Shown: piece after piece, positions 1 through 64,000 of the stretch
How the letters are laid out: each line of letters opens with the position of its first letter
Numbering within the stretch: position 1 is the first letter of the stretch
Sequence record: FJ373894
Length of the DNA: 64,000 nucleotides
From: Shigella phage Ag3
Strand: one strand, 5' to 3'
Notes under the pieces: generated by a model
The model's database searches: none
Seen by the model: only the letters and a program-made list of their open reading frames with translations
What the model was told of the DNA's origin: nothing
Program-made: the position numbers and the translations under genes

Positions 1-2757
1 ATGAAAATGCGCAAGTCCGAGCACTTCATCCGCTCGTCGTCTTCCATTCAGGGGCAGGCGTTTAACGTCAAAATGAACGACAAGATGTTTGAGACTCTGT
101 TCTCATCATTGTATCGTTACAAAGAGGCTGCAGCCCTGCGTGAAACCACCTGTAACGCCATCGACTCCCATGGCATGCGTGATCGTATGCACCGCATGGT
201 AGCATCCCACTACGCGCCTCTCACTCCCCCTCCTGCCCGCCACAGCAAATACCTGGCACCGAAGGGCACACGAGTTGTTGTGCATTTGCCTGATGACTTT
301 GAGCCATGGCTGGAAATCCGTGATTACGGTATCGGTCTGCCGCTTGAGAAGATCATCGGTGAAGCCATCCCAGCGCAGGAAGATGAGGTGCTGCTGGAAG
401 GCAACATGGTCGTGAAGGAAGACGAGATCCCCGATTCGGCCGAAGTCATCGGTATTCCAGGGTTCTACAATGGGTCTTTGGTGTTCCGTCGTGAAGACGG
501 CGAGATCATTCGTACGCCTGGATTGTACACCACCCTCTTCCACAGTACGAAGGAAGAAGATGATGATCAGATTGGGGCATTCGGTCTTGGCTCCAAATCA
601 CCATTTGCGGTATCGGATTCGTTCACTGTGGAAAGCCGCATGAACGGTAAACTCCATCGCTTCCTGATGTACCTGAACGCCAAGCGCATCCCGACTGTTG
701 ATCTGATCACCAAAGATCTTGAAACCCGTGATCCTAAGCCGGAAGACACCGATGAGTTCAACGGCATGACGGTGAAGATCCCGGTGAAGAACGCTCGTTT
801 CTCTGCATTCTCCGATGAACTGGTCCGTCTTGGTCGTGTTATGCGCCCTGAACAACGCCCGGTTGTCGAGAACGCTTCATACCGCTTCAGCTGGGAAGAT
901 ATCAGTTATGATTTCAAGGTCAACAATACGTACATCCAGCCGAAAGGCCAGGGGAACACCCATTATGCTGTGATGGGCGGCGTGTCATACCCGATTGACC
1001 TGGATCAGCTCGACCCAGACACTGCTTCTATCATGAGCAAGTTCCCGTCGTCTTATACATTCTTTGAACTCGGCTCACTGAACGTACCACCGTCACGTGA
1101 AGACCTGTCGTATGACGAATTCACGCGTGAGACGCTCTCTGAGGAGTTTAAGGGCACCGCCAATGCAATCTTGGCAGAAAAGATGCGCGACCTGGAGTTG
1201 GCGTGTAAGCGTGGTCCTCTTGCCCTGTATATGGAGAAGGCAAGACTGAGCGAAATGTTCGGCAGCGGGTTCCGTAAGATGGTTGAAAAGGAATACCCGG
1301 CGGACAAGCGCTTCCACGATTCATATTATCGTTACCCTCTGCCTGTTGAGATTGATCGCGATTATGACCATACCGCTCCGTTCAATGAGCTGTCATCGCC
1401 GTTCTCTATGGAGATCTTCTATGACTGGGGTGAGTCCAGTACTTTGACCATTTCAGAAATCCAGAAGTGGATTGATCGTGGACAGCATGTTACTGTGGTG
1501 ATCGAAGATAGTGTTCGTGCTCGTAACCTGAAGATCAAGCAGCTGAAAGATACAGGGACGATGGTCATCGTGGCCAAGCCGAACACATCCTATGTCACCA
1601 AGCGCAACCAATCTAAGGACAACCCTGCGTTCAAGAATTCTCAGGCTCTCTATGATTTCTTTGAAACTTGGATTGGCAAAGAAGAAACGACAGTCGATTA
1701 TCTGTGCTTCGCTGACAAGTTCGTCGATTGGCTGAGTGCGGTGCTGGAGCCTGCTGAAGTCAAGTTCATGAACGAACTGACGTATGTCACGCCTCCGGTC
1801 ACCAAAGACCCTGGCCTGTTTCCGTTCACGTCCAGCAACTTCGACATAAAACAGTATGAAGAACTGACGGGCGACCAGATCTCAGATATTATCAACAAGG
1901 GCGAGCGCATCGTCTATATCGAAGTGTCTGGGCACGAGTGTATCCACCAAGTAATGGACAGAACGTTGACAGCTGCGGCGGCGCGGGGTATTCGTAAATC
2001 TCTGTATGAGCACGCAGTCAGTGTTGACGATGAAGGCAAGCCAGTGTATATCAGCGATATGTTGAATGTCCACAATAGGATCTTCCTGGCTCGCCGTAAA
2101 TCCGTGCCAATGATGAAGAAGTTCCCAGAAGTCTTCATCCCGATTGATGAAATCCTGAAGATCATGTTGGAAAACGTGAAGCCTATGATGGAGCGCGATA
2201 GCGCCAGGCGCATACTGGAATCATACCGCCGCATGCGCCTTGGGGCAGATCGTTTAAAATACGGGAGCCGTCTGGTTCACCAGGCGTTTGGTGTTGTTGA
2301 AGACGATCGTTATGGCAAATTGGTCAACCGTTACAACAAGTTAATGAAAGTCGTGGACGATATCTTGGATGAGCAGACTGTACGTCATTACCAAAGCCTG
2401 GCGAAAGCCCCGGTTTCAATCAATGACAAGCGTCGCTTTAGCCATTTCCAGGACACAATACATTCTCTTAACGTGAATTTGTACGCCAACGAGCGTGACG
2501 AAAAGATCTTCCGTTCAGAACATCAGATGCTACAGATCTTTGGCTACGCTTCGGATGTGTTGCGGTCTCATGGTTTTACGCCGTTTGATATATCGAGGAC
2601 TCCGTCATTGAAAGCAAGGCGGGAAAACCGATTGACCATCGAGCGCCACCGTGTTATCCGGTTCTTGAAAGAGAATTACAAACCAAGCGCCCTGAACCCG
2701 ATTGAAAATTCTTCGGATTACTTGGACGTTATTTCAAATTCCATCATCAGGGCATAA
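1..2757 (+). CDS. rIIA: rIIA-like protein with N-terminal GHKL (Hsp90/GyrB-type) ATPase domain
   Basis: 918-aa ORF; GHKL motifs in canonical order: N-box ETTCNAIDSHG, G1 IRDYGIGLP, G2 GAFGLGSKSPF; followed by rIIB-like gene. ATG at window position 1, so the true N-terminus could lie upstream. Confidence 0.55.
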   Translation: MKMRKSEHFIRSSSSIQGQAFNVKMNDKMFETLFSSLYRYKEAAALRETTCNAIDSHGMRDRMHRMVASHYAPLTPPPARHSKYLAPKGTRVVVHLPDDFEPWLEIRDYGIGLPLEKIIGEAIPAQEDEVLLEGNMVVKEDEIPDSAEVIGIPGFYNGSLVFRREDGEIIRTPGLYTTLFHSTKEEDDDQIGAFGLGSKSPFAVSDSFTVESRMNGKLHRFLMYLNAKRIPTVDLITKDLETRDPKPEDTDEFNGMTVKIPVKNARFSAFSDELVRLGRVMRPEQRPVVENASYRFSWEDISYDFKVNNTYIQPKGQGNTHYAVMGGVSYPIDLDQLDPDTASIMSKFPSSYTFFELGSLNVPPSREDLSYDEFTRETLSEEFKGTANAILAEKMRDLELACKRGPLALYMEKARLSEMFGSGFRKMVEKEYPADKRFHDSYYRYPLPVEIDRDYDHTAPFNELSSPFSMEIFYDWGESSTLTISEIQKWIDRGQHVTVVIEDSVRARNLKIKQLKDTGTMVIVAKPNTSYVTKRNQSKDNPAFKNSQALYDFFETWIGKEETTVDYLCFADKFVDWLSAVLEPAEVKFMNELTYVTPPVTKDPGLFPFTSSNFDIKQYEELTGDQISDIINKGERIVYIEVSGHECIHQVMDRTLTAAAARGIRKSLYEHAVSVDDEGKPVYISDMLNVHNRIFLARRKSVPMMKKFPEVFIPIDEILKIMLENVKPMMERDSARRILESYRRMRLGADRLKYGSRLVHQAFGVVEDDRYGKLVNRYNKLMKVVDDILDEQTVRHYQSLAKAPVSINDKRRFSHFQDTIHSLNVNLYANERDEKIFRSEHQMLQIFGYASDVLRSHGFTPFDISRTPSLKARRENRLTIERHRVIRFLKENYKPSALNPIENSSDYLDVISNSIIRA

Positions 2758-2788
2758 TAGTCCTGTTAACCAACGTGGGAACTACAAG

Positions 2789-4351
2789 ATGAACAAGATT
2801 GACGAAAAGATCCTCAAGCATTTGAAGGCAGGCATGAGCCAGAGCGCAATTGCTACTCTGTTGGGCATACCCCGCTCGACTGTACAACGTGTTGCAGACA
2901 CGGAACTCGGTGTTAACCCGTTATCGCTGAAATCTCTGACCACTGAAGAGATTCAGCAGATTCAGGTGAAGAGCAAGGCTGGTGAAAGCAACCGCGCCCT
3001 GGCTGAGTTCTTTGCTGTAAGCGCCAAGACCATTGCTCGCGCTCTGCTGGTCCGGATTACTGAGGAGGAAAACAAGGTAACTGTGATCTCTCCTATCAAG
3101 CAGGAAGAGCAGGAAGTATTCGAAGTACAGCCTGGTGGAACAGCCAAAGACAAAGATGGCTCAGAATGGTATGTTGGGGCATACCTACCGAACCACAACA
3201 AGTATCTGTGTCTCACTAACGACGGTAATTTCAAAGGGGCTTTCTTTGAAAAATCCGAAATGACTCCTGTGGAAGGTGATAGTCGCGCTTTCGGTGTTGA
3301 AGCTATCGGCAAGATGGCAGAAATTTCTGTGGCGCTGTCAGAAGGTGCGGATAAAGTTCCGAGCAACGTTGAAATCAGCGTTGTGGTTGATGGGGAAACC
3401 TATCCTATTCGTGGATCCTTGGATGCCCGTCGTCGTGTTGGTTACTTCGATGCCATCCTCGGCCGCACCCTGCGCCTGGCTCTGTCTTCTGTAGAATTCA
3501 CCGTCGCTATCAAAGACGTTGAAGAAGTGGCTGATGACAAGAAGACCAAGCAGGACTTCGGTGCGAAAGACCTGGACGTGTTCCTGAACGAACACCAGAT
3601 CCTGATTCTGCCTGACAGCGTTGTTATCGCGATTGATGGCAAGCCGGAAACGATCACCACTTCACATCCAGCATATGACCGCATCGTACAGGCGATCAAA
3701 GACAAAGACGTGAAGCTGGCTTACTCCCTGATGCGCCCTCGTGATGCCATCGCGAAGTACGCTGAAGGTCTGGTAGACGTGTCTGACAACCGTGTCCGCT
3801 GGTCTGGCCATGACATCACAGGCACATCCATCGCCAAGCGCGTACTGGCGCTGATGCTGAAGGGCGACTTCCACAACCTGGACCGCATGGCGAAGTTTAT
3901 GGACAAAATGTTCCAGAACCCGTCGGCTGCTCTGGTTCAGTCTGGGCGCATCTATGAGTTCATGGCGTACTCCGACATCGAAATTGACGACGATGGTGAC
4001 ATCATCCTCTACAAATCGGTGCGCGGCAACTACATGGACAAGCACAGCAACACGATCAGCAACGCCCCTGGCACTATCGTGCGGATGGCTCGCTCATTCG
4101 TGAACGACAACAACTCCGACCTGTGTTCATACGGTCTGCATGTGTGCTCCCTGGCCTACCTGAAACAGTGCTTCGGTTCTGTTGGCCAGCGCGTTGTTCG
4201 CTGTAAGCTGAACCCGAAAGATATCGTGTCTATCACCAACGATTACGGTTCCAGTAAAATCCGCTGCTGCGAATACCTGGTGTTGGATGACTACACTGCT
4301 GAGTACAACCGTCAGCACAAGTCTATTGACGTGACAGGTCTGTACAAGTAA
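2789..4351 (+). CDS. rIIB: rIIB-like protein with N-terminal helix-turn-helix
   Basis: 520 aa from ATG 2789 (GGGA upstream); HTH-like MSQSAIATLLGIPRSTVQRV; directly downstream of rIIA-like gene; assignment by position and size only. Confidence 0.4.
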   Translation: MNKIDEKILKHLKAGMSQSAIATLLGIPRSTVQRVADTELGVNPLSLKSLTTEEIQQIQVKSKAGESNRALAEFFAVSAKTIARALLVRITEEENKVTVISPIKQEEQEVFEVQPGGTAKDKDGSEWYVGAYLPNHNKYLCLTNDGNFKGAFFEKSEMTPVEGDSRAFGVEAIGKMAEISVALSEGADKVPSNVEISVVVDGETYPIRGSLDARRRVGYFDAILGRTLRLALSSVEFTVAIKDVEEVADDKKTKQDFGAKDLDVFLNEHQILILPDSVVIAIDGKPETITTSHPAYDRIVQAIKDKDVKLAYSLMRPRDAIAKYAEGLVDVSDNRVRWSGHDITGTSIAKRVLALMLKGDFHNLDRMAKFMDKMFQNPSAALVQSGRIYEFMAYSDIEIDDDGDIILYKSVRGNYMDKHSNTISNAPGTIVRMARSFVNDNNSDLCSYGLHVCSLAYLKQCFGSVGQRVVRCKLNPKDIVSITNDYGSSKIRCCEYLVLDDYTAEYNRQHKSIDVTGLYK

Positions 4352-4369
4352 TCTTCAGTAAACCTACAA

Positions 4370-4392
4370 GGGGGCTTCGGCCTCCTTTTCTT
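4370..4392 (+). terminator. intrinsic terminator after rIIB-like gene
   Basis: GGGGGC-TTCG-GCCTCC hairpin (one G-U pair, UUCG tetraloop) followed by TTTTCTTT, 19 nt after the stop codon. Confidence 0.6.
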
Positions 4393-4402
4393 TGAGGTCG
4401 AT

Positions 4403-4708
4403 ATGTTAACCACTGATGTCTACTTCAAATATGCCCAGCAAGCATATGGACCACACCGCCGGATAACGAAGTTCCTGATTGACTCTTTCCAATTCGAAGG
4501 AGAGACCAGGGAATACTCCCACAAACAATTCCCTCCCCGTGAAGTGCATGGCGACCAGTTCGTGAAGTTGTTCTGTCGCTGTGGTGGTTGTGACTTCACA
4601 GATGATGGGTATGCAATGCACGTATACTGCTGCAATTGCTGTGGTAAATACATAACAGTCTATAGGAGAACCAATCATGGCGAAGAAACCCGAAACCAAG
4701 AAAGTTGA
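4403..4708 (+). CDS. hypothetical Cys-rich protein
   Basis: 101-aa ORF with GAGG 5 nt upstream of ATG; Cys cluster CRCGGCDF...CCNCCGKY; overlaps next ORF by 32 nt, so uncertain. Confidence 0.3.
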   Translation: MLTTDVYFKYAQQAYGPHRRITKFLIDSFQFEGETREYSHKQFPPREVHGDQFVKLFCRCGGCDFTDDGYAMHVYCCNCCGKYITVYRRTNHGEETRNQES

Positions 4709-5102
4709 AACCGCAACTACAGCCCCCGTTGATGACATCCAGGCGAAGGAGGAAGGTGTGTTACCTACCTACCTGCAACGCGCTGTAGACAACATGCCTA
4801 CAGGCGGGGATGGAGGCGTCGTCTACGCTGGCGGGTACGGTTGGGTGTGCGAATACCAAGACGGCACCAAAGAACTCCTCCAGGAGCTTCCAGGGCTGGC
4901 GTCCACGCTGAAGCGTTATGGTCGCGACAAGTATGGCAAGCCGTTTGAGAAGGGCGCTGTCATCTCCACCAACATTACAGCAGATACTCTGAACCTTCTG
5001 GGTGTGGACGACCTGAAGCTGCTGGCTGAACCTTTGGGTATCACAGTAGAAGATCGCATTACGTTGATTGCTCAACTGATCGAAAAATTGCAGATTAAAT
5101 AA
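4677..5102 (+). CDS. hypothetical protein
   Basis: 141-aa ORF, AGGAG 8 nt upstream of ATG; no recognisable motif. Confidence 0.45.
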   Translation: MAKKPETKKVETATTAPVDDIQAKEEGVLPTYLQRAVDNMPTGGDGGVVYAGGYGWVCEYQDGTKELLQELPGLASTLKRYGRDKYGKPFEKGAVISTNITADTLNLLGVDDLKLLAEPLGITVEDRITLIAQLIEKLQIK

Positions 5103-5131
5103 AGCAGTGTACAACAGCTGAATTAATCTAT

Positions 5132-5524
5132 ATGGTTATCGTTGACGAAAGCAATCTGATAGAGTATGCCCTGAGGCATTACATTGTTGATTCTATCTCA
5201 CGGGATGAGTTGCTGACAGACATACAGCGAATTTCGCTAATTAACCAATCATTGAAGAGATTTGTGCCTGGCAAGAGTCCAAGGCTCATATTGAATCAGC
5301 TGATCACTCTCTTCAATACGTTCGAAGCAGAAGCAGTCTGTCGTATGCTTGTGTTGAAAACGGATAAGTCTCAGCTTCCGCGCCTCAAGGCTGCTTTGTT
5401 GACGTTAGGCGTATGGCGTGATGATTTATGTTCCGGTTCATACGAACCAGATAACGAGCTATTAATGGCTCTGAACAACGATTTGGGCGAGTGGAGGAAA
5501 CCATGCCAACAATCACTGTATTAG
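5132..5524 (+). CDS. hypothetical protein
   Basis: 130-aa ORF; weak RBS; no recognisable motif. Confidence 0.4.
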   Translation: MVIVDESNLIEYALRHYIVDSISRDELLTDIQRISLINQSLKRFVPGKSPRLILNQLITLFNTFEAEAVCRMLVLKTDKSQLPRLKAALLTLGVWRDDLCSGSYEPDNELLMALNNDLGEWRKPCQQSLY

Positions 5525-6312
5525 TAGCACCGGAAGTTGTTCGCAACAAACCGGAAACCGAGCGTCTGCACACCGTGACAGGCACTGCCAAGGGTTGGGA
5601 AAAGACCAGTCTTAACCAAGACCCTGACGAGATCCTGACCGAGTGTAAAGGCCTGGATGCACTTCTGACCAAGAGCAATCTTCAGGCTGATGGCGTGACC
5701 AAAGTTGATCCAACCAAGCCTATCGGCTTCGAGATCTCTTACGAAATCCACGACCCAAGCGCCGTGCTGACCACTGGCCTGACCATCACCCCTGCGACTG
5801 CTGGTGGTGAAGTCGGTCAGGTTGTTGAACTGCTGGCGACCGTCGCTCCGGCGAACGCGACCTACCAGGGTGTCAACTGGTACTCTGGTGACATCACCAA
5901 AGCTGTACACATCGGCGGTGGTAAATTCAAGCTGCTGGCTCCTGGTTCTGTGACTGTGTACGGTGTTACCATCGAAGGTGGTCACACTGACTCTACCGTC
6001 ATCACAGTGGCGGGTGCGCTGGCTCTGTCTACTGATCTGGCCGCTTCTCAGGATGTGACAGCAGGTGCTGACGCAACCTTCACCATCGCCGCTACAGGCG
6101 GCACTACCCCATACACATATGCTTGGTACTTCTCTGATGTCCCTGGCGGTGAAGGTGTGGTGATCGATGCTGGCGCTAACGCCACTGCTGCTACAGCAAG
6201 CCTGGTTATCACTGCCGTTGATGCCGCCGACGAGGGTGAGTACTGGTGCGTTGTTGAAGACGCCGACGGCCACTCTGTGACCTCCACCCGTTGTGAAATG
6301 GCTGTGGTCTAA
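5503..6312 (+). CDS. Ig-like domain protein (Big_2-like plus second Ig-like domain); possible virion decoration protein
   Basis: 269 aa from ATG 5503 (GGAGGAAA upstream); Big_2-like segment VVELLATVAPANATYQGVNWYSGD...TVITV; second Ig-like segment with TYAWYF and DEGEYWCVVED, as in phage Hoc-type proteins. Confidence 0.5.
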   Translation: MPTITVLVAPEVVRNKPETERLHTVTGTAKGWEKTSLNQDPDEILTECKGLDALLTKSNLQADGVTKVDPTKPIGFEISYEIHDPSAVLTTGLTITPATAGGEVGQVVELLATVAPANATYQGVNWYSGDITKAVHIGGGKFKLLAPGSVTVYGVTIEGGHTDSTVITVAGALALSTDLAASQDVTAGADATFTIAATGGTTPYTYAWYFSDVPGGEGVVIDAGANATAATASLVITAVDAADEGEYWCVVEDADGHSVTSTRCEMAVV

Positions 6313-6314
6313 TC

Positions 6315-6545
6315 ATGAAGGGCTTCCAGGACTTTCTTGAAGACTCGGCAGCCCCTGGCACCACTACCACCGATGTGGGGAAACCCGAAGGTGGTATGGT
6401 GAAAGAGCCTGTCAAGAAGCCCAAGGATCTTGAGGAAGAACAAGAGCAGACCCCCTTCCAAAAGATCTTTGGAAACATCTTCAAAGACCTGGATCTGAAG
6501 AATGCGCGAAAGTGGAACTTCAGGACAGGCAAATATGAAGACTAA
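6315..6545 (+). CDS. small protein with capsid-targeting-sequence-like N-terminus (candidate internal head protein)
   Basis: 76 aa; N-terminus MKGFQDFLEDS resembles T4 internal-protein CTS (MKTYQEFIAE, recalled); same N-terminal motif in ORFs 60863..61102 and 61112..61681. Confidence 0.4.
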   Translation: MKGFQDFLEDSAAPGTTTTDVGKPEGGMVKEPVKKPKDLEEEQEQTPFQKIFGNIFKDLDLKNARKWNFRTGKYED

Positions 6546-6546
6546 A

Positions 6547-6568
6547 AGAGGCTCCGGCCTCTTTTTCA
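6547..6568 (+). terminator. intrinsic terminator
   Basis: AGAGGC-TCCG-GCCTCT hairpin followed by TTTTTCATTT, starting 2 nt after the stop at 6545. Confidence 0.65.
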
Positions 6569-6633
6569 TTTCCAGCATTCGGTGTATAATGGACCCGTTC
6601 CCCATGAGCGGAACCTAACTGAGGATACACCAA

Positions 6634-7146
6634 ATGCAATCCATGATCAAACGTAAAGTAGAAATCTCCCTGAATGCCCATGTTGAAATGATCCAGCAGC
6701 TTGTGTCTGACGCATATGAGATACAAAAGGATCGCCAATCGAAGGGAGGCGTGATGGACCCCACCTGTCCCGGAAACATACTACACTATCGCATGCTGCG
6801 CTGGACTGGGCATACGGCTGCTCTGAAGAAACTGCTTTCTAAAAGATTCCAGGCCGAAAACGATGCCTATGTGTTTGGCGTCTTCCATAATTCGCGTGAA
6901 CGCGATGCGCTCTTCCATCCTTCCCGCAACCCACAGACAGGCGAAGAACTGCCTATCCCTGATGTCGACAAGAAAGAGAGCACGGCCACCATCGCTCATT
7001 TCATGGGCACGGATATCGATAAAGCAAACATCATCGTGTTCTCTGATACACTTCATGATCCGAAACGCTTGGCTGCCGCCCATGAAATGTTGCGTAATAG
7101 CCGCAGTGCTTTCACAAATTTGACTTTAGTAGTGTTTCTGGGCTAG
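6634..7146 (+). CDS. hypothetical protein
   Basis: 170-aa ORF; GAGGA upstream; TATAAT at 6585-6590 about 45 nt upstream. Confidence 0.45.
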   Translation: MQSMIKRKVEISLNAHVEMIQQLVSDAYEIQKDRQSKGGVMDPTCPGNILHYRMLRWTGHTAALKKLLSKRFQAENDAYVFGVFHNSRERDALFHPSRNPQTGEELPIPDVDKKESTATIAHFMGTDIDKANIIVFSDTLHDPKRLAAAHEMLRNSRSAFTNLTLVVFLG

Positions 7147-7195
7147 ATAGTTACAGGGGAGGAAACTCCCCTATTTCCCTAACAGGAGGCGCACA

Positions 7196-7393
7196 ATGTA
7201 CAAGTTCAGAATTAACAGAGAACGTAATTCGTTCAAGTTCGGTGTAGTCGCTGGAGTTTGTTTGTTCCTGGCGCTCGAAAGCGTTGTCAGCCTGCTTACA
7301 ACATCACAAATGCAGGTGACTCGTTACCTACTTGCCATTATATTTTCTGCTGTCGGTTTACTCTGCTCCTATTTGGGGTGTGTGAAGAAATAA
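7196..7393 (+). CDS. small membrane protein
   Basis: 65 aa, AGGAGG RBS; two hydrophobic segments (VVAGVCLFLALESVV, LLAIIFSAVGLLCSYL). Confidence 0.4.
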   Translation: MYKFRINRERNSFKFGVVAGVCLFLALESVVSLLTTSQMQVTRYLLAIIFSAVGLLCSYLGCVKK

Positions 7394-7435
7394 ACTGGCT
7401 GCACACAGCAATACTTTGATTTGAGAAACTACATC

Positions 7436-7924
7436 ATGATGCTGTTAATGAGCGTTCCACAGAACAAGATGACCCCTGAAACAGAGGGTAAGAATCACTT
7501 CAACATCTACAGCCAGAGCCAAACGGAACTCGGGCGCTTCCTCTCGCATTTTGCCCATCATCCAGTGACTACCTATGAGCACGGCGTGTTCAACTCCATG
7601 GAAGGCTACTGGTATTGGCTAAAGTACAGGGATGACAACCTGCGCTTGCTCGACGGCTACGAAGCCAAGCAATATGGGCAGGGGTTGGCGGCCACTCGCA
7701 TCGCTGTCCTTGATCCATCATCCGAAGAATTCAAGCGCGACATTCTGTTTGCCACCAGCATGAAACTCCAGACAATGCCCGACCTGCTGAAGATCAGATT
7801 GGCGTACAGTCGACTCCCTCTGATCCATGCATACGTTCGGAACGGGAAATATAGTTTTCAAAACTCTATGGACTTTATCATAGACCACATTAATCGTCTC
7901 CGCATACAAGGAACTTTGAAATGA
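7436..7924 (+). CDS. NADAR-domain (YbiA-like) protein, putative ADP-ribose/N-glycoside hydrolase
   Basis: Segment IYSQSQTELGRFLSHFAHHPVTTYEHGVFNSMEGYWYWLKY matches the YbiA/NADAR core pattern (FYS.S..G.FSNF...P.....G..F.SxEhYFQ..KF) recalled from E. coli YbiA; about 162 aa, typical domain size. Confidence 0.5.
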   Translation: MMLLMSVPQNKMTPETEGKNHFNIYSQSQTELGRFLSHFAHHPVTTYEHGVFNSMEGYWYWLKYRDDNLRLLDGYEAKQYGQGLAATRIAVLDPSSEEFKRDILFATSMKLQTMPDLLKIRLAYSRLPLIHAYVRNGKYSFQNSMDFIIDHINRLRIQGTLK

Positions 7925-8502
7925 AATTTCTACATACCATCATTGGCACTTCTTATGATTGCACTGCTCATTGCCCTGACCGTTCGTCTGTGTTCGTCCT
8001 AGGTAAACTGGTAGAAGAATTGTGTGAGCTGTCTGATGTCTACAATGGCCTGGCGGCGTCGGAACCCCTGAACGGTGAAATCGCTGATGTTATCATCTCT
8101 GCGATTGATTTGCTATATGTCGTGGAGTTTAACCCTCACCAAATCAATGGTTGCATGAACAAGGAAGAAATGATCGATTCTGTTATCTTCCGTCTTGCAG
8201 AATTGGGGGCGACAGAATCAAAAGATGTGGAGAGCCACTGGTTCCATGTGGGTGATCTGAAACCGGAGAAGCATCTGGCGCTGGCCTTGCACTATCTAGG
8301 CAGAACAACCCGCCTTTTGAACCAACCATACCGTTCAGAAGACGATCTGGCGTACCTGGTGGACAGGATCATCACCTTCGCGGCCAAAATGGCTTGCGCT
8401 GTTGGCATCGTCAACTCTGTGTCTCAGTCGGACACGCGAGTGAAGGTGGAACACGCTATTGAACACAAAGTTGAAAAGTGGCGCACTAAATTTGGTCTAT
8501 AA
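7921..8502 (+). CDS. putative MazG-like nucleotide pyrophosphohydrolase
   Basis: 193 aa; ATGA overlap with upstream gene; acidic helix pattern LGKLVEELCELSD...GEIADVIISAIDLL resembles MazG-type EExxE motifs; weak. Confidence 0.3.
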   Translation: MKFLHTIIGTSYDCTAHCPDRSSVFVLGKLVEELCELSDVYNGLAASEPLNGEIADVIISAIDLLYVVEFNPHQINGCMNKEEMIDSVIFRLAELGATESKDVESHWFHVGDLKPEKHLALALHYLGRTTRLLNQPYRSEDDLAYLVDRIITFAAKMACAVGIVNSVSQSDTRVKVEHAIEHKVEKWRTKFGL

Positions 8503-8551
8503 CCCAAGCCCATACATAATCTTGTGTGTTTACCATTGACGGGATAGACCG

Positions 8552-10465
8552 ATGTCTGATAAAATTGATATTGAACGCAAGTACAAGAAGCTCACGCACG
8601 TCGAGCATATCCTCCTTCGCCCAGAGCGTCATCTGGGCAGCATCCGTTCGTCTGTTGGTACGGTGTGGGTGTACGACCCAACCAAAGACCAAGTCATTTT
8701 CCGTGACAACTTTGAGTACTCCCCCGCCCTGATCAAACAGTTTGATGAAATCATCACCAACTGTGTTGACCACAGCAAGACGCCTGAGGGTAAATCCCTG
8801 ACGGAAATCACTGTCACGGTTTCCCCGATGAACGGTCAAATCATCGTTGCCGACAACGGGGGCATCCCTGTTGTGAAGCACGGTGTTACCAACGAGTGGT
8901 TGCCTGAGATGCTCTTCGGCTCCCTGTATGCAGGCAGCAACTTCAACGACGAAGACGAAGAGTACAACAACCAGAAGTCTGGTGGCCAGAACGGTGAAGG
9001 GGCTTCGCTCGTCAACGTGTTCTCCAAATGGTTCCGTGTTGCTACCAGTGATGGCAAGAAGTCTTATGCCCAGCTGTTTGAAGACAACATGAGCAAGAAG
9101 TCTAATCCGGTCATCAGCAATACGCCGAAAGAGTTCGGCACCACCATCGCCTGGATTCCTGACTATGCTCGCCTGGGTGTCAAAGGGCTTGACCAGAACA
9201 ACCTGCTGATGATCTATCGCCGCGCGTTTGAAGTGGCTGCGTGTAACCCGCGCCTGAAGGTTGTGCTGAACGGGAAGCAAATCCGGATTGACCGCTTTGG
9301 TCACTTCGTTGATTACTTCCATGCTGGTTCCGCTGTTGATGAATCTGGTGAATGGTCGGTTGCTGTAGCCCCTTCATCCGGTACGTTCATGCACGCATCA
9401 TACGTGAACTCTATTGCCACCCACATCGGTGGTCCTCACGTTGATTATGTCGCCGACCAGATCGTGGCTGCGATTCGTCCTCAGCTGGTGAAGAAGTTCA
9501 AGACCGAGCTGAAACCTGCCGTGATCAAGAACCACATGTCCTTGTTCATCGCCGCCGACATCAACAACCCGCGCTTTGACAGCCAGACCAAGGAGCGCAT
9601 GACCACTCCTGTAAGCCAGTTCGGTACGTCGTACAAACCGAGTGACAAACTCATCCGCAAGGCGCTTGAGTTCGTTATGGCTGGTCTGAGCAAAGAACTG
9701 GCTTCCCTGCGCAATGAGCAGGATGATGCTGAGTTTGAAAAGGCCAAGAAGGATATCAGCAAGCGGGATTATCGTGAGATTGAGAAGTATTACCCGGCGA
9801 CCGCCCGTGGTGACCGCAGCGGATGCTCCCTGTTGCTGACAGAGGGTGATAGCGCCTCCAATCCTATCCTGAACGCCCGTGACACCAAAAAGATCGGATT
9901 GTTCCCGCTTCGTGGTAAGTTCATCAACTGCCTGAACGCCCCGCGCACAAAGGTGATGAACAATGAAGAGTTCAAGAACCTGTGTACGATTCACGGCGGC
10001 GCAGTGCCCGGTCAGCCACTTGACATCAGCCGCTACCCACAGACTGTTGTGGCTACCGATGCGGACGATGACGGCATTCACATCCGTGGGTTGTTGATCA
10101 CCCTGTATTGCACCTACTGGCCGGAGTACGTCCGTCAGGGCAGGCTGAAGCTCCTGCGCACCCCTTACATGCGTGTATGGTGTGGTAAGGTGATGCATGA
10201 GTTCATGAACAACGCCGAGTATGAGGAGTTCCTGAAGACGCCTGATGCCAAGAAGATCACGAAGAAGAAATATCTGAAAGGTCTTGGCGGTAACAGCACT
10301 GAAGACTTCAAACGTATTCTAAACAACCTGGATGCGTATACTACGACGGTCACGCTGGACGATGGCTACCAACAGTCACTGAAGAATGGCTTCGGTGATG
10401 AGGCCGCCGATTACCGCAAAACCTGGTTTAGCGATGTTTGCCTGTTTGAAACTGAGGATGAATAA
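8552..10465 (+). CDS. DNA topoisomerase II large subunit (T4 gp39 plus gp60 equivalent, fused), GHKL ATPase plus TOPRIM
   Basis: 637 aa; GyrB-like ATPase motifs (NCVDHS, IVADNGGIP, GGQNGEGAS) and TOPRIM EGDSASNP; size fits fused gp39/gp60. Confidence 0.9.
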   Translation: MSDKIDIERKYKKLTHVEHILLRPERHLGSIRSSVGTVWVYDPTKDQVIFRDNFEYSPALIKQFDEIITNCVDHSKTPEGKSLTEITVTVSPMNGQIIVADNGGIPVVKHGVTNEWLPEMLFGSLYAGSNFNDEDEEYNNQKSGGQNGEGASLVNVFSKWFRVATSDGKKSYAQLFEDNMSKKSNPVISNTPKEFGTTIAWIPDYARLGVKGLDQNNLLMIYRRAFEVAACNPRLKVVLNGKQIRIDRFGHFVDYFHAGSAVDESGEWSVAVAPSSGTFMHASYVNSIATHIGGPHVDYVADQIVAAIRPQLVKKFKTELKPAVIKNHMSLFIAADINNPRFDSQTKERMTTPVSQFGTSYKPSDKLIRKALEFVMAGLSKELASLRNEQDDAEFEKAKKDISKRDYREIEKYYPATARGDRSGCSLLLTEGDSASNPILNARDTKKIGLFPLRGKFINCLNAPRTKVMNNEEFKNLCTIHGGAVPGQPLDISRYPQTVVATDADDDGIHIRGLLITLYCTYWPEYVRQGRLKLLRTPYMRVWCGKVMHEFMNNAEYEEFLKTPDAKKITKKKYLKGLGGNSTEDFKRILNNLDAYTTTVTLDDGYQQSLKNGFGDEAADYRKTWFSDVCLFETEDE

Positions 10466-10466
10466 G

Positions 10467-10913
10467 ATGGAATACCCGCTAACTCATCAAATGCAGCCAA
10501 CAAAAGACACGTGCATGTCAACGTGTCTGGCGATGTTGCTTGGTCGCCCGGTTGCTGAGGTTGCTGAAACATGGCATGAAAGTTTCGCAAATTGGGAAAC
10601 CACGATTGGTGACGTTCTTTGTATGGAAGGGGTTCCGTTCTTGTGTGGGAAGGGAGTCAACCAAACTGTCACCATCTATCATGATTATGTCTACCTTCTT
10701 TGCGTGCCAAGTCCAGCAACGCCAGGGATATTGCATCAGATCATTATGGATACCCGAGGCGACAAAGTTGTCATACATGACCCACTGAAGGGTACTGGCA
10801 AAAGATATTACACCCTAGATGAAGACGACAAATCTCCTCTGGCGGTAAAACTTGAAACTTGGATTGTAGACTACATTGTCGACCCGTATGAAGTGGGAGG
10901 TTATCGTGGGTAA
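10467..10913 (+). CDS. putative papain-like (C39-like) cysteine peptidase domain protein
   Basis: 148 aa from ATG 10467, one base after the topo stop; N-terminal Q-x5-D-T-C-x-S-T-C-L-A-M-L-L-G resembles the C39 catalytic Cys motif; downstream His candidates (GILHQII, VVIHDP). Confidence 0.4.
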   Translation: MEYPLTHQMQPTKDTCMSTCLAMLLGRPVAEVAETWHESFANWETTIGDVLCMEGVPFLCGKGVNQTVTIYHDYVYLLCVPSPATPGILHQIIMDTRGDKVVIHDPLKGTGKRYYTLDEDDKSPLAVKLETWIVDYIVDPYEVGGYRG

Positions 10914-10914
10914 G

Positions 10915-12246
10915 ATGGTTGCCAAGAGCATTACTGTAACGGACTTTGTCAACACTGACCATAAGCAGTTTTCTGTGGTCAACAGCATCCGTCAAATCCC
11001 TCAGCTGATTGACAGCCTCAAGCCGAGCCAGCGCAAGATCCTTTTCGCTGCTCTTGAGTACAACAAGGAGGAGATCGTTGACCGCCTTGGTATGTTCGCC
11101 GCCGCCCGGACCAACTACAAGTCTGGTGGTGAGAACATGAGCGGCACTATCGTGAACATGGCTCAGGGGTTCCCAGGCACGAACAACATCCCATACTTTG
11201 ACCGCGATGGCCAGTTTGGTTCTATCATGGGGCGCGACGCGTCGTCGGCACGTTACATTTCGGTGGCTGTATCTGATGTTATCCGCAAGATCTTCCGCAA
11301 GGAGGATGAGGGCATTTTAGAATACAATTACCTTGGTGAAGAAAGACTGGAGCCGAAGTTCTTCCTGCCCATCCTACCCATGTTCCTGGTGAATGGGATC
11401 AATGGTATCGGCACCGGATATTCCACCGACACCCCGTGTCATTGCGTTAAGTCCGTGCTCAGTGCCCTGAGAGCGCTTCTCCGTGGCGAAGACCCGAAAG
11501 ACTTAAAACCGTACTGGAACGGCTACAAAGGGGAGACAGGCTATACTGAGGAAGGAAGAGCATACAGTCGCGGCATCTTCCGTCGCGTCAATGCCACCAC
11601 CCTGCATATCACCGAAGTCCCAGTGGGTTGGTTCGCCAAGACCTATGAGACCAAGGTGTTGCTGCCTCTGTACAAGGCTGGTATCCTGACCGAGTACGCC
11701 AACGACACGACCGAAGATGGCTGGGATATCACGGTTGTATTCAAGCGGGGTGAACTCTCTAAGCTGAGTGATGAACAGGTTGAGCAGATGTTCAAGTTGT
11801 ACTCTGCTAACAAGCCTGTTTGGACAGCATGGGATGAAGACGGGGTAATCCATCGTTATGCGGGCTGGCAGGATATGTTGCTGCCGTTCTTCAATTATCG
11901 CCTGTCGCGGTATGAAGATCGTCGCCAGTATCTGTTGAAGGACATGGCAGACAGGATCCGCAAGCTGGGTGACCGGGCGGTGTTCATTGAATGGGCGACG
12001 CGTGTTGATCTCCGCCAAAAGATTGACGTGCTGAAGTCTCTGTTCATGCAGGACTATCCGGACTTTGGCGGTGATCTTGACGAGTTGTTCAAGATGCCGC
12101 TGTCGTCTATTACTCTGGACGCCCGTGAGCGCCTACTCAAGCAGATTGAGAACCTTGAAGCACAACACAAGGAATTAAGTAAGAAAGAGGACATCGATCT
12201 TTACACTGAAGACCTTGATGACCTTGAAAAGGCTCTTGGCCTATAA
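10915..12246 (+). CDS. DNA topoisomerase II medium subunit (T4 gp52-like, GyrA-type cleavage-religation)
   Basis: 443 aa from ATG 10915 (GGAGG upstream); GyrA-like N-terminus with SQRKILFAALE and active-site region SSARYISVAV. Confidence 0.85.
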   Translation: MVAKSITVTDFVNTDHKQFSVVNSIRQIPQLIDSLKPSQRKILFAALEYNKEEIVDRLGMFAAARTNYKSGGENMSGTIVNMAQGFPGTNNIPYFDRDGQFGSIMGRDASSARYISVAVSDVIRKIFRKEDEGILEYNYLGEERLEPKFFLPILPMFLVNGINGIGTGYSTDTPCHCVKSVLSALRALLRGEDPKDLKPYWNGYKGETGYTEEGRAYSRGIFRRVNATTLHITEVPVGWFAKTYETKVLLPLYKAGILTEYANDTTEDGWDITVVFKRGELSKLSDEQVEQMFKLYSANKPVWTAWDEDGVIHRYAGWQDMLLPFFNYRLSRYEDRRQYLLKDMADRIRKLGDRAVFIEWATRVDLRQKIDVLKSLFMQDYPDFGGDLDELFKMPLSSITLDARERLLKQIENLEAQHKELSKKEDIDLYTEDLDDLEKALGL

Positions 12247-12250
12247 CATC

Positions 12251-12268
12251 GGAGGGGTTCGCCCCTCC
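12251..12268 (+). terminator. stable UUCG-tetraloop hairpin after topoisomerase genes (terminator or RNA stability element)
   Basis: GGAGGGG-TTCG-CCCCTCC, perfect 7-bp stem, 5 nt after stop; no U-tract, so terminator function uncertain. Confidence 0.35.
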
Positions 12269-12288
12269 TCACCTGCGAGGGTTGTGCT

Positions 12289-12576
12289 ATGTTCTATCTC
12301 CGTTCTGCGGCACCTGTGGTATTCATCATTTTCCTATTTGATTTCCTGGTTCCTCGCTTTATCAAAGAAGAGGTGGCGTTTGGTCTCTATGGTGAGACGG
12401 AAGACCCAGAGGTCGATGAATATTACCCAATGTGCGCCCTGAAAGATATCGAGGAAGGAGAAGATGTTGCAATGGTCGGCACCATGCGTTCTTTCAACCT
12501 GTTTGGGCTTGCACTCTTTCCGAAGCTGGTTGGTGAATTGCGCCCATACGATCCTGATGCTACTGTAGAGGGTTGA
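12289..12576 (+). CDS. hypothetical protein
   Basis: 95 aa; GAGGG RBS; hydrophobic N-terminus. Confidence 0.4.
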   Translation: MFYLRSAAPVVFIIFLFDFLVPRFIKEEVAFGLYGETEDPEVDEYYPMCALKDIEEGEDVAMVGTMRSFNLFGLALFPKLVGELRPYDPDATVEG

Positions 12577-12578
12577 CC

Positions 12579-12890
12579 ATGTCACAGCTTCTGAGTCCTA
12601 AACTTCTGTCTATGGGTGATTCCCTGTATTTTCACTGCCCTGGATGTGATATGCTTCACCCATATCGCGTGAAGGGTGATGCCCAAGGTCCGATGTGGTC
12701 GTGGAACAACAATGTCGTTGCTCCTACGTTCACGCCGAGCCTGCTGGTGGATGCATCTGATCCAGCATCACGTTGCCATCTGTTCCTGACCGACGGCAAA
12801 ATACAATTCCTCGGCGACTGTTTCCATGATCTGAAGAACCAGACAGTGGATATGGTCGACATCCCTGAACCTGAAATTTGGATTGAATAG
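12579..12890 (+). CDS. hypothetical protein with putative zinc-binding Cys/His cluster
   Basis: 103 aa from ATG 12579 (GAGGG upstream); CPGCDMLH ... CHLF ... CFH. Confidence 0.4.
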   Translation: MSQLLSPKLLSMGDSLYFHCPGCDMLHPYRVKGDAQGPMWSWNNNVVAPTFTPSLLVDASDPASRCHLFLTDGKIQFLGDCFHDLKNQTVDMVDIPEPEIWIE

Positions 12891-12893
12891 ATT

Positions 12894-13304
12894 ATGAAAT
12901 TACTCGGTTATTTTCGCGAACTCCCAACGGGCACTGAAGGCAAGTTGTTCTCACAGGTGAAAGGGAATGACATCGGTGATACGATGGTTCCTCTGTACAC
13001 CCGTGACCTTCCTGCCGAAGGTGCCTGGGAGCGCCGTGTGGTCGCTGCTGCAAACAAGTATGGTGACGTGATCGTCGTTGCCGACCGTCACCATAGCAAA
13101 TTCATGAACAGTCAGCTCAAGATCCTGAAAGAGGCTGGTGTGATTAAATCCACCCATACCCGTGAACAGGGCTTTATCGACAATCAGGGCAACTTCCTCA
13201 CTCGTGAAGAGGCTTGCGTCGTAGCCCGTGAAGCCGGACAAATCAATCAGGTGCGCCTGAAGACAACCCCATTCCGTGAACTCTTTTCCGAAGACCTCTA
13301 TTGA
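12894..13304 (+). CDS. hypothetical protein
   Basis: 136-aa ORF in operon context; no recognisable motif. Confidence 0.45.
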   Translation: MKLLGYFRELPTGTEGKLFSQVKGNDIGDTMVPLYTRDLPAEGAWERRVVAAANKYGDVIVVADRHHSKFMNSQLKILKEAGVIKSTHTREQGFIDNQGNFLTREEACVVAREAGQINQVRLKTTPFRELFSEDLY

Positions 13305-13311
13305 AGAAAAA

Positions 13312-13329
13312 GGCGGTATCATTACCGCC
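13312..13329. terminator. hairpin, possible terminator
   Basis: GGCGGTA-TCAT-TACCGCC perfect 7-bp stem 8 nt after stop; flanked by AAAAA upstream and TTGACCCCTTGTTTGG downstream (U-tract imperfect on plus strand). Confidence 0.35.
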
Positions 13330-13354
13330 TTGACCCCTTGTTTGGTAAGACAAA

Positions 13355-13597
13355 ATGAACCCAGAATTTGAAAACCTGTTTGAGCGTTGTTTTGAGCCTG
13401 CGTCTGTTGCGGGTTACATGGACCGCCTCAGTAAAGAGATCATTGTCCGTCTGGCGGCGAAGGGTATCCATGTTGGTACGCTCGTGCGCAACGGTGACAA
13501 CTTCATCATACAGATGTCCGACTGTCGTCATCGTTCTGGCATCTTCTACGTTAAATGCATTGACAACAGCATTATTGAATGGAGACAGTACGCATGA
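13355..13597 (+). CDS. hypothetical protein
   Basis: 80-aa ORF; stop overlaps start of macrodomain gene (ATGA). Confidence 0.4.
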   Translation: MNPEFENLFERCFEPASVAGYMDRLSKEIIVRLAAKGIHVGTLVRNGDNFIIQMSDCRHRSGIFYVKCIDNSIIEWRQYA

Positions 13598-14193
13598 CCA
13601 CATATGTAATCAACGGCGGTGATTTACTGAAAGCCGCCTGTAGTTTCAACCTGATCGACATCTTCGCCCATGGTGCCAACTGCTGGTCTACCATGGGTGC
13701 GGGTATTGCTCTGCATATCGGCAACAACTTCCCCGCCCTGCGTGAAGCCGATGCGAACGATCCTCGTGGTCCAGAGCAACGCCTGGGTGGCATGTCCTAT
13801 GCATTCGACCACAGCAAGGGCGTTTGGGGCGCGAACCTCTACACTCAGTTCTATCCAGGTCCGAATGCCCGCATGCCGTCTGTCATCAGTTCTGTTCAGA
13901 CCCTGTTTGAGCAGGTTCACGAAATTGTGGAAGCAACTAAAGACGAAACCGTCTATGTCGGTCTGCCTGCTATCGGCTGTGGCATCGGTGGTCTGAAGCT
14001 CTTCAGCGTTGTCTGTCAGATCAACAAGGTGGCAGTATCCGTGTTTGAAGAAACGCGCCGCCGGGTTGTGCCTGTGTTCTACATCCGGGAGGAAGACGGG
14101 TTCGATGATGATCTGATGGATCTGTCAGATCTGATTGAAGATGGTATCATGATCGTCGAAGATGAACAAGAAATCATCGACGAGGAGGCGTAA
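13594..14193 (+). CDS. macrodomain protein (ADP-ribose binding/hydrolase family)
   Basis: 199 aa from ATG 13594 (GGAG 9 nt upstream); motifs HGANCWSTMGAGIALHI and GLPAIGCGIGGLK match macrodomain signatures (xNAAN..GGGV..AI and P.IS.G..G); acidic C-terminal tail. Confidence 0.65.
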   Translation: MTTYVINGGDLLKAACSFNLIDIFAHGANCWSTMGAGIALHIGNNFPALREADANDPRGPEQRLGGMSYAFDHSKGVWGANLYTQFYPGPNARMPSVISSVQTLFEQVHEIVEATKDETVYVGLPAIGCGIGGLKLFSVVCQINKVAVSVFEETRRRVVPVFYIREEDGFDDDLMDLSDLIEDGIMIVEDEQEIIDEEA

Positions 14194-14826
14194 ATGTACA
14201 AGTCTAACTTCCTTGCTGTGGCTGATAGCGAGACTCTGGGTCGCTGGGATGATGCTGTCGTGTTGTCCTGGGCGCATACCATCGCCGACCTGACCAAGCG
14301 TTATACTCTTCAGCAGCTGGTTGAGGAGCGCACGACGTTCATCAAGCTGAATGTCAAAGAGCAGATCGAACTCGGTCGCGTGAAGGACCAGGGGACGGTA
14401 GAATGGTGGTTGGGGACGGGTAAACGCAACCCGTGTGATGCGGCTCGCGCCGTCAGTCTATACCCGACTGAGCAGGACATCTCTATCTTCCAGCTGGCCG
14501 ATGAAATCCGCAAGGGTTGTCATCGCCTTGGTGTCGACCCGCGCTCGGTTGACTGGTGTGACCGTAACTTGTTCGATCTGCGCAAGGCTCAACACATCAT
14601 TGAGGTGACGTGTAAGCAGGACTCCAACGAGCCATGGAATTACCACCACACCTTCGACATCGTGAGCTGGCTGAAGGGTGTTGGGCAGCAGGATCGCTAT
14701 GCTGGTATCAAGGCATGGGAACTGGAAGGCATGGTCTATCATGATCCTCGTTATGACGCCGCGCTTGATTGGCTTCGCATTCAAAAGACTATGGAAGACC
14801 TGATGGGTCTGGAGGTGGTAGGATGA
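14194..14826 (+). CDS. DEDDh-type 3'-5' exonuclease (DexA-like)
   Basis: 210 aa; Exo I-like AVADSET, C-terminal YHDPRYDAALD (H-x4-D) typical of the DnaQ/RNase T/DexA fold. Confidence 0.5.
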   Translation: MYKSNFLAVADSETLGRWDDAVVLSWAHTIADLTKRYTLQQLVEERTTFIKLNVKEQIELGRVKDQGTVEWWLGTGKRNPCDAARAVSLYPTEQDISIFQLADEIRKGCHRLGVDPRSVDWCDRNLFDLRKAQHIIEVTCKQDSNEPWNYHHTFDIVSWLKGVGQQDRYAGIKAWELEGMVYHDPRYDAALDWLRIQKTMEDLMGLEVVG

Positions 14827-15128
14827 GCGCATTCTTCGAATTCGTCGGCGTCATAACAGTGACAGTATTCCTCGTGGTGACGTTGGGAGTTCTGTACTCT
14901 CTGTTTGTTCATCCTGTGTTCCAGGCCATCAGTATCATGCGTTGGATCACCGCTTGCTCCTTGTCGGTGGGTAACAAGCCGCCGACCCTGAAAGAGAGAT
15001 GGAGTTTCTTCAAATGGGGATATGAAATCGGTGGACCCAGAACAACCCGCTACTCTAACAACACCGGAGAATGGTGTGGGATAGGCCGATGGCAAGTATT
15101 CAAATCTGAAGAAGATGAAGCCCCGTGA
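14823..15128 (+). CDS. small membrane protein
   Basis: 101 aa from ATG 14823 (ATGA overlap); TM segment FFEFVGVITVTVFLVVTLGVLYSLFV. Confidence 0.4.
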   Translation: MSAFFEFVGVITVTVFLVVTLGVLYSLFVHPVFQAISIMRWITACSLSVGNKPPTLKERWSFFKWGYEIGGPRTTRYSNNTGEWCGIGRWQVFKSEEDEAP

Positions 15129-15140
15129 GGGGCTTTTCTA
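15119..15140 (+). terminator. intrinsic terminator
   Basis: AGCCCC-GTGA-GGGGCT hairpin (GNRA loop containing the stop codon) followed by TTTTCTATAT. Confidence 0.6.
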
Positions 15141-15192
15141 TATCCAGGATAGAGTATCATTGTTTCACCAATGAATCCTCGGGAGAGGCGAT

Positions 15193-15534
15193 ATGAAACC
15201 GTCTGTTGTGGTGAACGACATCACTATGTTGATAAACCTCGTCAAGGATGTGTTTCCACAACAGGTGGATGTCGAATATGTTGGAAAGAACGGGAAGTGC
15301 TATCAGGTTGCTCTGTTGTTGAAGCACGTGTACCCTCAAGCAGAGATCCATTACAGTCAGATTGAAGGCCACGTGTACACTCTGATTGATGGGAACTATT
15401 ACGACATCGACGGCATCCACTTCAGTGTCCCACCGGACACGTGTTTGCTCGAACACAACAGAGGCCACAAACCACATCGCTGGCATAAAGGATTTGTGAA
15501 CGTACCGATTTTAGAATGGTTGAGGAGACCATAA
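15193..15534 (+). CDS. hypothetical protein
   Basis: 113 aa; GGGAGAGG RBS. Confidence 0.45.
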
Positions 15535-16094
15535 TGGCAGGAATTGTGAAGTATCTGGGCGACACCCACCTTGGGCACAAGAAGATCTTCAAGCCCCGTG
15601 GGTTCGACACACAGGAAGCCCACGACGCTGCGGTCATTGACAGTATCTATCAGGGACTGAAGTCCCGAGACGTCCTTGAACTTGCAGGCGACATCTGCTT
15701 CATCGGGGCTGAGGGGTTCATTCGCCTGATGCGCGAGGGTGCCAAGCGGAACATTGATGAGTTCAAACGCCGCCCGGTTCCCGATGACTGGCGACCGAAC
15801 TTTATCATCAGGGTGGCGCAAGGCAACCATGACAGCTTCAAGATGTTGATGCAGCTGTATCAAGAGGGATGGATTAGCTCCTTCGGTGCCATGTATGAGC
15901 GTGACACTCCGGTTGGTCGTGTGCTGACCACTCACGTTCCTTATCAATTAGACCGCTGGGCGTATAATATCCATGGTCATCTTCACGGCGAAATGCGTGA
16001 AGAACGCGAATACCTGAACTGCAGCTGGGAACAATTCAAGCGCCCTGTGACATTGGCCGAGCTGCTCTATACCAATCTGGGGATTGAATTATGA
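15534..16094 (+). CDS. calcineurin-like metallophosphoesterase
   Basis: 186 aa from ATG 15534 (TAATG overlap, GAGGAG RBS); motifs GDTHLG, GDICF, GNHD, HGHLHG. Confidence 0.6.
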
Positions 16095-16128
16095 GGGACG
16101 TCGCTTTGGCTTTCTGTATGGGGGCTGT

Positions 16129-16542
16129 ATGCCTCCTCGTGTTAATCATTGTAAAAACGGTATTGTCATCATGATCATTGCAGTGGATTTTGATGGGACT
16201 TGTGTGACACATGAGTACCCAAAGATCGGGCGGGATATCGGTGCTGAAGACTGCCTGAAGAGGCTCGTTGCCAAAGGGCATCAACTGATTTTGTTCACGA
16301 TGCGTTCTGGAGCGGAATTGGAGCAAGCGAAAACCTGGTTCCATGTTCGTGGCATCCCTCTGTATGGGGTTAATACGAACCCATCACAGAAGACTTGGAC
16401 GGAGTCTCCAAAGGCATACGCTCAGGTTTACATCGACGACGCTGCTCTTGGCTGTCCTCTCGTGTGGGATGAAATTTCCAATCGCCCCTGCGTGAATTGG
16501 CCAGAGATAGAACGCATGTTAAAGAAGAGAGGCATCTTATGA
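16129..16542 (+). CDS. putative HAD-family phosphatase
   Basis: DxDGT-type motif IIAVDFDGT near N-terminus; start ambiguous (ATG 16129 or 16171). Confidence 0.4.
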   Translation: MPPRVNHCKNGIVIMIIAVDFDGTCVTHEYPKIGRDIGAEDCLKRLVAKGHQLILFTMRSGAELEQAKTWFHVRGIPLYGVNTNPSQKTWTESPKAYAQVYIDDAALGCPLVWDEISNRPCVNWPEIERMLKKRGIL

Positions 16543-16877
16543 AAAAGCCGCGTATTACAGGGCACCAACTCTTGGTTCTCTACGGAATAGAGAACTTTGA
16601 GAAAGGTCATCGCCGTTATGGTGAACGGTACTTGCATCCCAAATCCTGGGCCAATGACAAGGGCAACACCGTCTGGACGTTCCAGGTATGCCCGAACGCT
16701 GGTGGTTTCACCTCCGTCAAAGGCGACCCATGGGACACCCGCACAGGGGCTTCCCTGCTCGCCAAGGGGTTGATCGAACCAGCTGGCTCAATGGTTCATG
16801 ACGGTTCGTACGTGAACTGGCCGAACACTGAGGTGACGTTCTACCGCCTGACTGAACTCGGTAAGTCTTATCTCTGA
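16539..16877 (+). CDS. hypothetical protein
   Basis: 112 aa from ATG 16539 (ATGA overlap; AGAGAGG upstream). Confidence 0.4.
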   Translation: MKKPRITGHQLLVLYGIENFEKGHRRYGERYLHPKSWANDKGNTVWTFQVCPNAGGFTSVKGDPWDTRTGASLLAKGLIEPAGSMVHDGSYVNWPNTEVTFYRLTELGKSYL

Positions 16878-16899
16878 ATAAAGATTCAGCGGTTATTGA

Positions 16900-16933
16900 A
16901 GAAGGGGGAGTATATACTTCCCCTTAGTTTATT
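16900..16933 (+). terminator. intrinsic terminator
   Basis: Long hairpin AAGGGGGAGTATA/TATACTTCCCCTT (one G-U) followed by AGTTTATT. Confidence 0.5.
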
Positions 16934-16947
16934 AAGAGGAACCGGAA

Positions 16948-17262
16948 ATGACCCCATTAAAAGAAATGTATGAGCGCCTGGCTGAACTGCAGGCGAAGGA
17001 AAAGCGCTTCTCAGAAGATGAGTCTGAAATCGCCGAGCTGAACAACCTGATTGCCACTCGCGAGAAATACCTGCAGCGCTACATTAATCACCCGCCGCGC
17101 ATGGTAGACCGCGTCAGCACTATCATGGACCTGGATGAAGTTACTCCTGGTAAAGAAATCATTGCCAGAGAAGTTCACCAGATGGTCGCCATGGGTCAGA
17201 TCTTCGGTCGTGCAGACCAGGACGATATGATCTTCCTCCTTGAAAAGAAACTGGTGATGTGA
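16948..17262 (+). CDS. hypothetical protein
   Basis: 104 aa; AAGAGGAA RBS. Confidence 0.45.
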   Translation: MTPLKEMYERLAELQAKEKRFSEDESEIAELNNLIATREKYLQRYINHPPRMVDRVSTIMDLDEVTPGKEIIAREVHQMVAMGQIFGRADQDDMIFLLEKKLVM

Positions 17263-17768
17263 TGGCTATCAAACCCCGTATGTTGTTTGCGCATATGCGC
17301 TCGGCTCACGCATACGCTCTGTCCAGCTATGCACAACGCCTGAAGGTCGGCTGTGTTATCGTTGACCCGCGTGTTGACCAGCCCCTGTCTATCGGTTGGA
17401 ACGGGACTGCTCCTGGCGCTCCTAATGTCTGTGAGCAGGAAGTAGACGGTCAACTGGTATCGGTGGGTGTTATCCATGCCGAGGAGAATGCTCTAAGCAA
17501 ACTCCCCCAGCACACTGAAGACTGTTGTGGCCTGGTGATGTTTGTCACTCATAGTCCATGCCCAGAGTGCACCCGTCGTATTATCGACAGTGGCAAGATC
17601 GCTAAAGTGTTCTATGACCGACCATATCGTATCACAGACGGCATTATTGAAATGCTGGCTGCTGGAATTGAAGTGTACCGTATGTGTTATCAGCATACTG
17701 TTGTTCAGCATTCTGTGAAGAACGGTGAACTGGTATCCACCCCTGTTTTAGTGAACCCTGACAAGTAA
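17262..17768 (+). CDS. dCMP deaminase (cytidine/deoxycytidylate deaminase family)
   Basis: Zinc-binding motifs HAEENAL and PCPEC; 168 aa. Confidence 0.75.
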   Translation: MAIKPRMLFAHMRSAHAYALSSYAQRLKVGCVIVDPRVDQPLSIGWNGTAPGAPNVCEQEVDGQLVSVGVIHAEENALSKLPQHTEDCCGLVMFVTHSPCPECTRRIIDSGKIAKVFYDRPYRITDGIIEMLAAGIEVYRMCYQHTVVQHSVKNGELVSTPVLVNPDK

Positions 17769-17778
17769 GGAATTTATC

Positions 17779-18186
17779 ATGCGTTATGTAGATCGTATGC
17801 TCGGCAAAGACGAGCACGTTATTGCCTTCACCCGCCCGACTTGGTGGAGCGGCTTCTGGATGTATGTGTTGGTTGTGCTTCTGTTTGTGCCAACCTTCGG
17901 CGTCAGCCTGTTGTTCCTGATCCCGACTGTACTGAACGTCCTGACCACTGAATTCGCTGTGACCAACAAGCGTGTCATCGTCAAACGTGGTTTCATCCGT
18001 CGTGATGCTGATGAGTTGCGCATCGGCAAGGTGGAAACAGTGAAGGTCGACCAGTCCATCACAGGTCGCATCCTGGGCTTCTCTACCATCAGTGTCATCG
18101 GTACGGGCGGCACTCGCCTGCTGGCCACGGGTTGTGCTGGCGGCAATGCGTTCCGTCAGAAGATCTACGACCAGCTGGACGATTGA
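17779..18186 (+). CDS. membrane protein with bacterial PH-like domain
   Basis: 135 aa; AAGGAA RBS; TM segments WMYVLVVLLFVPTFGVSLLFLIPTVL followed by a beta-rich domain; pattern reminiscent of bPH domains. Confidence 0.35.
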   Translation: MRYVDRMLGKDEHVIAFTRPTWWSGFWMYVLVVLLFVPTFGVSLLFLIPTVLNVLTTEFAVTNKRVIVKRGFIRRDADELRIGKVETVKVDQSITGRILGFSTISVIGTGGTRLLATGCAGGNAFRQKIYDQLDD

Positions 18187-18188
18187 TT

Positions 18189-18401
18189 GTGATCACTTCA
18201 GGCTACACCATCGACCTGTATTGTGAATGCTCCGACTGCAAATCATGTAGTTGGGCTTGGGAAGAACACCACCCCAAATGCGGGTTCAAGCAGTACTCTG
18301 GTGAGACTTGGGGTGAGTGTGTCAAACAGGCGCGAGCAGACGGCTGGCAAATCGGGCGTGACAGATATACCTGCTACGCCCCTGGCCACAAAAGAAGTTA
18401 A
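18189..18401 (+). CDS. possible small Cys-rich protein
   Basis: GTG start 18189; CECSDCKSC ... C ... C; weak RBS; 4-nt convergent overlap with next gene. Confidence 0.2.
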   Translation: MITSGYTIDLYCECSDCKSCSWAWEEHHPKCGFKQYSGETWGECVKQARADGWQIGRDRYTCYAPGHKRS

Positions 18402-19012
18402 GGCAATAGAAGTCCATCATCCCGCTCCGTTGGGGCGGGTTTAATCTCCTTCCGCATCTGTTCCTTCAGCACCCTGACGCGTTCGGCATGTCGGCGGTCT
18501 TGCATCTCCATATCCCGTTTCTTCTTCGACTTCAGCTCAAACTGTTTGCGGACATCCGGATCTTCACCTGGAACAAGATGCTCTTCAGTCCAGATAATGA
18601 ACTTCCAGTTCTTCTTGGCACACAGTTCACGGGTAGCCTCCCACTTGGCAGAGTTGACCAGCCAGGTTCGCATCGCATTGTTGAATGTCGACTCCTTCAT
18701 GTTCGGAGTCTTCTTCGGCTGCTTGATCTGGTCTTTGGGCTTGATCTCAATGAGGGTGACCTGCAGTTCCTCTTGCCCTTCACGGCGCGTCCAGACCTTG
18801 AGGTCCATGAAGTAACGATGGGTGCGCCCGTCGACTGGGGAAATGTAAGGGATTACAGTCTCCTCGCTCGACCACTTCACTATCGCGGAGTTCATATCAC
18901 AGAACTTGAAAGCCACCAACTCCAGCGAAGAGCGGAAGATGATGTTGTTCACATTCCCCTGATACTTCTTGGGATTAACCGGGGTGTATTTCCCCTGAAG
19001 ATAGTTGCTCAT
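18398..19012 (-). CDS. gp4-like head completion protein
   Basis: 204 aa; N-terminal pattern GKYTPVNPKKYQGNVNNIIFRSSLE...VKWSSEETVIPY...RYFMD...EIKP matches the T4 gp4/gp2 family signature as recalled. Confidence 0.5.
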   Translation of the reverse strand: MSNYLQGKYTPVNPKKYQGNVNNIIFRSSLELVAFKFCDMNSAIVKWSSEETVIPYISPVDGRTHRYFMDLKVWTRREGQEELQVTLIEIKPKDQIKQPKKTPNMKESTFNNAMRTWLVNSAKWEATRELCAKKNWKFIIWTEEHLVPGEDPDVRKQFELKSKKKRDMEMQDRRHAERVRVLKEQMRKEIKPAPTERDDGLLLP

Positions 19013-19062
19013 AATTTAGTCCTAAATAGCCATAACACTCTATCTATTTAAGGGCTGAGACC

Positions 19063-20031
19063 ATGTCCGACTTCAAAAAGACAATCGATAAGATCAAAGT
19101 TCTGAACACGAAGGGATTGTCCCAGGCTCAGAAGCAATTGACTTATCCCCTGGACGTCACTGGGGGTAAGACCCTGGGACACTATGTCCTATTCAACATC
19201 AACCGCATCTCCGGTTCATCTTACGGTGACACGGCTACCCAGACTGTCGAGAACCCAATACAGAATCCTCTGGGGAATACTCCTGTGGTCTATGGGTCCA
19301 AGTCTGGTTCCATCACCAAATATGCATGGGCGCGTCACGTTCGCTCGAACGAATCTATTGTTCTGTGTATGCCAGAGTCCATTACAACCAACTATGGCGT
19401 TGGCTGGAATGGCAGTGAGCTGGGGCTGGCTGGAATGGGGGCACAGTTCCTTTCCCGCGCCGCCCAAGACATGACTCAGTTTAAACTGGGTGATGCGCTC
19501 AACGTCGGGAAGGAGATGGGGCGATTCGCTGCCACCAAGGCCATTCAGTCGGCCTCTGAGTCTATTCCGTTCCTACCGACCATCAACGCCCATGACACCC
19601 TTGAGTTGTTCACAGGCACCATGACCAACCCGTATGTGGAGATGATCTTCCAGGGCGTCCGCAACCGTGAGATTCCATTTACATTCAAATTCACGCCGCG
19701 ATCTCAGAAGGAAGCCAAGATGGTCCGTGAGATCATCCGTCTGTTCAAGATGCACATGTACCCTGAGTACAAGTACAACAAGAACTCCAGTGCCTTCTAT
19801 CTGCATCCATCGACCTTTGATATCACGTTCATGGTCAATGGTGAGCGTAACCAATGGCTCCACCGCATCTCCACTTGTGTACTTTCCAACATGTTCGTCA
19901 ACGAGACGCCGGACAGTTCATACGCGGTTCACAAAGATGATGGTATCGTGTCCACGCAGGTTGACATGACCTTCATCGAACTGGAGCCTCTGCATAAAGG
20001 GCGCTTTGAAACCGAAGGCGATAGCTTCTAA
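19063..20031 (+). CDS. putative baseplate/tail structural protein
   Basis: 322 aa; heads an operon ending in a tape-measure-like gene; call by context only. Confidence 0.3.
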   Translation: MSDFKKTIDKIKVLNTKGLSQAQKQLTYPLDVTGGKTLGHYVLFNINRISGSSYGDTATQTVENPIQNPLGNTPVVYGSKSGSITKYAWARHVRSNESIVLCMPESITTNYGVGWNGSELGLAGMGAQFLSRAAQDMTQFKLGDALNVGKEMGRFAATKAIQSASESIPFLPTINAHDTLELFTGTMTNPYVEMIFQGVRNREIPFTFKFTPRSQKEAKMVREIIRLFKMHMYPEYKYNKNSSAFYLHPSTFDITFMVNGERNQWLHRISTCVLSNMFVNETPDSSYAVHKDDGIVSTQVDMTFIELEPLHKGRFETEGDSF

Positions 20032-20042
20032 GAGAGGATGCC

Positions 20043-20597
20043 ATGAAATATTTTGAGAAGTTTCCCCTTGTTTGGCATCAATTGCAAGATGTCCAAGAGA
20101 ATGACCAGGTGCTGTTACAGAACTTAACGCGCCGGGTAATGATCTTACAGAAAATTAAGGACATCGAAGGGCTTCTCCTGCCGTATACGATCCAAGAGGG
20201 GGAAACCCCAAGGTCTTTCGCAGAACGCGTTTACGGATCCTTCGAGTTGTTTTGGATACCTTGTCTGATAAACGGCATCATGGACATCAATAAGGACTGG
20301 CCGAAACCGGAACGTCGTATTGTTGAAGAACTGACTGCAGACTATGGCATCGATGGTATGTGGGATACAGCCTATTATGTCGACCAGTTCAACAATGTGA
20401 CCGACGCCCGTGCGATCAAATTTGCGTATAACCTGGACCTGGATGAGCCGTCCATAATTGCTAACTATGGTCTGACGGCAGTTTCATATCATGATGATGC
20501 AATCAGTAAGAACGAAGCCAAACGGAACATCCAAGTACTCGACCCAGATTATGTGTCTTCGTTTGTCAATCAGCTGGAGCAGGAGTTGGCGAAATGA
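20043..20597 (+). CDS. putative baseplate hub subunit (gp28-like by size and position)
   Basis: 184 aa; AGAGAGGA RBS; context only. Confidence 0.3.
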   Translation: MKYFEKFPLVWHQLQDVQENDQVLLQNLTRRVMILQKIKDIEGLLLPYTIQEGETPRSFAERVYGSFELFWIPCLINGIMDINKDWPKPERRIVEELTADYGIDGMWDTAYYVDQFNNVTDARAIKFAYNLDLDEPSIIANYGLTAVSYHDDAISKNEAKRNIQVLDPDYVSSFVNQLEQELAK

Positions 20598-21982
20598 TCG
20601 AAAACAGAGAGACCCAAGACGGTATTGTAACACCGTCAACAACATTTGACCTGAAGTATATGGCGATCCTCCCTCATACACCCCAGGGCGGAACACCAAC
20701 GCCATATGACCTGACGGCGTTGTTTGAGGAGTTCAACGTCTTCCAGGATCTGGGTCTTGAAGGGAAGTCATCTCCATCGCTTACAGCCAATGTCTTGATA
20801 AAAGAGGGGTGGGACATTCTGGACACAATGCCTATCTTGGGTGGTGAAGAAGTTGTGGTGTCATTCAAGAGTCCGGCGGCCTCGGATTACACCACTCTCT
20901 CCCTGCGCGTGGCGCGGGTAGGGCGCGTGGCCGATGAGTCCAACAGCTCGTCCAAGAAAGCATTCTGGTTGCACATGGTGACTACCGATGCCTACAAGGA
21001 CAGCATGATCCGCTGCTCCCTCGGTCTTGACGGTTCGTACTCTGACATGGCAAAGGTAATCTTCAATCAGCTGGAGTCGCGCACCAAGTTCGAAGACATC
21101 GACCCGTCATATGGCATTCAAGAGCGATTCGCCACCCCGCTCTGGCCTGTGCTGCGATCTATCGATTATATGGCGAGCCGTTCTTATGACGAATTGTTCA
21201 TGCCATTCGTTTTCTATGAAGACTTCAATGGCTATCACTTCAAGAGCCTGACGACGTTGTTCAACCAGGGAAGCCAGTCATTGACGGCAGAAGAGAAGCA
21301 GGAACTGGCTCAGCAGAACAAGTTATTCCGTGATCCTCAGGACGCACCGCTCATGCAGGATAACAACTTCAACTCTGAGCGTTTCATGCGCACTATCATT
21401 AAGGCAGAGAAGAAGCTGGCGCGTGACCAGTTCATGGCAAACTACCGTGATGTCCTAGCGGTGAACGAGCGTGTCTACGACTTTGAGACCAAGACAGTCA
21501 CCCCAACACAGCGCATCTACACTGAGTGGTTTGCAGAGACGGCTCACCTTGACCCATTCCCGATGTTCTCAGATGAATTCGATCGTCAGAACGTCCGTTA
21601 TATTGAAGCCCAACCGGATGGAGCGGAGCAGATTGATTATGCTCGTCGTGTTATCAACTTCAGTCTTGCCAGTACTGTGATGCGCGTGTTGCTCGTTGGT
21701 GATAACCGCCTGAACGTCGGCCAGGTATTCTACATCGAAGACCAGTCCAACCGTCCTAAGAAGAACGAAAACCTGGCAGAGTTAAGTAAGCTATCGACAG
21801 GCCACTATATCGTGACCAAAGTACGTCACAAGATTTCCCGCCTGACCAAAGATTATCAGTGCATCGCTGAGATTGCCAAGGACAGTTTGCTGGAGCAGGT
21901 GCTTCCACCTCAGACCAATCAGACAACTGCTTCCACCACTACTCCTCAGGCGATTGAGAAAGGCCAAGCACAGAAGGTTTAA
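20594..21982 (+). CDS. putative baseplate hub subunit (gp27-like by position)
   Basis: 462 aa; ATGA coupling; context only. Confidence 0.3.
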   Translation: MIENRETQDGIVTPSTTFDLKYMAILPHTPQGGTPTPYDLTALFEEFNVFQDLGLEGKSSPSLTANVLIKEGWDILDTMPILGGEEVVVSFKSPAASDYTTLSLRVARVGRVADESNSSSKKAFWLHMVTTDAYKDSMIRCSLGLDGSYSDMAKVIFNQLESRTKFEDIDPSYGIQERFATPLWPVLRSIDYMASRSYDELFMPFVFYEDFNGYHFKSLTTLFNQGSQSLTAEEKQELAQQNKLFRDPQDAPLMQDNNFNSERFMRTIIKAEKKLARDQFMANYRDVLAVNERVYDFETKTVTPTQRIYTEWFAETAHLDPFPMFSDEFDRQNVRYIEAQPDGAEQIDYARRVINFSLASTVMRVLLVGDNRLNVGQVFYIEDQSNRPKKNENLAELSKLSTGHYIVTKVRHKISRLTKDYQCIAEIAKDSLLEQVLPPQTNQTTASTTTPQAIEKGQAQKV

Positions 21983-21993
21983 CGAGGTGACCC

Positions 21994-23940
21994 ATGGCAC
22001 AGGAAGCAACGAACAATGATGTTGTCAAAGTTCTAGACAAGATCAAGGCGGAGATGATGCAGCGCAAACAACTCCGCGCTCAGAATGAAACCAACAAACA
22101 GCTTGACCGGATGAACAAGAATCTGGCCAAGCTGGAATCTGCTGCTAAACAGGACACCAAGGCCGAGTCCAAGCCATTTGAAATCCGCATCCCGACGGTC
22201 AATGAGATCGTCATGGGATTCGCTCGCATGTCTCCGATCTTCACCCGCGACTTCGGCGTGTGGATGAAGGATACCGTCGATGTGGGCAACGAAGGCAATC
22301 GGGAACTGGAGAACATCGCAGGCAAGATTGACCGCCTCGGTGAGATCACCCGCATGCCAACAGATGACACGTCCCTGGAGTATCTGAACCTCATCTCAGA
22401 TCAGTTGAAGTCGGCCAATGATGACAGCCTCAAGCGCATGGACGAGCAGAGCGTGTCTCTGGTCCGCGTGGGATCATTCCTGAACATGATCGACGGAGTG
22501 ATGATCGAGGTTCGTGATGATGTTGCTGAACTGAAAAAGAACTCCGACGACAGCCTTACTCGCTTGTCTAGCATTGAAGACAAGATTGGGCGCACGGGTG
22601 GTCATATCGTTGGAGCGCTGACACGCATCTTTGATGAAGACCAGAAGTGGCGTGAGAAGGACGAGATGCGCCGTGGGGAAACCGACAAAGAAACGGGTGG
22701 TCATCCTCAGGCGAGTTCTGTTATACCCAAAGACGATGACCAGAAAGACGATTCCTCCGGTATCGGGGCGGCGGTGGCGGCCATGCTTGGCCTGAATGCA
22801 CTGAAGGGATTCCTGCTCAAGCCATTCAAGATCATCGGCGGCGTTGTCGGGGCTTTCCTCGGTATGTTCTCCAAGCTGGGAGAAGGTATCACCAAACTTC
22901 TGGGTCCATTTGGGAAGGTGTTCAAGTTCCTGAAAGTCGGTCCACTGGCTCTTCTGTCTATGATCTGGGACTTCGGTAAAGGCTTCATTGATGCGAAGGA
23001 GATCCTGGGTAAAGGTGCTGTCACGATAGTTGACCGGGTACGGGCGGGCATATCCGAGTTGGTTGGCGGCTTTGGTGATCTATTTGACTGGGTGTCCAAG
23101 ATCTTTGGCTTCGATACAGAGGCGGGAGAAACCCTGCGCAAATACACCCTCATGCTCACTGAGGCTCCCGCTCGCTGGCTGAATGGTATTGTAGACTGGA
23201 TTAGTAACGACTTGTTTGCAGGGATCGGGAGAGGCACGTCTCTTACGGATATCCCCGGCAAGCTGGCAGACAACCTTCAGTCGGAATTGATGAAGCTGGT
23301 CGACTGGATCACAGGGGGTATCGGTAGTGTGATCGACGAGGGCATGGGTGTGGCCAACAAGGTCATTGACGATATCAAGAAGGGATTTGCTGAAAACGTG
23401 AAGAAGCCTTTCTTCAACATGCTGAACGCTATCACCAACGCGATGTTCGATATCGTTGACAAATTCGTCAGTATCATCCCAGACGCTCTGGGTGGACAGG
23501 CTGCGAAGCAGAAGATGGATGAGGCTCGCCAGTCTATGCTGATTGGCACTGATGAGAATCCGTCTCCTAATACGACAGCGGCCTCGCAGCCACAGACGCC
23601 ACCACAACCGAACATTGATCCACAAACGCTGACTCCGATACCTTCTGGTGTGTCTTCAGATTACAAGAATGTGACTGATGACCGCACCTCTCAGCTGAAA
23701 GATGCGTATGGTTCTATTGGGGGTGGTACTCTGGGTGGGGCTATGCCATCACAAGGGAGGGCGCTGTCTAATATTGAACAAGTGCAAGGCGGCTATTCAC
23801 CGCCTCCAGCCAGCGTCGTAATGCCAGTGCAGCAGAATGTGGATGCTTCTAAGAAGATCAACACGACCAATAACTTCAACAGCTCATCCCTTGAGCCTGA
23901 GAACAAAACAGATAATTCCCGCATCCTGTGGGAATGGTAA
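21994..23940 (+). CDS. putative tail tape measure/baseplate hub protein (gp29-like)
   Basis: 648 aa; N-terminal coiled coil, Gly-rich hydrophobic middle (GIGAAVAAMLGLNALKGFLLKPFKIIGGVVGAFLGMF), Pro/Thr-rich C-terminal part. Confidence 0.4.
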   Translation: MAQEATNNDVVKVLDKIKAEMMQRKQLRAQNETNKQLDRMNKNLAKLESAAKQDTKAESKPFEIRIPTVNEIVMGFARMSPIFTRDFGVWMKDTVDVGNEGNRELENIAGKIDRLGEITRMPTDDTSLEYLNLISDQLKSANDDSLKRMDEQSVSLVRVGSFLNMIDGVMIEVRDDVAELKKNSDDSLTRLSSIEDKIGRTGGHIVGALTRIFDEDQKWREKDEMRRGETDKETGGHPQASSVIPKDDDQKDDSSGIGAAVAAMLGLNALKGFLLKPFKIIGGVVGAFLGMFSKLGEGITKLLGPFGKVFKFLKVGPLALLSMIWDFGKGFIDAKEILGKGAVTIVDRVRAGISELVGGFGDLFDWVSKIFGFDTEAGETLRKYTLMLTEAPARWLNGIVDWISNDLFAGIGRGTSLTDIPGKLADNLQSELMKLVDWITGGIGSVIDEGMGVANKVIDDIKKGFAENVKKPFFNMLNAITNAMFDIVDKFVSIIPDALGGQAAKQKMDEARQSMLIGTDENPSPNTTAASQPQTPPQPNIDPQTLTPIPSGVSSDYKNVTDDRTSQLKDAYGSIGGGTLGGAMPSQGRALSNIEQVQGGYSPPPASVVMPVQQNVDASKKINTTNNFNSSSLEPENKTDNSRILWEW

Positions 23941-24606
23941 TCAGATTCCGTGGGCTTGTATTAGCTCACGGAGTCTCTGTTTTGAATATGTTGTATCCTC
24001 ATCCGGAACTACAGCATTCGTCTTCCTGAGCAGGAAAGCCTCAGAGTTCCAGTAGACGTCCTCCCGCAGCTGGGTGTCATACAGGTGGATGAACCCCACT
24101 ATCTTGTTCAGACCAACCAGGAACCACATCGGGAACCGCTTGGTGATGATGTCTGTCAGCAGCGCCGGGTGCCCCTGGCCTGTACCCTTCACATAATCAA
24201 TGAACGTCAGGTTGCGCTCTTTGATGGCCGGGATCATCTCCCTCTCGAACTCCTCAAGGAAGTTGTATGTGAAGTTGTCGTATAGCTTGCGATATTCATC
24301 ATAATTCGATTGCGCCTGGCGGGTAAGCAATGTTGTTACCCAGGTCTTTGGTGATTTGATGAAGTTGGCGATGATGTAATTCTCTACCACTTCACCCTGG
24401 GATGTTTCGAACCGACGAGCCAGGCGAGCAAACTGTTTGCACACGGCTTCCTTCGCCAAGAAGGTTTCGAACTTGTAGTTCATCGGTCCATACAAACTGT
24501 AGTCGAAGTCCTTGGTGGTGAAGTGCAGCTTGATCGCCATGAAGACACAGTAAACGTTGAACGCCCGTTCAAACTGCATTTTTTCCCAATCGGTATACTC
24601 ACGCAT
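23941..24606 (-). CDS. gp59-like helicase loader
   Basis: 221 aa (T4 gp59 about 217); N-terminal hydrophobic/aromatic pattern similar to T4 gp59 as recalled; moderate. Confidence 0.4.
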   Translation of the reverse strand: MREYTDWEKMQFERAFNVYCVFMAIKLHFTTKDFDYSLYGPMNYKFETFLAKEAVCKQFARLARRFETSQGEVVENYIIANFIKSPKTWVTTLLTRQAQSNYDEYRKLYDNFTYNFLEEFEREMIPAIKERNLTFIDYVKGTGQGHPALLTDIITKRFPMWFLVGLNKIVGFIHLYDTQLREDVYWNSEAFLLRKTNAVVPDEDTTYSKQRLRELIQAHGI

Positions 24607-25294
24607 TTTTCATTTCCTCGAAAAACTTAACCCAATTCTCATCATTGTACGGCACCCATCCTTTTTGAAATCTTTGTATGCAACTTTTGGCGGTCATTTC
24701 GGCGCGATCTACCCCCAATTCCTTGGCCATCGTTACATTTCGACATATGCCCAACCTGGCACCATCGGCTACCCACCAATCATAGAATACTCCTGCCAAA
24801 GCCCAATATTTGCGGGTATGCTTCGCATTTGGACTCTCCCAAGGCTTTGAATGGATTTGTTTTAATTTGGAACGTTGTGAATCTGATTTGGGTCTGTCCA
24901 TCAGCGAATCGGAAATTTTCGATCTGTGTTCGCGGGATAACGCCACCCCCTTGAATCTTTCACTGCATTTTCGTTTAAACTCTGGAGTGCTGTTGGCTGC
25001 CTTCATCCTTTCCCATTTTCTGAGAGCAAACTCTTCATATTGGCGTGAAGTTTGTGATTTTGATCTATTTCTCATCAAAGAAAAGATTTTCACGTATGCA
25101 GGGGACATACTGAATATCTTGGCCAAAAGTTTGTGAACTATGAAATGCTCCCGAGCAGTTAGAACAGCAATATTCTCCGCAGTATCACTCCCTCCCAAGC
25201 TCCTGGGTTCTCTATGGTGTCTTTCTGAATACCCAATCAGATTGCGAGAATAAGACCTTTCAAGGATAGAAAACAACGCTCGGGTGTAGTTCAT
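24599..25294 (-). CDS. HNH homing endonuclease
   Basis: HNH motif ERHHREPRSLGGSDTAENIAVLTAREH; paralogous to ORF 55663..56355 (shared MNY.., GYSE.HH..P..GGSD, KPWESP, GWNP motifs). Confidence 0.75.
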   Translation of the reverse strand: MNYTRALFSILERSYSRNLIGYSERHHREPRSLGGSDTAENIAVLTAREHFIVHKLLAKIFSMSPAYVKIFSLMRNRSKSQTSRQYEEFALRKWERMKAANSTPEFKRKCSERFKGVALSREHRSKISDSLMDRPKSDSQRSKLKQIHSKPWESPNAKHTRKYWALAGVFYDWWVADGARLGICRNVTMAKELGVDRAEMTAKSCIQRFQKGWVPYNDENWVKFFEEMKNA

Positions 25295-25629
25295 TTGCGC
25301 TTCCTCTTATTTCGCCCAGCTTCTACATCATTTAGTTTCAGCCAGTTGGTCTCCTTGACGTCAGAAGACCCCCAGCCCTGGGATTCATGGTGTTTGATGT
25401 ATTTCATCAACTCTGGCATGAGGTCCAGTTCGTGAATAAACCGCAACACCAGCATGAACCGCTTGAAGGAAACAGGAATCTGTCGATACCCCATAGTCCA
25501 ATGGTTCACCACGTTAGAGCAAGACAGCACCCTTGTCAATGCGCTCTGGTTCATCCCCATCATCTTCAAGAATTTCAATAGGAACAGAGAGTCATTATTT
25601 TCCTTGACTTCTCGAAGTTTTGAAATCAT
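25291..25629 (-). CDS. putative XRE-type helix-turn-helix protein
   Basis: MNQSALTRVLSCSNVVNHWTMGYRQIP resembles Cro/C1-type HTH; start uncertain (25629 or an internal Met). Confidence 0.35.
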   Translation of the reverse strand: MISKLREVKENNDSLFLLKFLKMMGMNQSALTRVLSCSNVVNHWTMGYRQIPVSFKRFMLVLRFIHELDLMPELMKYIKHHESQGWGSSDVKETNWLKLNDVEAGRNKRKRK

Positions 25630-25852
25630 GATATTTGTCCGCTAATGTCTTGTAATGTTTGTCAGGATTATACTCCTGTTTGGAATAGTGAAGAGTAAGG
25701 GAAGCGCTCAGACCGAGGATCATCACGGCGATGAGAACCCTGTGGTTCTTGATGTCGGGAATAGCTATCCACACCAGCACCATCACAAGCGAGCTGACAA
25801 CCAAGGACAGCAAGAACGTTAATGTACACACCAATGCGAATAGCTCGTCCAT
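25595..25852 (-). CDS. small membrane protein
   Basis: 85 aa; two TM segments. Confidence 0.4.
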   Translation of the reverse strand: MDELFALVCTLTFLLSLVVSSLVMVLVWIAIPDIKNHRVLIAVMILGLSASLTLHYSKQEYNPDKHYKTLADKYHDFKTSRSQGK

Positions 25853-25853
25853 A

Positions 25854-26099
25854 TTACACCTCTTTGTGATTCTTCATCTTGCGAACAGTGCCCACAAATC
25901 CAAGATCCTTCCCACAGTGGGTGCAGATAGCATGGCAAGCACGGTTCTCGCGGTAGGTGCTGTGCTTACAGCGCCATTGCCTGAAAGCCGAACGGATAAC
26001 CGGAATCATGCCGATACAGAAGAGGACCAGGAACACGATACCGGATATCTGAAGTTCAACCAAGAACTTCGCCCACCAGAAACTCATATACTCGCCCAT
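25854..26099 (-). CDS. small membrane protein with C-terminal zinc-ribbon-like motif
   Basis: About 81 aa from ATG 26099 (GGAG upstream); TM helix, then C-x6-C-x2-H-C (CHAICTHC); overlaps the ligase 3' end by about 44 nt. Confidence 0.35.
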   Translation of the reverse strand: MGEYMSFWWAKFLVELQISGIVFLVLFCIGMIPVIRSAFRQWRCKHSTYRENRACHAICTHCGKDLGFVGTVRKMKNHKEV

Positions 26100-27522
26100 T
26101 ATCCGACTCCAACAGGAACACGATGTTTTCGATGTACGCTTTTTGAATCGCATAGACTTCATCCAGCGTGTTGGCCACTTTCTTGTCAATACGGATTTCC
26201 GCAAGGCGTGGCAGGAACAATGACTTCAGCGCATCATCTGTCTTATCCTGTACGCCATTGGAGAGCACTGCGGCAATCTTGCCAATGTAGTCGCCCTGGT
26301 TCTCCCACATCCGGAGCCTCAGCTCATCTGAGATCCCTGAGACGCCAACAACAAGCAAGCCATCGGAAGTCTTACACAGCAGGGAGCCAAAGGTCTTGGC
26401 GTGTTTGCCCTTCTTGTCCGCCTCGTTGAAGCCCACAATTTCAAGGTCACACTCAACCTCCATCTTCAGCTTCAGACCTTCGGAAGAAGTCCCATCTTCC
26501 CACGGCATGTCGGCGGCCTTACAGATCGTGCCTTCTTCTTTGCGAGCCAGCGCGTCTTTGAAGTGGTCGACAGCTTCGGCAAATGAGTGAACAACACGGG
26601 TTTCCTGGACCTGTACCAGCCCATCTTCTCCGTGGAACATTTGCATGATCATGTCGAAGCGGGTTTCATACGGTAGGTCTATGCGCTCGGCGTTGAACCA
26701 CTTCTCATAAGGTACGACATCCCACACCCGGTAGATCACCTGATAACGATCTTCCAGGGGTTCGCCAGTCTGAATCACGCTGTTGAGTTTGCCGTTGCCG
26801 ACAGCACGAGGTAGGATAGAATTCGACTTGAGGTCAACAACGAGTAGTTCGCCATGGAACACACTCTCACCAATCCCCGTATCATAGATGATGTCCTTGA
26901 ACACCAGTGACAGGTTATCAACCGAACCGCCTGCGATAAGGGAACCGGAGCGAGAGCGTATCTCAGGCGCTTTGTTGTAACGGCAGATGATATTGGCGAA
27001 CATACCGTCTGACTTCAGCTGGCTGTAGACGCCGCGCTTGAAGTCCATCTTCTTCAGCAGGTCAATCGTCATGTTGTCGTAACGATGATACGGAAGGATG
27101 TTGATCAGGCGTCCAGTGCCTCCGGCGGCGTTGAATGCAGCGTTGATGCCCTTCTCAGCAATACCCGCCTTGATATCACGGTCCAGGATCATCTGGATGA
27201 GTTCGTGATACTGTGGGTCCATCTTCAGGGCAACAGAGGCCAGCAGGGCATCAGCCTTTTGACCACCGACAAGGCGCTGCGCCATCTGGTCGAGGACGTC
27301 ATAGACTTCGCTGATGTCATCAGTCTTCTCACGGACGAGCATGCGAGGATACGCGCTGAGCTTCAACTCAGTCCGATAGAACGACGTCATTGGGTCATAG
27401 ACATACTGCAGGAAGTCTACCAAGTCTGGGTTGTTCTTGAATGCTTCAGTCAGCACGGCTTTCTTCGCATTGCTGCCTTTGGTTTCGCGAAGTCGGTGGA
27501 CTGTTTCGAGGATAGGGATCAT
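26056..27522 (-). CDS. ATP-dependent DNA ligase (T4 gp30-like)
   Basis: 488 aa (T4 ligase 487); adenylation motif region SQLKSDGMF (KxDG); GGAG RBS. Confidence 0.8.
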   Translation of the reverse strand: MIPILETVHRLRETKGSNAKKAVLTEAFKNNPDLVDFLQYVYDPMTSFYRTELKLSAYPRMLVREKTDDISEVYDVLDQMAQRLVGGQKADALLASVALKMDPQYHELIQMILDRDIKAGIAEKGINAAFNAAGGTGRLINILPYHRYDNMTIDLLKKMDFKRGVYSQLKSDGMFANIICRYNKAPEIRSRSGSLIAGGSVDNLSLVFKDIIYDTGIGESVFHGELLVVDLKSNSILPRAVGNGKLNSVIQTGEPLEDRYQVIYRVWDVVPYEKWFNAERIDLPYETRFDMIMQMFHGEDGLVQVQETRVVHSFAEAVDHFKDALARKEEGTICKAADMPWEDGTSSEGLKLKMEVECDLEIVGFNEADKKGKHAKTFGSLLCKTSDGLLVVGVSGISDELRLRMWENQGDYIGKIAAVLSNGVQDKTDDALKSLFLPRLAEIRIDKKVANTLDEVYAIQKAYIENIVFLLESDNGRVYEFLVGEVLG

Positions 27523-27531
27523 GCGGTGTCT

Positions 27532-27564
27532 CCAGGGTTATATGTGCTGCTATTATAACCCTGG
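27532..27564. repeat. 11-bp perfect inverted repeat with 11-nt spacer, immediately upstream of ligase start
   Basis: CCAGGGTTATA ... TATAACCCTGG; one arm overlaps the ligase GGAG Shine-Dalgarno sequence on the mRNA. Confidence 0.6.
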
Positions 27565-27577
27565 GGACTTCAATAGA

Positions 27578-27730
27578 TTATTGGCGGGTGCGGGATCTTG
27601 CCTGGCTGATAATGATGTCGACGTTCTTTGGGTGATGTTTCTTGGGCTTCAAGGAACGCACCGCAATACAGAACACCAGAACCCCGAATCCGAATAATAT
27701 ATTCGTCAGAAAAACATCAAAGAAAGTCAT
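27578..27730 (-). CDS. small single-pass membrane peptide, paralog 1 of 3
   Basis: 50 aa MTFFDVFLTNILFGFGVLVFCIAVRSLKPKKHHPKNVDIIISQARSRTRQ; ATGA overlap with upstream paralog; motif D-I-I-x-x-A-R-x-R shared with the other two. Confidence 0.5.
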   Translation of the reverse strand: MTFFDVFLTNILFGFGVLVFCIAVRSLKPKKHHPKNVDIIISQARSRTRQ

Positions 27731-27894
27731 TTCCGTCTTCCTCGAGCTTTGCTCACTATGTGGTCGATGCTTTCCTTCCGAAATTTCGATTTCAGAACAC
27801 CGATAGCCCCAGATGCGTGGAGTGCTATGGCGATCGCCACTAATATGGCCGGAGAAGCCCCGACCAGACCATTCAGAAAGTGTTCTAGCGTCAT
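27727..27894 (-). CDS. small single-pass membrane peptide, paralog 2 of 3
   Basis: 55 aa MTLEHFLNGLVGASPAILVAIAIALHASGAIGVLKSKFRKESIDHIVSKARGRRK; not in ORF track (under 60 aa); ATGA overlaps at both ends. Confidence 0.5.
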   Translation of the reverse strand: MTLEHFLNGLVGASPAILVAIAIALHASGAIGVLKSKFRKESIDHIVSKARGRRK

Positions 27895-28079
27895 TTGCGT
27901 CTCTTCCTGGCATTGTGAACGATGAGGTCAGTATGTGGAAGTCGGTCCAATTCCCTTCGGCGCTTGCGTTCCTTACGCCATTCATGGAATTTTTCGTCTA
28001 ACATTTCTGTGTTGATTATCGTTGCAATGATGCCAAATGCTCCAACAAAGGTCAAGATCATTTTGATCGAGTCCATCAT
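27891..28079 (-). CDS. small single-pass membrane peptide, paralog 3 of 3
   Basis: 62 aa from ATG 28079: MMDSIKMILTFVGAFGIIATIINTEML...HTDLIVHNARKRRK; ATGA overlap with upstream 180-aa gene. Confidence 0.5.
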   Translation of the reverse strand: MMDSIKMILTFVGAFGIIATIINTEMLDEKFHEWRKERKRRRELDRLPHTDLIVHNARKRRK

Positions 28080-28618
28080 GAACCCTCCGCCCAAACAAAG
28101 CCGTATTTGTTCAGTAGATCCACAGTTTCACCACGGGCGCGAGCCACGATGGATTCTACTGTTTCTTCCACCTCGAGTGGCGGGCAACCAGCCTTTTCGT
28201 ACGTGTTAAGCAAGAGAGCAAGTTCTTTTACGAACCCCTTTTGTTCCTCTCTTCCAAAGAACCACATCCGCAGATCGTCACGTTCCCCGTGCTTGTTCAG
28301 AGAAGCCATATTCGCGTACACGTAATCGTTTTTCTGAACAACGCCATTTATCTCCGGCCAATGCAACCCAGTCATCGCATAATTGAAGAATTCCGAAGGG
28401 GTGACTTCATCCGACAAATAATACAAACGGAAGTCACCGCTGGGACCATGTTTGCAAGTTCTATCCAGCATTATTGTGTGGATGTCCACGCGATTGCGGT
28501 AAGATATGAATTTCCGTTTTCTTCTACGTAAAAATTTCAGAGTAAAGTGGATTGTGCCGATCGTTACCATGGCTTGTATGGTGTACGCGAGGATGTCGTA
28601 TTTGTCAAGAATGATCAT
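28076..28618 (-). CDS. membrane-anchored protein (N-terminal TM helix plus globular domain)
   Basis: 180 aa; TM AYTIQAMVTIGTIHFTLKFL then RRRKRK; GGGGGA RBS; first gene of a four-gene translationally coupled chain. Confidence 0.45.
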   Translation of the reverse strand: MIILDKYDILAYTIQAMVTIGTIHFTLKFLRRRKRKFISYRNRVDIHTIMLDRTCKHGPSGDFRLYYLSDEVTPSEFFNYAMTGLHWPEINGVVQKNDYVYANMASLNKHGERDDLRMWFFGREEQKGFVKELALLLNTYEKAGCPPLEVEETVESIVARARGETVDLLNKYGFVWAEGS

Positions 28619-28629
28619 AAGATCCCCCG

Positions 28630-28655
28630 AAATGAATGAGGGGCTTTCGCCCCTC
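28630..28655 (-). terminator. terminator-like hairpin downstream of 28661..29269
   Basis: GAGGGGC-GAAA-GCCCCTC (GNRA loop) on the minus strand followed by ATTCATTTC. Confidence 0.45.
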
Positions 28656-28660
28656 CAATG

Positions 28661-29269
28661 TTATTTGCTCAGGCTGGCGAGGTAGTTGTCAGCTTCGATA
28701 GACGACGGGCTGTTAGCTGAGTAGCTCGAATCAGCGATTTCGGTTTCGCGCAGGATAGCATCAATATCGATGGTGGTCATGCCAGCGGCATAATCGATAT
28801 CTTCAGGGAGCACCAGACCCAGGTCGTTCGTCTCTTTTTGAACACGAACCAGCTCGAGGTTGGACTTCACTTCGTCCAGTTTGTCACCCAGCTGGATGAT
28901 CGCACCGTTCAGTTTGTCGCTGCTTGCTTCGATGTCCTTCACCTGAGCCAACAGGGCTTCGCCAATACGACGGCGATGCAGGACAATCAGGGCGTCGGCG
29001 CGGGTTGGCGTGACACCGCGAGCGATGGCGTCCTTCAGAACCTGCTCGCGCTTGGCGGCTTCGCCCAGGTTCTGTTCTGCGGTCTTCTTCAGCTTGACGC
29101 CGTTGCGAACGTTGGCGACACGGGCTTCTTCCAGGCGGCGGATTTCATCAGACAGCTTGCGAGCAGCCAGGTTCAGGCGCTTTTCGGTGCCGGTCAGTTT
29201 GTCCAGGCCTGTAGTGACGTTGGCTTCAACAGTGGTGAAGATGCGTTTCAGTAAATTTTTCAGTGACAT
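28661..29269 (-). CDS. coiled-coil protein, possible PspA/IM30-like
   Basis: 202 aa; N-terminus NLLKRIFTTVEANVTTGLDKL and extended heptad-like coiled coil resemble PspA ([22 protein letters not shown]) in pattern only. Confidence 0.3.
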   Translation of the reverse strand: MSLKNLLKRIFTTVEANVTTGLDKLTGTEKRLNLAARKLSDEIRRLEEARVANVRNGVKLKKTAEQNLGEAAKREQVLKDAIARGVTPTRADALIVLHRRRIGEALLAQVKDIEASSDKLNGAIIQLGDKLDEVKSNLELVRVQKETNDLGLVLPEDIDYAAGMTTIDIDAILRETEIADSSYSANSPSSIEADNYLASLSK

Positions 29270-29284
29270 TAGTGTAATCCTCAG

Positions 29285-29626
29285 TTATTTCTTCGGGGGT
29301 TTAATTGAGGTGAAAGAATCCTTCCAACTCTTGAATTGTTCAACCAGGGCTTCTTTACCCAGCTCGCCATTTGACACGCTGTGAACGTAGGCGAATGCTC
29401 CATAGCCGGATCCTGGCATAGCCTTGCAGATGCGCAGACTGACCAAAGACTCGCCCACAGAAACAAGGTAATGGTCGCGGCGATTGTTCATGGCATAGTG
29501 GTTGTCGTGAAACTTGTCGATAACAACACAGTTCTGAGGTTCGACGTCAATCGGTAGCCCGTTGGCTTCGGATCCACCGCGCCCAAGCACGCAGCCTGGG
29601 AATAATGTTTCTACGAGTGTGGTCAT
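29285..29626 (-). CDS. hypothetical protein
   Basis: 113 aa; TATAAT about 30 nt upstream; AAGGAAC RBS. Confidence 0.45.
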   Translation of the reverse strand: MTTLVETLFPGCVLGRGGSEANGLPIDVEPQNCVVIDKFHDNHYAMNNRRDHYLVSVGESLVSLRICKAMPGSGYGAFAYVHSVSNGELGKEALVEQFKSWKDSFTSIKPPKK

Positions 29627-29654
29627 GGTCTGTTCCTTCTGTAAGTTCCCATGT

Positions 29655-29660
29655 ATTATA
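29655..29660 (-). promoter_or_regulatory. sigma70-type -10 element (TATAAT) for 29285..29626
   Basis: Exact TATAAT on minus strand about 29 nt upstream of ATG, inside near-palindrome CCCATATAATACATGGG; -35 weak. Confidence 0.3.
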
Positions 29661-29680
29661 TGGGTGAATCGTTTAATGAA

Positions 29681-30031
29681 TTATTTGTTATGAAATCCCA
29701 AAGCCTTGCGGACTTCTTCACGGTGTTTCTGCTCTTTCTGAGCCTCTGTGCGATTAATCCGGCGATTGTGATGTCGGACGAGAGCTTTGTACACAGCCTT
29801 GGCTTCATGGTGAGGCAGGCAATCTGTGTGATAACCAATATCGACTGTGTAGCCTGAACAGCTGTTGACCGTGTAAGCATACACTTTGACGCCGTTATAG
29901 ATCACAGCATCGATCCCAACCAGTCGCTCTCCGTTCCATTCAACGTCATCGGCGTCAATGGCATCGATTAGACAACGGATTTCGGCGCTCAGTGGTGGTA
30001 TACAGAACAACCAGTTGATAAACTTGATCAT
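29681..30031 (-). CDS. hypothetical protein
   Basis: 116-aa ORF in operon context. Confidence 0.45.
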   Translation of the reverse strand: MIKFINWLFCIPPLSAEIRCLIDAIDADDVEWNGERLVGIDAVIYNGVKVYAYTVNSCSGYTVDIGYHTDCLPHHEAKAVYKALVRHHNRRINRTEAQKEQKHREEVRKALGFHNK

Positions 30032-30032
30032 G

Positions 30033-30248
30033 TCACTTCCTCATCAGTGAGAGCAGGTTGACCGCAGCCGGACGCGCATCAGGGGCGTAGAAGACGTCCT
30101 GAGAGTGCCTCTTACAGCACGGGCAGTCCTTCGTGGCGATTACACAGGGAGCCTTGCTTACGGCAAATCCGGCGGCTTCGGCTTCCTTCACGGTGGTGAA
30201 TGGCAGGTAAGCACTTGTACCCTGCCCTCCGCATGAACATTCCATCAA
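30033..30248 (-). CDS. small Cys-rich (putative zinc-binding) protein
   Basis: 71 aa; CSCGG ... C ... CPCC; start ATG 30245 or TTG 30248. Confidence 0.4.
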   Translation of the reverse strand: MMECSCGGQGTSAYLPFTTVKEAEAAGFAVSKAPCVIATKDCPCCKRHSQDVFYAPDARPAAVNLLSLMRK

Positions 30249-30361
30249 CGTTTCCTCTTAAAGGGGATGATCAGAGCTATGATGACAAGCATAGCTGTAA
30301 TCACCCCGCATGCTATCAGACCAAAGGCGAACGACTTCAGAACAAACTCAATCAAATTCAT
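30245..30361 (-). CDS. possible 38-aa membrane peptide
   Basis: MNLIEFVLKSFAFGLIACGVITAMLVIIALIIPFKRKR; ATGA overlap with upstream gene stop; not in ORF track. Confidence 0.25.
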   Translation of the reverse strand: MNLIEFVLKSFAFGLIACGVITAMLVIIALIIPFKRKR

Positions 30362-31563
30362 AACTTCCTCAATTTGGCTCTGGTGACCTGAGTTTGTTTA
30401 ACGCCATTATACTCGGTCAGTTCTTTGACACGACCACGGATGATCATGTCGCCCTGCAGGAACTCGGTATCCATGTACGAGGTCTTCCAGGTAATTGTAT
30501 TACCTTCTGCTGTTTTGAAAGTGAACAGGTAGCTGTCGCCGTATTCATTAGAGAAGAGGAAGGTACGCTTGTCAAACGTGACGCGGACTTCCAGCATTTC
30601 ACCGACTTCTGCTACCCACTTGTTCTCCGTCTTGCGGTCGGTGCGAGGACGATGGATGTAATCGTAATACTTCTTGGCACCCCAACGGACTGTGTTATTG
30701 TCCTTGATGAGGTGATAGCCAGGTTCACACATGCGTTTCAAGCGAACATTGAATTCGTTGGATTCAGACAGCGCGCTGATGAAGAGCTTCATGTGGTACA
30801 TTTCTGACTCGGCGTCTTCGCGATATTCACGTGCCTTAATCAGAAACATCTCGGCATCAGAACCCGCCTTTGGCTTCTGCCCAGCACGCAGGTAGCCCAG
30901 CACCTGGTCAAACAGTTCTGATTTGATGTCCACTCCGGCCAGCAGCACCTGGAAGCATGCACGCAAATAACCGTGGGTGTCCACGAAGCGTTCATTCCGG
31001 ACGCGATAGATCCCCTCTGGGTCGTCTTCATCCGGAATGAAGAATTCGGTGATACCCAGATAGTAGGACATAATCGCATCAAGCGATTTCTGATGCGGTA
31101 CGTAGTGATGCATGCAGGTGCTACCAATCAGCATCTGGGTGTGGGTCTGCTCATTCTCAATCACATATGTGTTCTTGCGATTGATGAGCAGATTGCAGTG
31201 CTGGCACCAAGAGACGTTCTCTCCCTCGAAGCGACGGATGAAGTCGGCATTGATGTTGTCAGACAGTTTGTTCAGGATGACCTTTGGGTATTCGTGATTG
31301 AACTGACCGATAATCTTCCACCCGCCGTAAGAAACCGGGCGGTCAATGCCTTCTCCTTCGAGGGTGACGGGTTTCCACCAGTGAGTGAGAATCTCACCAG
31401 TGATGTCACGGGTGTGGGTCTTGAAGGGTTCACCATAAGTCACAGTCGGGAACGGGACACCCAGCCTTTCGGCAGTGCGCTCGAGCTTCTTCAGCCGCTC
31501 AACGACCAGTTCTTCATTGTCGATCGGAATGTTGAATGTTTTGGCGTTCATTTCCAGCCTCAT
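30358..31563 (-). CDS. hypothetical protein
   Basis: About 400 aa (ATG 31563 or better-placed ATG 31551 with GAGG upstream); C-terminal beta-rich segment; no catalytic motif recognised. Confidence 0.5.
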   Translation of the reverse strand: MRLEMNAKTFNIPIDNEELVVERLKKLERTAERLGVPFPTVTYGEPFKTHTRDITGEILTHWWKPVTLEGEGIDRPVSYGGWKIIGQFNHEYPKVILNKLSDNINADFIRRFEGENVSWCQHCNLLINRKNTYVIENEQTHTQMLIGSTCMHHYVPHQKSLDAIMSYYLGITEFFIPDEDDPEGIYRVRNERFVDTHGYLRACFQVLLAGVDIKSELFDQVLGYLRAGQKPKAGSDAEMFLIKAREYREDAESEMYHMKLFISALSESNEFNVRLKRMCEPGYHLIKDNNTVRWGAKKYYDYIHRPRTDRKTENKWVAEVGEMLEVRVTFDKRTFLFSNEYGDSYLFTFKTAEGNTITWKTSYMDTEFLQGDMIIRGRVKELTEYNGVKQTQVTRAKLRKL

Positions 31564-31635
31564 GATTCAGTAACAACTCTTCAATAGAGATTAAATATTA
31601 GGCGCTTTATTCTTGAAAGTAAAGTTATTGAAATT

Positions 31636-31665
31636 AAAAAGCCCAGTACTTGACTGGGCTTCTTG
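31636..31665 (-). terminator. intrinsic terminator
   Basis: GCCCAGT-CAAGT-ACTGGGC on the minus strand followed by TTTTT, 14 nt after the stop of 31679..31999. Confidence 0.6.
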
Positions 31666-31678
31666 GTGTTCGGTCCGT

Positions 31679-31999
31679 TTATTCTTCAGCAGAATCAACG
31701 TTCGGGTCACGATCCGGCTTGGCGTTCGGGAACAAGGATTCATAAAGATCCTGATACTTCTCGCTCGTTTCGATCGTTTTCTGGTAGGTGCCATTCGCGC
31801 GGTCAGACACAACCTTACGCAGGTCGCTGGCCTTAATGCCCGTGTCTTTCGCCAGCTCGGCCAGAGTCTCAGTAATGAAAGTCTGTTCCGATTTGATGCG
31901 GACCTGGGCGGCGCGGCAGTTTTCAATCGCGCCCATCAGCTTGCGGCGAGACTCAGGATCAGACGGTAGTGCATAAAAGCCGATTTGTTCTACAGACAT
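31679..31999 (-). CDS. hypothetical protein
   Basis: 106 aa; last gene before the terminator in the helicase operon. Confidence 0.45.
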   Translation of the reverse strand: MSVEQIGFYALPSDPESRRKLMGAIENCRAAQVRIKSEQTFITETLAELAKDTGIKASDLRKVVSDRANGTYQKTIETSEKYQDLYESLFPNAKPDRDPNVDSAEE

Positions 32000-32014
32000 T
32001 TGTTGTTCCTCTTG

Positions 32015-32371
32015 TTAAGATCTCATGCCTTGTGGGATCAGATTAGCCCCACGGCGGCGTAAAAAGAAGTTTACGATGGAGTGATATTGGAACTTCGGGA
32101 TGATCTCTACACCGTCTTCCGTCGTATACCATTCCACTGTGTTGGTGCGCACTGGAAGGGGGAATGACGGCAGATCCAGCTGTACGAGTTCACCCTCTTG
32201 GCAGATCATGCCGATGCCATATTCCTCCCAGATTTTACGATTGTCAAAGAACTCCAGAGTCTGCTCCGGACTCAGCTCAATCGCTTGTTTGGTGTGGCAC
32301 ACCTGTTTGGCGGCCTGCACCAGGCCAGCCATAAAATCATTGTGTAACATGATGTGCTCCTGGTTTAACAT
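32015..32371 (-). CDS. hypothetical protein
   Basis: 118-aa ORF directly downstream of the helicase gene. Confidence 0.45.
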   Translation of the reverse strand: MLNQEHIMLHNDFMAGLVQAAKQVCHTKQAIELSPEQTLEFFDNRKIWEEYGIGMICQEGELVQLDLPSFPLPVRTNTVEWYTTEDGVEIIPKFQYHSIVNFFLRRRGANLIPQGMRS

Positions 32372-32412
32372 TCAGATCATAGAATTATACCCTATGACCC
32401 ACGGTATTGAAT

Positions 32413-33846
32413 TTAACCGAAATTCCAATTATTGACTGTTTGGGCTTTCTGCTCATCGCTCGCCGCCGAACCTGACTTGTTGAGGTCATGTTTGATGTGT
32501 ACATTCTCAACATATTTGGCCTCAGCCTCAGTCAGGTCCTTCTTAACTTCATTCCAGTCCAGGTCAAACAGGATCTGTTTGTCTTGGTCCATACCAAACA
32601 GGAATGACTTGAGCTTCTGCTTGTTGGCATAACGGTTCTTGAGTATTGAGGCTCGGGCTTTCTTGACCGCCGCCAGTTCGTCAGGAGCATAGAATGCCAT
32701 GATGAAGTCGGCCACCTTCGGGATACCGATAGCATCTGCCAGATCACTGATTCCACCGTCAGTGCTATTCTGATTCTCACGGTTGAACTGCATACCAGTC
32801 CATACAGGGACATCAAACTCAAATCCCAGCGCACGAAACTCACGAGCCACAGACGTGTAATAGACGTTCGTGTTCTGCATCAGGTGGGCAGGCAGGCGCG
32901 AGGAAGCAGCTTCACCAAGGTAGTCAATGATGATGACGTCAGGGGCGCGGCCTGTTGCTTGGATGTACTCAAGGATGTCGCGGCGGAATAAACCTGTGTG
33001 CCCAGCGCCGGACGGATATTCCTTGATGACGATATCACCCTTGGGTGCACCATCTTGGCGACTGCGGAGCTTCTCTATCGTGGCGATGTACTCGTGCCTT
33101 GTGAGTTTCTCTAAAGACTCAAAGTCGCGACGCATGATACGGGCATCAAGACGGTGTCGCCAGACGTTCTCGGCCACTTCGAGGGTGAATACAAAGACGT
33201 TCAGCCCCTGCTCCGAGTACCCTGCGGTCAGGTCAATCAGCGTTGTGGTCTTACCTGCGTTGATCGCGCCTGTTACGATGTTCAGTGTCTTCTTACCAAC
33301 GCCGCCGCGCGTCGCCTTGTTGAAGATCTCAACCGCGAACGGGATCTTGGCCTCGTTGGAGTTCATATGGTCATACTGCTCTGCCGCCATCTCCCAATAG
33401 ATGTGGCCGAGGTATGAATCAAACCGGATCGCCAGGGCTTCCTGCAACAGGGTCGGGATGTTGTTCATCTCGTCCTTGCGCTTCTCATCCCCATAGATGT
33501 TGACGGCGGTCTTGATTGCGTTATGTACAGCCTTTTGCCGCGCCCAGGTCTCTGTTTCCTTCGCCAGCCACTCTTCATTGAAGGTGTTGTCGTTGATGTT
33601 CTCCAGGGCAGATACCGCCTGGTCAAACACATATTCGTTCAGCTTTGTCCGTTCAAGAATGATAGACAGTGCTTCGATAGACGGGCGGGCATTGTACTCT
33701 GCGGCATAACTGTCAATCAGGCCAAAGATAACCTTTTCGCCTTCGTTGTCAAAATAATCGGCTTTCAGGTACGGCAGGATCTTTCTTTGATAATCTTCAT
33801 TGTAAATCAACTGTGAAAGCACGACAGATTCGAGTAACATTGGCAA
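32413..33846 (-). CDS. replicative DNA helicase (T4 gp41-like, DnaB family)
   Basis: 477 aa; Walker A GAINAGKTT; DnaB-like N-terminal region; downstream of UvsX as in T4. Confidence 0.85.
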   Translation of the reverse strand: MPMLLESVVLSQLIYNEDYQRKILPYLKADYFDNEGEKVIFGLIDSYAAEYNARPSIEALSIILERTKLNEYVFDQAVSALENINDNTFNEEWLAKETETWARQKAVHNAIKTAVNIYGDEKRKDEMNNIPTLLQEALAIRFDSYLGHIYWEMAAEQYDHMNSNEAKIPFAVEIFNKATRGGVGKKTLNIVTGAINAGKTTTLIDLTAGYSEQGLNVFVFTLEVAENVWRHRLDARIMRRDFESLEKLTRHEYIATIEKLRSRQDGAPKGDIVIKEYPSGAGHTGLFRRDILEYIQATGRAPDVIIIDYLGEAASSRLPAHLMQNTNVYYTSVAREFRALGFEFDVPVWTGMQFNRENQNSTDGGISDLADAIGIPKVADFIMAFYAPDELAAVKKARASILKNRYANKQKLKSFLFGMDQDKQILFDLDWNEVKKDLTEAEAKYVENVHIKHDLNKSGSAASDEQKAQTVNNWNFG

Positions 33847-34176
33847 CTACCCCACCAAAAATTTATTGTATTCCTGAGCATTACGCTGCATGAGGGTTAC
33901 AAGGATATCCCCTGTCACCTCAGTGAACAAGTCATTTTCTTTCAAATTCACAAACATCAGACGTAATGGTTTCTTCAATATATCGGTCACGAAAGACAGG
34001 CGGGGTTCGCCGTCCACTTCGTTGATGGCAACCTTGCCGAACCGGAATTGAACGCCACGGAATTTGCCAGAAGTGATCTTGATGATCGCCAGCTGATCAG
34101 CACCAGGGTCGATGATTGTGTAGTTATTGGGGGAGTTGCCTCCCCCTCCGTTGTCACTCGGATGTGTTGATAACAT
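33847..34176 (-). CDS. small protein in the gene-40 position
   Basis: About 109 aa from ATG 34176; call from uvsX-40-41 synteny only. Confidence 0.25.
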   Translation of the reverse strand: MLSTHPSDNGGGGNSPNNYTIIDPGADQLAIIKITSGKFRGVQFRFGKVAINEVDGEPRLSFVTDILKKPLRLMFVNLKENDLFTEVTGDILVTLMQRNAQEYNKFLVG

Positions 34177-35239
34177 GGTCCATTTGCTCCAGCATGTTCG
34201 CAGGCATAACAGTACCGTTAGAAACACCGAACATCTTCTTCACGTCATCGGCGAAGTCGACATTCTCCAGCAGCGGATACCAGAAATCATCATCCATCTG
34301 ACGCTTCTGATATTTCTTTTCCTTCTCAGGATCGAAGCCGCCCTTGGCTGTACGCACATACCAGCCGGAAGACGGCATATCAACGTAACCCAGAGCACGA
34401 GCGATCTCAAGTAGACCGCTCCAACGGTCAATACCGCCGTCGTACAGCACTGTCACAGGGAGTTTGGCTTTCTCTTTGACATGGCGACCTTTCATGATGC
34501 CGATGTTGAAGTTCCAGCCCAGCAGATCTTTGTCTTCCTTCACCTGAGAACGGGTGATGAACCAGATCAGGTTAGACGACAGGAAGCCCTGCTTGCCGCC
34601 TTTGATGTTAGGCTCGGCATACTGGTTGCCGATCTCGTCATAGTAGGAGTTGATCCACACCAGCACGAGGTCTTTGCTGTTGATTTCAGGAGTGATGACG
34701 CGCCAGAAGCTGTTGAGGGCACGGGCACGGGTCATGTCTTGGGTGTCGTTGCCTTTGATCGCATCTTCAACTTCCTTAGTGGAGGGAAGCTGGCTGATAG
34801 AGTCAATAAAGATGATGACATGGTCACCCTTCTTAACTTCCTGAAGGATTTGTAGTAGGCGGATCTTAGTCTGCTCAACGTTGTCAATCGGTACGTACAG
34901 GACGCGGTCCATGTCAATGCCCATGGAGGTCCAGTAATCGGCGTTGGCACCTTTTTCCGAATCCGCGAAGATACACAGGGCATCAGGGAACTTGTCCATG
35001 TACGCCTTGACATCTACCAGACCGAACATCGTTTTGAAGGTACGGGAATCACCCACCATCATCTTGATACCGGAGATCAGGCCACCGTCAATACGCCCAG
35101 ACCAGGCGATGTCGATCAGGGGAATACCAGTAGAACAGATGATAGACGGTTCCAGCGCGTCGGATTGGGACAGCACTGAAGCCTGGTCGTCATGTTTCTT
35201 GGCAACCTTCAGCATGCGGTCCATTAATGAACTGGCCAT
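34154..35239 (-). CDS. uvsX: UvsX recombinase (RecA family)
   Basis: 361 aa; extensive pattern match to T4 UvsX (GDSRTFKT Walker A-like, FIDSIS, DMTRARA, VKEKAK, DGGIDRWSGLL). Confidence 0.9.
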   Translation of the reverse strand: MASSLMDRMLKVAKKHDDQASVLSQSDALEPSIICSTGIPLIDIAWSGRIDGGLISGIKMMVGDSRTFKTMFGLVDVKAYMDKFPDALCIFADSEKGANADYWTSMGIDMDRVLYVPIDNVEQTKIRLLQILQEVKKGDHVIIFIDSISQLPSTKEVEDAIKGNDTQDMTRARALNSFWRVITPEINSKDLVLVWINSYYDEIGNQYAEPNIKGGKQGFLSSNLIWFITRSQVKEDKDLLGWNFNIGIMKGRHVKEKAKLPVTVLYDGGIDRWSGLLEIARALGYVDMPSSGWYVRTAKGGFDPEKEKKYQKRQMDDDFWYPLLENVDFADDVKKMFGVSNGTVMPANMLEQMDHVINTSE

Positions 35240-35766
35240 TTCACTTCCTCTTTATTGTTGATCGTCGTTAATAATTCTACACCCATAACCTTCTGGGACA
35301 AAATGTTAACCGCCTCTTGGATGCTCTTCAGGGACATCATCTCAACAGGAGACGGTGCGTCATTATGTCGGTCGGTTAGGTACATATTGCGCAGATTGTT
35401 GTAGTTCGTGCGGTTGATGCACGCAGCGTTCAGCGCAATATTCAGGATATACATCATCTGTTCAATGGTTACATCCTTCGGCATGGCGTGGATGTAATAG
35501 ATCGAGCCTTCGAAGTAGACGTCCACCAGTTCATCTGGTATCTCGACGCCACCACTGGCATACTCTTCGATCATCCTGAACAGAGACTCTGGTTGCTCGC
35601 TGGCGATCTTATGCGTGACAGTCGCCGAAAGACCATCACCCAGTTTAACAGGCCTGGTGTATTCAGTGAGGAATACATTATGACCGCCGCCGATGATGTG
35701 CTCGGCGAAATTAGCGGATGCGTTCGCCGCGTTGTCTGCATGATATGAAACGACGACTGTAAACAT
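35224..35766 (-). CDS. hypothetical protein in nucleotide-metabolism operon
   Basis: 180 aa; TAATG coupling to upstream NTP-PPase-like gene. Confidence 0.45.
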   Translation of the reverse strand: MFTVVVSYHADNAANASANFAEHIIGGGHNVFLTEYTRPVKLGDGLSATVTHKIASEQPESLFRMIEEYASGGVEIPDELVDVYFEGSIYYIHAMPKDVTIEQMMYILNIALNAACINRTNYNNLRNMYLTDRHNDAPSPVEMMSLKSIQEAVNILSQKVMGVELLTTINNKEEVKWPVH

Positions 35767-36320
35767 TAGAACTCCAGGGTCAGAGGGGTTTCTGTGGACT
35801 TGTCGTAATCCGCGCCGCCAGCAGCACGCAGACGATTGCGATCGTTCTTGCGCTTGTGTGCCAGCATGTAAGTCTCAATATCGATCTCCATGTAAGAACA
35901 CGCAGCCGACAGGAAGAACATGAGGGTCTCGACACAAGGTTCGTTCATGAACTGCCCAAGGCGATACGTCACACCGCGATGCCCAACAGCACCCAAAGCA
36001 GATGGGGTGAATTCGCGACCACCGAGGATTTCGAATTCTTCTTCGATCTCGCCTTTGGTGCGGTCCATAAGGATGAAGCACAGCATGAAGTGTACCACGT
36101 CCACCAGTTCATAGACTGCGTTCGCATGGTGAAACCCGACGTCGTTGCCATAGACCTTCCAGTCGCGACTGGTTTCGTCAAGGAACTCTGCCCATTCACG
36201 ATAGATGGAGTTGATGACTGCGTTCTGACTCCATACATTCTTCCACTCTTCCCCAAAGTAGGCCACGTTGGTGGCCTTTTGGAGTTCGAGCAGGCTTTTG
36301 ATATGCCCTGCTGTGATCAT
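35766..36320 (-). CDS. putative all-alpha NTP pyrophosphatase (dCTPase/dUTPase-like, gp56-like)
   Basis: 184 aa; acidic helix motifs YREWAEFLDETSRDW and ELVDVVHF typical of MazG/dimeric dUTPase-like enzymes; between dNMP kinase and UvsX. Confidence 0.4.
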   Translation of the reverse strand: MITAGHIKSLLELQKATNVAYFGEEWKNVWSQNAVINSIYREWAEFLDETSRDWKVYGNDVGFHHANAVYELVDVVHFMLCFILMDRTKGEIEEEFEILGGREFTPSALGAVGHRGVTYRLGQFMNEPCVETLMFFLSAACSYMEIDIETYMLAHKRKNDRNRLRAAGGADYDKSTETPLTLEF

Positions 36321-36886
36321 TTACGTTCTCCGTAGAATTTAACGAACGGTGCCCAACCATCAAATGGATTGAGGAATTCGTAGTCCACTTCCATCTTGTC
36401 AATGAAAGCCTCTATATCGTCCTCTATGATACCAGCGCGGTCGGCCTTTGAAATGCGGGTGATAGGACATTTCGTACTCAGCGCCCATTCATATTCCTGA
36501 GGGGTACGCAGGTCACTCACGATGTAATGGACGTGAGGGTTCTGCTCTACCAGAGGAAGCTGGAAGCGCTTGAAGAACGCCAGGAACAGATCGGGCTGTA
36601 CATAACGCAAGCCCGTATCGCTGCCGAGATGGAGCCAGATCTGCCTTGGGGTTAAGCCCTTGGGGTTATCAGGGTGGACGTAAGGAACGTCCTTCACGGC
36701 ATCCTCTACCTCCGCTGGCAGCCATGGGTAGATGTAGTTGGCAACCCGGCGCAGTTCGTCTGAGAAAGAAAGACGCTGGATATCCATATCGCCCTGTAGA
36801 TGGTGATAGCTGATGAGGGACTCCAAACAGAAGTCCTTACCGGAGCGCTTGCGCCCCGTAAAGAATTCGAGGTTCGGGTACATCAT
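36317..36886 (-). CDS. deoxynucleoside monophosphate kinase (T4 gp1-like)
   Basis: P-loop FFTGRKRSGKD matches T4 gp1 FLSGVKRSGKD; HYIVSDLRTPQEY matches gp1 YYIVPDTRQDHEM. Confidence 0.8.
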   Translation of the reverse strand: MMYPNLEFFTGRKRSGKDFCLESLISYHHLQGDMDIQRLSFSDELRRVANYIYPWLPAEVEDAVKDVPYVHPDNPKGLTPRQIWLHLGSDTGLRYVQPDLFLAFFKRFQLPLVEQNPHVHYIVSDLRTPQEYEWALSTKCPITRISKADRAGIIEDDIEAFIDKMEVDYEFLNPFDGWAPFVKFYGERK

Positions 36887-37932
36887 ACCACACCTTCCAG
36901 GAACTTAGGATCAACAATCTTGCGGTCAACTGGAGAATGGGTGAGCGCAATGTTCAAACCATGATCCTGAATCCGGTTCATGTTGATGAGCTTATCGTTC
37001 AGTTTGCAGTACAGGCAGTATGCCATTTGCATGATCAAGCCACGATCAGCATCATATTCCTTCAGGTGAGCAACCAAAGTTTCCCACGGGCTACCGATAT
37101 CACAATGATGGAGCACACCAGTGAACAGATTGCGGATATGGTTCTGGTTGGTCACGTTCTTGAAGTGAATCATGGAGTTGATGAACCCAGCTTCTACTTT
37201 GGTGTCCTTCGTGATCTTGCCCAGCTGCTTCTGGCTGACTTCATTGTTGTAGTAATGAAGATTGTTGGAGAAGAGCTTGTACTGGCCGACATCAACATCC
37301 AGCACCTGAGCAATCACTTCCTGAAGAATAGAGAACTCAATGAAGTTGATTGAACTCATCCCCCACAGAACATCCTGTGAGCGGTTGATGACCGTCAGGT
37401 TCAGGCGACCGTCAACGATGGCGAACAACAGAGCCAGGTTACACACCATGTCTTTAGTCTTCGCTTCGCCACTCTCGCTGAACTTCGCCAGGCCAGCATC
37501 TGAATCCAGAGCCGGATCATAGATGGTGAGGTACGCCTGACGGGTGTTTGGGTTCTTGCGCAGGCGGTTGATGACGCTATCCAGCTGGCCATGGGCGTAC
37601 AGACGCGGACCATAAGCGGCTCGCCATGTTACCCCATCATCCGAAAAGTTAGCAGCGCGAGGCAATACGCGTGACAGGAACTTTATGTCGTTGCGGCCTG
37701 ACAACACCCAGAAGGTCTCCCCAATAGCTGCGATAGCCGATGAGTTGCGACCTTCAACGGAGAGCCAGCGGTCACGAATATCGGAAACAGTGATCGTCAC
37801 ACCATCAAGGAATCGGGTGCCGTCCGTGTTGATCTCCGCGTTACCAGGGTCCGACTCAATTCCGTATTCGCGGATAGCCAAGACAGCCTGCTTCAGCATG
37901 TCATTGTTGTTAATTGCTTTGATTTCCATCAA
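36883..37932 (-). CDS. thymidylate synthase-fold pyrimidine hydroxymethylase (dUMP/dCMP hydroxymethylase-like)
   Basis: 349 aa; ThyA-superfamily motifs in order: FWVLSGRNDIKFL, catalytic Cys in DMVCNLALLF, INRSQDVLWGMSSINF, NNLHYYNN; occupies the gene-42 position near uvsX. Confidence 0.8.
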   Translation of the reverse strand: MMEIKAINNNDMLKQAVLAIREYGIESDPGNAEINTDGTRFLDGVTITVSDIRDRWLSVEGRNSSAIAAIGETFWVLSGRNDIKFLSRVLPRAANFSDDGVTWRAAYGPRLYAHGQLDSVINRLRKNPNTRQAYLTIYDPALDSDAGLAKFSESGEAKTKDMVCNLALLFAIVDGRLNLTVINRSQDVLWGMSSINFIEFSILQEVIAQVLDVDVGQYKLFSNNLHYYNNEVSQKQLGKITKDTKVEAGFINSMIHFKNVTNQNHIRNLFTGVLHHCDIGSPWETLVAHLKEYDADRGLIMQMAYCLYCKLNDKLINMNRIQDHGLNIALTHSPVDRKIVDPKFLEGVV

Positions 37933-38591
37933 TCAATACTCCCAAAATCACGACAGAGGAATGCCATTACAGCCTGGTCTACTGTTAGACCGTGAGACTT
38001 CATCATACCTGCGGCCACCGTAGGGAACAAGCCTTTATGGCGCTGGCGATGGTCTTGAACACGCTCCCACTTCTCTACCACGAGGCTCTCATTGAAGTCC
38101 GCACCGCCGTTGCGTGATTTCACACGGGCGATGCACGTTTCAAGAGGGGTGTCCATGAAGAGAACAACCAGTTCGCGCGGTGGGCGCGTCAGGCGGGGGA
38201 TCCAGGAACTCAGTAGAGTTGAAGGGATGATGCCTTCGAAGATCACATCGTATACCTGATATTCAGGTAGATCAGCGATGCTCAGGGCGAAGAGCATTTG
38301 TTCAGTGTCCTTCAGTGAATCAACCCCCTTGGACTTTGACTTGTCATATTTGCCGATACACACCACGTTGAATGACGGGCAGACCGTCAACATAATCTTG
38401 CCGTCATGTGTCACAACATACGCCTGAGGATCCCTCTCCGCCAGCTGAGACGGTACGGTGGATTTGCCGCTACCATTGGAGCCTTTGACGTAATAGAGTT
38501 GCCCTCGTGCTGGGTAGATCCCCTTTACGACGGGTGGTTTAATGAATGTGTGGACGGGGCGCTTGAGCAACCCCTTGAGGGAGTAGGACAT
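37929..38591 (-). CDS. P-loop kinase (candidate 5-hydroxymethyl-pyrimidine DNA or nucleotide kinase)
   Basis: Walker A GSNGSGKST; about 220 aa; translationally coupled upstream of the hydroxymethylase; specific substrate is inferred. Confidence 0.45.
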   Translation of the reverse strand: MSYSLKGLLKRPVHTFIKPPVVKGIYPARGQLYYVKGSNGSGKSTVPSQLAERDPQAYVVTHDGKIMLTVCPSFNVVCIGKYDKSKSKGVDSLKDTEQMLFALSIADLPEYQVYDVIFEGIIPSTLLSSWIPRLTRPPRELVVLFMDTPLETCIARVKSRNGGADFNESLVVEKWERVQDHRQRHKGLFPTVAAGMMKSHGLTVDQAVMAFLCRDFGSID

Positions 38592-38603
38592 AGACTGCTC
38601 CAA

Positions 38604-38635
38604 TAAACAAAAGGAGCTGCTATTATAGCAGCCCC
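38604..38635 (-). terminator. intrinsic terminator upstream of kinase gene
   Basis: GCTGCT-ATAAT-AGCAGC hairpin (extendable with GG/CC) on the minus strand followed by TTTTGTTTATT. Confidence 0.5.
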
Positions 38636-38665
38636 TTCATCTATTGAACAGCTTCTGAACTTAAA

Positions 38666-39532
38666 TTACGCGGCGGCTTTCGCTTCGGCCAGCGCCTGAG
38701 GCAACCATGCGTTGATTGCTTTGACCAGAGACTCAGCATCGGCCTCTTTGATCTTCTGGCGTTTGGTGAAGGACTTGCCGTTCACGTACAGACTGAAGCC
38801 CCAGCCGCCGGAAACGATAGGCGCGACGTCAACGTATGTGTTGGTGCGGGCGTGCAGGTTTTCAGGGTTGGCCAGTTCGGTGACCGGGAACTGGAACCAG
38901 CGCATGTCTGGGTTCACGTAGCTCAGGAACACACCTGGGACAACTCCTGCTTCAATCGCAGCCAAGACCGGACCGTGGGTAGATGCACGGGCGGCGTCAA
39001 CCATTTCTTCACGTTTGGTATGACGGCGTTTACGCTCTTCCAGCGCCGCCTGCGGGGTCAGGGTCTTACCCTTCGCCGCTTCTTTCAGCATAGAAGACGC
39101 CAGGGAACCTACTTTCGCGTCGGACGGCTGATTACCTTCTTCCAGCGCTGCGTTGACTGCGTCTTTAACCGCGTCTACCGGGGCGTCAGACACTGGGGCT
39201 TCACCTGCGTCGGCGTTACCAGCACCAGCGGTTGCGTCGGCAGAGATCGGCGCTTCAGCATCAACGGTTTCAGCGTCTTTCAGGGATACTTCAGCGTGGG
39301 CTTGCTCTTGGGCTTGCGCCAGAGCCTGCTGAGTTTCTTCCTTCTCTTCAGCGCTCAGACCTTCAATCAGTTCGAAGCCGTTGGCGGACTGAAGAACGCC
39401 TTCCACCATACGGCGCAGGGTAACGTTGCCGATCATCAGGCCTGCTTCTTTGATTTCAGCCTGGATAGCAGTAACGTCTTTGCCTTCAATTTCAATTTTG
39501 GTACCAGAATCTACATGAAGAATATATGACAT
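38666..39532 (-). CDS. hypothetical two-domain protein with Ala/Glu/Asp-rich linker
   Basis: 288 aa from ATG 39532 (AAAGGG upstream); low-complexity linker AEAPISADATAGAGNADAGEAPVSDAPVD between two globular parts. Confidence 0.45.
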   Translation of the reverse strand: MSYILHVDSGTKIEIEGKDVTAIQAEIKEAGLMIGNVTLRRMVEGVLQSANGFELIEGLSAEEKEETQQALAQAQEQAHAEVSLKDAETVDAEAPISADATAGAGNADAGEAPVSDAPVDAVKDAVNAALEEGNQPSDAKVGSLASSMLKEAAKGKTLTPQAALEERKRRHTKREEMVDAARASTHGPVLAAIEAGVVPGVFLSYVNPDMRWFQFPVTELANPENLHARTNTYVDVAPIVSGGWGFSLYVNGKSFTKRQKIKEADAESLVKAINAWLPQALAEAKAAA

Positions 39533-39602
39533 AATAAAAACCCTTTCGTTATTAAGACCGTCTTCGCGGCATATTGCTGTTCTGACTGTGTAGTGAGAAC
39601 AT

Positions 39603-39630
39603 AATATACTGCATTTTTCATAAATGTAAA
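39603..39630 (-). promoter_or_regulatory. sigma70-type promoter candidate (TTTACA-16-TATATT)
   Basis: On minus strand: -35 TTTACA, 16-nt spacer, -10 TATATT, about 70 nt upstream of ATG 39532, in a 176-bp AT-rich intergenic region. Confidence 0.35.
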
Positions 39631-39708
39631 CCACTTTTTATTGAAAAGAAGTTTACACCTTAGTGTTACATGGTGCCCCGCCAAGCGGAGCGCGAACTTG
39701 CGTGAATA

Positions 39709-40002
39709 TTAACTTTCTACGTCAATATTGAAAACCATTTCCGGCGGCCAACAAGTTGTTAGCTCGACTTTTGCGAACCGTGGTTGGCAGTACGCATCAA
39801 CTGACTCATCAAACAGACAGTGTTCTACATTTGCGACCATCAGATCATCATCCAGCACTTCAACAGAATGGACAATGATCTTGTGGTCATACGTCAGGCA
39901 ACCGTCTAAATGCATGTTGTCGGCGCGGAGGTGTTGCATGATGAAATACTCTATGATCGACTCAAGGACAGTCGTCATCTTCAGATAACGTTTCATACAC
40001 AC
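39709..40002 (-). CDS. hypothetical protein
   Basis: 97-aa ORF in operon context. Confidence 0.4.
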   Translation of the reverse strand: MCMKRYLKMTTVLESIIEYFIMQHLRADNMHLDGCLTYDHKIIVHSVEVLDDDLMVANVEHCLFDESVDAYCQPRFAKVELTTCWPPEMVFNIDVES

Positions 40003-40016
40003 CTCTCACAGTGGGG

Positions 40017-40766
40017 TTATTTGGACAGGTAGAAGTTTGGAACTTCAGGGAAATGCTCTGGTAGATATTCCCCCAGAATATCCTGCTTCACCTTCCCTTC
40101 GATATCTTCGCGGATCCGACGAATTACGTCTTCCTGTTGTTCTATCGCCATCACTTCTTCCATAGCGGAGTACAAGTTGTCTAGAATGACACCTACGTAG
40201 TTGTGGATGGCACGACAGGAGTTCTGGTCATACTCCATATCTGGATGAATCGCCAGGTCGACCTGATCACGCCCTACCAGCAGATGCCCAGACACCAGAT
40301 TTATCGGGTATTGGAATACTTCACCAGATTTGACAGCAACCCCGTCGGCTTGCTTCAGCAGGAATTCGGTTTCAGAGAAGCGTTCAAGTAGTTCCGATGG
40401 GAATACCATATCGAGATTCTGACGCTTGCGACTAAAGAAGTACAGACAATGCGCCAGTTTCAGGCATGCATCGGTAGCCATCTTCATGTGTGCTTTAGCG
40501 TGTTCATAACCAGCGATCACATCACGGACATAATCGTACAGGTCGGCATGACCAAAACGGATGTCCTCTTCGAAGCGGATTGCCGCCTCGCTGTCTGATT
40601 TCAAACCCAGCACGTCAAAGATGTTGTGTTCACGGACGGATCTGCCTTTGCGATCAAAGCCCAGAACACAACCGACTTCGAATCCACTCTTTTCAAAATT
40701 TGGGAGTTTCATATCAAGGCGAGCTGGGGTGAATTCCAACCCGAACATACGATAAAATTGTGACAT
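40017..40766 (-). CDS. hypothetical protein
   Basis: 249-aa ORF; no recognisable motif. Confidence 0.45.
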   Translation of the reverse strand: MSQFYRMFGLEFTPARLDMKLPNFEKSGFEVGCVLGFDRKGRSVREHNIFDVLGLKSDSEAAIRFEEDIRFGHADLYDYVRDVIAGYEHAKAHMKMATDACLKLAHCLYFFSRKRQNLDMVFPSELLERFSETEFLLKQADGVAVKSGEVFQYPINLVSGHLLVGRDQVDLAIHPDMEYDQNSCRAIHNYVGVILDNLYSAMEEVMAIEQQEDVIRRIREDIEGKVKQDILGEYLPEHFPEVPNFYLSK

Positions 40767-40828
40767 GTTATAGCCTCATTGTTTAGGTTTACCCGTTCAC
40801 GAATTATCCCTCGGAACGGGTTATAGAA

Positions 40829-41533
40829 CTATTTCTTCTTATGCATCCGACGCGCATCTTTCCAAACAGACATCTGACTCTGTTTCTGGAAGCGAGCGGT
40901 GCGCATGAAGAGGACGATCTCCCAGTACTGTGGCTCGATCTCATAGAGCTGAGTTCGGAAGCGGTCGGCGCGGTACAATTTCACACAGTGATTGTACAGC
41001 GGGTGGTTGGCGAACCGCTTCAGAGCATCCCAAGTGAGCTTCAGTCGCGTCTTTGAGCGGTACGCCCGTTCGTTGCGCAACTTGATGAGATCTTCGAACA
41101 CTAACAGCCTGAGCTTCGGTGGCAGGTAATGCATGTTCAGTCCCCAGAGGTATGTCACGCCCTTCTCTCCAAAGGTGATCCCATCACCCTGAGCGAAGTT
41201 GAAGAAGAACACCAGAGGATACATATCCCAGTACGGCAGTTCGTCCTTCGTCAGAGCGTCGTATTTGAAATAGAACATGCGCCCGACCATATACCGCACA
41301 CCCTGTACGGGGCGCTTGTGATCAGCGAACGCCTGTTTCATATGGTTGGGAGTCAGGTTGGCGTCCTTAGACACACGCTCCATGAACCACACATGCGAAC
41401 GGCGGATGTTGCGCTTCGCCTCTGGACCGAAGTGTTGGCGGTACTTTCGGATGTATCGCTTGACGAGTTCAGGGGCGTCCATCTCGGCCGGAAACAGCAA
41501 CGGATCTTCTTCGCCAGCTGCATTCTTTGCCAT
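40829..41533 (-). CDS. hypothetical protein
   Basis: 234 aa; basic C-terminus; no recognisable motif. Confidence 0.45.
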   Translation of the reverse strand: MAKNAAGEEDPLLFPAEMDAPELVKRYIRKYRQHFGPEAKRNIRRSHVWFMERVSKDANLTPNHMKQAFADHKRPVQGVRYMVGRMFYFKYDALTKDELPYWDMYPLVFFFNFAQGDGITFGEKGVTYLWGLNMHYLPPKLRLLVFEDLIKLRNERAYRSKTRLKLTWDALKRFANHPLYNHCVKLYRADRFRTQLYEIEPQYWEIVLFMRTARFQKQSQMSVWKDARRMHKKK

Positions 41534-41544
41534 TTGTCAACTCC

Positions 41545-41552
41545 TATAAATA
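41545..41552 (+). promoter_or_regulatory. T4-type late promoter-like element TATAAATA
   Basis: Exact TATAAATA on plus strand 35 nt upstream of the GTG start of 41587..42531, in a 53-bp divergent intergenic region; GGAG RBS 8 nt before start. Confidence 0.45.
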
Positions 41553-41586
41553 ACAACAGTTATCTTATTTAAGTGGAGTCCTCACC

Positions 41587-42531
41587 GTGGAAGACTATCG
41601 CAATTTTATCACACAGATGTTACAGCGGGGCTTGTCGCGCAAGAACCGCTTCAGAGTGACCATCCCTCTGCCACCAGGGATCTTTGACTCCAATGCCACT
41701 CTGGCTAATGACGGAAAGGCGTATAGCACCAATTCATCTTTCGGCGACTTGTTTAAGCAGTCAGCCCGTATTGTAAACGCTTTCTTTGGAGGGACAAACC
41801 AGACGTCCCGTTCGCTTCAGATGATGTGTATGGTTGCCTCATTGCCGGGGGTTGGTATCGACACCACCCCAATGACGAACAACGGCAACCACATCAAGAT
41901 GCCGAACAACAAGTCCAACGTCGACCTCGACCTGTCATTCTTGTTGGCTAATGACTATTACGAGAAGTCTGTGATGGACAAGTGGAAGAGTCTGATCTTT
42001 GATCCATACACGACCAAGATGGGCTATTACGAAGACTTCGTCACCGACATCTGCATTGAACAGCTTGACACCGAAGATCAAGTGGTCCACCGCGTCTACA
42101 TCGTCGAGGCTCATCCGATCAACTTCAGTTCCATCGAGCTGGACAAAGGTGCCACCGATCAGTTCAACCAATACAACATCTCTTTCTCTTACAACAAAGT
42201 GCTCTCGGAGACAGAATATGAAACACGCAGCCTCGCCAGCGACTTTCTTCCTCTCGGTATTACTGACGCTCTTGCCAGTGGTGACTGGGAAACTGCGGCC
42301 TCAAAAGCCGGACAGCTTTATCGGAAAGTCAAAGAAGGAAACTTCACAGGAGAGGCTCTCCTGGCTTACAAACAGCTTGACCAACTTGTAAACAACCTGG
42401 CTGGGATCAGCCTACAGGACTTCGAGCGCATCTCAGTGGGTATCTCTCGTGACATCATGGGCAACGATAACCTGACGGCGGCGGAGAAGACAAACCTGTT
42501 GGGGATATTGCAAGACGTGATGGGCAAATAA
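41587..42531 (+). CDS. putative late protein (possible virion component)
   Basis: 314 aa, GTG start; sole plus-strand gene in a long minus-strand early block; N-terminal RKNRFRVTIPLPPG faintly resembles the tail-tube family motif (RxNxFxVxI). Confidence 0.5.
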   Translation: MEDYRNFITQMLQRGLSRKNRFRVTIPLPPGIFDSNATLANDGKAYSTNSSFGDLFKQSARIVNAFFGGTNQTSRSLQMMCMVASLPGVGIDTTPMTNNGNHIKMPNNKSNVDLDLSFLLANDYYEKSVMDKWKSLIFDPYTTKMGYYEDFVTDICIEQLDTEDQVVHRVYIVEAHPINFSSIELDKGATDQFNQYNISFSYNKVLSETEYETRSLASDFLPLGITDALASGDWETAASKAGQLYRKVKEGNFTGEALLAYKQLDQLVNNLAGISLQDFERISVGISRDIMGNDNLTAAEKTNLLGILQDVMGK

Positions 42532-42532
42532 A

Positions 42533-42552
42533 AAGCCCTCCGAAGAGGGCTT
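42533..42552. terminator. bidirectional intrinsic terminator between convergent genes
   Basis: AAGCCCTC-CGAA-GAGGGCTT perfect 8-bp stem; A-run upstream (U-tract for the minus-strand gp32 transcript), T-containing tract downstream. Confidence 0.55.
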
Positions 42553-42557
42553 GTTCA

Positions 42558-43589
42558 TTAGTTAGACTTGAGGTACTGCTCGAAGTCGTCGATGGAAGCC
42601 GTGTTCTTGGCGTCCGGTGTAGACTGAGACTGAATTTGAGTCTGAGTCTGTGACGGCGCGGCCTGCTGTTGTTTCAGGCTGTCTTGAGCAGTTGGCTGCT
42701 GGTGAGCAGTCTGGGTGTTAGGGGCATGTGCCATCGTGGCCGCACCACCTTCAACCAGAGGCTGGTCATCAGGGATTGCCAGAACTTTACGCAGGCGCTT
42801 TTCCAGAGAGTCGTAGTCTTTGAAGTTAGCCGGATTGAAGAATTCAAACAGGCTGTGTTCACGAGACCAGACGTCTTCCATATACGCTTCGTCATCACTC
42901 AGCGGGGCAGGATTCTCCCACACCACCTTACTGAAGTTGGCCACCAGACCTTCCCAGTTCCCAAACTTCTTCTGCTCACCAAAGAGCTTCAGGTTCAGGT
43001 TGGCACCTTCCCACAGATCGAACGGATCGAATTTAGGGTCGGTTGGGAATTTCGGGTTCTGCGCCTGATCCAGGATTTTCTTGATGGCGTTACCAAACTC
43101 CAGCAGGAAGACCTTGCCGTTGTTTTCTGGTACGTTGACATCGTTGATCACCAGGATGTTGGCGTAGTATTTGGTGTCAGGCAGACGTTTCTTCAGGATG
43201 TCCTTCAGCTTTTCGTCGTTCGTTTCTTTCTGTTGCGCCCACAGCGGACGGTCATGGTCGCGCACCGGATCGTCGTTGCCGAACGTCTGAGGTGAGTTCT
43301 CAATGTACCAACCACCAGGTCCCTGGAACTGATGCTTCATGATCATGGCGCAAGGGGTCAGGATCTGATCTTTATCGATCGTTCCTTCTTCCTGTGCCTT
43401 GAGGTCTACCAGCGGGACTGGCAGGAAGCGGATGGTGTTCTCGGAGATGCCATCTTTGTTCCAAGTCCATTTCCAGATGCGAGGATCCTTCTGGAAGCCG
43501 GACTTCTGGCCTTGCTGTGCAAGACGCGCCTGCATTGCGTCAGTTTGCTGGCCACGGGACGCTTTCAGACGATCGAATAAATTACCCAT
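42558..43589 (-). CDS. single-stranded DNA-binding protein (T4 gp32-like)
   Basis: 343 aa; TIRFLPVP, YYANILVINDVNVPENNGKVFLLEFG, LWEGANLNLKLFG match gp32 signatures (IRFLP, YWANILVVKD..PENEGKVF, WEGANF.LK); acidic C-terminus. Confidence 0.8.
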   Translation of the reverse strand: MGNLFDRLKASRGQQTDAMQARLAQQGQKSGFQKDPRIWKWTWNKDGISENTIRFLPVPLVDLKAQEEGTIDKDQILTPCAMIMKHQFQGPGGWYIENSPQTFGNDDPVRDHDRPLWAQQKETNDEKLKDILKKRLPDTKYYANILVINDVNVPENNGKVFLLEFGNAIKKILDQAQNPKFPTDPKFDPFDLWEGANLNLKLFGEQKKFGNWEGLVANFSKVVWENPAPLSDDEAYMEDVWSREHSLFEFFNPANFKDYDSLEKRLRKVLAIPDDQPLVEGGAATMAHAPNTQTAHQQPTAQDSLKQQQAAPSQTQTQIQSQSTPDAKNTASIDDFEQYLKSN

Positions 43590-43687
43590 TTCTTAATTCC
43601 TCTGTTTCCGCCCCTCAGGGCTATTCTGTTACATGTATTTTCAGTTTGCTACAAAGCGGGGTAATTATACCCCGATACTACATTGAT

Positions 43688-43927
43688 TTAACCTTTAAGC
43701 ACTTGATTTGCTGGGTCAATTTCAATAATGTCGAACACGTCCGAAAACGTCTTCTTGCCTTCCTCGTGGGTATGGTACTCAACGACATATGAGCGACCAT
43801 CAGGGGTAACGTAACGAATACGATCTGTCTGGTCGGCATGCTCGTTCAGGCTGCCCACTCGCCAGCGCATTGCGCCAGGAAGAAACTCGGCAGCTTTCAT
43901 TGCGCTGTAAATTGATTCTTTGCTCAT
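43688..43927 (-). CDS. hypothetical protein
   Basis: 79-aa ORF. Confidence 0.4.
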   Translation of the reverse strand: MSKESIYSAMKAAEFLPGAMRWRVGSLNEHADQTDRIRYVTPDGRSYVVEYHTHEEGKKTFSDVFDIIEIDPANQVLKG

Positions 43928-43934
43928 AATAAAC

Positions 43935-44180
43935 CTACACTAATTTCTTGGACTTCAGCGTGTCTTTGATCAGGCGCGCATCGGAGCACTCAGCTGTCAG
44001 TCGCGACAACAACGGTGCTGTGATCATCTTTCTGACTTTGGTTTCGTCTATGTCGTTCTCTTCACAGACAGCAGCCAGAGTCTCAAGGATACTATCCTTG
44101 GTTTGGGCGGCGCGCAGTAGGACAATTTCAGAAAATGATTCTGGTGTCATTACAAGCGCTGGTAGTTTTTCGTCAGACAT
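43935..44180 (-). CDS. hypothetical protein
   Basis: 81-aa ORF. Confidence 0.4.
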   Translation of the reverse strand: MSDEKLPALVMTPESFSEIVLLRAAQTKDSILETLAAVCEENDIDETKVRKMITAPLLSRLTAECSDARLIKDTLKSKKLV

Positions 44181-44418
44181 CGATCGTGTTCCCCTTGCCC
44201 GAACCCTTCTTTATCGTGCGCAAGACGTCCTTGAAGCCGTCTGGAGCCGATTGTGGTCCCTTCACCCCAGAGACAATCTTGGGAGCACCCACCACCATTT
44301 TAATCTCCCCTCCGCACTCAGTGCAGGGGTTGGATTCAGGCTCATGGCGATCTGCAATAGATTTACGCAGTGTCAACGCGTTACCGCAGCCCTTGCATTG
44401 ATAATCATACAGCGGCAT
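44173..44418 (-). CDS. FmdB-family zinc-ribbon protein
   Basis: N-terminus MPLYDYQCKGCG and second CTECGG pair match the FmdB-type Zn-ribbon pattern. Confidence 0.5.
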   Translation of the reverse strand: MPLYDYQCKGCGNALTLRKSIADRHEPESNPCTECGGEIKMVVGAPKIVSGVKGPQSAPDGFKDVLRTIKKGSGKGNTIDV

Positions 44419-44716
44419 GGAACACCCCCACAGTTGTCAGTACAAACCGAACCATAATGATAACCAGCAGCAACACTGTAGAAAACACAATGCGCTTAAT
44501 CATTTTGTCACGGATCTGAATGAACTGATATGAGAGGATAGCCTCGGCCTGTTGATCGGCACGAACGTTCGTGTCACGATGTGGTGACAGTGTGTAGAAG
44601 TTGATCTGGTACACATACGCATGAACCAGAGTGAAGAACGACTTCACCCAGACCAAGACAACCACTAACAACAAAGCGAACGTCAGGAAGTTCGCCAACA
44701 ACCAGTAATCTACCAT
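44405..44716 (-). CDS. membrane protein
   Basis: 103 aa; hydrophobic segments at both ends. Confidence 0.4.
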   Translation of the reverse strand: MVDYWLLANFLTFALLLVVVLVWVKSFFTLVHAYVYQINFYTLSPHRDTNVRADQQAEAILSYQFIQIRDKMIKRIVFSTVLLLVIIMVRFVLTTVGVFHAAV

Positions 44717-45306
44717 TATACACCTCTGTTGAAGTCTGGATTATTCTCAATGAAGTAAGAGCCACAAGCCATTATCGCAAACGAATCTACGAGGTCATCG
44801 ATTGGCTTAGGATCCTTAACTTCCAACATGTCCATTATACCGCGCATATTAACATTGAACAGCGACTCGAAGTGAGCGATCATGGCGTGTTTATCCGCGT
44901 TGCCCTTGTCGGTGAACATCTTCTTCACATGGGATGGCGTCACGATCTGGAAGTCGAAATTGTTACGGCGCAGGGCTTGCTTCAACAGAGAGGTATTCTC
45001 TGCGGTCTGGCAGATGTTGTTGGAGTTCTTAGAGTTGCCCATGGCATACCCTTCAAGAGTGATCGCATCCGGCTTCTCGGTCAACAGGACAGCCTCAGCC
45101 CATTTACAGATGTTATAGAAGCGCTCTTCTGGGGTCTCCCACTTCGGCTGCTTCATGATGAGGATGTTCTGGCGAATCTGAGTGCAGTACTTTTCCACAG
45201 TATAATATGCGTAGAAGCGCAGATGATCAAAATCAAGAGGGTCTTTGTCATCCCAGAAGCACAGGGATGGGCAACCATAGGAGTAGTCGATTCCGCAATA
45301 TTTCAT
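44716..45306 (-). CDS. putative RuvC-like Holliday junction resolvase
   Basis: 196 aa; N-terminal GIDYSYG (RuvC GIDPG-like), acidic LEGYAMG, C-terminal IDDLVDSFAIMACG (D..DA.AIA-like). Confidence 0.4.
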   Translation of the reverse strand: MKYCGIDYSYGCPSLCFWDDKDPLDFDHLRFYAYYTVEKYCTQIRQNILIMKQPKWETPEERFYNICKWAEAVLLTEKPDAITLEGYAMGNSKNSNNICQTAENTSLLKQALRRNNFDFQIVTPSHVKKMFTDKGNADKHAMIAHFESLFNVNMRGIMDMLEVKDPKPIDDLVDSFAIMACGSYFIENNPDFNRGV

Positions 45307-45357
45307 GTAAATAGCCCATAACGAAGTTTCATTGGTGTATGGGCTATTTACGCCGGG

Positions 45358-45849
45358 TTAACGGGTGATGATTTTACCTTCAGGCAGAATCAGGCCTGGA
45401 TGATCCAGGTTCTTCTGCATCTGCTGGATGCTCTGCAGGATCACGGTGGTGTCAATGTGGCGCTTCACTTTGCGAGCCTCATCGCCATAAGAGATCTGCC
45501 CCTGAGGATCGATATAATGAGCCGACACAACCTGCAGATCATACCCGCATTTCATCAGGTACTTGGCGATGTTGCTGACTTCCAGCGACAGGGATTCACC
45601 GTCAACGCCGATGTTGGCTGAGTAGACGATAGCGCCGTTTTCTGCTGCTGTCGGGTCAAACAACACCATACCAGCGATCGTCTGGATCAAAGGAACTCCC
45701 TCTGTATCGAAAGCCACCTGATCGAACGCACCGATGAACTCATCCGGCACTTTACCTTCGGCATCAGAAACTGTATGTTTCATAAGGTCCAGGACGTGTT
45801 GTTGTACTTCCTCAATCGGAGCACGTTCAACGGGTTTTTCGTTTTGCAT
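45358..45849 (-). CDS. hypothetical protein
   Basis: About 163 aa from ATG 45849; longer ORF to 45960 overlaps upstream gene by 134 nt. Confidence 0.4.
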   Translation of the reverse strand: MQNEKPVERAPIEEVQQHVLDLMKHTVSDAEGKVPDEFIGAFDQVAFDTEGVPLIQTIAGMVLFDPTAAENGAIVYSANIGVDGESLSLEVSNIAKYLMKCGYDLQVVSAHYIDPQGQISYGDEARKVKRHIDTTVILQSIQQMQKNLDHPGLILPEGKIITR

Positions 45850-46357
45850 TACTTTTCTCCAGTTCATAATCGCGCTCCACAACATATTGGTAGACACGCA
45901 TCTTAATATAGTCGGCACCACCTGCTGAAGACAGCACCCTCCATCCACTACTGAGGGCATTCATCTTATATTGACCAACCCCCTCTTGAAAATAACTTTT
46001 AATCTGTTCCAGCTTTCGCCCACGATGATAATAAGAGATGAGTTCACCGATAACAATACAATCGGGATAATGGTTGTCAAGGGTGTCAATATTGCGGTGG
46101 ACGTAGACAGGCAACACTTCTTCATCGTCGATAGGGCTGTAGTGCGGGTCTACGATGACCACCTGTAGGCCATACGACAATAAATCCTTGACACCCAGAC
46201 GACAGAACTTATAATCTTCGTGCTTCATTGCCACCTGGAGGATATTCTCTTTCTTGGCATAATCGGTCAGGAAGATAAAGAAGTCTGTGTTGGGATCGGG
46301 ATATTGTATAGACAGTTCTTTGCCTATTTCACTAAAACAAAATCCGCGCATTTTCAT
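45827..46357 (-). CDS. hypothetical protein
   Basis: 176-aa ORF diverging from the plus-strand structural genes. Confidence 0.4.
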   Translation of the reverse strand: MKMRGFCFSEIGKELSIQYPDPNTDFFIFLTDYAKKENILQVAMKHEDYKFCRLGVKDLLSYGLQVVIVDPHYSPIDDEEVLPVYVHRNIDTLDNHYPDCIVIGELISYYHRGRKLEQIKSYFQEGVGQYKMNALSSGWRVLSSAGGADYIKMRVYQYVVERDYELEKSNAKRKTR

Positions 46358-46400
46358 TCCTCGTTATAATTACTCTTACAATATACCGTGGAGATACATT

Positions 46401-47207
46401 ATGAATTTGCCATCATTGCCCAGAACAGAAAAGACATATAAAAGCGACTTTTGGCCTACTGTGATCAAATATCGCGCCTTTACTGCGGGGCAACAAACTT
46501 TATTACTTCAGGTGTCAGATCCGCAAACGCCGATTGAAGAACGCGCGGCCATGATGGAGAGCCTCTTCAGCGAATGTGTAAATGCAGGTGCGCCTTTCAG
46601 CAAACTGCCAATCGGTGTTGTTGAGGAAGTGTTCATCCGTATGCGCATGATCGCCATCGGCGAATTGATGAAGATTCGCTACAAGTGCAATAATCAGGTT
46701 GAAGAAACGATCGATCTGGGAGATGGCCAAGAAAAGCGCCAGATGGTTCCCTGTGAGCAGGAACTGACTCTGCCTATCCCGCTGAACAATGTAAAATGCA
46801 TTGCTCAGGACGGCTTCCAGGAGACGTTTGACCTGCCAGGCGGATATCACCTCAAGATGCGCCAACCTTCCTTCTCGGACGCCACGGCGCTGTCTGATGC
46901 TGCAAGTGTTGAGATGATGCTGGCCACCTTTATCGACTGTCTGTACGACGATGACGGTCAGGTGTGGAAGGTTGAGAATCCTGAAGAAATCGGCATCACT
47001 CCGGAAGAGGCTACCGAGCGCCGCCGTGTGAAAGAAGCGTTTGTTGGGTGGGTGAAGGATAACATCGAATCAGATGTCATCGACAGCATTACGAAGAACT
47101 TCTTCCACAAAATACCGCGCATCCACTACAAGAGTTCAATCAAGTGTCCGAAGTGTGGTAAGGAACACAAGATCGAATTCAATAGCATTAATGAAATTTT
47201 CATCTAA
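46401..47207 (+). CDS. putative structural/baseplate-associated protein with C-terminal zinc ribbon
   Basis: 268 aa from ATG 46401 (GGAGA upstream); C-terminal CPKCGKEH; directly upstream of the gp5-like gene. Confidence 0.3.
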   Translation: MNLPSLPRTEKTYKSDFWPTVIKYRAFTAGQQTLLLQVSDPQTPIEERAAMMESLFSECVNAGAPFSKLPIGVVEEVFIRMRMIAIGELMKIRYKCNNQVEETIDLGDGQEKRQMVPCEQELTLPIPLNNVKCIAQDGFQETFDLPGGYHLKMRQPSFSDATALSDAASVEMMLATFIDCLYDDDGQVWKVENPEEIGITPEEATERRRVKEAFVGWVKDNIESDVIDSITKNFFHKIPRIHYKSSIKCPKCGKEHKIEFNSINEIFI

Positions 47208-47356
47208 TGTTTGAAACTGATTTACTATCCTACTTCGTGATGTGTGATGAATTGAAGTTACACGGCTATAGCATATTTGAAATCAACGAGTCGATGCCGT
47301 GGCATCTTGACTTGTTAACCGAAGCCCTCAAGGTCAGGTTGTCTAAGAAACAGTAA
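47207..47356 (+). CDS. possible 49-aa protein
   Basis: ATG overlaps upstream stop (TAATG); ends 1 nt before a strong terminator; not in ORF track. Confidence 0.25.
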   Translation: MFETDLLSYFVMCDELKLHGYSIFEINESMPWHLDLLTEALKVRLSKKQ

Positions 47357-47380
47357 TCCCGCTTCGGCGGGATTTTTATT
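47356..47380 (+). terminator. intrinsic terminator
   Basis: ATCCCGC-TTCG-GCGGGAT hairpin (UUCG loop) followed by TTTTTATT. Confidence 0.65.
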
Positions 47381-47426
47381 GGCTTAACTGTAAAACAGGT
47401 TAACGCGTGCTCTCTTTACCTGAAAT

Positions 47427-47435
47427 TGTTATAAT
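47427..47435 (+). promoter_or_regulatory. extended -10 promoter candidate (TGtTATAAT)
   Basis: TG-n-TATAAT on plus strand within the 360-bp non-coding stretch upstream of the gp5-like gene. Confidence 0.35.
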
Positions 47436-47717
47436 GGGCTTGTTCCTGAGTCATTTGTTGGGGATCGTCTATTTTGAATCAGATTGTCAGTAAAATACCA
47501 TTTTTCAAGGAGTGTTCTGAGGTGTACAGTTATTGCCTCGCTCTTATGCCTCCATGGCATTGGAATGGTGCTGCCTGCATAAGGCGGTGTGATGAGCGAA
47601 GCGAATAGGATCGAATAACAAATAAAATGAACGGAAGCAGAGCTTCCTATAGTATATAAGGCAAAATCCGCTGCGCATAAATACCTTCAAATCCTTGTTT
47701 GACAACCGGAACTCAAT

Positions 47718-49328
47718 ATGTTAGACAATATGAGATGGTTTTATGGCACCGTTGAAGATGTCAACGATCCAGACCAAAACGGGCGCGTCGCCGTCCGCAT
47801 CTATGGCGTCCACACTGATGACACCGTCCTCCTGCCTACGGACAAACTCCCATGGGCGAAGGTGCTGATGCCTGCTTCAAACGCCTCCTCTGCTGGTTTA
47901 GGTTGGTCTCCAACGGGTATCATTCCTGGCACTGAGGTTATGGGGTTCGCCCTTGACGAAGCATACCAGAACCTGCGTATCACTTGGACTTGGCCTGGGG
48001 CAAATCCCACTGATGGAGCTGACACGAATCCGCTGGCTCTCGGACAGGTCGTTCAATCTGTAGAACGTCAGGCGTACAACGCTGTCACTGACGTTCCTGT
48101 GAAACAAGAAGACGAACCACAACCAGATCCACAACCACCTGTTGGCGGGTATGATCCTGAAAAATGGATGACCATCGCTCGCGGCGAGCTGGGTGTCAAG
48201 GAGTACGCCGGAAAGTTCAACAACAACCCGCGCATTATAGAATATCACAAGACAACCTCCCTTGGCGCTTCTGAAGATGAAGTGTCATGGTGTGCGGCGT
48301 TCGTGGGCTGGGTTATGTTGCAGGCTGGATACACGTCTACGCGCTCCGCTCTTGCCCGATCTTACCTTACATGGGGTAGTGCACTGTCAGCACCACAATA
48401 TGGTGCTATCGTAGTCTTCCGGCGCGGTAACAACCCTACATTTGGACACGTGGCGTTTGTACAGAAGTTCGATGCAAACTATGTCTGGTGTATCGGTGGC
48501 AACCAATCCGATTCAGTGAAGGTCAGCCGCTTCAGCCGTTCGTCAGTCCTGGGCTACCGCTGGCCTGGTCCGGCGAATACAGCTTCAGCCGCCCCAGCGC
48601 AACAGAACGGGAAATGGTCTGAGCCTATCCCTGATCGTACCCCAAAAGAGCAGGCAACTCCGGCTCCTACAGGGCGCGTACAGGATATTGATAACACGGG
48701 CGAAACTATGGTTCCGGCAGCGGGTGGCTCCAAGTACCCGTACAACAACGTCATGGCATCCCGAGCAGGTCACATAATGGAGGTGGACGACACTCCTGGT
48801 GGTGAGCGTCTTCATTGGATGCACATGTCCGGCTCCTACAAACAGATGCTCCCGAACGGCGACGTCGTCAACAAGTCAGTGAAGGATCATTATGACCTGA
48901 CCATGTTTGACAAGCGCTATTATGTCGGCGGGGACCACAACCTGACGGTCAAAGGAACTGAAGTGCAGCGCAAGACTGGTGAGGTCTATCACCTTCACTC
49001 CAACAACTACTCCAACGTGGTTGCAGGTACAGCGCTGATGAAATTCAGTGACCTGGCTGAGTTGCAAGCGCAGAATATTCTGCGCATCATCTGCGAGACT
49101 CTGGAGGTCGGCGGGACGTTGAAGGTTCCTAAGATTCTGGCAACAGAGATCATCGCCGACAAACTGACGGTTGCTCAGACGATTAATGGTAACATCATAT
49201 ATGCCGAAGGTGCTGGTCGCGCTTCTTCTCTGTCAGGTGCAACCCCTGCATCCCCTACGGGACCAGGTGAGATTGATATCAAGGCAGAATTAAAAGACAA
49301 TGGTGGTAATTTCGGCACCGAAGAGTAA
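47718..49328 (+). CDS. baseplate central spike/hub protein (gp5-like) with cell-wall hydrolase domain
   Basis: N-terminal OB-fold pattern WFYGTVEDVNDPDQNGRVAVRIYGVH...LPWAKV as in gp5; central CHAP/NlpC-P60-like motifs WCAAFVGWVMLQAGY, GHVAFV, GGNQSD; CATAAATA 26 nt upstream. Confidence 0.7.
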   Translation: MLDNMRWFYGTVEDVNDPDQNGRVAVRIYGVHTDDTVLLPTDKLPWAKVLMPASNASSAGLGWSPTGIIPGTEVMGFALDEAYQNLRITWTWPGANPTDGADTNPLALGQVVQSVERQAYNAVTDVPVKQEDEPQPDPQPPVGGYDPEKWMTIARGELGVKEYAGKFNNNPRIIEYHKTTSLGASEDEVSWCAAFVGWVMLQAGYTSTRSALARSYLTWGSALSAPQYGAIVVFRRGNNPTFGHVAFVQKFDANYVWCIGGNQSDSVKVSRFSRSSVLGYRWPGPANTASAAPAQQNGKWSEPIPDRTPKEQATPAPTGRVQDIDNTGETMVPAAGGSKYPYNNVMASRAGHIMEVDDTPGGERLHWMHMSGSYKQMLPNGDVVNKSVKDHYDLTMFDKRYYVGGDHNLTVKGTEVQRKTGEVYHLHSNNYSNVVAGTALMKFSDLAELQAQNILRIICETLEVGGTLKVPKILATEIIADKLTVAQTINGNIIYAEGAGRASSLSGATPASPTGPGEIDIKAELKDNGGNFGTEE

Positions 49329-49400
49329 GTTGGTATAGTTTAGTGGCAGAGGGGCAGCATGCCTCTCTGCTCCTTATAGGCATCCTGAGAGGATCGCGAA

Positions 49401-49781
49401 ATGAAAGAGTACAAAGATGTCGATCTGAAGTTCGGCATGCACCCGGTGACCAAAGATGTCACCATGAAATCAGGCGTATACGCTGTCTTGCAATCTGTGC
49501 GGAATATTGTCATGTCTTCAGTCGGTGACTGGCCCACTTATCCTGGGATCGGCGCAGGGCTGTATAATCTCCTTGGAGAGAACACCACCCCAACGATTCA
49601 GGTAGATGTGAAGAACAAAGTTGAAGATGCTATTGCTCTGTATGAACCGCGAGCCGAGGTAGAAGAAGTCACGGTGAGTCTGTCAGAGGATTACCATTCT
49701 CTGGGTGTGACCATCACATTCTATGTGGTCAACAATCCAGATCCAATAACAGACACCGTGTGGTTGAAAAGGACGAATTAG
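49401..49781 (+). CDS. baseplate wedge protein (gp25-like)
   Basis: 126 aa; YEPRAEVEEVTVSL...GVTITFYVVNNPDPI matches gp25 pattern (YEPRI..L.V.V...Y.L.V.I.F.VIDNPD). Confidence 0.7.
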   Translation: MKEYKDVDLKFGMHPVTKDVTMKSGVYAVLQSVRNIVMSSVGDWPTYPGIGAGLYNLLGENTTPTIQVDVKNKVEDAIALYEPRAEVEEVTVSLSEDYHSLGVTITFYVVNNPDPITDTVWLKRTN

Positions 49782-50128
49782 AATTTCGTCCTGAATGCCG
49801 GAGCCACGACCAGCATAAAGTGGCTCAATAACCTGAACATCTCTTTACCGTTGAAGTGGTAGAGGATAATCATCGGTCTGACGTCAACCACTGATCCCTC
49901 CAGCTTCTTGTTCAACACAAATCTGGAACCGACACTGACCTTCCCACGCTCTTCGTCTCCTGGTTTGTCGTAGACCACGCAACTGGTGGCATAACCGATC
50001 TGAGTTCCATCCTCAGACCGCAATGGTAGCATGTGCCCTTCAGACATCAGATGATGCAGGTTCTGGTATAAACCTTTGTCTGGTATGGGGACTGCCAGCT
50101 GCATTCTCAACTCTTTGTAATCTTGCAT
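49778..50128 (-). CDS. hypothetical protein
   Basis: 116-aa ORF, convergent with the gp25-like gene (4-nt overlap). Confidence 0.4.
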   Translation of the reverse strand: MQDYKELRMQLAVPIPDKGLYQNLHHLMSEGHMLPLRSEDGTQIGYATSCVVYDKPGDEERGKVSVGSRFVLNKKLEGSVVDVRPMIILYHFNGKEMFRLLSHFMLVVAPAFRTKF

Positions 50129-50133
50129 GAGGT

Positions 50134-50595
50134 CTACTCCGCCAGGGTGATCACAACCATATTTAAGACTGTGTCGATAGCTTGGCCTGTTTCCTCTTCA
50201 TGGAGGGTTTCGGCGCGGAGGTGTACGTCGGTGATGAAATTGTCGATGTGCATTGACGTCAGGTACGGGCGGTGCTGGCTGACCGGACGGTTGATCAGTA
50301 CATAGTTGCGCAGTGTGTTGAAGTCCTGCTGAGAGCACCCTGTGGTGTCGATACGAAGGAAGCGTTCATTGTGGCTTGTCTTCAGTTCAGTTACTTTGCC
50401 GAGGTAGACCAGAGGTCCATTGCGACCGATACGGAACATAACATCAACAACAGACTTGAAGATTTCGCGTTCAATCAGTGCGGTGGGTGACCAGCAGATC
50501 TCTTCTTTGTCGTCGGCGTACAGGGTGTCGATCACCAGAGGGAGTTGAATGTAACCGAAGTTGTGCAGTGGGTTGGTGAGTACTTTGTTTGTCAT
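50134..50595 (-). CDS. hypothetical protein
   Basis: About 153 aa from ATG 50595 (GGGAA upstream); the longer ORF begins with TTG. Confidence 0.4.
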   Translation of the reverse strand: MTNKVLTNPLHNFGYIQLPLVIDTLYADDKEEICWSPTALIEREIFKSVVDVMFRIGRNGPLVYLGKVTELKTSHNERFLRIDTTGCSQQDFNTLRNYVLINRPVSQHRPYLTSMHIDNFITDVHLRAETLHEEETGQAIDTVLNMVVITLAE

Positions 50596-50661
50596 GATAT
50601 AGTTCCCGCTTTCAATTTGTGGCGAATGCCAATGAATTACTGGGAAGTATAGGGGAGGGTG

Positions 50662-50692
50662 TTTCAAAAGTAAAGCCCCTCAATGAGGGGCT
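50662..50692 (-). terminator. intrinsic terminator after nrdH-like gene
   Basis: AGCCCCTC-ATT-GAGGGGCT hairpin on the minus strand followed by TTACTTTTGAAACA. Confidence 0.5.
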
Positions 50693-50700
50693 TTGACAGA

Positions 50701-50925
50701 TCAGCGTTTGAGGCTGGCGGCGAGTCCACTAACGTCGGTCACGGTCTGGTCAGCGAGGACGATAACAGGCATAGACATGCGCTGTTTACCAGTCAACTTC
50801 TGAAGTTCTTCCAGCTGGTAGTCTTTGTCCAGCTTGAGGATCTTGTGTTCCATCCCTTTCATCTTGCACAGATTTTCGGCTGTTACACACTGAGCGCAAC
50901 CTTGTTTGGAATAGATCGTAATCAT
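50701..50925 (-). CDS. nrdH: glutaredoxin-like protein (NrdH-type)
   Basis: 74 aa; N-terminal MITIYSKQGCAQCV with CxxC redox motif; immediately downstream of nrdB. Confidence 0.6.
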   Translation of the reverse strand: MITIYSKQGCAQCVTAENLCKMKGMEHKILKLDKDYQLEELQKLTGKQRMSMPVIVLADQTVTDVSGLAASLKR

Positions 50926-50934
50926 TTCTCACCT

Positions 50935-52038
50935 TTAAGCGAATTTGAGGCCGTCGGATACTGAACCAGTCAGTACACCCATCAGATAATCGGGAGCTTC
51001 AGCTTCCTGCAATGCGTATTGCATTGTCTTATTATTTAGCCATTCGTTGATCCATGGCACTGGGCATTCCTTACGTGGTTCCCCAGGATATGGGTGTCCG
51101 ATAGCGCCCATGCGGTGGGTGAGCAACCAGTCTACCATATGGTGTAGGATCTTCGCGTTCAGACCAAGCATAGAGCCGTCCTGGAACAGATAGTCAGCCC
51201 ATTGCTTCTCCTGATTGCCCACGTCCAAGAACATCTGGGTCATCTCACCGCGCAGTTCCTCACGGATGATTTCGAAGTCAGGGTCCATACCAGGCAGGCG
51301 GTTCAGCAGCGTCTGGGTCAGGATCAGATGATCTTGCTCATCACGGGCGATCTGGCGGATGATTTTAGCATTGCCTTCCATCTTCTTCTGGAACTGTGTG
51401 AACGCCCAAGAGCATGCAAAGGACACGTAGAAGCGGATACCTTCCAGTGTGTTGGCAGCAAACAGAGCACGCCAGAATGCACGTTTGGCATTCATAATGT
51501 CTTCACGGGTAAAGGCACGACCAGCCATACGCATGCCGCTGTAACGAACCATGTCGTCATAGTGAGTACTAATCTGATGCGCGCAATCCACGATCTCTGC
51601 AACGTCCAACACGTGGTCAAACACGATGCCAGGATCGTTCACAGTGTTGCGCAGGATGTGGGTGTACGACAGAGAGTGAATGGCTTCCTGGCGTGTCCAC
51701 TCAAGGACGGCGAACTGCATTTCAGGGGTAGACGCCCACGGACCAAACGCCTCGAACGGAGCCGCACCCTGAATAGAATCCAGCATGGTCTGGCGCTTCA
51801 GGTTGCTCTCATAGATGCGCTTTTCAGCAGGTGTGAGGGTTGCATAGTCGGCCTTGTCCTTGGTGATGTCCACCTCTTCAGGACGCCAGAACTGGCTGAG
51901 ACCTTTCTCATACCACTTCTGTACGAATGGCCAGGCCACAATATCATAGCGCTGGATGCTCACTGGGTCACCGAAGAACGGCAGACCAGTGTTGTTCGAG
52001 CTTGGGTCGAATACGGAGAATTGTTTCTGTTCGCTCAT
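50935..52038 (-). CDS. nrdB: ribonucleotide reductase class Ia beta subunit
   Basis: Close pattern match to E. coli NrdB from FWRPEEVD through EAIHSLSYTHI and FYVSFACS; start taken at ATG 52038 by N-terminal alignment to E. coli NrdB. Confidence 0.9.
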   Translation of the reverse strand: MSEQKQFSVFDPSSNNTGLPFFGDPVSIQRYDIVAWPFVQKWYEKGLSQFWRPEEVDITKDKADYATLTPAEKRIYESNLKRQTMLDSIQGAAPFEAFGPWASTPEMQFAVLEWTRQEAIHSLSYTHILRNTVNDPGIVFDHVLDVAEIVDCAHQISTHYDDMVRYSGMRMAGRAFTREDIMNAKRAFWRALFAANTLEGIRFYVSFACSWAFTQFQKKMEGNAKIIRQIARDEQDHLILTQTLLNRLPGMDPDFEIIREELRGEMTQMFLDVGNQEKQWADYLFQDGSMLGLNAKILHHMVDWLLTHRMGAIGHPYPGEPRKECPVPWINEWLNNKTMQYALQEAEAPDYLMGVLTGSVSDGLKFA

Positions 52039-52039
52039 G

Positions 52040-52333
52040 TTATGCCTTGCCTTCGTGGAGTTTGATCTGTTCAGTGGTGATGTAATTCTTGATGTTAGCA
52101 ACAAAATCCTGGCGTTTGTCTTCAGGTAATTTGCTGAGGTCTAGAAGGAAGTGGGTACGGTTCACAGTATCCAATGGATCCGTGTAGTTCAACGGGATAG
52201 CCGTGACTTCGCCGCCGTTGTGCCAAGCAGCGGCCACCTTCACGTTGCGCAGAACATTCTCCGCTTCCATTTTGCTGTTGTGTTTGAGCAAGATACCTGG
52301 TTGACCAGGGACCAACAATAACGTCTGGAACAT
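52040..52333 (-). CDS. hypothetical protein between nrdA and nrdB
   Basis: 97 aa; AGGAG RBS; stop 1 nt before the nrdB start. Confidence 0.4.
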   Translation of the reverse strand: MFQTLLLVPGQPGILLKHNSKMEAENVLRNVKVAAAWHNGGEVTAIPLNYTDPLDTVNRTHFLLDLSKLPEDKRQDFVANIKNYITTEQIKLHEGKA

Positions 52334-52352
52334 ATAGAACTCCTGATGAATA

Positions 52353-52372
52353 AGGGGTGATATCTCACCCCT
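52353..52372 (-). other. stable RNA hairpin between nrdA and downstream ORF
   Basis: AGGGGTGA-TATC-TCACCCCT, perfect 8-bp stem; no U-tract on the transcribed strand. Confidence 0.3.
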
Positions 52373-52403
52373 GATGATATAACGGTAGCAGGTTTAGACC
52401 AAC

Positions 52404-54683
52404 TCACACCACACAGGTGTCACAAACTTCTTCAGCCTGTTTCAACTCTTCGTCTTCCTTGGCGTCCTTGTTCGTGTTGTAATACAGAGTCTTACCACCC
52501 CACATATAGAAGGACAGGATATCCTGCATCATCTTGGCGCGAGGGATCTTGCCATCTGGGTACTTCTCTGGGTCATACCACGTGTTGGTACTGATGGACT
52601 GGTCAACCCAGCGCTGGATGACAGCAGCGGTCTTCAGGTACTCAATGCAGTCCAGGTCCCACTTGAGGTCATACAGCGGTCCAAGGGTCTCAACATCCGG
52701 AACAACCTGCTTGTACGTGCCGTCCTTGCTGCCCTTAATGCTCACCAAGCCCTTCGGTGGCTCAATGCCGTTCGTTGCGTTGAGGACTTGTGAGGAGCTT
52801 TCGGTAGGGGCTACTGCCAGCAGGGTGGCATTGCGGATACCATAGGTCTTCAGGTCATCCTTCAGGTCATCCCAGTCCAGCCCATATGCCATGCCTTCCG
52901 GCTTCTTACCATTTGGCAGGATGTCAAGCGGAAGCGGCTGAAGATCGGCGGTGACCTGTCCCATACCATGGATGGTTCCACGTTTGCAAGCGCCGAACTT
53001 CATAGCCAGACGGTTGGATGCCTTGACCAGATAGAAGTGAAGGTGTGCCATCCATGCATCCAGCATCTCGAGGCCAGCTGGTGAGCCGTAGCCCGTGAAG
53101 TTCTTGGCCAAGAAGTGGGCCACGTTCACGATACCAACGCCCAGAGGACGATAGTCTTCAACAGCCTTGCGAGCCTGAATCGCTGGATAGTCCTGATATT
53201 CGAGCAGCATGTCCAGCGCAGACACCAACACGAACGCCACGTCTTCCATTTCGGTCGGGTCTTCGAATGCTGTCAGGTTGAAGGAAGCCAGGGTGCACAG
53301 AGCCACGCGCCCGTTTTCATCGTTGTACTGCTCAAACTCACGGGTCGGCAGGGCGATTTCAAGACACAGGTTGGAGCTGTAGATGGTGTCGAGGTTGAAT
53401 GGGCTGTATTCATTCATGTGATCGACGAATGCGATGTAGATGCGGCCTGTGTCTGAACGCTGGTCTAACAGCATCTGGAACACTTCTTCGGCCTGCAGCT
53501 TCTTAGAACGAACCAGGCCTGCATCGGCGGCCTTGATCATGTTCTCATACAGAGTACGGAACTTGTCAACGTCGGCGAAGTATGCTTCGTACATTTCGCG
53601 GTTGTCTTTCGGGTCGAACAGATACAGAGGCTGCTTGGCAACCAGGCGCTCAAACATCACGCGGTTGATCTGAATACCGTAGTCGATACGGCGTTCGCGG
53701 TTTTCTTCAGTGCCACGGTTATTCTTCAGTACAACGACGTCATCGAACTGGTAATGCCACAGAGGGATGTACGCTGTCGCCGCACCACCACGAATGCCGC
53801 CCTGGGAGCAAGACTTGAGCGCCCCAGTGAGATACTTGATGAATGGGATCAGGCCTGTGTGAACCATCTCTCCGCCGCGAATAGGACTGCCAATCCCACG
53901 GATAGCCCCGACGTCAAAGCCGATACCCGCACGTTTGGACACATAGTCAACGATGGTCTTGGCCGTTGCGTTGATAGAGTCCAGGGTGTCACCAGTTTTG
54001 ATCAGGACACAGGAACTGAACTGACGGGTAGGAGTACGAACACCTGCCATAATCGGGGTGGGAAGACTGAACTTGCCTGTGCTGGCATATTCATAGAACT
54101 TCTTCACCATCTCCAGGCGGCTGTCTTTGTCCCAGTTAGAGAACAACGCCATGGCGATTCCCATGTACATGACCTGTGGGGTTTCGTAGAAGATCTTGCT
54201 GTCTTTCTTGGAACGGTCGCGCAGCAGATACTTCTCTGTCAGCTGGCCCATGGCCGCCCACGTGAAGTTCTTATCGCGTTTGTGGTTAATGACATCGTTC
54301 AGCTCGTTGAACTCTTCTGTCGTGTAGAGATCAAGGAACTCACGATCATACACGCGCTGTTTGATGTTCTTGACGAAGATATCCAGCAGGTGAGGCGGCT
54401 TGTACTGGCCATAGACAGCCTTGCGCAGATCATATGACTTCAGACGAGCAGCCACATACTGGTAATTGGGTTTGTCTACAGAGATCAGTGAAGCCGCAGC
54501 CTGGATGAGGATATCCTGAATGCGATCTGTTCTCATGTTGTCGGTGAACTGAATCTTCGATGCAGCGATCACCTCTGACATTGATACACCAGTCAGTCCG
54601 TCACATGCGCGGTCTACGACTTCGTGTGGTTTCTCAATATCAAAGGGGACAGAAGATCCGTCCCGCTTAATGACGTTAATCAT
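52404..54683 (-). CDS. nrdA: ribonucleotide reductase class Ia alpha subunit
   Basis: 759 aa; N-terminal ATP-cone; active-site regions LCTLASFNL and PTESSSQ; contiguous, no intron or intein evident. Confidence 0.9.
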   Translation of the reverse strand: MINVIKRDGSSVPFDIEKPHEVVDRACDGLTGVSMSEVIAASKIQFTDNMRTDRIQDILIQAAASLISVDKPNYQYVAARLKSYDLRKAVYGQYKPPHLLDIFVKNIKQRVYDREFLDLYTTEEFNELNDVINHKRDKNFTWAAMGQLTEKYLLRDRSKKDSKIFYETPQVMYMGIAMALFSNWDKDSRLEMVKKFYEYASTGKFSLPTPIMAGVRTPTRQFSSCVLIKTGDTLDSINATAKTIVDYVSKRAGIGFDVGAIRGIGSPIRGGEMVHTGLIPFIKYLTGALKSCSQGGIRGGAATAYIPLWHYQFDDVVVLKNNRGTEENRERRIDYGIQINRVMFERLVAKQPLYLFDPKDNREMYEAYFADVDKFRTLYENMIKAADAGLVRSKKLQAEEVFQMLLDQRSDTGRIYIAFVDHMNEYSPFNLDTIYSSNLCLEIALPTREFEQYNDENGRVALCTLASFNLTAFEDPTEMEDVAFVLVSALDMLLEYQDYPAIQARKAVEDYRPLGVGIVNVAHFLAKNFTGYGSPAGLEMLDAWMAHLHFYLVKASNRLAMKFGACKRGTIHGMGQVTADLQPLPLDILPNGKKPEGMAYGLDWDDLKDDLKTYGIRNATLLAVAPTESSSQVLNATNGIEPPKGLVSIKGSKDGTYKQVVPDVETLGPLYDLKWDLDCIEYLKTAAVIQRWVDQSISTNTWYDPEKYPDGKIPRAKMMQDILSFYMWGGKTLYYNTNKDAKEDEELKQAEEVCDTCVV

Positions 54684-54716
54684 AGCGATCCTCGGTTTGT
54701 GTTATAAGCAGGTTTT

Positions 54717-54722
54717 ATTATA
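54717..54722 (-). promoter_or_regulatory. -10 element (TATAAT) candidate for nrdA
   Basis: Exact TATAAT on minus strand about 34 nt upstream of the nrdA ATG; preceded by a GC-rich hairpin. Confidence 0.3.
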
Positions 54723-54768
54723 CGCCGCCCTCGTAGATTGAAGGCGGCGGGGAGTGTTGGTGAGTTAC

Positions 54769-55641
54769 TTAAATGTCGTACAGATCGTTGACTTCCAGCA
54801 TCAGGCGGGTGAAGTCCCCGCGCCCGTTGCGGTCGGTCTTGTTGAATTCGATGATGCTGAACGGCTGAACCCATTCAGGATATTCATCACCGACACCAAC
54901 ACCATCGATCTTCAGAGTTCCGGCCTCCAGCTTGGCGTTGAAGTCGCGGAAGGAACCGACGTACTTTTCCAGGGCGCTATCACGCAGGCGCTTGTTGGAC
55001 TGTTTGATGTCACCGTTGACAAAGATGTAGGTTGAATCAGATGCGCGAGTCAGCAGGTTCTTCAGCTGCTCCATATCGCATTCTTGGGCTTCTTCGATGA
55101 TCAGGAAGGTGTCGTCAAAGGTCATCCCCTTGATGGTCTCCAGATCCTGGATCTCGATGATCCGCTTCTCCCACAGGTAGTTGAAGAAACCGTCGCTGCC
55201 AGTATCGGTCTTCAGCACCTTCTTCAACGTCTGAATCAGGGGCATCAGGTATGGCATGAGCTTTTCGTATGTGTCACCAGGACGGAAGCCTGCTGTCTGG
55301 CCTGTTGGCAGCGGAGAGCGCGTGATGACGATCTTGCTGACAACTTTATCGATCAGTAGCTTGGCGGCGGCTGAGGCACCACAGTACGATTTACCTGTAC
55401 CAGCAGGACCGATCGCGATGGTGAGGTTTTCTTCAAGAGCAGATTGATATGCGAGGTTCTGATTCTCTGAGAGGCCATTGAACGGAGCGATTCTGAAGTC
55501 ACCTTTGGAGAACTTCATCCAGTCATCTTCTTTCTGAACAGTCTCTTTCTTACGTGCTGACTTGGTCTTGCCCGCTGGCTTCATACTTACAACTTTGGTG
55601 GCAGATTGCATGGGAACCTTCCTATATCTCAGGGGTGTCAT
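54769..55641 (-). CDS. phoH: PhoH-like ATPase
   Basis: Walker A GPAGTGKS, Walker B-like FLIIEEAQ; 290 aa. Confidence 0.8.
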   Translation of the reverse strand: MTPLRYRKVPMQSATKVVSMKPAGKTKSARKKETVQKEDDWMKFSKGDFRIAPFNGLSENQNLAYQSALEENLTIAIGPAGTGKSYCGASAAAKLLIDKVVSKIVITRSPLPTGQTAGFRPGDTYEKLMPYLMPLIQTLKKVLKTDTGSDGFFNYLWEKRIIEIQDLETIKGMTFDDTFLIIEEAQECDMEQLKNLLTRASDSTYIFVNGDIKQSNKRLRDSALEKYVGSFRDFNAKLEAGTLKIDGVGVGDEYPEWVQPFSIIEFNKTDRNGRGDFTRLMLEVNDLYDI

Positions 55642-55662
55642 CTAATACTAAAGGACAAACAT

Positions 55663-56355
55663 CTATTGATTTACAAAACCTAACCATCCCGCGTCTTCTT
55701 TTGGGTTCCAACCATCTTTGAATTTATTGACCATAGTCCTCAATGAATTGTTCGGAGAGACGAAACCGAAATATCTACCGAGTCTGCAATATCCTTCTTG
55801 TTTTAATTTCCATTTCTCATAGTATTTATCGGCATCTTTCCATATCTTTAACGTGGTGGCGTTGGAAGCTGGGCTTTCCCAAGGAGGAACGCCTTTCATT
55901 TTGGAGTACATGTCTTTCATTTTATCCGGATAAAGTTTATGCATATTCTTCATTCTTTCCGAAGATTCTTTCCTTATATTTGGATTCTCTGAATTCAAAC
56001 GCTTCATCCTTTCCGATCTCATTTTTCTTAATTCAGGATCTTCTTTGCACCTCAGTTTGTGGGCAATTGAGGACTTCCTGCGAAGCCAACCATGAGTTTT
56101 GTTGTTTCTTCCGTTGTGTGGGTTGTAACCACCCATCATGTTGGCGGCGAATATCAATTTCCTGTTGTCTGGGTGCATCTTTACGAGCAAGAGATGAGCA
56201 ACATAATGTTCTTCCGGCGTCAGGCGAACAAGGTTGTCGGGGTTGTCCGAACCACCCATGCATTTCGGCACAACATGATGCAATTCGGAATATCCTTCTA
56301 TGGTTCTTTGTTTGGCTTTGTTGATTAGTGACTGATAGATATTGGCGTAGTTCAT
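55663..56355 (-). CDS. HNH homing endonuclease
   Basis: HNH motif ELHHVVPKCMGGSDNPDNLVRLTPEEH; paralog of ORF 24599..25294. Confidence 0.75.
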   Translation of the reverse strand: MNYANIYQSLINKAKQRTIEGYSELHHVVPKCMGGSDNPDNLVRLTPEEHYVAHLLLVKMHPDNRKLIFAANMMGGYNPHNGRNNKTHGWLRRKSSIAHKLRCKEDPELRKMRSERMKRLNSENPNIRKESSERMKNMHKLYPDKMKDMYSKMKGVPPWESPASNATTLKIWKDADKYYEKWKLKQEGYCRLGRYFGFVSPNNSLRTMVNKFKDGWNPKEDAGWLGFVNQ

Positions 56356-56441
56356 AGAGCACCTCCATATGCTCTAATTAAGGCGATAACCCAGCATACC
56401 CGAGGGGTGGATAAAGAAAAAGGCCGTTTCCGGCCTTTGAG

Positions 56442-57254
56442 TTAACTGAAACTCTTGTATGCAGCAGCGAGCTTCGTGTCGTACTGGTTCTTGGCATACG
56501 CCGGACCATTATAGCGCCGCGCAAACTCAGCCCAGTTCTTGTCCTTCAGAGCCTGCCAGAGCTTGACGTCGGCCTTGATGAACTTCACGAATGCCATCAG
56601 ATGAGCACGTTCGCCTGTCAGGAAGTCATTGAACATCTCCTTGGCGTTGGCGTACCCACAGACCTGGCAGTTGAAGCCCATGATCTGGAAGAGGCCGTAT
56701 GAAGCGCTCTCGTACGCACAATCCTCATCGATGTTGATGGCTGCGTGAAGTCGATCCAACTCCGCGTCGCCGCCCGTGTACCCGCCTGCCACTGGACTGA
56801 CAAGGGTTGGATACATCTGACCAGCAGCATTCGCCCGAGCCTGCCCGAACTTCGCCATCATCTTCTTGTACATGATGTGACGCTCAAACAACGTCTTGAT
56901 CTTACCAGACTTGGTGAAGCCAGTGCCACGGGATTCAACCTGATTGACTGCCTTCACAGAGGCGAGGTCAACTCCCAGCTGGTTGGCTGCGTCGATAAGG
57001 TCAGCCTCAGTCAGGTGATCCTGATGAGAGTCTCCGGCGTTGCGAATAGCATAGGAGGTCTTTGGACCCACAATACCATCAATGACAAGCCCCGCACCCG
57101 CCTGAACAGTCTTGACAGCGTTCTCTGTTGCCTTACCAAAGATGCCGTCAGCGACGAGGGTGAAGCCGATTTTGTTGAGGCTCTGCTGAAGTGATTTGAC
57201 TTCAGAGCCGCGTGTGCCAAGTTTTAGAATGGCCATAAGAAAATACCTCCGCAA
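56442..57254 (-). CDS. endolysin (peptidoglycan-binding domain plus muramidase/transglycosylase-like domain)
   Basis: N-terminal PG_binding_1-like repeat (LKLGTRGSEVKSLQQSLNKIGF...DGIFGKATENAVKTVQ); C-terminal catalytic signature ESASYGLFQIMGFN; start 57254 or ATG 57236. Confidence 0.65.
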   Translation of the reverse strand: MRRYFLMAILKLGTRGSEVKSLQQSLNKIGFTLVADGIFGKATENAVKTVQAGAGLVIDGIVGPKTSYAIRNAGDSHQDHLTEADLIDAANQLGVDLASVKAVNQVESRGTGFTKSGKIKTLFERHIMYKKMMAKFGQARANAAGQMYPTLVSPVAGGYTGGDAELDRLHAAINIDEDCAYESASYGLFQIMGFNCQVCGYANAKEMFNDFLTGERAHLMAFVKFIKADVKLWQALKDKNWAEFARRYNGPAYAKNQYDTKLAAAYKSFS

Positions 57255-57305
57255 TGAATGCGAAGGTATTTAAAGTGAAAGTGAACTACTTGAGGAACTG
57301 CCGTG

Positions 57306-57605
57306 TCACATATTATCGTGGATTTCTTTCAACTGGGTAATGTAATCTTCGACAGCGGACTTTAAACCTTCATATGCCATTATTGCAGAAGCAACATAAC
57401 GACTGGTAATACTATCATCATATTCTTTAAAACCAGAAAACCAAGATCCCGTGGTTAGTAGATGCTGAACGTAAACATCTCCGCAAGAAAGGATAACTTG
57501 GGAGAAAGAACATGTGTCTATTACCCAGGGTTTTGAAGTATGTGAAGCCAGCAGTTGTGCTGTTTCTTCCGCAATCTTGGTCGCTTCTGAGCTGCTCAGT
57601 TTCAT
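57306..57605 (-). CDS. hypothetical protein
   Basis: 99 aa; no TM segment. Confidence 0.4.
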   Translation of the reverse strand: MKLSSSEATKIAEETAQLLASHTSKPWVIDTCSFSQVILSCGDVYVQHLLTTGSWFSGFKEYDDSITSRYVASAIMAYEGLKSAVEDYITQLKEIHDNM

Positions 57606-57790
57606 CTTGCTACCACCACTGGCATGACTTCGTTGAAGGACGTACGAACTTCAGTGTCGTACCCATATTTTTCCAGGACTGCTAACATCGCCTGCTCGAG
57701 TTCCTCTTGGAACTGAGGGAAGACTTTGTTCGGAATGCGGTCGGCAACCCAGAGAGCGCCTGAAGAGGCTTGGATGACAGCGCGGGACAT
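57602..57790 (-). CDS. hypothetical protein
   Basis: 62 aa; ATGA overlap with downstream gene. Confidence 0.35.
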   Translation of the reverse strand: MSRAVIQASSGALWVADRIPNKVFPQFQEELEQAMLAVLEKYGYDTEVRTSFNEVMPVVVAR

Positions 57791-57844
57791 AATGGTCTCC
57801 TACCAAAAATCTGAATAAGGAGGGGAGTTTCCTCCCCCTTTCGA

Positions 57845-58333
57845 TTAAGCCAGTTTACCCACCAGGGTCTGAACGTCTTTGGCGGTCAGTTTACCCATTT
57901 TGACGTACTGAGCTTTTGCTTCACCACCAGCCGCTTTCACGATGTCTTCGTTTGCGTAGCCTTTCTTAGGGAAGACCATCACAGAGAAGGAACCGTTGTT
58001 CAGTGGGTTCAGCTGGATGCGACCTTTACCGACTACGATGGTGCCGTAAGTTTCGGTGTTCGCTTCGACAACGTGGATGTCGCGGCCCAGGTCTTTCAGC
58101 ATGCCAACTTTGTCGGCAGTCTTAGCAACCACAGCTTTGTCAACCACAACCTGCTCTACCAGGGTGAAGCCGTTGGTCGCTTTCACTTTGCCGTTCAGCA
58201 GGTTCATGAAGGAAGTTTTGCCACCAGTGAAGCCAGCTGCCTGAGCGATGCGGAACATTTCAACTTTAGCAACTTCGGTGTTCAGTTCGAAAGAGATGGT
58301 GCCGTTGGTGATCAGAGTTTTGGTAGTAGCCAT
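57845..58333 (-). CDS. hypothetical protein (probably highly expressed)
   Basis: About 162 aa from ATG 58333 (GAGGAA upstream); Val/Lys/Ala/Gly/Thr-rich; preceded by terminator and AT-rich region. Confidence 0.45.
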   Translation of the reverse strand: MATTKTLITNGTISFELNTEVAKVEMFRIAQAAGFTGGKTSFMNLLNGKVKATNGFTLVEQVVVDKAVVAKTADKVGMLKDLGRDIHVVEANTETYGTIVVGKGRIQLNPLNNGSFSVMVFPKKGYANEDIVKAAGGEAKAQYVKMGKLTAKDVQTLVGKLA

Positions 58334-58469
58334 GATGTAATTCCTCATAATGTAGTTGGTTCGTTTCACTTTTCATTCGGCGGTGTGTTGCCGCCCTATG
58401 TGAACTATAATAGTGCATCATTATTGAAGAGTAAAGTCTTTTTCAATAAATTTTTAAAATAATTTTGAA

Positions 58470-58500
58470 GTATTTTAAAAGGCCTCATTCGACGAGGCCT
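58470..58500 (-). terminator. intrinsic terminator
   Basis: AGGCCTC-GTCGAAT-GAGGCCT on the minus strand followed by TTTTAAAATA. Confidence 0.5.
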
Positions 58501-58528
58501 GGAGGGAGGTGATGTGAAGTAAAAAGTT

Positions 58529-58735
58529 TTAGCTCGGGCGAACTCTTACAAACTCGCGAGCCAATTCGGCCTGCTCAGCACTGATAGGAACCCCATGGAA
58601 GTCCACCTGGCCATTCTTCCAGCCGTGGATGAAACTCGGGGACTCTTCCCCAGATAGGACATACCCCTCACGAGATTTCAAGTATCCCCGCACGATCTCC
58701 CCGTCGTCCAGTTTGTTCAGTTCTTCTAACGTCAT
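58529..58735 (-). CDS. hypothetical protein
   Basis: 68 aa; ATGA-coupled to the primase gene. Confidence 0.4.
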   Translation of the reverse strand: MTLEELNKLDDGEIVRGYLKSREGYVLSGEESPSFIHGWKNGQVDFHGVPISAEQAELAREFVRVRPS

Positions 58736-59790
58736 TTCACTTTCCTCAGTTCAGCGAATTGCAATGAAGCGGCCATACCCTGGTAGACGTTCTTGGCGAT
58801 CAGCTTCAGGAGGTCTTGTATCGGCATGTTGCCCTTTGATGGCATGACCATGTCGTTGATATCCTTCCACGGAACGTCAGGCGGGAACAGCACGACCTTG
58901 ACACCTTTATCTATCATCTTCTGAATACCATCACAGACCTGCGGGTTCCGGTACTGATTATCAGGGATATAGATGTCGCCCTTCACGCTCAACAAGTCGG
59001 CATCTGCCGACGCCATACAATTCGGCAGGAAGAGGCTATCAATCGGACCTTCCACCACCAGCTTGGTCTTGTGAATGTTCACCCGGTCTTCCCCATAGAC
59101 TTTGGTGTCCTCGTCCTTGGGCTTGACTGTCGCGTATCGCAGGGTCGCGTTCTTGTCGAATGCACGCCCCTGAACGACCTTCATCCGCCCGTCTTGCGTC
59201 CAGAATGGAATTACCAGGCGCTCGTCATCAGGGATCTTCAGTTGCTTTTCGGGGTCTGTTTCAAACAGCTTCAGGTCTTCACGAAAGCGCTGTGTGTAGT
59301 ACAGTAAGGACCAAGTGCTCTCCGGCAGCCCTCGCCACTGTACGTACTGTCGAGCCTTATGGTCAGGCGGTAGTAGATCAAGCCGGAGCATATTGCCGAG
59401 GAGGCTTTCGTCGCGTTTTGCCGCCACTGAACCGATACGGGCGGTCTGTGTCAGCTTTGGCAACGGCTTCAGGGAAGGAAGTGGTCTGCCCGACGTATCA
59501 CCCAGCAGGCGGAACTTCTCCATGTTGTACTCTGTTGAGAGGCGTTCGTCGAACTTCTTCAGCCAGAACTCAAATGACCAGCCATTCATCTGGTTGCAGT
59601 TGTGGCACTTGAACCGGAAGCAGTCATGATCCCGATCATAGAAGAAGTATCCACGGCGCTTGTTAGCAGACTTCGTGGAGTCACCACACAGGGGACAACG
59701 GAAGTTTGCGACAGTACCAACGCGCTCCCACTTGAACTTGTCAAGGCGGGGCGACACGTTGTTGATAAATTGCTCGTCAAGAAATTTCAT
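58732..59790 (-). CDS. DNA primase (T4 gp61-like)
   Basis: 352 aa from ATG 59790 (T4 gp61 about 342); zinc ribbon CPLCGDS...CHNC; TOPRIM-type EGPIDSLFL. Confidence 0.8.
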   Translation of the reverse strand: MKFLDEQFINNVSPRLDKFKWERVGTVANFRCPLCGDSTKSANKRRGYFFYDRDHDCFRFKCHNCNQMNGWSFEFWLKKFDERLSTEYNMEKFRLLGDTSGRPLPSLKPLPKLTQTARIGSVAAKRDESLLGNMLRLDLLPPDHKARQYVQWRGLPESTWSLLYYTQRFREDLKLFETDPEKQLKIPDDERLVIPFWTQDGRMKVVQGRAFDKNATLRYATVKPKDEDTKVYGEDRVNIHKTKLVVEGPIDSLFLPNCMASADADLLSVKGDIYIPDNQYRNPQVCDGIQKMIDKGVKVVLFPPDVPWKDINDMVMPSKGNMPIQDLLKLIAKNVYQGMAASLQFAELRKVK

Positions 59791-60401
59791 TAGATCTTCG
59801 GCCTCTGGAACACTTCGGTCACAGTATAGTCTACACCACGACTTTGAGCTATACACAGTTGACGCCAAGCCCCATACAGGATATTCTGCTCCCCGGCAGT
59901 GTTGCGCTCAAAGTGGGCGAAGCCGTCCAGGAGTTCCATGTAGCTGCGCATGTGTCGGGTAACAGTCCTTCCTCTCTTGATCTGTTCATCAAGATACTTC
60001 TGATAATGCTCTGGTGATGACAATGAAGAGTACTGCATGTCTGGCACATGAACTGGCATCAGGGACTTGCGGGGTGTGAAGTAGAACAACCCCCACTTTG
60101 GTGGCAGGTCTTCAACCCTGATCACATCCTGAGGGCAGACATAAAAGCGGTATGCGCCCATCCCTGTTGTGGGGTCCATCCGATGGGGCTTCTTCTTGTC
60201 AGTGAGAAAGTCGGCGCGGGACACCTTCACTTCCATCAGGACAGAGCACCCGCCTGAACGAAACCCGATGGCATCAGGTGATTCTTTGTTGTCAAACGAA
60301 TTTGGCTCGATGAAGACAGCGCCGCAGTTCATGCGACCGCGCAGGTAGTTGGCCGCGATCTCACATCCTTCGCGGTGTGATGGGATAAAGATTTTGCTCA
60401 T
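59790..60401 (-). CDS. putative PD-(D/E)xK nuclease-fold protein
   Basis: 203 aa from ATG 60401 (AAGGAAAGGA upstream); motif PDAIGF...SVLMEVKVSRADF (D...E-x-K); TAATG coupling to primase. Confidence 0.35.
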   Translation of the reverse strand: MSKIFIPSHREGCEIAANYLRGRMNCGAVFIEPNSFDNKESPDAIGFRSGGCSVLMEVKVSRADFLTDKKKPHRMDPTTGMGAYRFYVCPQDVIRVEDLPPKWGLFYFTPRKSLMPVHVPDMQYSSLSSPEHYQKYLDEQIKRGRTVTRHMRSYMELLDGFAHFERNTAGEQNILYGAWRQLCIAQSRGVDYTVTEVFQRPKI

Positions 60402-60432
60402 TGTCCTTTCCTTTCGGTGAATAATGAGCAAA

Positions 60433-60438
60433 ATTATA
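60433..60438 (-). promoter_or_regulatory. -10 element (TATAAT) candidate
   Basis: Exact TATAAT on minus strand about 32 nt upstream of ATG 60401. Confidence 0.3.
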
Positions 60439-60458
60439 TGCCTTTATTTTGTATTGAC

Positions 60459-60866
60459 TTACGACAGCTGCTTCAGTTTGTAGATCGTCTGATAGCACAG
60501 CGTCTTGATTTCATCAAGCGTGTTCTGAAGGTGGGAGTCGCACTGCCTGTAGATGCCATCGACGTCTATCACCACGCTGTTGACATAGGAGATAGGGTCT
60601 GGGTTGTACAATTTGATGTTCTCAAACGACGGAACGTACTGGCCACCCGCACCGATGTATGCTTCGGTAAACGTGTCCAGCAAGTCCTCCAGTTCCCCGT
60701 AGAACTCCCCGAGTGCTTTGTGCTTGGCATAGGACGTTGTAACGAAGTGTAAGGCATGAGAGTGGGCTATAGCAAGCAGTCCACGGTTGATGAAAATACT
60801 CGCGTTAACCATGATTTGTTTCCTCAGAAAAAGAAATCCCCCTGTATTTAGGGGGATTGTAATCAC
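60459..60866 (-). CDS. hypothetical protein
   Basis: 135 aa from GTG 60866 (GTGA overlap) or 117 aa from ATG 60812. Confidence 0.4.
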   Translation of the reverse strand: MITIPLNTGGFLFLRKQIMVNASIFINRGLLAIAHSHALHFVTTSYAKHKALGEFYGELEDLLDTFTEAYIGAGGQYVPSFENIKLYNPDPISYVNSVVIDVDGIYRQCDSHLQNTLDEIKTLCYQTIYKLKQLS

Positions 60867-61102
60867 GGCTTGACCAGAGTCATCTTGACGGTTTCACCCG
60901 TGTCGGTGTCTGTCAGGGTCATGACGTCTTGCGCATTCACAGACTTCACTTTCCCTTGTCGTTTGTCGCCGTTGCGGTTGTAGTAGTCGATCAGCTCGCC
61001 TTTAGTTGGGCGACCAACATCAGTGATGTCATACTGTCCACGCTTACCCAGAGCACGATGGTCAACTTTCGCCTCTGCCAGGAAGTCTTTAAACCCTTTC
61101 AT
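60863..61102 (-). CDS. small protein with capsid-targeting-sequence-like N-terminus (candidate internal head protein)
   Basis: 79 aa; N-terminus MKGFKDFLAEAK resembles T4 internal protein CTS (MKTYQEFIAEA, recalled) including an L-A-E potential prohead-protease site. Confidence 0.45.
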   Translation of the reverse strand: MKGFKDFLAEAKVDHRALGKRGQYDITDVGRPTKGELIDYYNRNGDKRQGKVKSVNAQDVMTLTDTDTGETVKMTLVKP

Positions 61103-61111
61103 ACAACCTCC

Positions 61112-61681
61112 TTAGACAGGCTTGACGCCGAGGAACTTGGCGATATCAGCAGCCAGGTTTTTACCCTTGCTGATGTCCTGTTCCTTGCCATTGCATGTGA
61201 CGATCACATACGGGTCGTCTTCGCCGCCGAAGTTCACGGTGATCGCCTTGCCGATGCCAGGGATGCCAGAGTATTCGAACTCAGTGCGACCACTTTTGCG
61301 GGACTTGCCAACACCCAGTGCTTTGCCGATCATCTTGTCCATGTTCGCCAGTTCCTGAGCATAGGCTTCGGTCACCTGACCTTTGTCAGCAGACTTGCCA
61401 AAGAAGAATTCGAAACCGTCATGGACAGCAACGACTTCCTGACCTTGGGAGATACCGTGAGTCTGGTCTGGGGTCAGCTTCACCTTGATGGTATTGCCGT
61501 TGGTTAACTCCAGGTTGTAGACATCCGCCTGATTGTCAGGGGTAATCTGGGTCACGGTAGCACCTGAGCACCACTGAGTGCCGTCAGCTTGCTTGGTGAT
61601 GGATACGCTTTTGCCCTGGACACCAGCATGGGTCTGAGGCTGAGCAGCTTGTTCTTTAAAGTATTGAAGGAACGGTTTCAT
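61112..61681 (-). CDS. protein with capsid-targeting-sequence-like N-terminus (candidate internal head protein)
   Basis: 189 aa; N-terminus MKPFLQYFKEQAAQ; size similar to T4 IPIII. Confidence 0.4.
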   Translation of the reverse strand: MKPFLQYFKEQAAQPQTHAGVQGKSVSITKQADGTQWCSGATVTQITPDNQADVYNLELTNGNTIKVKLTPDQTHGISQGQEVVAVHDGFEFFFGKSADKGQVTEAYAQELANMDKMIGKALGVGKSRKSGRTEFEYSGIPGIGKAITVNFGGEDDPYVIVTCNGKEQDISKGKNLAADIAKFLGVKPV

Positions 61682-61738
61682 CTTGAATCTCCTCGGGGAT
61701 TTCAGTTATTTATAAGCCCCCGAAGGGGCTTTAGATGA

Positions 61739-63595
61739 TCAGATTTTAATCTGCATGTTGCCGCCCAGGGACTGCTCATACTCACTGTATGCGCTCTCCC
61801 CGTCGTCTTTCGCCCACTGGTCAGACTGCTGGGCGCGAGCCAGAGTCATCAGGTTTGGTTCAGTCGGGTTGTAACCCTTGGATTTCGCATCCTGGTACAG
61901 AGTCTGCAGGTACTGGTTGGCGCGGTCAATCTGAGCTTTGAACTCGCGATATGCACCTTCAGTTGTATTGCGGCGGAAGGTGATATCCCAGTCCACGTTC
62001 AGAGTCTGACCATCACGGCTTGCATAGATCTGCCAATCCAGGTCGCGACCTTTTGGAGCGTTGTCGCGGATGGAACCAGCGTATGTTGCAAGGTCAACAC
62101 CAGTCTTCTTAGCAGTATCCGGTTCTTTATCCAGGCGTTCTGTTTCTTTGGACAGGATACCCAACATAAATTCATTGGTGCGGCGATCCGCCATGTCGTG
62201 CCCGCGCCAAAGGACTGAACCGTTGTTGTCAACAAAAATGTCGTCCAAAAATACTTGTTTCGGATTATGTGACGTGCTGTTCAGAGTTTGCATATTCCGA
62301 GATATCATTTCCATTTTAGAAGAAATTTCATCGATCACGGCCTGAACAATATCTTTCTTCAAAGGAAGTTCATATGTCTTCGGATTGTTCAACAGTCGCC
62401 CTTTCTGAGAGATCATCGGCGTGAACGCGACTTTTCCTTTGTCGTAGTAATAGGTCACATTCGTGGTCAATACAGCACCATCATACTTCCCAGTTTTCGG
62501 GAAATTGACACCAGACCAAGTGATGGACATACCGTTGACAGTCTCACCAAACACCATGGCGTTGCGCGGCATCTTCAGGGTTCCAGAGTTGACCAGATCA
62601 GCGCCCTGGGCATTCAGGTCGATAGAACCATAGATGGTCCCGCTACGATCTTTCAGCATCAGGGTCTTGTCGCCCTTCTCTGGGATGATTTCCAGCAGGT
62701 GCTTGCCGCGCAGAGGCTCTTTGTTGAGTTCCAACAGAGCAGTGTTCCCTGGTTTCACACGATTCAGGACAGCGTCGGTCACTTTCAGAGTCCAGTTTGC
62801 GGTCTCAACATAACCCCAACCCTGAGAATGGCGAATACCCTTGATAGGGTAAGGGGCGCTCATCGGCACTGCGCTAATTTCCCATTCGCCGCGATACTGA
62901 TGTTCGGCCACGTATGTGATCGTTTCCATGATTTCGTTTGCCACCCGACGAGCATCGCCAGAGATGACACCAGGCTGAGTTTCGATTTCAGAGAACACGT
63001 TGTAGGTCAGATTCTTGCCATCGACTGAATCGAAGCTGACGATGATCACCAGACCACCTTTAGTTTGATAACGCGCCTGTCCGATCTTCTTAATGCTTTC
63101 CCCTGGGAGATAGCTTGCTTTCTGGTCAATGTTGGTATCAATGATACCCAGAACACGAGCGATGAAACCGCTGTCACGCAATTGATCGATACTGGTTGCC
63201 CCGATTGTGGTGTTGGAGTCAGCTGGCGCGGACTTCTGCTGAGAACCTTTCCAAAATTTTGTGGACGCCGTGGTGAAATCATTCAGGATACTGATAGGGA
63301 CTTGCGGTAATTTCAACTGACGAGCAATGAAATCAGCACTTTGCCCACGCACAGATTTCTCATTCATGTATGCGCCAACATACACGCCTGGCTCATTGTA
63401 GTGGGGAGCGATATTTGCCGTGTTCATGCGGCCTCTCTCCTTACCAACCCATATCAACATGGGTTGATCCCCGTTTGAAGTTAATTTCCATCCGTTGGAA
63501 TCATCAACAGAAGATGAAGCCCCCACATCTGGGGTATTGTCCTGAACCGGAACGTCGCCGACCTTGTCCGGGTCATCCCATGTGATGCCCTGCAT
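61739..63595 (-). CDS. large hypothetical protein
   Basis: About 618 aa from ATG 63595 (or GTG 63658, 639 aa); no catalytic motif recognised. Confidence 0.45.
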   Translation of the reverse strand: MQGITWDDPDKVGDVPVQDNTPDVGASSSVDDSNGWKLTSNGDQPMLIWVGKERGRMNTANIAPHYNEPGVYVGAYMNEKSVRGQSADFIARQLKLPQVPISILNDFTTASTKFWKGSQQKSAPADSNTTIGATSIDQLRDSGFIARVLGIIDTNIDQKASYLPGESIKKIGQARYQTKGGLVIIVSFDSVDGKNLTYNVFSEIETQPGVISGDARRVANEIMETITYVAEHQYRGEWEISAVPMSAPYPIKGIRHSQGWGYVETANWTLKVTDAVLNRVKPGNTALLELNKEPLRGKHLLEIIPEKGDKTLMLKDRSGTIYGSIDLNAQGADLVNSGTLKMPRNAMVFGETVNGMSITWSGVNFPKTGKYDGAVLTTNVTYYYDKGKVAFTPMISQKGRLLNNPKTYELPLKKDIVQAVIDEISSKMEMISRNMQTLNSTSHNPKQVFLDDIFVDNNGSVLWRGHDMADRRTNEFMLGILSKETERLDKEPDTAKKTGVDLATYAGSIRDNAPKGRDLDWQIYASRDGQTLNVDWDITFRRNTTEGAYREFKAQIDRANQYLQTLYQDAKSKGYNPTEPNLMTLARAQQSDQWAKDDGESAYSEYEQSLGGNMQIKI

Positions 63596-63626
63596 CTTCG
63601 GACCGTCGAATACCTGAGCAGGATCT

Positions 63627-64000
63627 TTACCCTTGCGAACCAGCCATACATAAACCACGGTCAGGGACAGGCGCGTAGGTCAGGTCCATGACGTTCAGCT
63701 TCTGCTTCAGGCCGGACTGGCGGATGATCTTAGGAATCAGGGTCATCCCGCGTTCCAGCGCTTTCTTAGAGAAGTTGACAGCATAACCATCGATGGTCTT
63801 GCCCAGAGGGGTCGCCAGGAACTGCTTGGTCGCTTCGATCATGGAAGCAATGACGCGCATTGGGTTCTTGAAGCGAGCGATAGCATCAGGATAGACGGAG
63901 CCGCGCTTCTGGCCGATGAAGACCTGACGAACGTTCTTGCCCAGCCCCTGAGGGGTATAGAACTGAATGCGGTATTCCTTTTCATCTTCGTCGATGAAGG
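63627..64000 (-). CDS. hypothetical protein, 5' part outside window
   Basis: Open reading frame continues in-frame to the window end; C-terminal 124 codons visible; ends at TAA 63627. Confidence 0.4.
   Translation of the reverse strand, partial: FIDEDEKEYRIQFYTPQGLGKNVRQVFIGQKRGSVYPDAIARFKNPMRVIASMIEATKQFLATPLGKTIDGYAVNFSKKALERGMTLIPKIIRQSGLKQKLNVMDLTYAPVPDRGLCMAGSQG

Follow-up and report, generated by a model that had tools for sequence, protein, structure and literature searches.

The antiterminator RNAs of phage HK022, putL and putR, act in cis and occur as several related copies per genome, with adjacent conserved stem-loops forming in the nascent RNA. Each is preceded by a promoter and followed by hairpin or terminator signals and by genes. 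The T4 genes e, soc, 49, and I-TevI each have an upstream early or middle promoter in addition to a proximal late promoter, and the long transcripts hide the ribosome-binding site. T4-type phages also contain PeSL (promoter-early plus stem-loop) cassettes, which are repeated, intergenic, recombining units of a promoter and a stem-loop. Among the T4 replication origins, oriE is located at gene 5 and has an early-type promoter; active origins are found near points of transcriptional divergence, and the origins have no common sequence motif (PMC3016281).

The Ackermannviridae (ViI, CBA120, LIMEstone, and relatives) have been widely isolated and are used in biocontrol and therapy. Their transcription programme and replication origins have so far been guessed from T4 consensus motifs (PMC3296691, PMC3121705), and promoters have been predicted only in silico in the genome papers, including the one that proposed late promoters for gp5 and gp6 in phiSboM-AG3 (PMC3121705). 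In the literature that we searched, we found no transcriptome, no description of small RNAs or repeats, and no transcript data for this family. Here we examined the non-coding gap upstream of a gp5-like gene. By comparison among genomes, its centre belongs to a family of conserved non-coding elements that occurs throughout the Ackermannviridae. We read it, with a probability of roughly 0.45, as a cis-acting RNA that would serve as a protein-binding leader or attenuator in pre-late transcription.

The gap upstream of gp5

The window, by which we mean the whole 64-kb stretch of DNA that was analysed, represents the rIIA-proximal 64 kb of an Agtrevirus (Ackermannviridae). The segment 47200-47900 was 100% identical to Shigella phage ChubbyThor and 99.7% to 99.9% identical to MK-13, SKML-39, and P46FS4. 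The gap (47357-47717) extends from the stop codon of a 49-codon ORF to the ATG of the gp5-like gene, and measures 361 bp, in line with the length of about 360 bp given in an earlier, sequence-only reading of this DNA. That reading had called the gap unusually long, a fair description given that the homologous 362-bp gap in LIMEstone1 is among the longest CDS-free gaps of that genome. In fact, the gap upstream of the gp5 homologue and the gaps of 344 and 333 bp that contain 2 related copies were the longest in LIMEstone1 outside the tRNA region. A scan of the window for tRNA and tmRNA genes gave none.

The gap is conserved to a degree far beyond what chance would give. With the gap alone as query, blastn retrieved 274 phage records; those listed were all of the Ackermannviridae type and included members of Agtrevirus, Limestonevirus, Kuttervirus, and Taipeivirus. 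The Kuttervirus sequences aligned to window positions 47502-47657 with 82% identity, and the gap centre at about 47490-47655 was retained in every genus of the family. Segment identities were taken from a four-genus alignment, in which the window was compared with CBA120 and T751 (Table 1). The identity of the core was 0.81 to 0.84, as compared with 0.39 to 0.48 for the third codon positions of the neighbouring genes, indicating that the gap centre is more constrained than the flanking structural genes. Conservation was not confined to promoter elements but extended well past the promoter motifs.

Table 1. Features in and around the gap, in window coordinates, with identities of the window to CBA120 and T751 where calculated
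Feature	Position	Strand	Identity to CBA120 / T751	Remark
gp26-like hub gene	46287-47207
gp26 third codon positions			0.42 / 0.39
49-codon ORF	47207-47356			Directly 3' of the gp26-like hub gene
Intrinsic terminator of the gp26/49-codon-ORF unit	47355-47379	+		Stem 47355-47374, loop TTCG, T run
Imperfect palindrome TTAACTGTAAAACAGGTTAAC	47384-47404			Conserved in alignments
P1, extended -10-like TGTTATAAT	47427-47435	+		Candidate promoter of the element RNA; without -35
Poorly conserved linker	47441-47489	+	0.49 / 0.39	39-49% identity to T751 and CBA120
Module A/B: A-tract, four bases, TTTTTCA, 17 nt, TACAGT	47490-47530	+		Fixed spacing in gp5, gp6, and gp45 copies
Core	47536-47610		0.84 / 0.81
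Conserved core per covariance model	47544-47609	+		Model R1, 82.3 bits, E 1.1e-18; window sequence part of the training set
Hairpin H1, ATGCC / loop TCCAT / GGCAT	47546-47560	+
Pseudoknot, H1 loop CCAT (47552-55) with ATGG (47565-68)	47552-47568	+
Hairpin H2, GCTGCCT / loop GCATA / AGGCGGT	47570-47588	+		Conserved U·G wobble
Module F, tandem-G·A hairpin TGAT-GA-GC-GAA-GC-GA-ATAG	47590-47608	+
A/T-rich linker	47610-47632	+		50-59% identity to other genera; A/T-rich in all copies
Hairpin H3, GGAAGC-AGA-GCTTCC	47633-47647	+		Candidate 3' end, pause, or weak terminator
-10-like TATAGT	47648-47653	+		Immediately 3' of H3; TATAAT in Kuttervirus and Taipeivirus
Predicted gp5 late promoter CATAAATA	47676-47683	+		T4-type TATAAATA class; sole copy in the 64-kb window
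Short 5' UTR of the late gp5 mRNA	47684-47717	+		Predicted from the late promoter position and the ATG at 47718
gp5-like gene	47718-49328			ATG at 47718
gp5 third codon positions			0.46 / 0.48

The ORFs called mechanically in the gap comprised 28, 32, and 44 codons on the plus strand, and 43 (with an ATG) and 53 codons on the minus strand. The sequence-only reading had seen no convincing ORF but only fragments of 19 to 28 codons; the lengths were too low, whereas its conclusion held, as none of the ORFs retained its frame or length in other genera and the 3 longest matched no PHROG family. Furthermore, the gap centre contained single- and two-base indels, which rules out a shared reading frame. 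It is hardly credible that the conserved unit is a small protein, encoded either by the 20-codon frame MPPWHWNGAAC... from the ATG at 47546, inside the 44-codon TTG ORF at 47474-47608, or by the 43-codon minus-strand ORF at 47429-47560, although the latter is annotated as gp110, a hypothetical protein, in ChubbyThor. An ATG frame of 18 to 21 codons is open in the gp5 copies of 3 genera, and a -1/+1 indel pair restores it in CBA120, but no Shine-Dalgarno sequence precedes the ATG at 47546, frame shifts make the C-terminal parts differ, the gp6 copy would need another ATG and another frame, and the segment is wholly missing in phiMAM1. The minus-strand ORF is broken in both Taipeivirus and phiMAM1, and the substitutions seen are the paired ones described below. 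Because the ORFs vary in frame, length, and presence among genera and gave no PHROG match, the small-protein reading was rejected.

The strong terminator that had been placed before the gap is real: its stem, which was picked up by a terminator scan, contains 8 pairs, 5 of which are G-C, and is followed by a T run. A hairpin with a T run was found at the equivalent place in all genera, with different stem sequences. Further downstream, the TGT-N4-ACAGGT part of the palindrome was retained in Agtrevirus, Limestonevirus, Kuttervirus, Taipeivirus, and phiMAM1. The next motif, P1, carries the -10 hexamer TATAAT and the upstream TG of a sigma-70 promoter. No -35 element was found within 17 nt of it, the position reading GTGCTC, and a promoter scan gave no call. 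The hexamer is TATAAT in the window, T751, and IME250, TATAAC in LIMEstone1, CAU_YEP3, and CBA120, and TATATG in phiMAM1, so that the extended -10 reported near 47427 is present but is not a uniformly good -10 across the relatives. It was also noted that the missing -35 and the TATAAC in 3 lineages count against P1 as the start of a transcript.

Module A/B has an UP-like A tract, TTTTCA in the place of a -35, and TAnnnT in the place of a -10, and from these motifs may be either a second, weak promoter of the sigma-70 type or a part of the RNA. The pattern matched once in the window (at 47492) and exactly 3 times in LIMEstone1. At the other end of the gap, a promoter-like motif had been reported near 47685. 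This motif, CATAAATA, agrees with the T4-type consensus TATAAATA at 7 of 8 positions. It does not vary among the genera, phiMAM1 included, and its counterpart is annotated as a late promoter in LIMEstone1. We take it to be the late promoter of gp5; the relatives also encode homologues of gp55, gp33, and gp45 (cf. PMC3121705). Late gp5 transcripts would start downstream of the structured part of the gap, which is therefore not the leader of the late gp5 mRNA.

Related copies upstream of gp6 and gp45

Many of the blastn records showed a second matching place, and the LIMEstone1 sequence was then examined. Each genome contains 3 related copies, which precede gp5, gp6 (baseplate wedge), and gp45 (sliding clamp) and have the same orientation as the gene that follows. 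The gp6 copy in LIMEstone1 (record positions 127238-127298, gp6 strand) matched the core with 82% identity over 62 nt, and the gp45 copy (about 86556-86660, gp45 strand) was a shorter version; the 3 copies are located at about 44, 87, and 127 kb. Both additional gaps were conserved across the family, with 274 records for gp6 and 271 for gp45, and their copies were inspected in ChubbyThor, SFP10, 0507-KN2-1, P46FS4, CBA120, and T751. Within the 64-kb window, no second copy was found by blastn, motif search, or covariance model. The other 2 copies of the Agtrevirus lineage lie outside it, as represented by ChubbyThor 8997-9260 and P46FS4 36907-37245.

A search of IMG/VR with the core pattern gave exactly 2 matches in every complete genome. 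The pattern also occurred in 11 extra contigs, which were discarded as unrelated, GC-rich chance matches. A metagenome scan with the strict core pattern yielded only 2 real matches, both of known types.

All copies share the same order of parts, namely a -10-like sequence, Module A/B, structured modules, an A/T-rich linker, and a GC hairpin. The -10-like sequence, TAT(T/A)AT on the sense strand, of which TGTTATAAT is the window version, is located approximately 55 to 75 nt upstream in all copies, and in SFP10 a good sense-strand promoter, TTGATA-N18-TATTAT, was called upstream of the gp6 copy. Over the copies, Module A/B can be generalised as an A tract, four bases, TTTTC(T/A), 17 to 18 nt, and TAnnnT. 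The gp5 and gp6 copies end with a late promoter, (C/T)TAAATA, and similar first transcribed bases. The gp6 and gp45 copies have an extra, rod-like hairpin with 2 tandem-G·A internal loops, of the same design as Module F. H1, the pseudoknot, and H2 are missing from the gp45 copy, as well as from the gp5 and gp6 copies of phiMAM1, which have 2 G·A hairpins instead. Segments have also been exchanged between copies: an H2 variant is common to L020 and L048, and the gp5 copy of CBA120 has an H2 of the gp6 type.

The location of the copies bears on the suggestion, made in the sequence-only reading, that the gap contains a cis-element for replication. The copies could be R-loop origins similar to T4 oriE, oriF, and oriG, in which a hybridised RNA primes the leading strand and the folds shape or position the primer. 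The likeness to T4 oriE, with its location at gene 5 and its dependence on an early-type promoter (PMC3016281), speaks for this alternative, and T4-type records place repEB under the beginning of gene 5. Genes diverge at the gp6 and gp45 gaps, and 1.2 kb separates the gp5 gap from such a point. The copies in LIMEstone1 are dispersed, the core is followed by an A/T-rich stretch in all copies, and T4-like replication genes, including UvsW and RNase H, are present. The global minimum of the cumulative GC skew, at approximately 126 kb, falls beside the gp6 copy, but GC skew follows gene orientation and transcription direction and is not independent evidence for an origin. However, iterons were absent from 47300-47760, as was any direct-repeat family with the exception of one weak 13-nt pair. 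The A/T-rich stretch is only about 22 nt long in the window and comes after the GC-rich structured part rather than after the promoter, at least 80 nt downstream of the -10-like hexamers. Moreover, T4 origins have neither a shared motif nor a known conserved RNA fold (PMC3016281). We consider origins of this kind quite unlikely. Nothing in the gap points to a packaging site, which had also been suggested.

A reduced form was identified outside the family. Vibrio phage K355, in which the N-terminus of gp5 is only 54% identical, contains a single hairpin, GGGGU-GAGCGAAGCGA-ACCCC, between a TATAAT and the ribosome-binding site of gp5, 39 nt before the gene; no further copies of this hairpin were found in the 45 kb searched. 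The G·A hairpin was absent before gp5 in 70 more distant T4-like loci in IMG/VR and was thus seen only in the Ackermannviridae and K355. Since it has been kept alone in a distant Vibrio phage, the G·A hairpin appears to be the oldest and most general part of the element. Across the genome, generic tandem-G·A hairpins were not enriched, with 27 observed as compared with 25.5 in shuffled sequences.

The window had no match in Rfam 15 at the gathering threshold, the segment 47200-47800 had only chance-level matches centred on the terminator at E-values up to 10, and the gp6 and gp45 copies had none at E-values up to 1. Nor was there a match in 5,426 E. coli genomes. With no counterpart among Rfam families, conserved ORFs, host sequences, or papers, the element is apparently undescribed. 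Two resemblances were set aside: the words GCGAGUAGG are reminiscent of 5S rRNA, for which Rfam gave no match, and the likeness of H2 to a type I-F CRISPR repeat (CTGCC...GGC(A/G)G) was judged to be due to chance; the H2 stem varies among genera.

Fold and covariation

The pairing was examined in 22 distinct cores of the gp5 and gp6 types with 18 proposed pairs, distributed over H1, the pseudoknot, H2, and the tandem-G·A hairpin. Standard pairs made up 97.5% of the cells in the core helices, a count that is inflated by gene conversion between copies, and 5 pairs showed double changes (2 in H1, 1 in the pseudoknot, and 2 in H2). The covariation score of the core was 0.276, as compared with 0.120 for shuffled alignments, and none of 500 shuffles reached it; when the partners were slid, pairing fell to at most 52%. 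In H1, 2 pairs are replaced as a whole, being AU and UA in the gp5 copies (n = 10) and CG and AU in the gp6 copies (n = 12). The 4 pairs of the pseudoknot were paired in 100% of the cells, and an A-U pair is replaced by C-G in all 6 Taipeivirus sequences, in gp5 and gp6 copies alike. The double changes in H2 were CG to UA and UA to CG. In the rod hairpin, 100% of the cells were paired, 4 pairs showed double changes, and none of 500 shuffles matched this; its outer stem is wholly replaced, from CUUY/RAAG in the gp6 copies to AUAC/GUAU in the gp45 copies. Base pairs in the core and in the rod hairpin thus covary across related phages, a check that had been proposed for this region.

The sequences represent four to five genera, with an effective sequence number of 2.53 in the covariance model, and because the lineages are few and the copies exchange segments, the independent compensatory events number only about 5 to 6. 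The model, R1, had one strong match in the window and 2 in LIMEstone1, and gave nothing significant at the phiMAM1, K355, and Atu_ph04 loci.

In Module F, GAGC-loop-GCGA was retained across the 3 types of copies and all genera, while the loop sequence is free (GAA, UUCA, AAA, AUA, AAC, or GUA) and has grown to a 7-bp stem in the gp6 copies of Kuttervirus. Two other readings of this module were rejected, one as a hammerhead, as the resemblance to CUGAUGA is limited to the gp5 copies of Aglimvirinae, and the other as a k-turn with a box C/D-like UGAUGA, as that motif is lineage-specific and the hairpin is general.

We noted that the H2 wobbles were U·G in 20 of the 22 sequences and G·U in 10 of the 22. 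On the opposite strand they would become A·C mismatches, so that they are compatible only with folding of the gene-sense strand. It counts against the RNA reading that DNA hairpins tolerate G·T and sheared G·A pairs as well. The 121-nt stretch 47535-47655 folded better than shuffled sequences on both strands (z = -2.6 on the plus strand and -2.54 on the minus strand), whereas a larger stretch of 224 nt had a z-score of -0.75 on the plus strand and was more stable than shuffles on the minus strand only.

These features also bear on whether the conserved unit acts as DNA, as a stack of promoters and binding sites in which the helices are incidental or represent DNA hairpins or cruciforms. Promoter-like motifs are located at 47427-35, 47525-30, 47648-53, and 47676-83, the conserved palindrome lies at 47384-47404, and Module A has an A-tract and a T-tract that are characteristic of bent DNA or UP elements. 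In the gp45 copy, the -10-like TAnnnT of Module B and the 5' arm of the rod hairpin overlap, so that promoter and rod helix would be mutually exclusive there. Compensatory Watson-Crick changes in 4 helices and a pseudoknot are, however, unexpected for protein-binding sites, the wobble asymmetry favours one strand, and free loops, one of which expands to a longer stem, indicate a structural rather than a sequence constraint. Taken together, a purely DNA-level function seems very unlikely.

H3 has the same sequence in CBA120; the Taipeivirus version, GGATGC...GCATCC, differs by one compensated pair. With a 6-bp stem, 4 G-C pairs, and a 3-nt loop, it has the GC-rich stem-loop of an intrinsic terminator. 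No T run follows it on the plus strand, where the tail is TATAGTATAT, and a terminator-like call was obtained on the minus strand only. Its equivalents in the gp6 and gp45 copies likewise lack a sense T run and gave antisense calls only. Hairpins of the H3 type thus look more terminator-like in the antisense direction, an observation that counts against H3 as a sense terminator.

Each copy closes with such a GC hairpin before the gene's own promoter, and in gp6 copies of the Kuttervirus type the end hairpin is followed by TTTTGATT. This arrangement would suit stand-alone genes for trans-acting small RNAs, each with a promoter of its own and a 3' end formed by a hairpin. Although they sit beside gp5, gp6, and gp45, their targets would be elsewhere; they might, for instance, titrate a host or phage RNA-binding protein by means of the G·A hairpins and single strands that contain GGA. 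The structure and its conservation are as expected for small RNAs as for a leader, and the downstream genes (baseplate hub, baseplate wedge, and sliding clamp) have no obvious functional link. We nevertheless regard such small RNAs as unlikely: no canonical sense-strand terminator was called, a pre-late promoter is required for the gp45 operon, with the element sitting between the candidate promoters and the gene, and the K355 hairpin is within the gp5 leader.

A candidate regulatory RNA and its likeness to known systems

Judged from the sequence comparisons, the element is a structured non-coding element of a phage regulatory region. It is best read as a transcribed structured RNA, given the compensated fold, the strand asymmetry, the lack of coding capacity, and the promoter-like motifs upstream on the same strand. 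A small RNA or a long structured leader had been among the earlier suggestions, and this is the one that the conservation and the covarying pairs favour. In our preferred reading as a cis-acting leader or attenuator, host-type RNA polymerase, either unmodified or in middle mode, would transcribe the element towards gp5 before the late phase. Transcription would start at the extended -10 at 47427-35, at the -10-like TACAGT at 47525-30, or at both, and the product would be a folded RNA of approximately 110 to 205 nt that ends or pauses at H3, immediately ahead of the late promoter. A protein would recognise the RNA at the tandem-G·A hairpins, and the element would gate the entry of pre-late transcription into gp5, or the translation of such transcripts. 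The other copies would likewise gate entry into gp6 and the gp45 operon, the gp45 copy being placed within the leader of 45-44-62-regA. Late transcripts from 47676-83 would bypass the element. The K355 G·A hairpin occupies a leader position, which we counted in favour of the leader reading. We searched for conserved pairing between the element and the translation start of gp5 and found none.

A bolder interpretation, which we hold to be somewhat doubtful, is that the copies represent a new class of phage RNA acting on the transcription or replication machinery. By analogy with put, the RNA may reprogram the host RNA polymerase that reads into gp5, gp6, and the gp45 operon; alternatively, by analogy with the T4 origins, it may be the structured primer RNA of 3 replication origins in the Ackermannviridae. 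Either way, a dedicated protein would dock at the tandem-G·A hairpins.

The element is better conserved than the adjacent structural genes, is found at 3 fixed loci, and has a reduced form in a Vibrio phage, and for these reasons it is a strong candidate for a core signal in the regulation or replication of the Ackermannviridae. It also explains the spurious hypothetical proteins called over it and the draft assemblies that break at the repeats. If its function is RNA-polymerase modification or origin priming, a new mechanism would be added to the T4-like paradigm, and with about 110 nt the target for experiments is concrete and small.

Among known systems, the element most resembles phage leader and antiterminator RNAs or origin transcripts, and it belongs to none of the classes for which membership could be tested here. 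The comparison with hammerhead ribozymes applies only to Module F. In the gp5 copies of Aglimvirinae, this module reads (C/G/U)UGAUGA-GC-GAA-GC-GAA, with a CUGAUGA box, a short stem II, a GAA, and tandem G·A pairs beside a helix. In contrast to hammerheads, the core is changed and the hairpin kept in Kuttervirus, Taipeivirus, and all gp6 and gp45 copies, which read UUACGAGC...GCGAGU, stems I and III and the cleavage site are not evident, and no Rfam hammerhead matched at E-values up to 10.

As at T4 oriE, oriF, and oriG, a candidate pre-late promoter and a putative non-coding transcript are located in a late-gene region, here at the start of gene 5, and there are several copies per genome near points of transcriptional divergence, as described for the T4 origins (PMC3016281). 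T4 oriE has 12-nt iterons and repEA/repEB, whereas the element has no iterons and no recognised rep genes but a shared fold. The upstream candidate pre-late promoter, the structured leader, and late transcripts predicted to lack this leader are similar to the arrangement of the T4 genes e, soc, 49, and I-TevI. Unlike in those genes, no conserved pairing with the gp5 ribosome-binding site was found, and the fold is far more elaborate than the single sequestering hairpin of T4 and is repeated at 3 loci.

The gene conversion seen between copies is reminiscent of the PeSL cassettes, but the element is approximately 160 to 250 bp long, has a covarying multi-helix core, and occurs 3 times per genome at the fixed gp5, gp6, and gp45 loci. 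A possible likeness to the put RNAs would lie in the adjacent and covarying hairpins H1 and H2 and in the 3 copies per genome. Unlike put, the element has a pseudoknot and tandem-G·A hairpins, and it precedes late-type genes with a late promoter of their own.

Extent of the duplicated unit and exchange between copies

The relationship between the gp5 and gp6 loci also included the late promoter together with the initial bases of the transcript (window 47676-47700 vs. the gp6 gaps, L034 to L036), with the common sequence TAAATA(C/T)CTTCAA(A/C). The duplicated unit of the two loci thus extends from Module A, an A-tract/T-tract, through the late promoter. The gp5 and gp6 copies are separated by about 83 kb and are inverted relative to each other. 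Variants common to both copies of one genome differed between genomes (loci L020/L048; L003 vs. the gp6 copies), and in phiMAM1 the two copies shared a segment of 41 nucleotides with 97.6% identity (L028 1669-1709 vs. L151 ~7481-7521). This sharing of variants within genomes indicates gene conversion between the copies. It was also noted that the draft contigs KC139523 and KC139524 of Salmonella phage FSL SP-063 have ends inside gp5-type and gp6-type elements. The repeat formed by these elements evidently breaks draft assemblies of such phages.

Gene calls and a palindrome near the element

The 49-codon open reading frame that precedes the gap matched PHROG 9633 (E 3e-39), with a weak match to phrog_634, "baseplate hub assembly catalyst", and its conservation reached as far as Vibrio phage K355. 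CBA120 and Taipeivirus contain ATT in place of the ATG codon, and the frame is unannotated there. Identity at third codon positions was 0.57 to 0.65, well above the 0.39 to 0.48 of the neighboring genes, which hints at extra constraint or unusual initiation.

The palindrome was retained in all genera, including phiMAM1, and may either be bound by a protein or form a small hairpin. The gp110 gene of ChubbyThor is probably a spurious gene call, because its frame was not kept in the other genera and no PHROG match was found.

Features in and around the gap, and the hairpin in Vibrio phage K355
Feature	Location	Strand	Remark
49-codon open reading frame	window 47207-47356	+	ATG overlaps the gp26 stop codon (TAATG)
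Imperfect palindrome TTAACTGTAAAACAGGTTAAC	window 47384-47404		directly 3' of the terminator
gp110, hypothetical protein CDS annotated in ChubbyThor	window 47429-47560	-	sits over the conserved element
Hairpin GGGGT-GAGCGAAGCGA-ACCCC	L029 1734-1756 of Vibrio phage K355		upstream of gp5

A weak match to Module F in LIMEstone1 and the hairpin of Vibrio phage K355

In LIMEstone1 (L033), the tRNA-Met gene is flanked by 2 further long stretches free of coding sequences (record 128307-129561 and 130071-130860), and a weak match to the region of Module F, the tandem-G·A hairpin, adjoins this tRNA gene (GATCGAAGCGAATAAGTACGAATAA, record 129968-129992). The K355 hairpin is located 39 nucleotides upstream of the gp5 ATG, just 3' of a TATAAT sequence, and no further copies were found in another 45 kb of the K355 genome. 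Despite the only distant relationship of the phages, the center of this hairpin is identical to window 47594-47604.

Follow-up and report, generated by a model that had tools for sequence, protein, structure and literature searches.

Two adjacent genes in the analyzed window, which comprises the first 64 kb of an Agtrevirus genome (ViI-like, Ackermannviridae), encode proteins of 189 and 79 aa whose N-termini resemble the capsid-targeting sequence (CTS) of the phage T4 internal proteins (IPs) well beyond chance. The two proteins are new members of the T4-type kind of CTS-bearing proteins, with mature parts unrelated to the T4 IPs. Their targeting to the head is well supported and, judging from the tag and from the presence of their relatives in purified virions, they are very probably packaged. 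It is likely that the pair is transcribed late and that its products are loaded into the head by a T4-type CTS, through the mechanism proposed below. We infer further that the proteins may be cleaved, lie inside the head, be injected, and act in counter-defence. The relevant features of the window are as follows (here and below, a slash within a peptide marks a known or predicted cleavage site).

6315..6545, plus strand: third CTS-like gene, 76 aa, MKGFQDFLED, directly after the Hoc-like head decoration gene.
60459..60812, minus strand: Dps/ferritin-like gene (Pfam DUF5856, PHROG 858), 117 aa from the ATG at 60812.
60835..60858, minus strand: intrinsic terminator, a 9-bp stem and a T-run, directly 3' of the stop codon of the 79-aa gene.
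60863..61102, minus strand: 79-aa gene, N-terminus MKGFKDFLAE, translation opening MKGFKDFLAEAK...
61073..61102, minus strand: candidate capsid-targeting propeptide MKGFKDFLAE, codons 1-10 of the 79-aa gene, predicted cleavage FLAE/A.
61112..61681, minus strand: 189-aa gene, N-terminus MKPFLQYFKE, translation opening MKPFLQYFKEQAAQ...
61367..61369, minus strand: candidate second prohead-protease site, codon 105 of the 189-aa gene, Glu in GQVTE/A, at the boundary between two domains.
61652..61681, minus strand: candidate capsid-targeting propeptide MKPFLQYFKE, codons 1-10 of the 189-aa gene, predicted cleavage after Glu10.
61707..61714, minus strand: T4-type late promoter TATAAATA, 25 nt upstream of the start codon of the 189-aa gene.
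61739..64000, minus strand: upstream gene of a large virion protein, about 800 aa in relatives, with its start beyond the end of the window.

The earlier note had reported the two adjacent reading frames, and we confirm them, adding that both lie on the minus strand. The genes form a late unit bracketed by a perfect TATAAATA promoter and an intrinsic terminator. This promoter is one of two perfect matches in the window and overlaps with the hairpin that terminates the gene upstream; at the homologous site of LIMEstone1, a late promoter is annotated. By its promoter sequence, the pair shares the late transcription of T4-type internal head proteins. The Rfam scan of the window yielded no match.

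In T4, the CTS of IPII and IPIII is MKTYQEFIAE/A, and that of IPI differs, being MKTFKEFTSTTTPVSTITE/A; the earlier note gave the former as common to all three proteins, which is correct for IPII and IPIII and incorrect for IPI. We scored all 919 ATG-started peptides from the six frames of the window against MKTYQEFIAE using BLOSUM62 (background mean -7.1, sd 6.4). The 79-aa ORF ranked first (score 26) and the ORF at 6315..6545 second (score 22). The 189-aa ORF ranked fifth (score 14), a weaker match with Phe rather than Leu or Ile at position 8. The same three ORFs are the only ones in the six frames to match the expression ^MK.[FYW]..[FYWLIV][LIVF].[ED], the chance expectation among the 919 peptides being 0.054. 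Thus, the CTS-like character ascribed to the three N-termini is borne out at the functional positions and is significant against the background. The DNA pattern ATGAARNNNTWYNNNNNNTWY occurs five times, with 0.24 occurrences expected. Because the copies of the tag differ in synonymous codons, the conserved unit is the peptide and not a DNA repeat, and we reject an origin of the tag as a repeat or a recombination scar.

Mutagenesis of the T4 CTS demonstrated that positions 4 and 7 are needed for targeting and positions 8 and 10 for cleavage (PMC9026906). The positions conserved within each of our families are the same ones, both for targeting (4 and 7) and for processing (8 and 10). All three N-termini open with M-K and have aromatic residues at the targeting positions (F4/F7 in the 79-aa and 76-aa proteins, F4/Y7 in the 189-aa protein). 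The determinants of processing are L/I in position 8 and Glu in position 10. The 79-aa protein matches them fully (L8 and E10, FLAE/A); in the 189-aa protein (F8 and E10, YFKE/Q), position 8 is hydrophobic and not strictly L/I. The 76-aa protein has Asp instead of Glu at position 10 and so departs from the processing determinant; in T4 IPIII, Asp10 stops processing and not targeting (PMC9026906). In the AF2 models of both the 79-aa and the 189-aa proteins, residues 1-10 lie outside the folded domains. The tag is found on unrelated folds, namely an SH3-like barrel, an alpha/beta domain, and an ART-PolyVal (PF18760) ADP-ribosyltransferase. The last, encoded outside the window (Gloob gp182, LIMEstone1 ORF173), carries the same tag and is an MS-confirmed virion protein.

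The 79-aa protein consists of the CTS (residues 1-10) and an SH3/Tudor-like beta-barrel (residues 14-79 of the AF2 model). Among the 23 sequences of its family, M1, K2, and F4 are invariant, F7 and L8 are at least 90% conserved, and an indel-prone linker begins directly after E10. The mature product is predicted to have 69 aa, a mass of 7.7 kDa, and a pI of 9.35. The expectation that such proteins have unique sequences proved wrong here, the body being a widespread SH3/Tudor-like phage module. The slot downstream (3') of the 189-aa gene exists in four states across 21 related loci: it holds a 79/80-aa gene, a 142-160-aa gene, or a 201-aa gene on the opposite strand, or, in several relatives, it is empty. 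All occupants of the slot open with M[KR].F.D[FY]L..E.

The 189-aa protein belongs to PHROG 4048, to which no function is assigned. Its AF2 model shows the CTS (residues 1-10), a low-confidence segment, a beta-rich domain (43-94), a linker (96-104), and an alpha/beta domain (105-189). In the alignment of 29 family members, domain-swapped ones included (alignment A1), F4 and E10 are invariant, position 7 is F or Y nearly throughout (H in two members), and position 8 is F, L, M, or Y. Tag variants nearer to T4 are MKTFLEFFTE in Klebsiella phages and MKKFSEFLVE in a Serratia phage. Only three columns of the alignment are invariant, and the third is Glu105, which sits in the low-confidence linker of the model; in the members P0024-P0029, the C-terminal module is exchanged exactly after this residue. 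Module swaps fall exactly at x-x-Glu junctions, Glu105 among them. If the protein is cut after Glu10, the mature form is predicted to start at Q11, QAAQPQTHAGVQGK. The gene is a core gene of the family, with 72-100% identity in about 275 genomes, and the product is mildly acidic (pI 5.9). It is thus unlike a fast-evolving basic anti-defence factor. For both the 189-aa and the 79-aa proteins, sequence searches of Pfam, NCBIfam, and PDB for a function gave no match above threshold.

Evidence for virion presence comes from published mass spectrometry (MS) on homologues in Sajous1 and LIMEstone1, and not on this phage. In CsCl-purified Sajous1 virions, gp214 was represented by 196 spectra, gp215 by 32, gp216 by 20, and gp217 by 10 (PMC10892097). 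We checked the gene identities: gp214 is the homologue of the large upstream neighbour, gp215 of the 189-aa protein, gp216 of the 79-aa protein, and gp217 of the Dps-like protein. The large neighbour ranks within the top five virion proteins by abundance (PMC10892097). In LIMEstone1 virions, MS yielded two peptides of ORF80, the 189-aa homologue, and 23 of ORF81, the large neighbour; ORF82 and the Dps-like homologue ORF78 were likewise confirmed as virion proteins, and ORF79, the 79-aa homologue, was not detected. Absence from virions had been named as the observation that should count against the proposal. This objection falls because homologues of both proteins were detected in the purified Sajous1 virions, with the 189-aa homologue found in LIMEstone1 as well. 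When the literature was searched for internal proteins or a CTS in Ackermannviridae, nothing of relevance came up, and no N-terminal sequencing, fractionation, bubblegram, or injection data were located; the CBA120 paper does not mention internal proteins, and the phiD3 proteome paper contains no usable gel sizes.

The two neighbours of the pair differ with respect to the tag. In relatives, the large virion protein opens with a CTS-like motif that is shifted, MSKPNFLQFMQE/K or MAIPSFLNFLEE/S; in the window, its gene is broken by a +1 T frameshift near 63650. The DUF5856 neighbour has no CTS, yet it is a virion protein in relatives, so proteins can associate with the virion without the tag.

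The genes for the protease and the scaffold are situated beyond the window, and we took them from Gloob, a relative with 98% identity. Gloob gp150 is related to the T4 gp21 prohead protease (PDB 5jbl, E=1e-16). The annotation of Gloob gp149 is prohead core protein, and that of LIMEstone1 ORF139 is 'scaffolding protein gp22'. Gloob gp151 is a gp68-like core protein that has a C-terminal basic tail in common with T4 gp68, and the Gloob capsid protein matches T4 gp23 (E=1e-63). Hence a gp21-type protease and a gp22-type core are both encoded in Gloob. Two further segments are tag-like and fall outside the motif register, the scaffold N-terminus MKPELQKLFE and TFADFLAS in the gp68-like protein. 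As for the maturation site of the capsid protein, NLGE/S is a candidate and no more, because a search of PDB by sequence turns up no capsid structure from Ackermannviridae.

On the model of T4, head loading could proceed as follows. Residues 1-10, with hydrophobic positions 4, 7, and 8 and Glu10, would bind the gp22-/gp68-like scaffolding core, and the tagged proteins would be enclosed in the prohead. The gp21-type serine protease would then cut after Glu10 and, in the 189-aa protein, probably a second time after Glu105, releasing the SH3-like protein as a basic product of 7.7 kDa and the 189-aa protein as one or two fragments. The mature proteins would remain with the packaged DNA; their occurrence in virions is known from the published MS, and their position inside is presumed. 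Finally, and with less certainty, they would probably be ejected into the host along with the DNA. As to their role, the small basic barrel might bind DNA or protein, and the hypermodified genome might be protected; we do not rank these candidates firmly. Of all the candidates, an early counter-defence role has the weakest support, and we regard it as rather unlikely.

Several characteristics are shared with the T4 IPs: the ten-residue tag (M-K, aromatic residues at 4 and 7, a hydrophobic residue at 8, and Glu10, followed by Ala, Gln, or Lys), late expression, virion presence, a genome type that encodes both a gp21-type protease and a gp22-type core, and a variable gene slot in which the tag alone is kept. 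There is also a loose synteny of the endolysin gene, the tagged genes, and a regB-like gene. The proximity to endolysin pointed out earlier holds approximately: the endolysin homologue is about 3.6 kb from the tagged pair, with several genes in between, whereas e, ipIII, and ipII are adjacent in T4. The mature 79-aa product is near T4 IPI* (76 aa, pI 9.0) in size and charge. Accordingly, the descriptions of the two proteins as 'IPI-like' and 'IPIII-like' are adequate for size and, for the 79-aa protein, for charge, but they do not extend to the mature regions. In BLASTP comparisons with the T4 IPs under permissive settings, only residues 1-13 align (MKGFKDFLAEAKV vs MKTYQEFIAEARV), and nothing significant was found for the mature regions; on these grounds we reject homology of the mature proteins to IPI, IPII, or IPIII. 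The folds differ too, T4 IPI* being described as two beta-sheets flanked by helices, in contrast to the SH3/Tudor-like barrel of the 79-aa AF2 model. Unlike the T4 IPs, the 189-aa protein is acidic, highly conserved, composed of two domains, and probably cut internally. The phages themselves belong to different families, Ackermannviridae and, for T4, Straboviridae; we take the DNA of this phage type to contain hypermodified thymidine and that of T4 glucosyl-hmC.

Other head-packaged proteins offer partial parallels. The tagged ART-PolyVal protein of relatives resembles T4 Alt, which is head-packaged, processed by gp21, and injected. Unlike Alt and the polyvalent effectors, the 189-aa and 79-aa proteins have no enzymatic domain and are single small modules rather than giant multidomain proteins. 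In phiKZ, 201phi2-1, and SPN3US, a protease related to gp21 processes a large number of head proteins by cleavage behind Glu in short motifs, and polyprotein-like internal cuts occur as well. The motif of these giant phages is S/A/G-x-E without a defined N-terminal decapeptide, and they are jumbo phages with an inner body.

The strongest alternative concerns the contents of the head rather than the way they are loaded. It accepts the CTS and the packaging and considers the proteins structural or DNA-organising (core remnants, DNA-condensing or pressure-modulating, like T4 IPII and IPIII, to which no function is assigned), with no role in counter-defence, regardless of whether they exit together with the DNA. 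This is a serious possibility, if somewhat short of an even chance. The 189-aa gene, conserved across the family as described above, does not behave as a variable arms-race gene, and the large neighbour is among the most abundant virion proteins. No enzyme- or inhibitor-like fold or family was matched, and small basic barrels such as the 79-aa product are often nucleic-acid binders. However, the slot of the 79-aa gene is variable and dispensable, to the point of being empty in several relatives, which fits an accessory role better, and the presence of the same tag on a polyvalent-type ADP-ribosyltransferase suggests host-directed effectors.

It is improbable that the shared N-terminus, rather than being a targeting signal, is left over from common descent or from recombination of cassettes or provides a context for translation initiation, and that the detection in virions reflects adventitious co-purification. 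The shortness of the tag agrees with this explanation, as do the modest spectra counts for some proteins, the failure to detect the 79-aa homologue in LIMEstone1, and the low-level occurrence of rIIB and DNA ligase in virion preparations. On the other hand, the conserved positions match experimentally defined T4 determinants, synonymous codons differ between the tag copies, and the tag is joined to unrelated folds. Moreover, detection comes from two independent phages and laboratories, one of which obtained 20-196 spectra, and without a protease it would be difficult to account for an invariant Glu where two modules meet.

The same four genes (Sajous1 gp214-217) and the same MS evidence underlie the 'ferrojan horse' operon proposed for Vi01-like phages, in which tail-associated molybdate-binding, helicase-like, and ferritin proteins with iron/molybdate functions exploit host iron uptake for entry; the N-terminal tag and the protease sites are not mentioned there (PMC10892097). 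Phyre2 matched gp215 to a BiMOP molybdate-binding domain with 63% confidence and gp217 to ferritin with 96.7% (PMC10892097), the neighbour is truly Dps/ferritin-like (DUF5856), and residues 41-86 of the 189-aa protein show a weak match to the TOBE domain that falls below threshold (E=0.0098, 16.5 bits vs a cut-off of 22.3) and does not establish that domain. We nevertheless consider this explanation highly improbable, since no infectivity was lost on TonB or FeoB mutants (PMC10892097), the tail location is a proposal only, the 'helicase' assignment of gp216 has 27% confidence whereas the AF2 model is an SH3/Tudor-like barrel, and the shared tag, the conserved Glu, and the swaps at Glu junctions are left unexplained.

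Within the preferred explanation, loading by a T4-type CTS, we tentatively suggest a broader and more speculative scenario, a plug-and-play cargo system in Ackermannviridae. Here, the decapeptide tag and the short x-x-Glu protease sites would serve as connectors at which small effector modules move from gene to gene, and the resulting mini-polyproteins would be loaded into the head and then cut by the prohead protease. The modules may include the SH3-like barrel, a 'GW' module, the alpha/beta domain, and the ADP-ribosyltransferase, and the 189-aa protein may be one of these polyproteins, with cleavage behind Glu10 and Glu105.

Phages of the ViI-like group (Kuttervirus, Agtrevirus, Limestonevirus, and Taipeivirus) have been isolated widely and serve in biocontrol and detection, and about half of their genes are without known function. 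A T4-type tag provides a concrete, testable account of a group of clustered virion proteins, one of the most abundant among them, and an alternative to the published proposal of a tail location. As a simple rule at the sequence level, it also allows candidates for packaging or injection to be listed throughout the family, one of which is an ADP-ribosyltransferase. In engineering, the tag might carry foreign proteins into the heads of these phages, as in T4. If the plug-and-play scenario is true, the tag alone would reveal the entire repertoire of injected proteins in a therapeutically used phage family, and this repertoire could include proteins that protect hypermodified DNA against modification-dependent restriction.

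The window is the left end, from rIIA onward, of an Agtrevirus genome (Ackermannviridae, ViI-like). It shares ~98% identity with Shigella phage Gloob, and P46FS4, ChubbyThor and LIMEstone1 are also close; T4-type head, tail and replication genes are common to all of them. The features considered are as follows:

61112..61681, minus strand: gene of the 189-aa protein, N-terminus MKPFLQYFKEQAAQ
60863..61102, minus strand: gene of the 79-aa protein, N-terminus MKGFKDFLAEAK
6315..6545, plus strand: third ORF with a similar N-terminus (MKGFQDFLED), 76 aa
61714..61707, minus strand: perfect match to the T4 late promoter, TATAAATA, 25 nt before the 189-aa start
60858..60835, minus strand: terminator, 9-bp stem and T-run, directly past the 79-aa stop codon

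Two adjacent ORFs with N-termini like the T4 capsid-targeting sequence (CTS, or tag) had been described in the earlier note; both are real, on the minus strand, which the note did not give. The promoter is one of only two perfect matches to TATAAATA within the window. The 79-aa gene follows the 189-aa gene after 9 nt and has its own GGAGG ribosome-binding site. The perfect promoter, the short gap and the terminator indicate, as sequence signals, that the two genes form a bicistronic late unit. Its upstream neighbour is a large gene (~800 aa in relatives), and its downstream neighbour encodes a Dps/ferritin-like DUF5856 protein.

The CTS is the decapeptide MKTYQEFIAE (PMC8442874). The T4 record reads MKTYQEFIAE/ARVG for internal protein (IP) II, MKTYQEFIAE/ASVV for IPIII and MKTFKEFTSTTTPVSTITE/A for IPI, the slash marking a known or, below, predicted cleavage point after Glu. 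The proposed similarity exceeds background. A regular expression for the pattern matched, in six frames of the window, only in the three ORFs; from the amino-acid composition of the window, 0.054 chance matches were expected among 919 ATG-started peptides (at least 40 codons after the start). BLOSUM62 scores of the same peptides against MKTYQEFIAE had a background of -7.1 ± 6.4, and the 79-aa ORF ranked first (26), ORF 6315..6545 second (22) and the 189-aa ORF fifth (14). Synonymous codons differ between tag copies (e.g., Leu8 is CTG, CTT, TTG or CTA); thus, the conserved entity is the peptide. The mature parts of the 79-aa and 189-aa proteins gave no BLASTP alignment with T4 IPs, the likeness being confined to residues 1-13.

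A review (PMC9026906, on Mullaney & Black 1996) maps T4 targeting mainly to CTS residues 4 and 7 and processing to residues 8 and 10; Asp10 in the IPIII CTS blocks cleavage and keeps targeting. The gp21 prohead protease cuts after Glu of L/I-x-E (PMC9026906). Conservation falls on these positions. Only F4, E10 and E105 are invariant across 29 sequences of the 189-aa family, some of them with a replaced C-terminal half, and the N-termini in Klebsiella (MKTFLEFFTE) and Serratia (MKKFSEFLVE) phages are nearer to the T4 CTS than the window's copy. The 23 members of the 79-aa family all share M1, K2 and F4 and keep F7 and L8 at 90% conservation or more, and an indel-prone linker begins directly after E10; one member lacks E10 and has VTE/A further along, like T4 IPI. 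The third ORF, directly 3' of a Hoc-like head decoration gene, encodes an acidic, low-complexity protein with Asp at the usual Glu10 position; its product was not detected in published virion proteomes.

The 79-aa model is confident (pLDDT 88), with a disordered stretch (residues 1-9) ahead of a small beta-barrel (14-79). The protein's predicted mature form (69 aa, 7.7 kDa, pI 9.35) is close to T4 IPI* (76 aa, pI 9.0). In the weaker 189-aa model (pLDDT 66.7), a helix spans residues 4-11. Confidence is low over 10-41 and in a linker at 96-104; a beta-rich domain occupies 43-94, and the alpha/beta domain, 105-189, is modelled with confidence. Flexible segments adjoin both predicted cut sites. 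A profile search found the barrel, with the signature [IV]DYYD..G[DN]K..G.V, in 32 representative clusters, often C-terminal or in tandem, and the tag only on Ackermannviridae-like members. This SH3/Tudor-like barrel, covered by no Pfam family, is a widespread, uncharacterised module in relatives P0054-P0083 of the 79-aa protein; it is in tandem in P0054 and C-terminal beside GH.GRPG..GGS-type motifs in P0075, P0079 and P0080.

The locus behaves as a cassette. In 21 related IMG/VR loci, the slot between the 189-aa and Dps-like genes either is empty or holds a gene of 79/80 aa, one of 142-160 aa (M[KR]GFQDFLTE/[AV]KQVGW...) or, on the opposite strand, one of 201 aa (MKTFQDFLTE/AAPP). In the 189-aa family alignment, module swaps fall exactly at Glu junctions. 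CBA120- and SFP10-type phages carry past GQVTE105/A a 'GW' module that is also the N-terminal part of Gloob gp90; other relatives have the 79-aa barrel straight past VTE/A, and one protein consists of tag, domain 2, KVE/G and barrel. T-even IP loci are likewise variable, with the CTS alone constant (PMC3012670); at the present locus, internal junctions resembling protease sites extend that picture.

As expected for the candidate injected proteins of the earlier note, homologues are present in virions. ESI-MS/MS of LIMEstone1 confirmed ORF78 (Dps-like), ORF80 (189-aa homologue), ORF85, and ORF81 plus ORF82 (large protein, 23 peptides); ORF79 (79-aa homologue) was not seen. LC-MS/MS of CsCl-purified Sajous1 virions gave 196 spectra for gp214, within the five most abundant proteins, and 32, 20 and 10 for gp215, gp216 and gp217 (PMC10892097). 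According to the GenBank record, these are the large protein, the 189-aa (MKPFIEYFKE) and 79-aa (MKGFPDFLKE) homologues and the Dps-like protein, respectively. The one function proposed for them in print, by the Sajous1 authors, is a tail 'ferrojan horse', an iron/molybdate entry device; however, TonB and FeoB mutations had no effect in the same study (PMC10892097).

The large protein begins with the tag motif shifted by two residues (FLQFMQE/K, FLNFLEE/S or FLDFMKE/R). Within 63600..63700, one extra T (GGTTTATG versus GGTT-ATG in Gloob) splits its gene (61739..64000, minus strand) into ORFs 61739..63658 and 63627..63860+; possible causes are an error in sequencing, a genuine split and recoding. 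A different frameshift affects the corresponding N-terminal region in LIMEstone1 (ORF82/ORF81), where mass spectrometry saw both halves. The DUF5856 protein (60459..60812, minus strand) lacks the tag, yet the virions of LIMEstone1 and Sajous1 contain it. Its 135-aa GTG start from the ORF finder overlaps the 79-aa gene, and the ATG at 60812 (117 aa) agrees with relatives.

The genome type has the protease and core genes, which lie beyond the window and were read from Gloob. Gp150 matches the T4 gp21 structure 5jbl (E=1e-16), gp149 is annotated as prohead core protein (LIMEstone1 ORF139, as scaffolding protein gp22), the gp151 C-terminal end resembles T4 gp68, and the capsid protein matches gp23 (E=1e-63), with a candidate NLGE/S site. 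Tag-like segments out of register occur in gp151 (locus L005, 41488..41793; TFADFLAS at residues 8-15) and at the gp149 N-terminus (L005, 39894..40766; MKPELQKLFE), and may reflect a surface that the tag mimics or binds.

The tag also occurs elsewhere. Gloob gp182 (L006, 29160..29618), which is LIMEstone1 ORF173 (L033, 7191..7649), begins MKTFLQYLQE/SEHP and belongs to the ART-PolyVal ADP-ribosyltransferases (PF18760, 46.6 bits, E=7.8e-12), but is labelled 'N-acetyltransferase' or 'unknown structural protein'. ORF173 is annotated with a late promoter and as an MS-confirmed virion protein. The parallel is T4 Alt, which is packaged, processed and injected, and gp182/ORF173 is likely a packaged Alt-like effector. 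A tRNA-cluster gene of ~60-65 aa begins MKTFGDFIAE in Gloob (gp174; L006, 24806..25003), 7/10 identical to the T4 CTS, and MKSFSDYLNE in LIMEstone1 (ORF167; L033, 1808..1993); T4 ipI adjoins a tRNA cluster. The start of gp174 was probably misannotated, at a TTG 9 codons upstream. Separately, Gloob gp95 ('RegB'; L001, 11828..12442; Sajous1 gp211) has a signal-peptide-like start, MTMTTLKAMALSVTFTIASGNVHA, and its endoribonuclease annotation may merit re-examination; if gp211 is the RNA endonuclease row of Sajous1 Table 6, it gave 31 spectra in virions.

By analogy with T4, the tag would bind the scaffolding core, cleavage would follow Glu10 and, in the 189-aa protein, Glu105, and the products would reside with the packaged DNA and be ejected. 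A counter-defence function for the pair is not supported by the present data. High conservation and acidity argue against the classic arms-race type for the 189-aa protein; the 79-aa barrel, being variable and basic, suits such a role better.

No paper that ties Ackermannviridae to a capsid-targeting sequence or to internal proteins came up in full-text literature searches. As the pair, the ADP-ribosyltransferase and the tRNA-cluster gene all carry it, the tag marks proteins of unrelated fold, several of them in virions. Since the mechanism is the well-known T4 one, the novelty lies in its new members, the tagged Ackermannviridae proteins, with mini-polyproteins joined at Glu junctions as a possible new twist.
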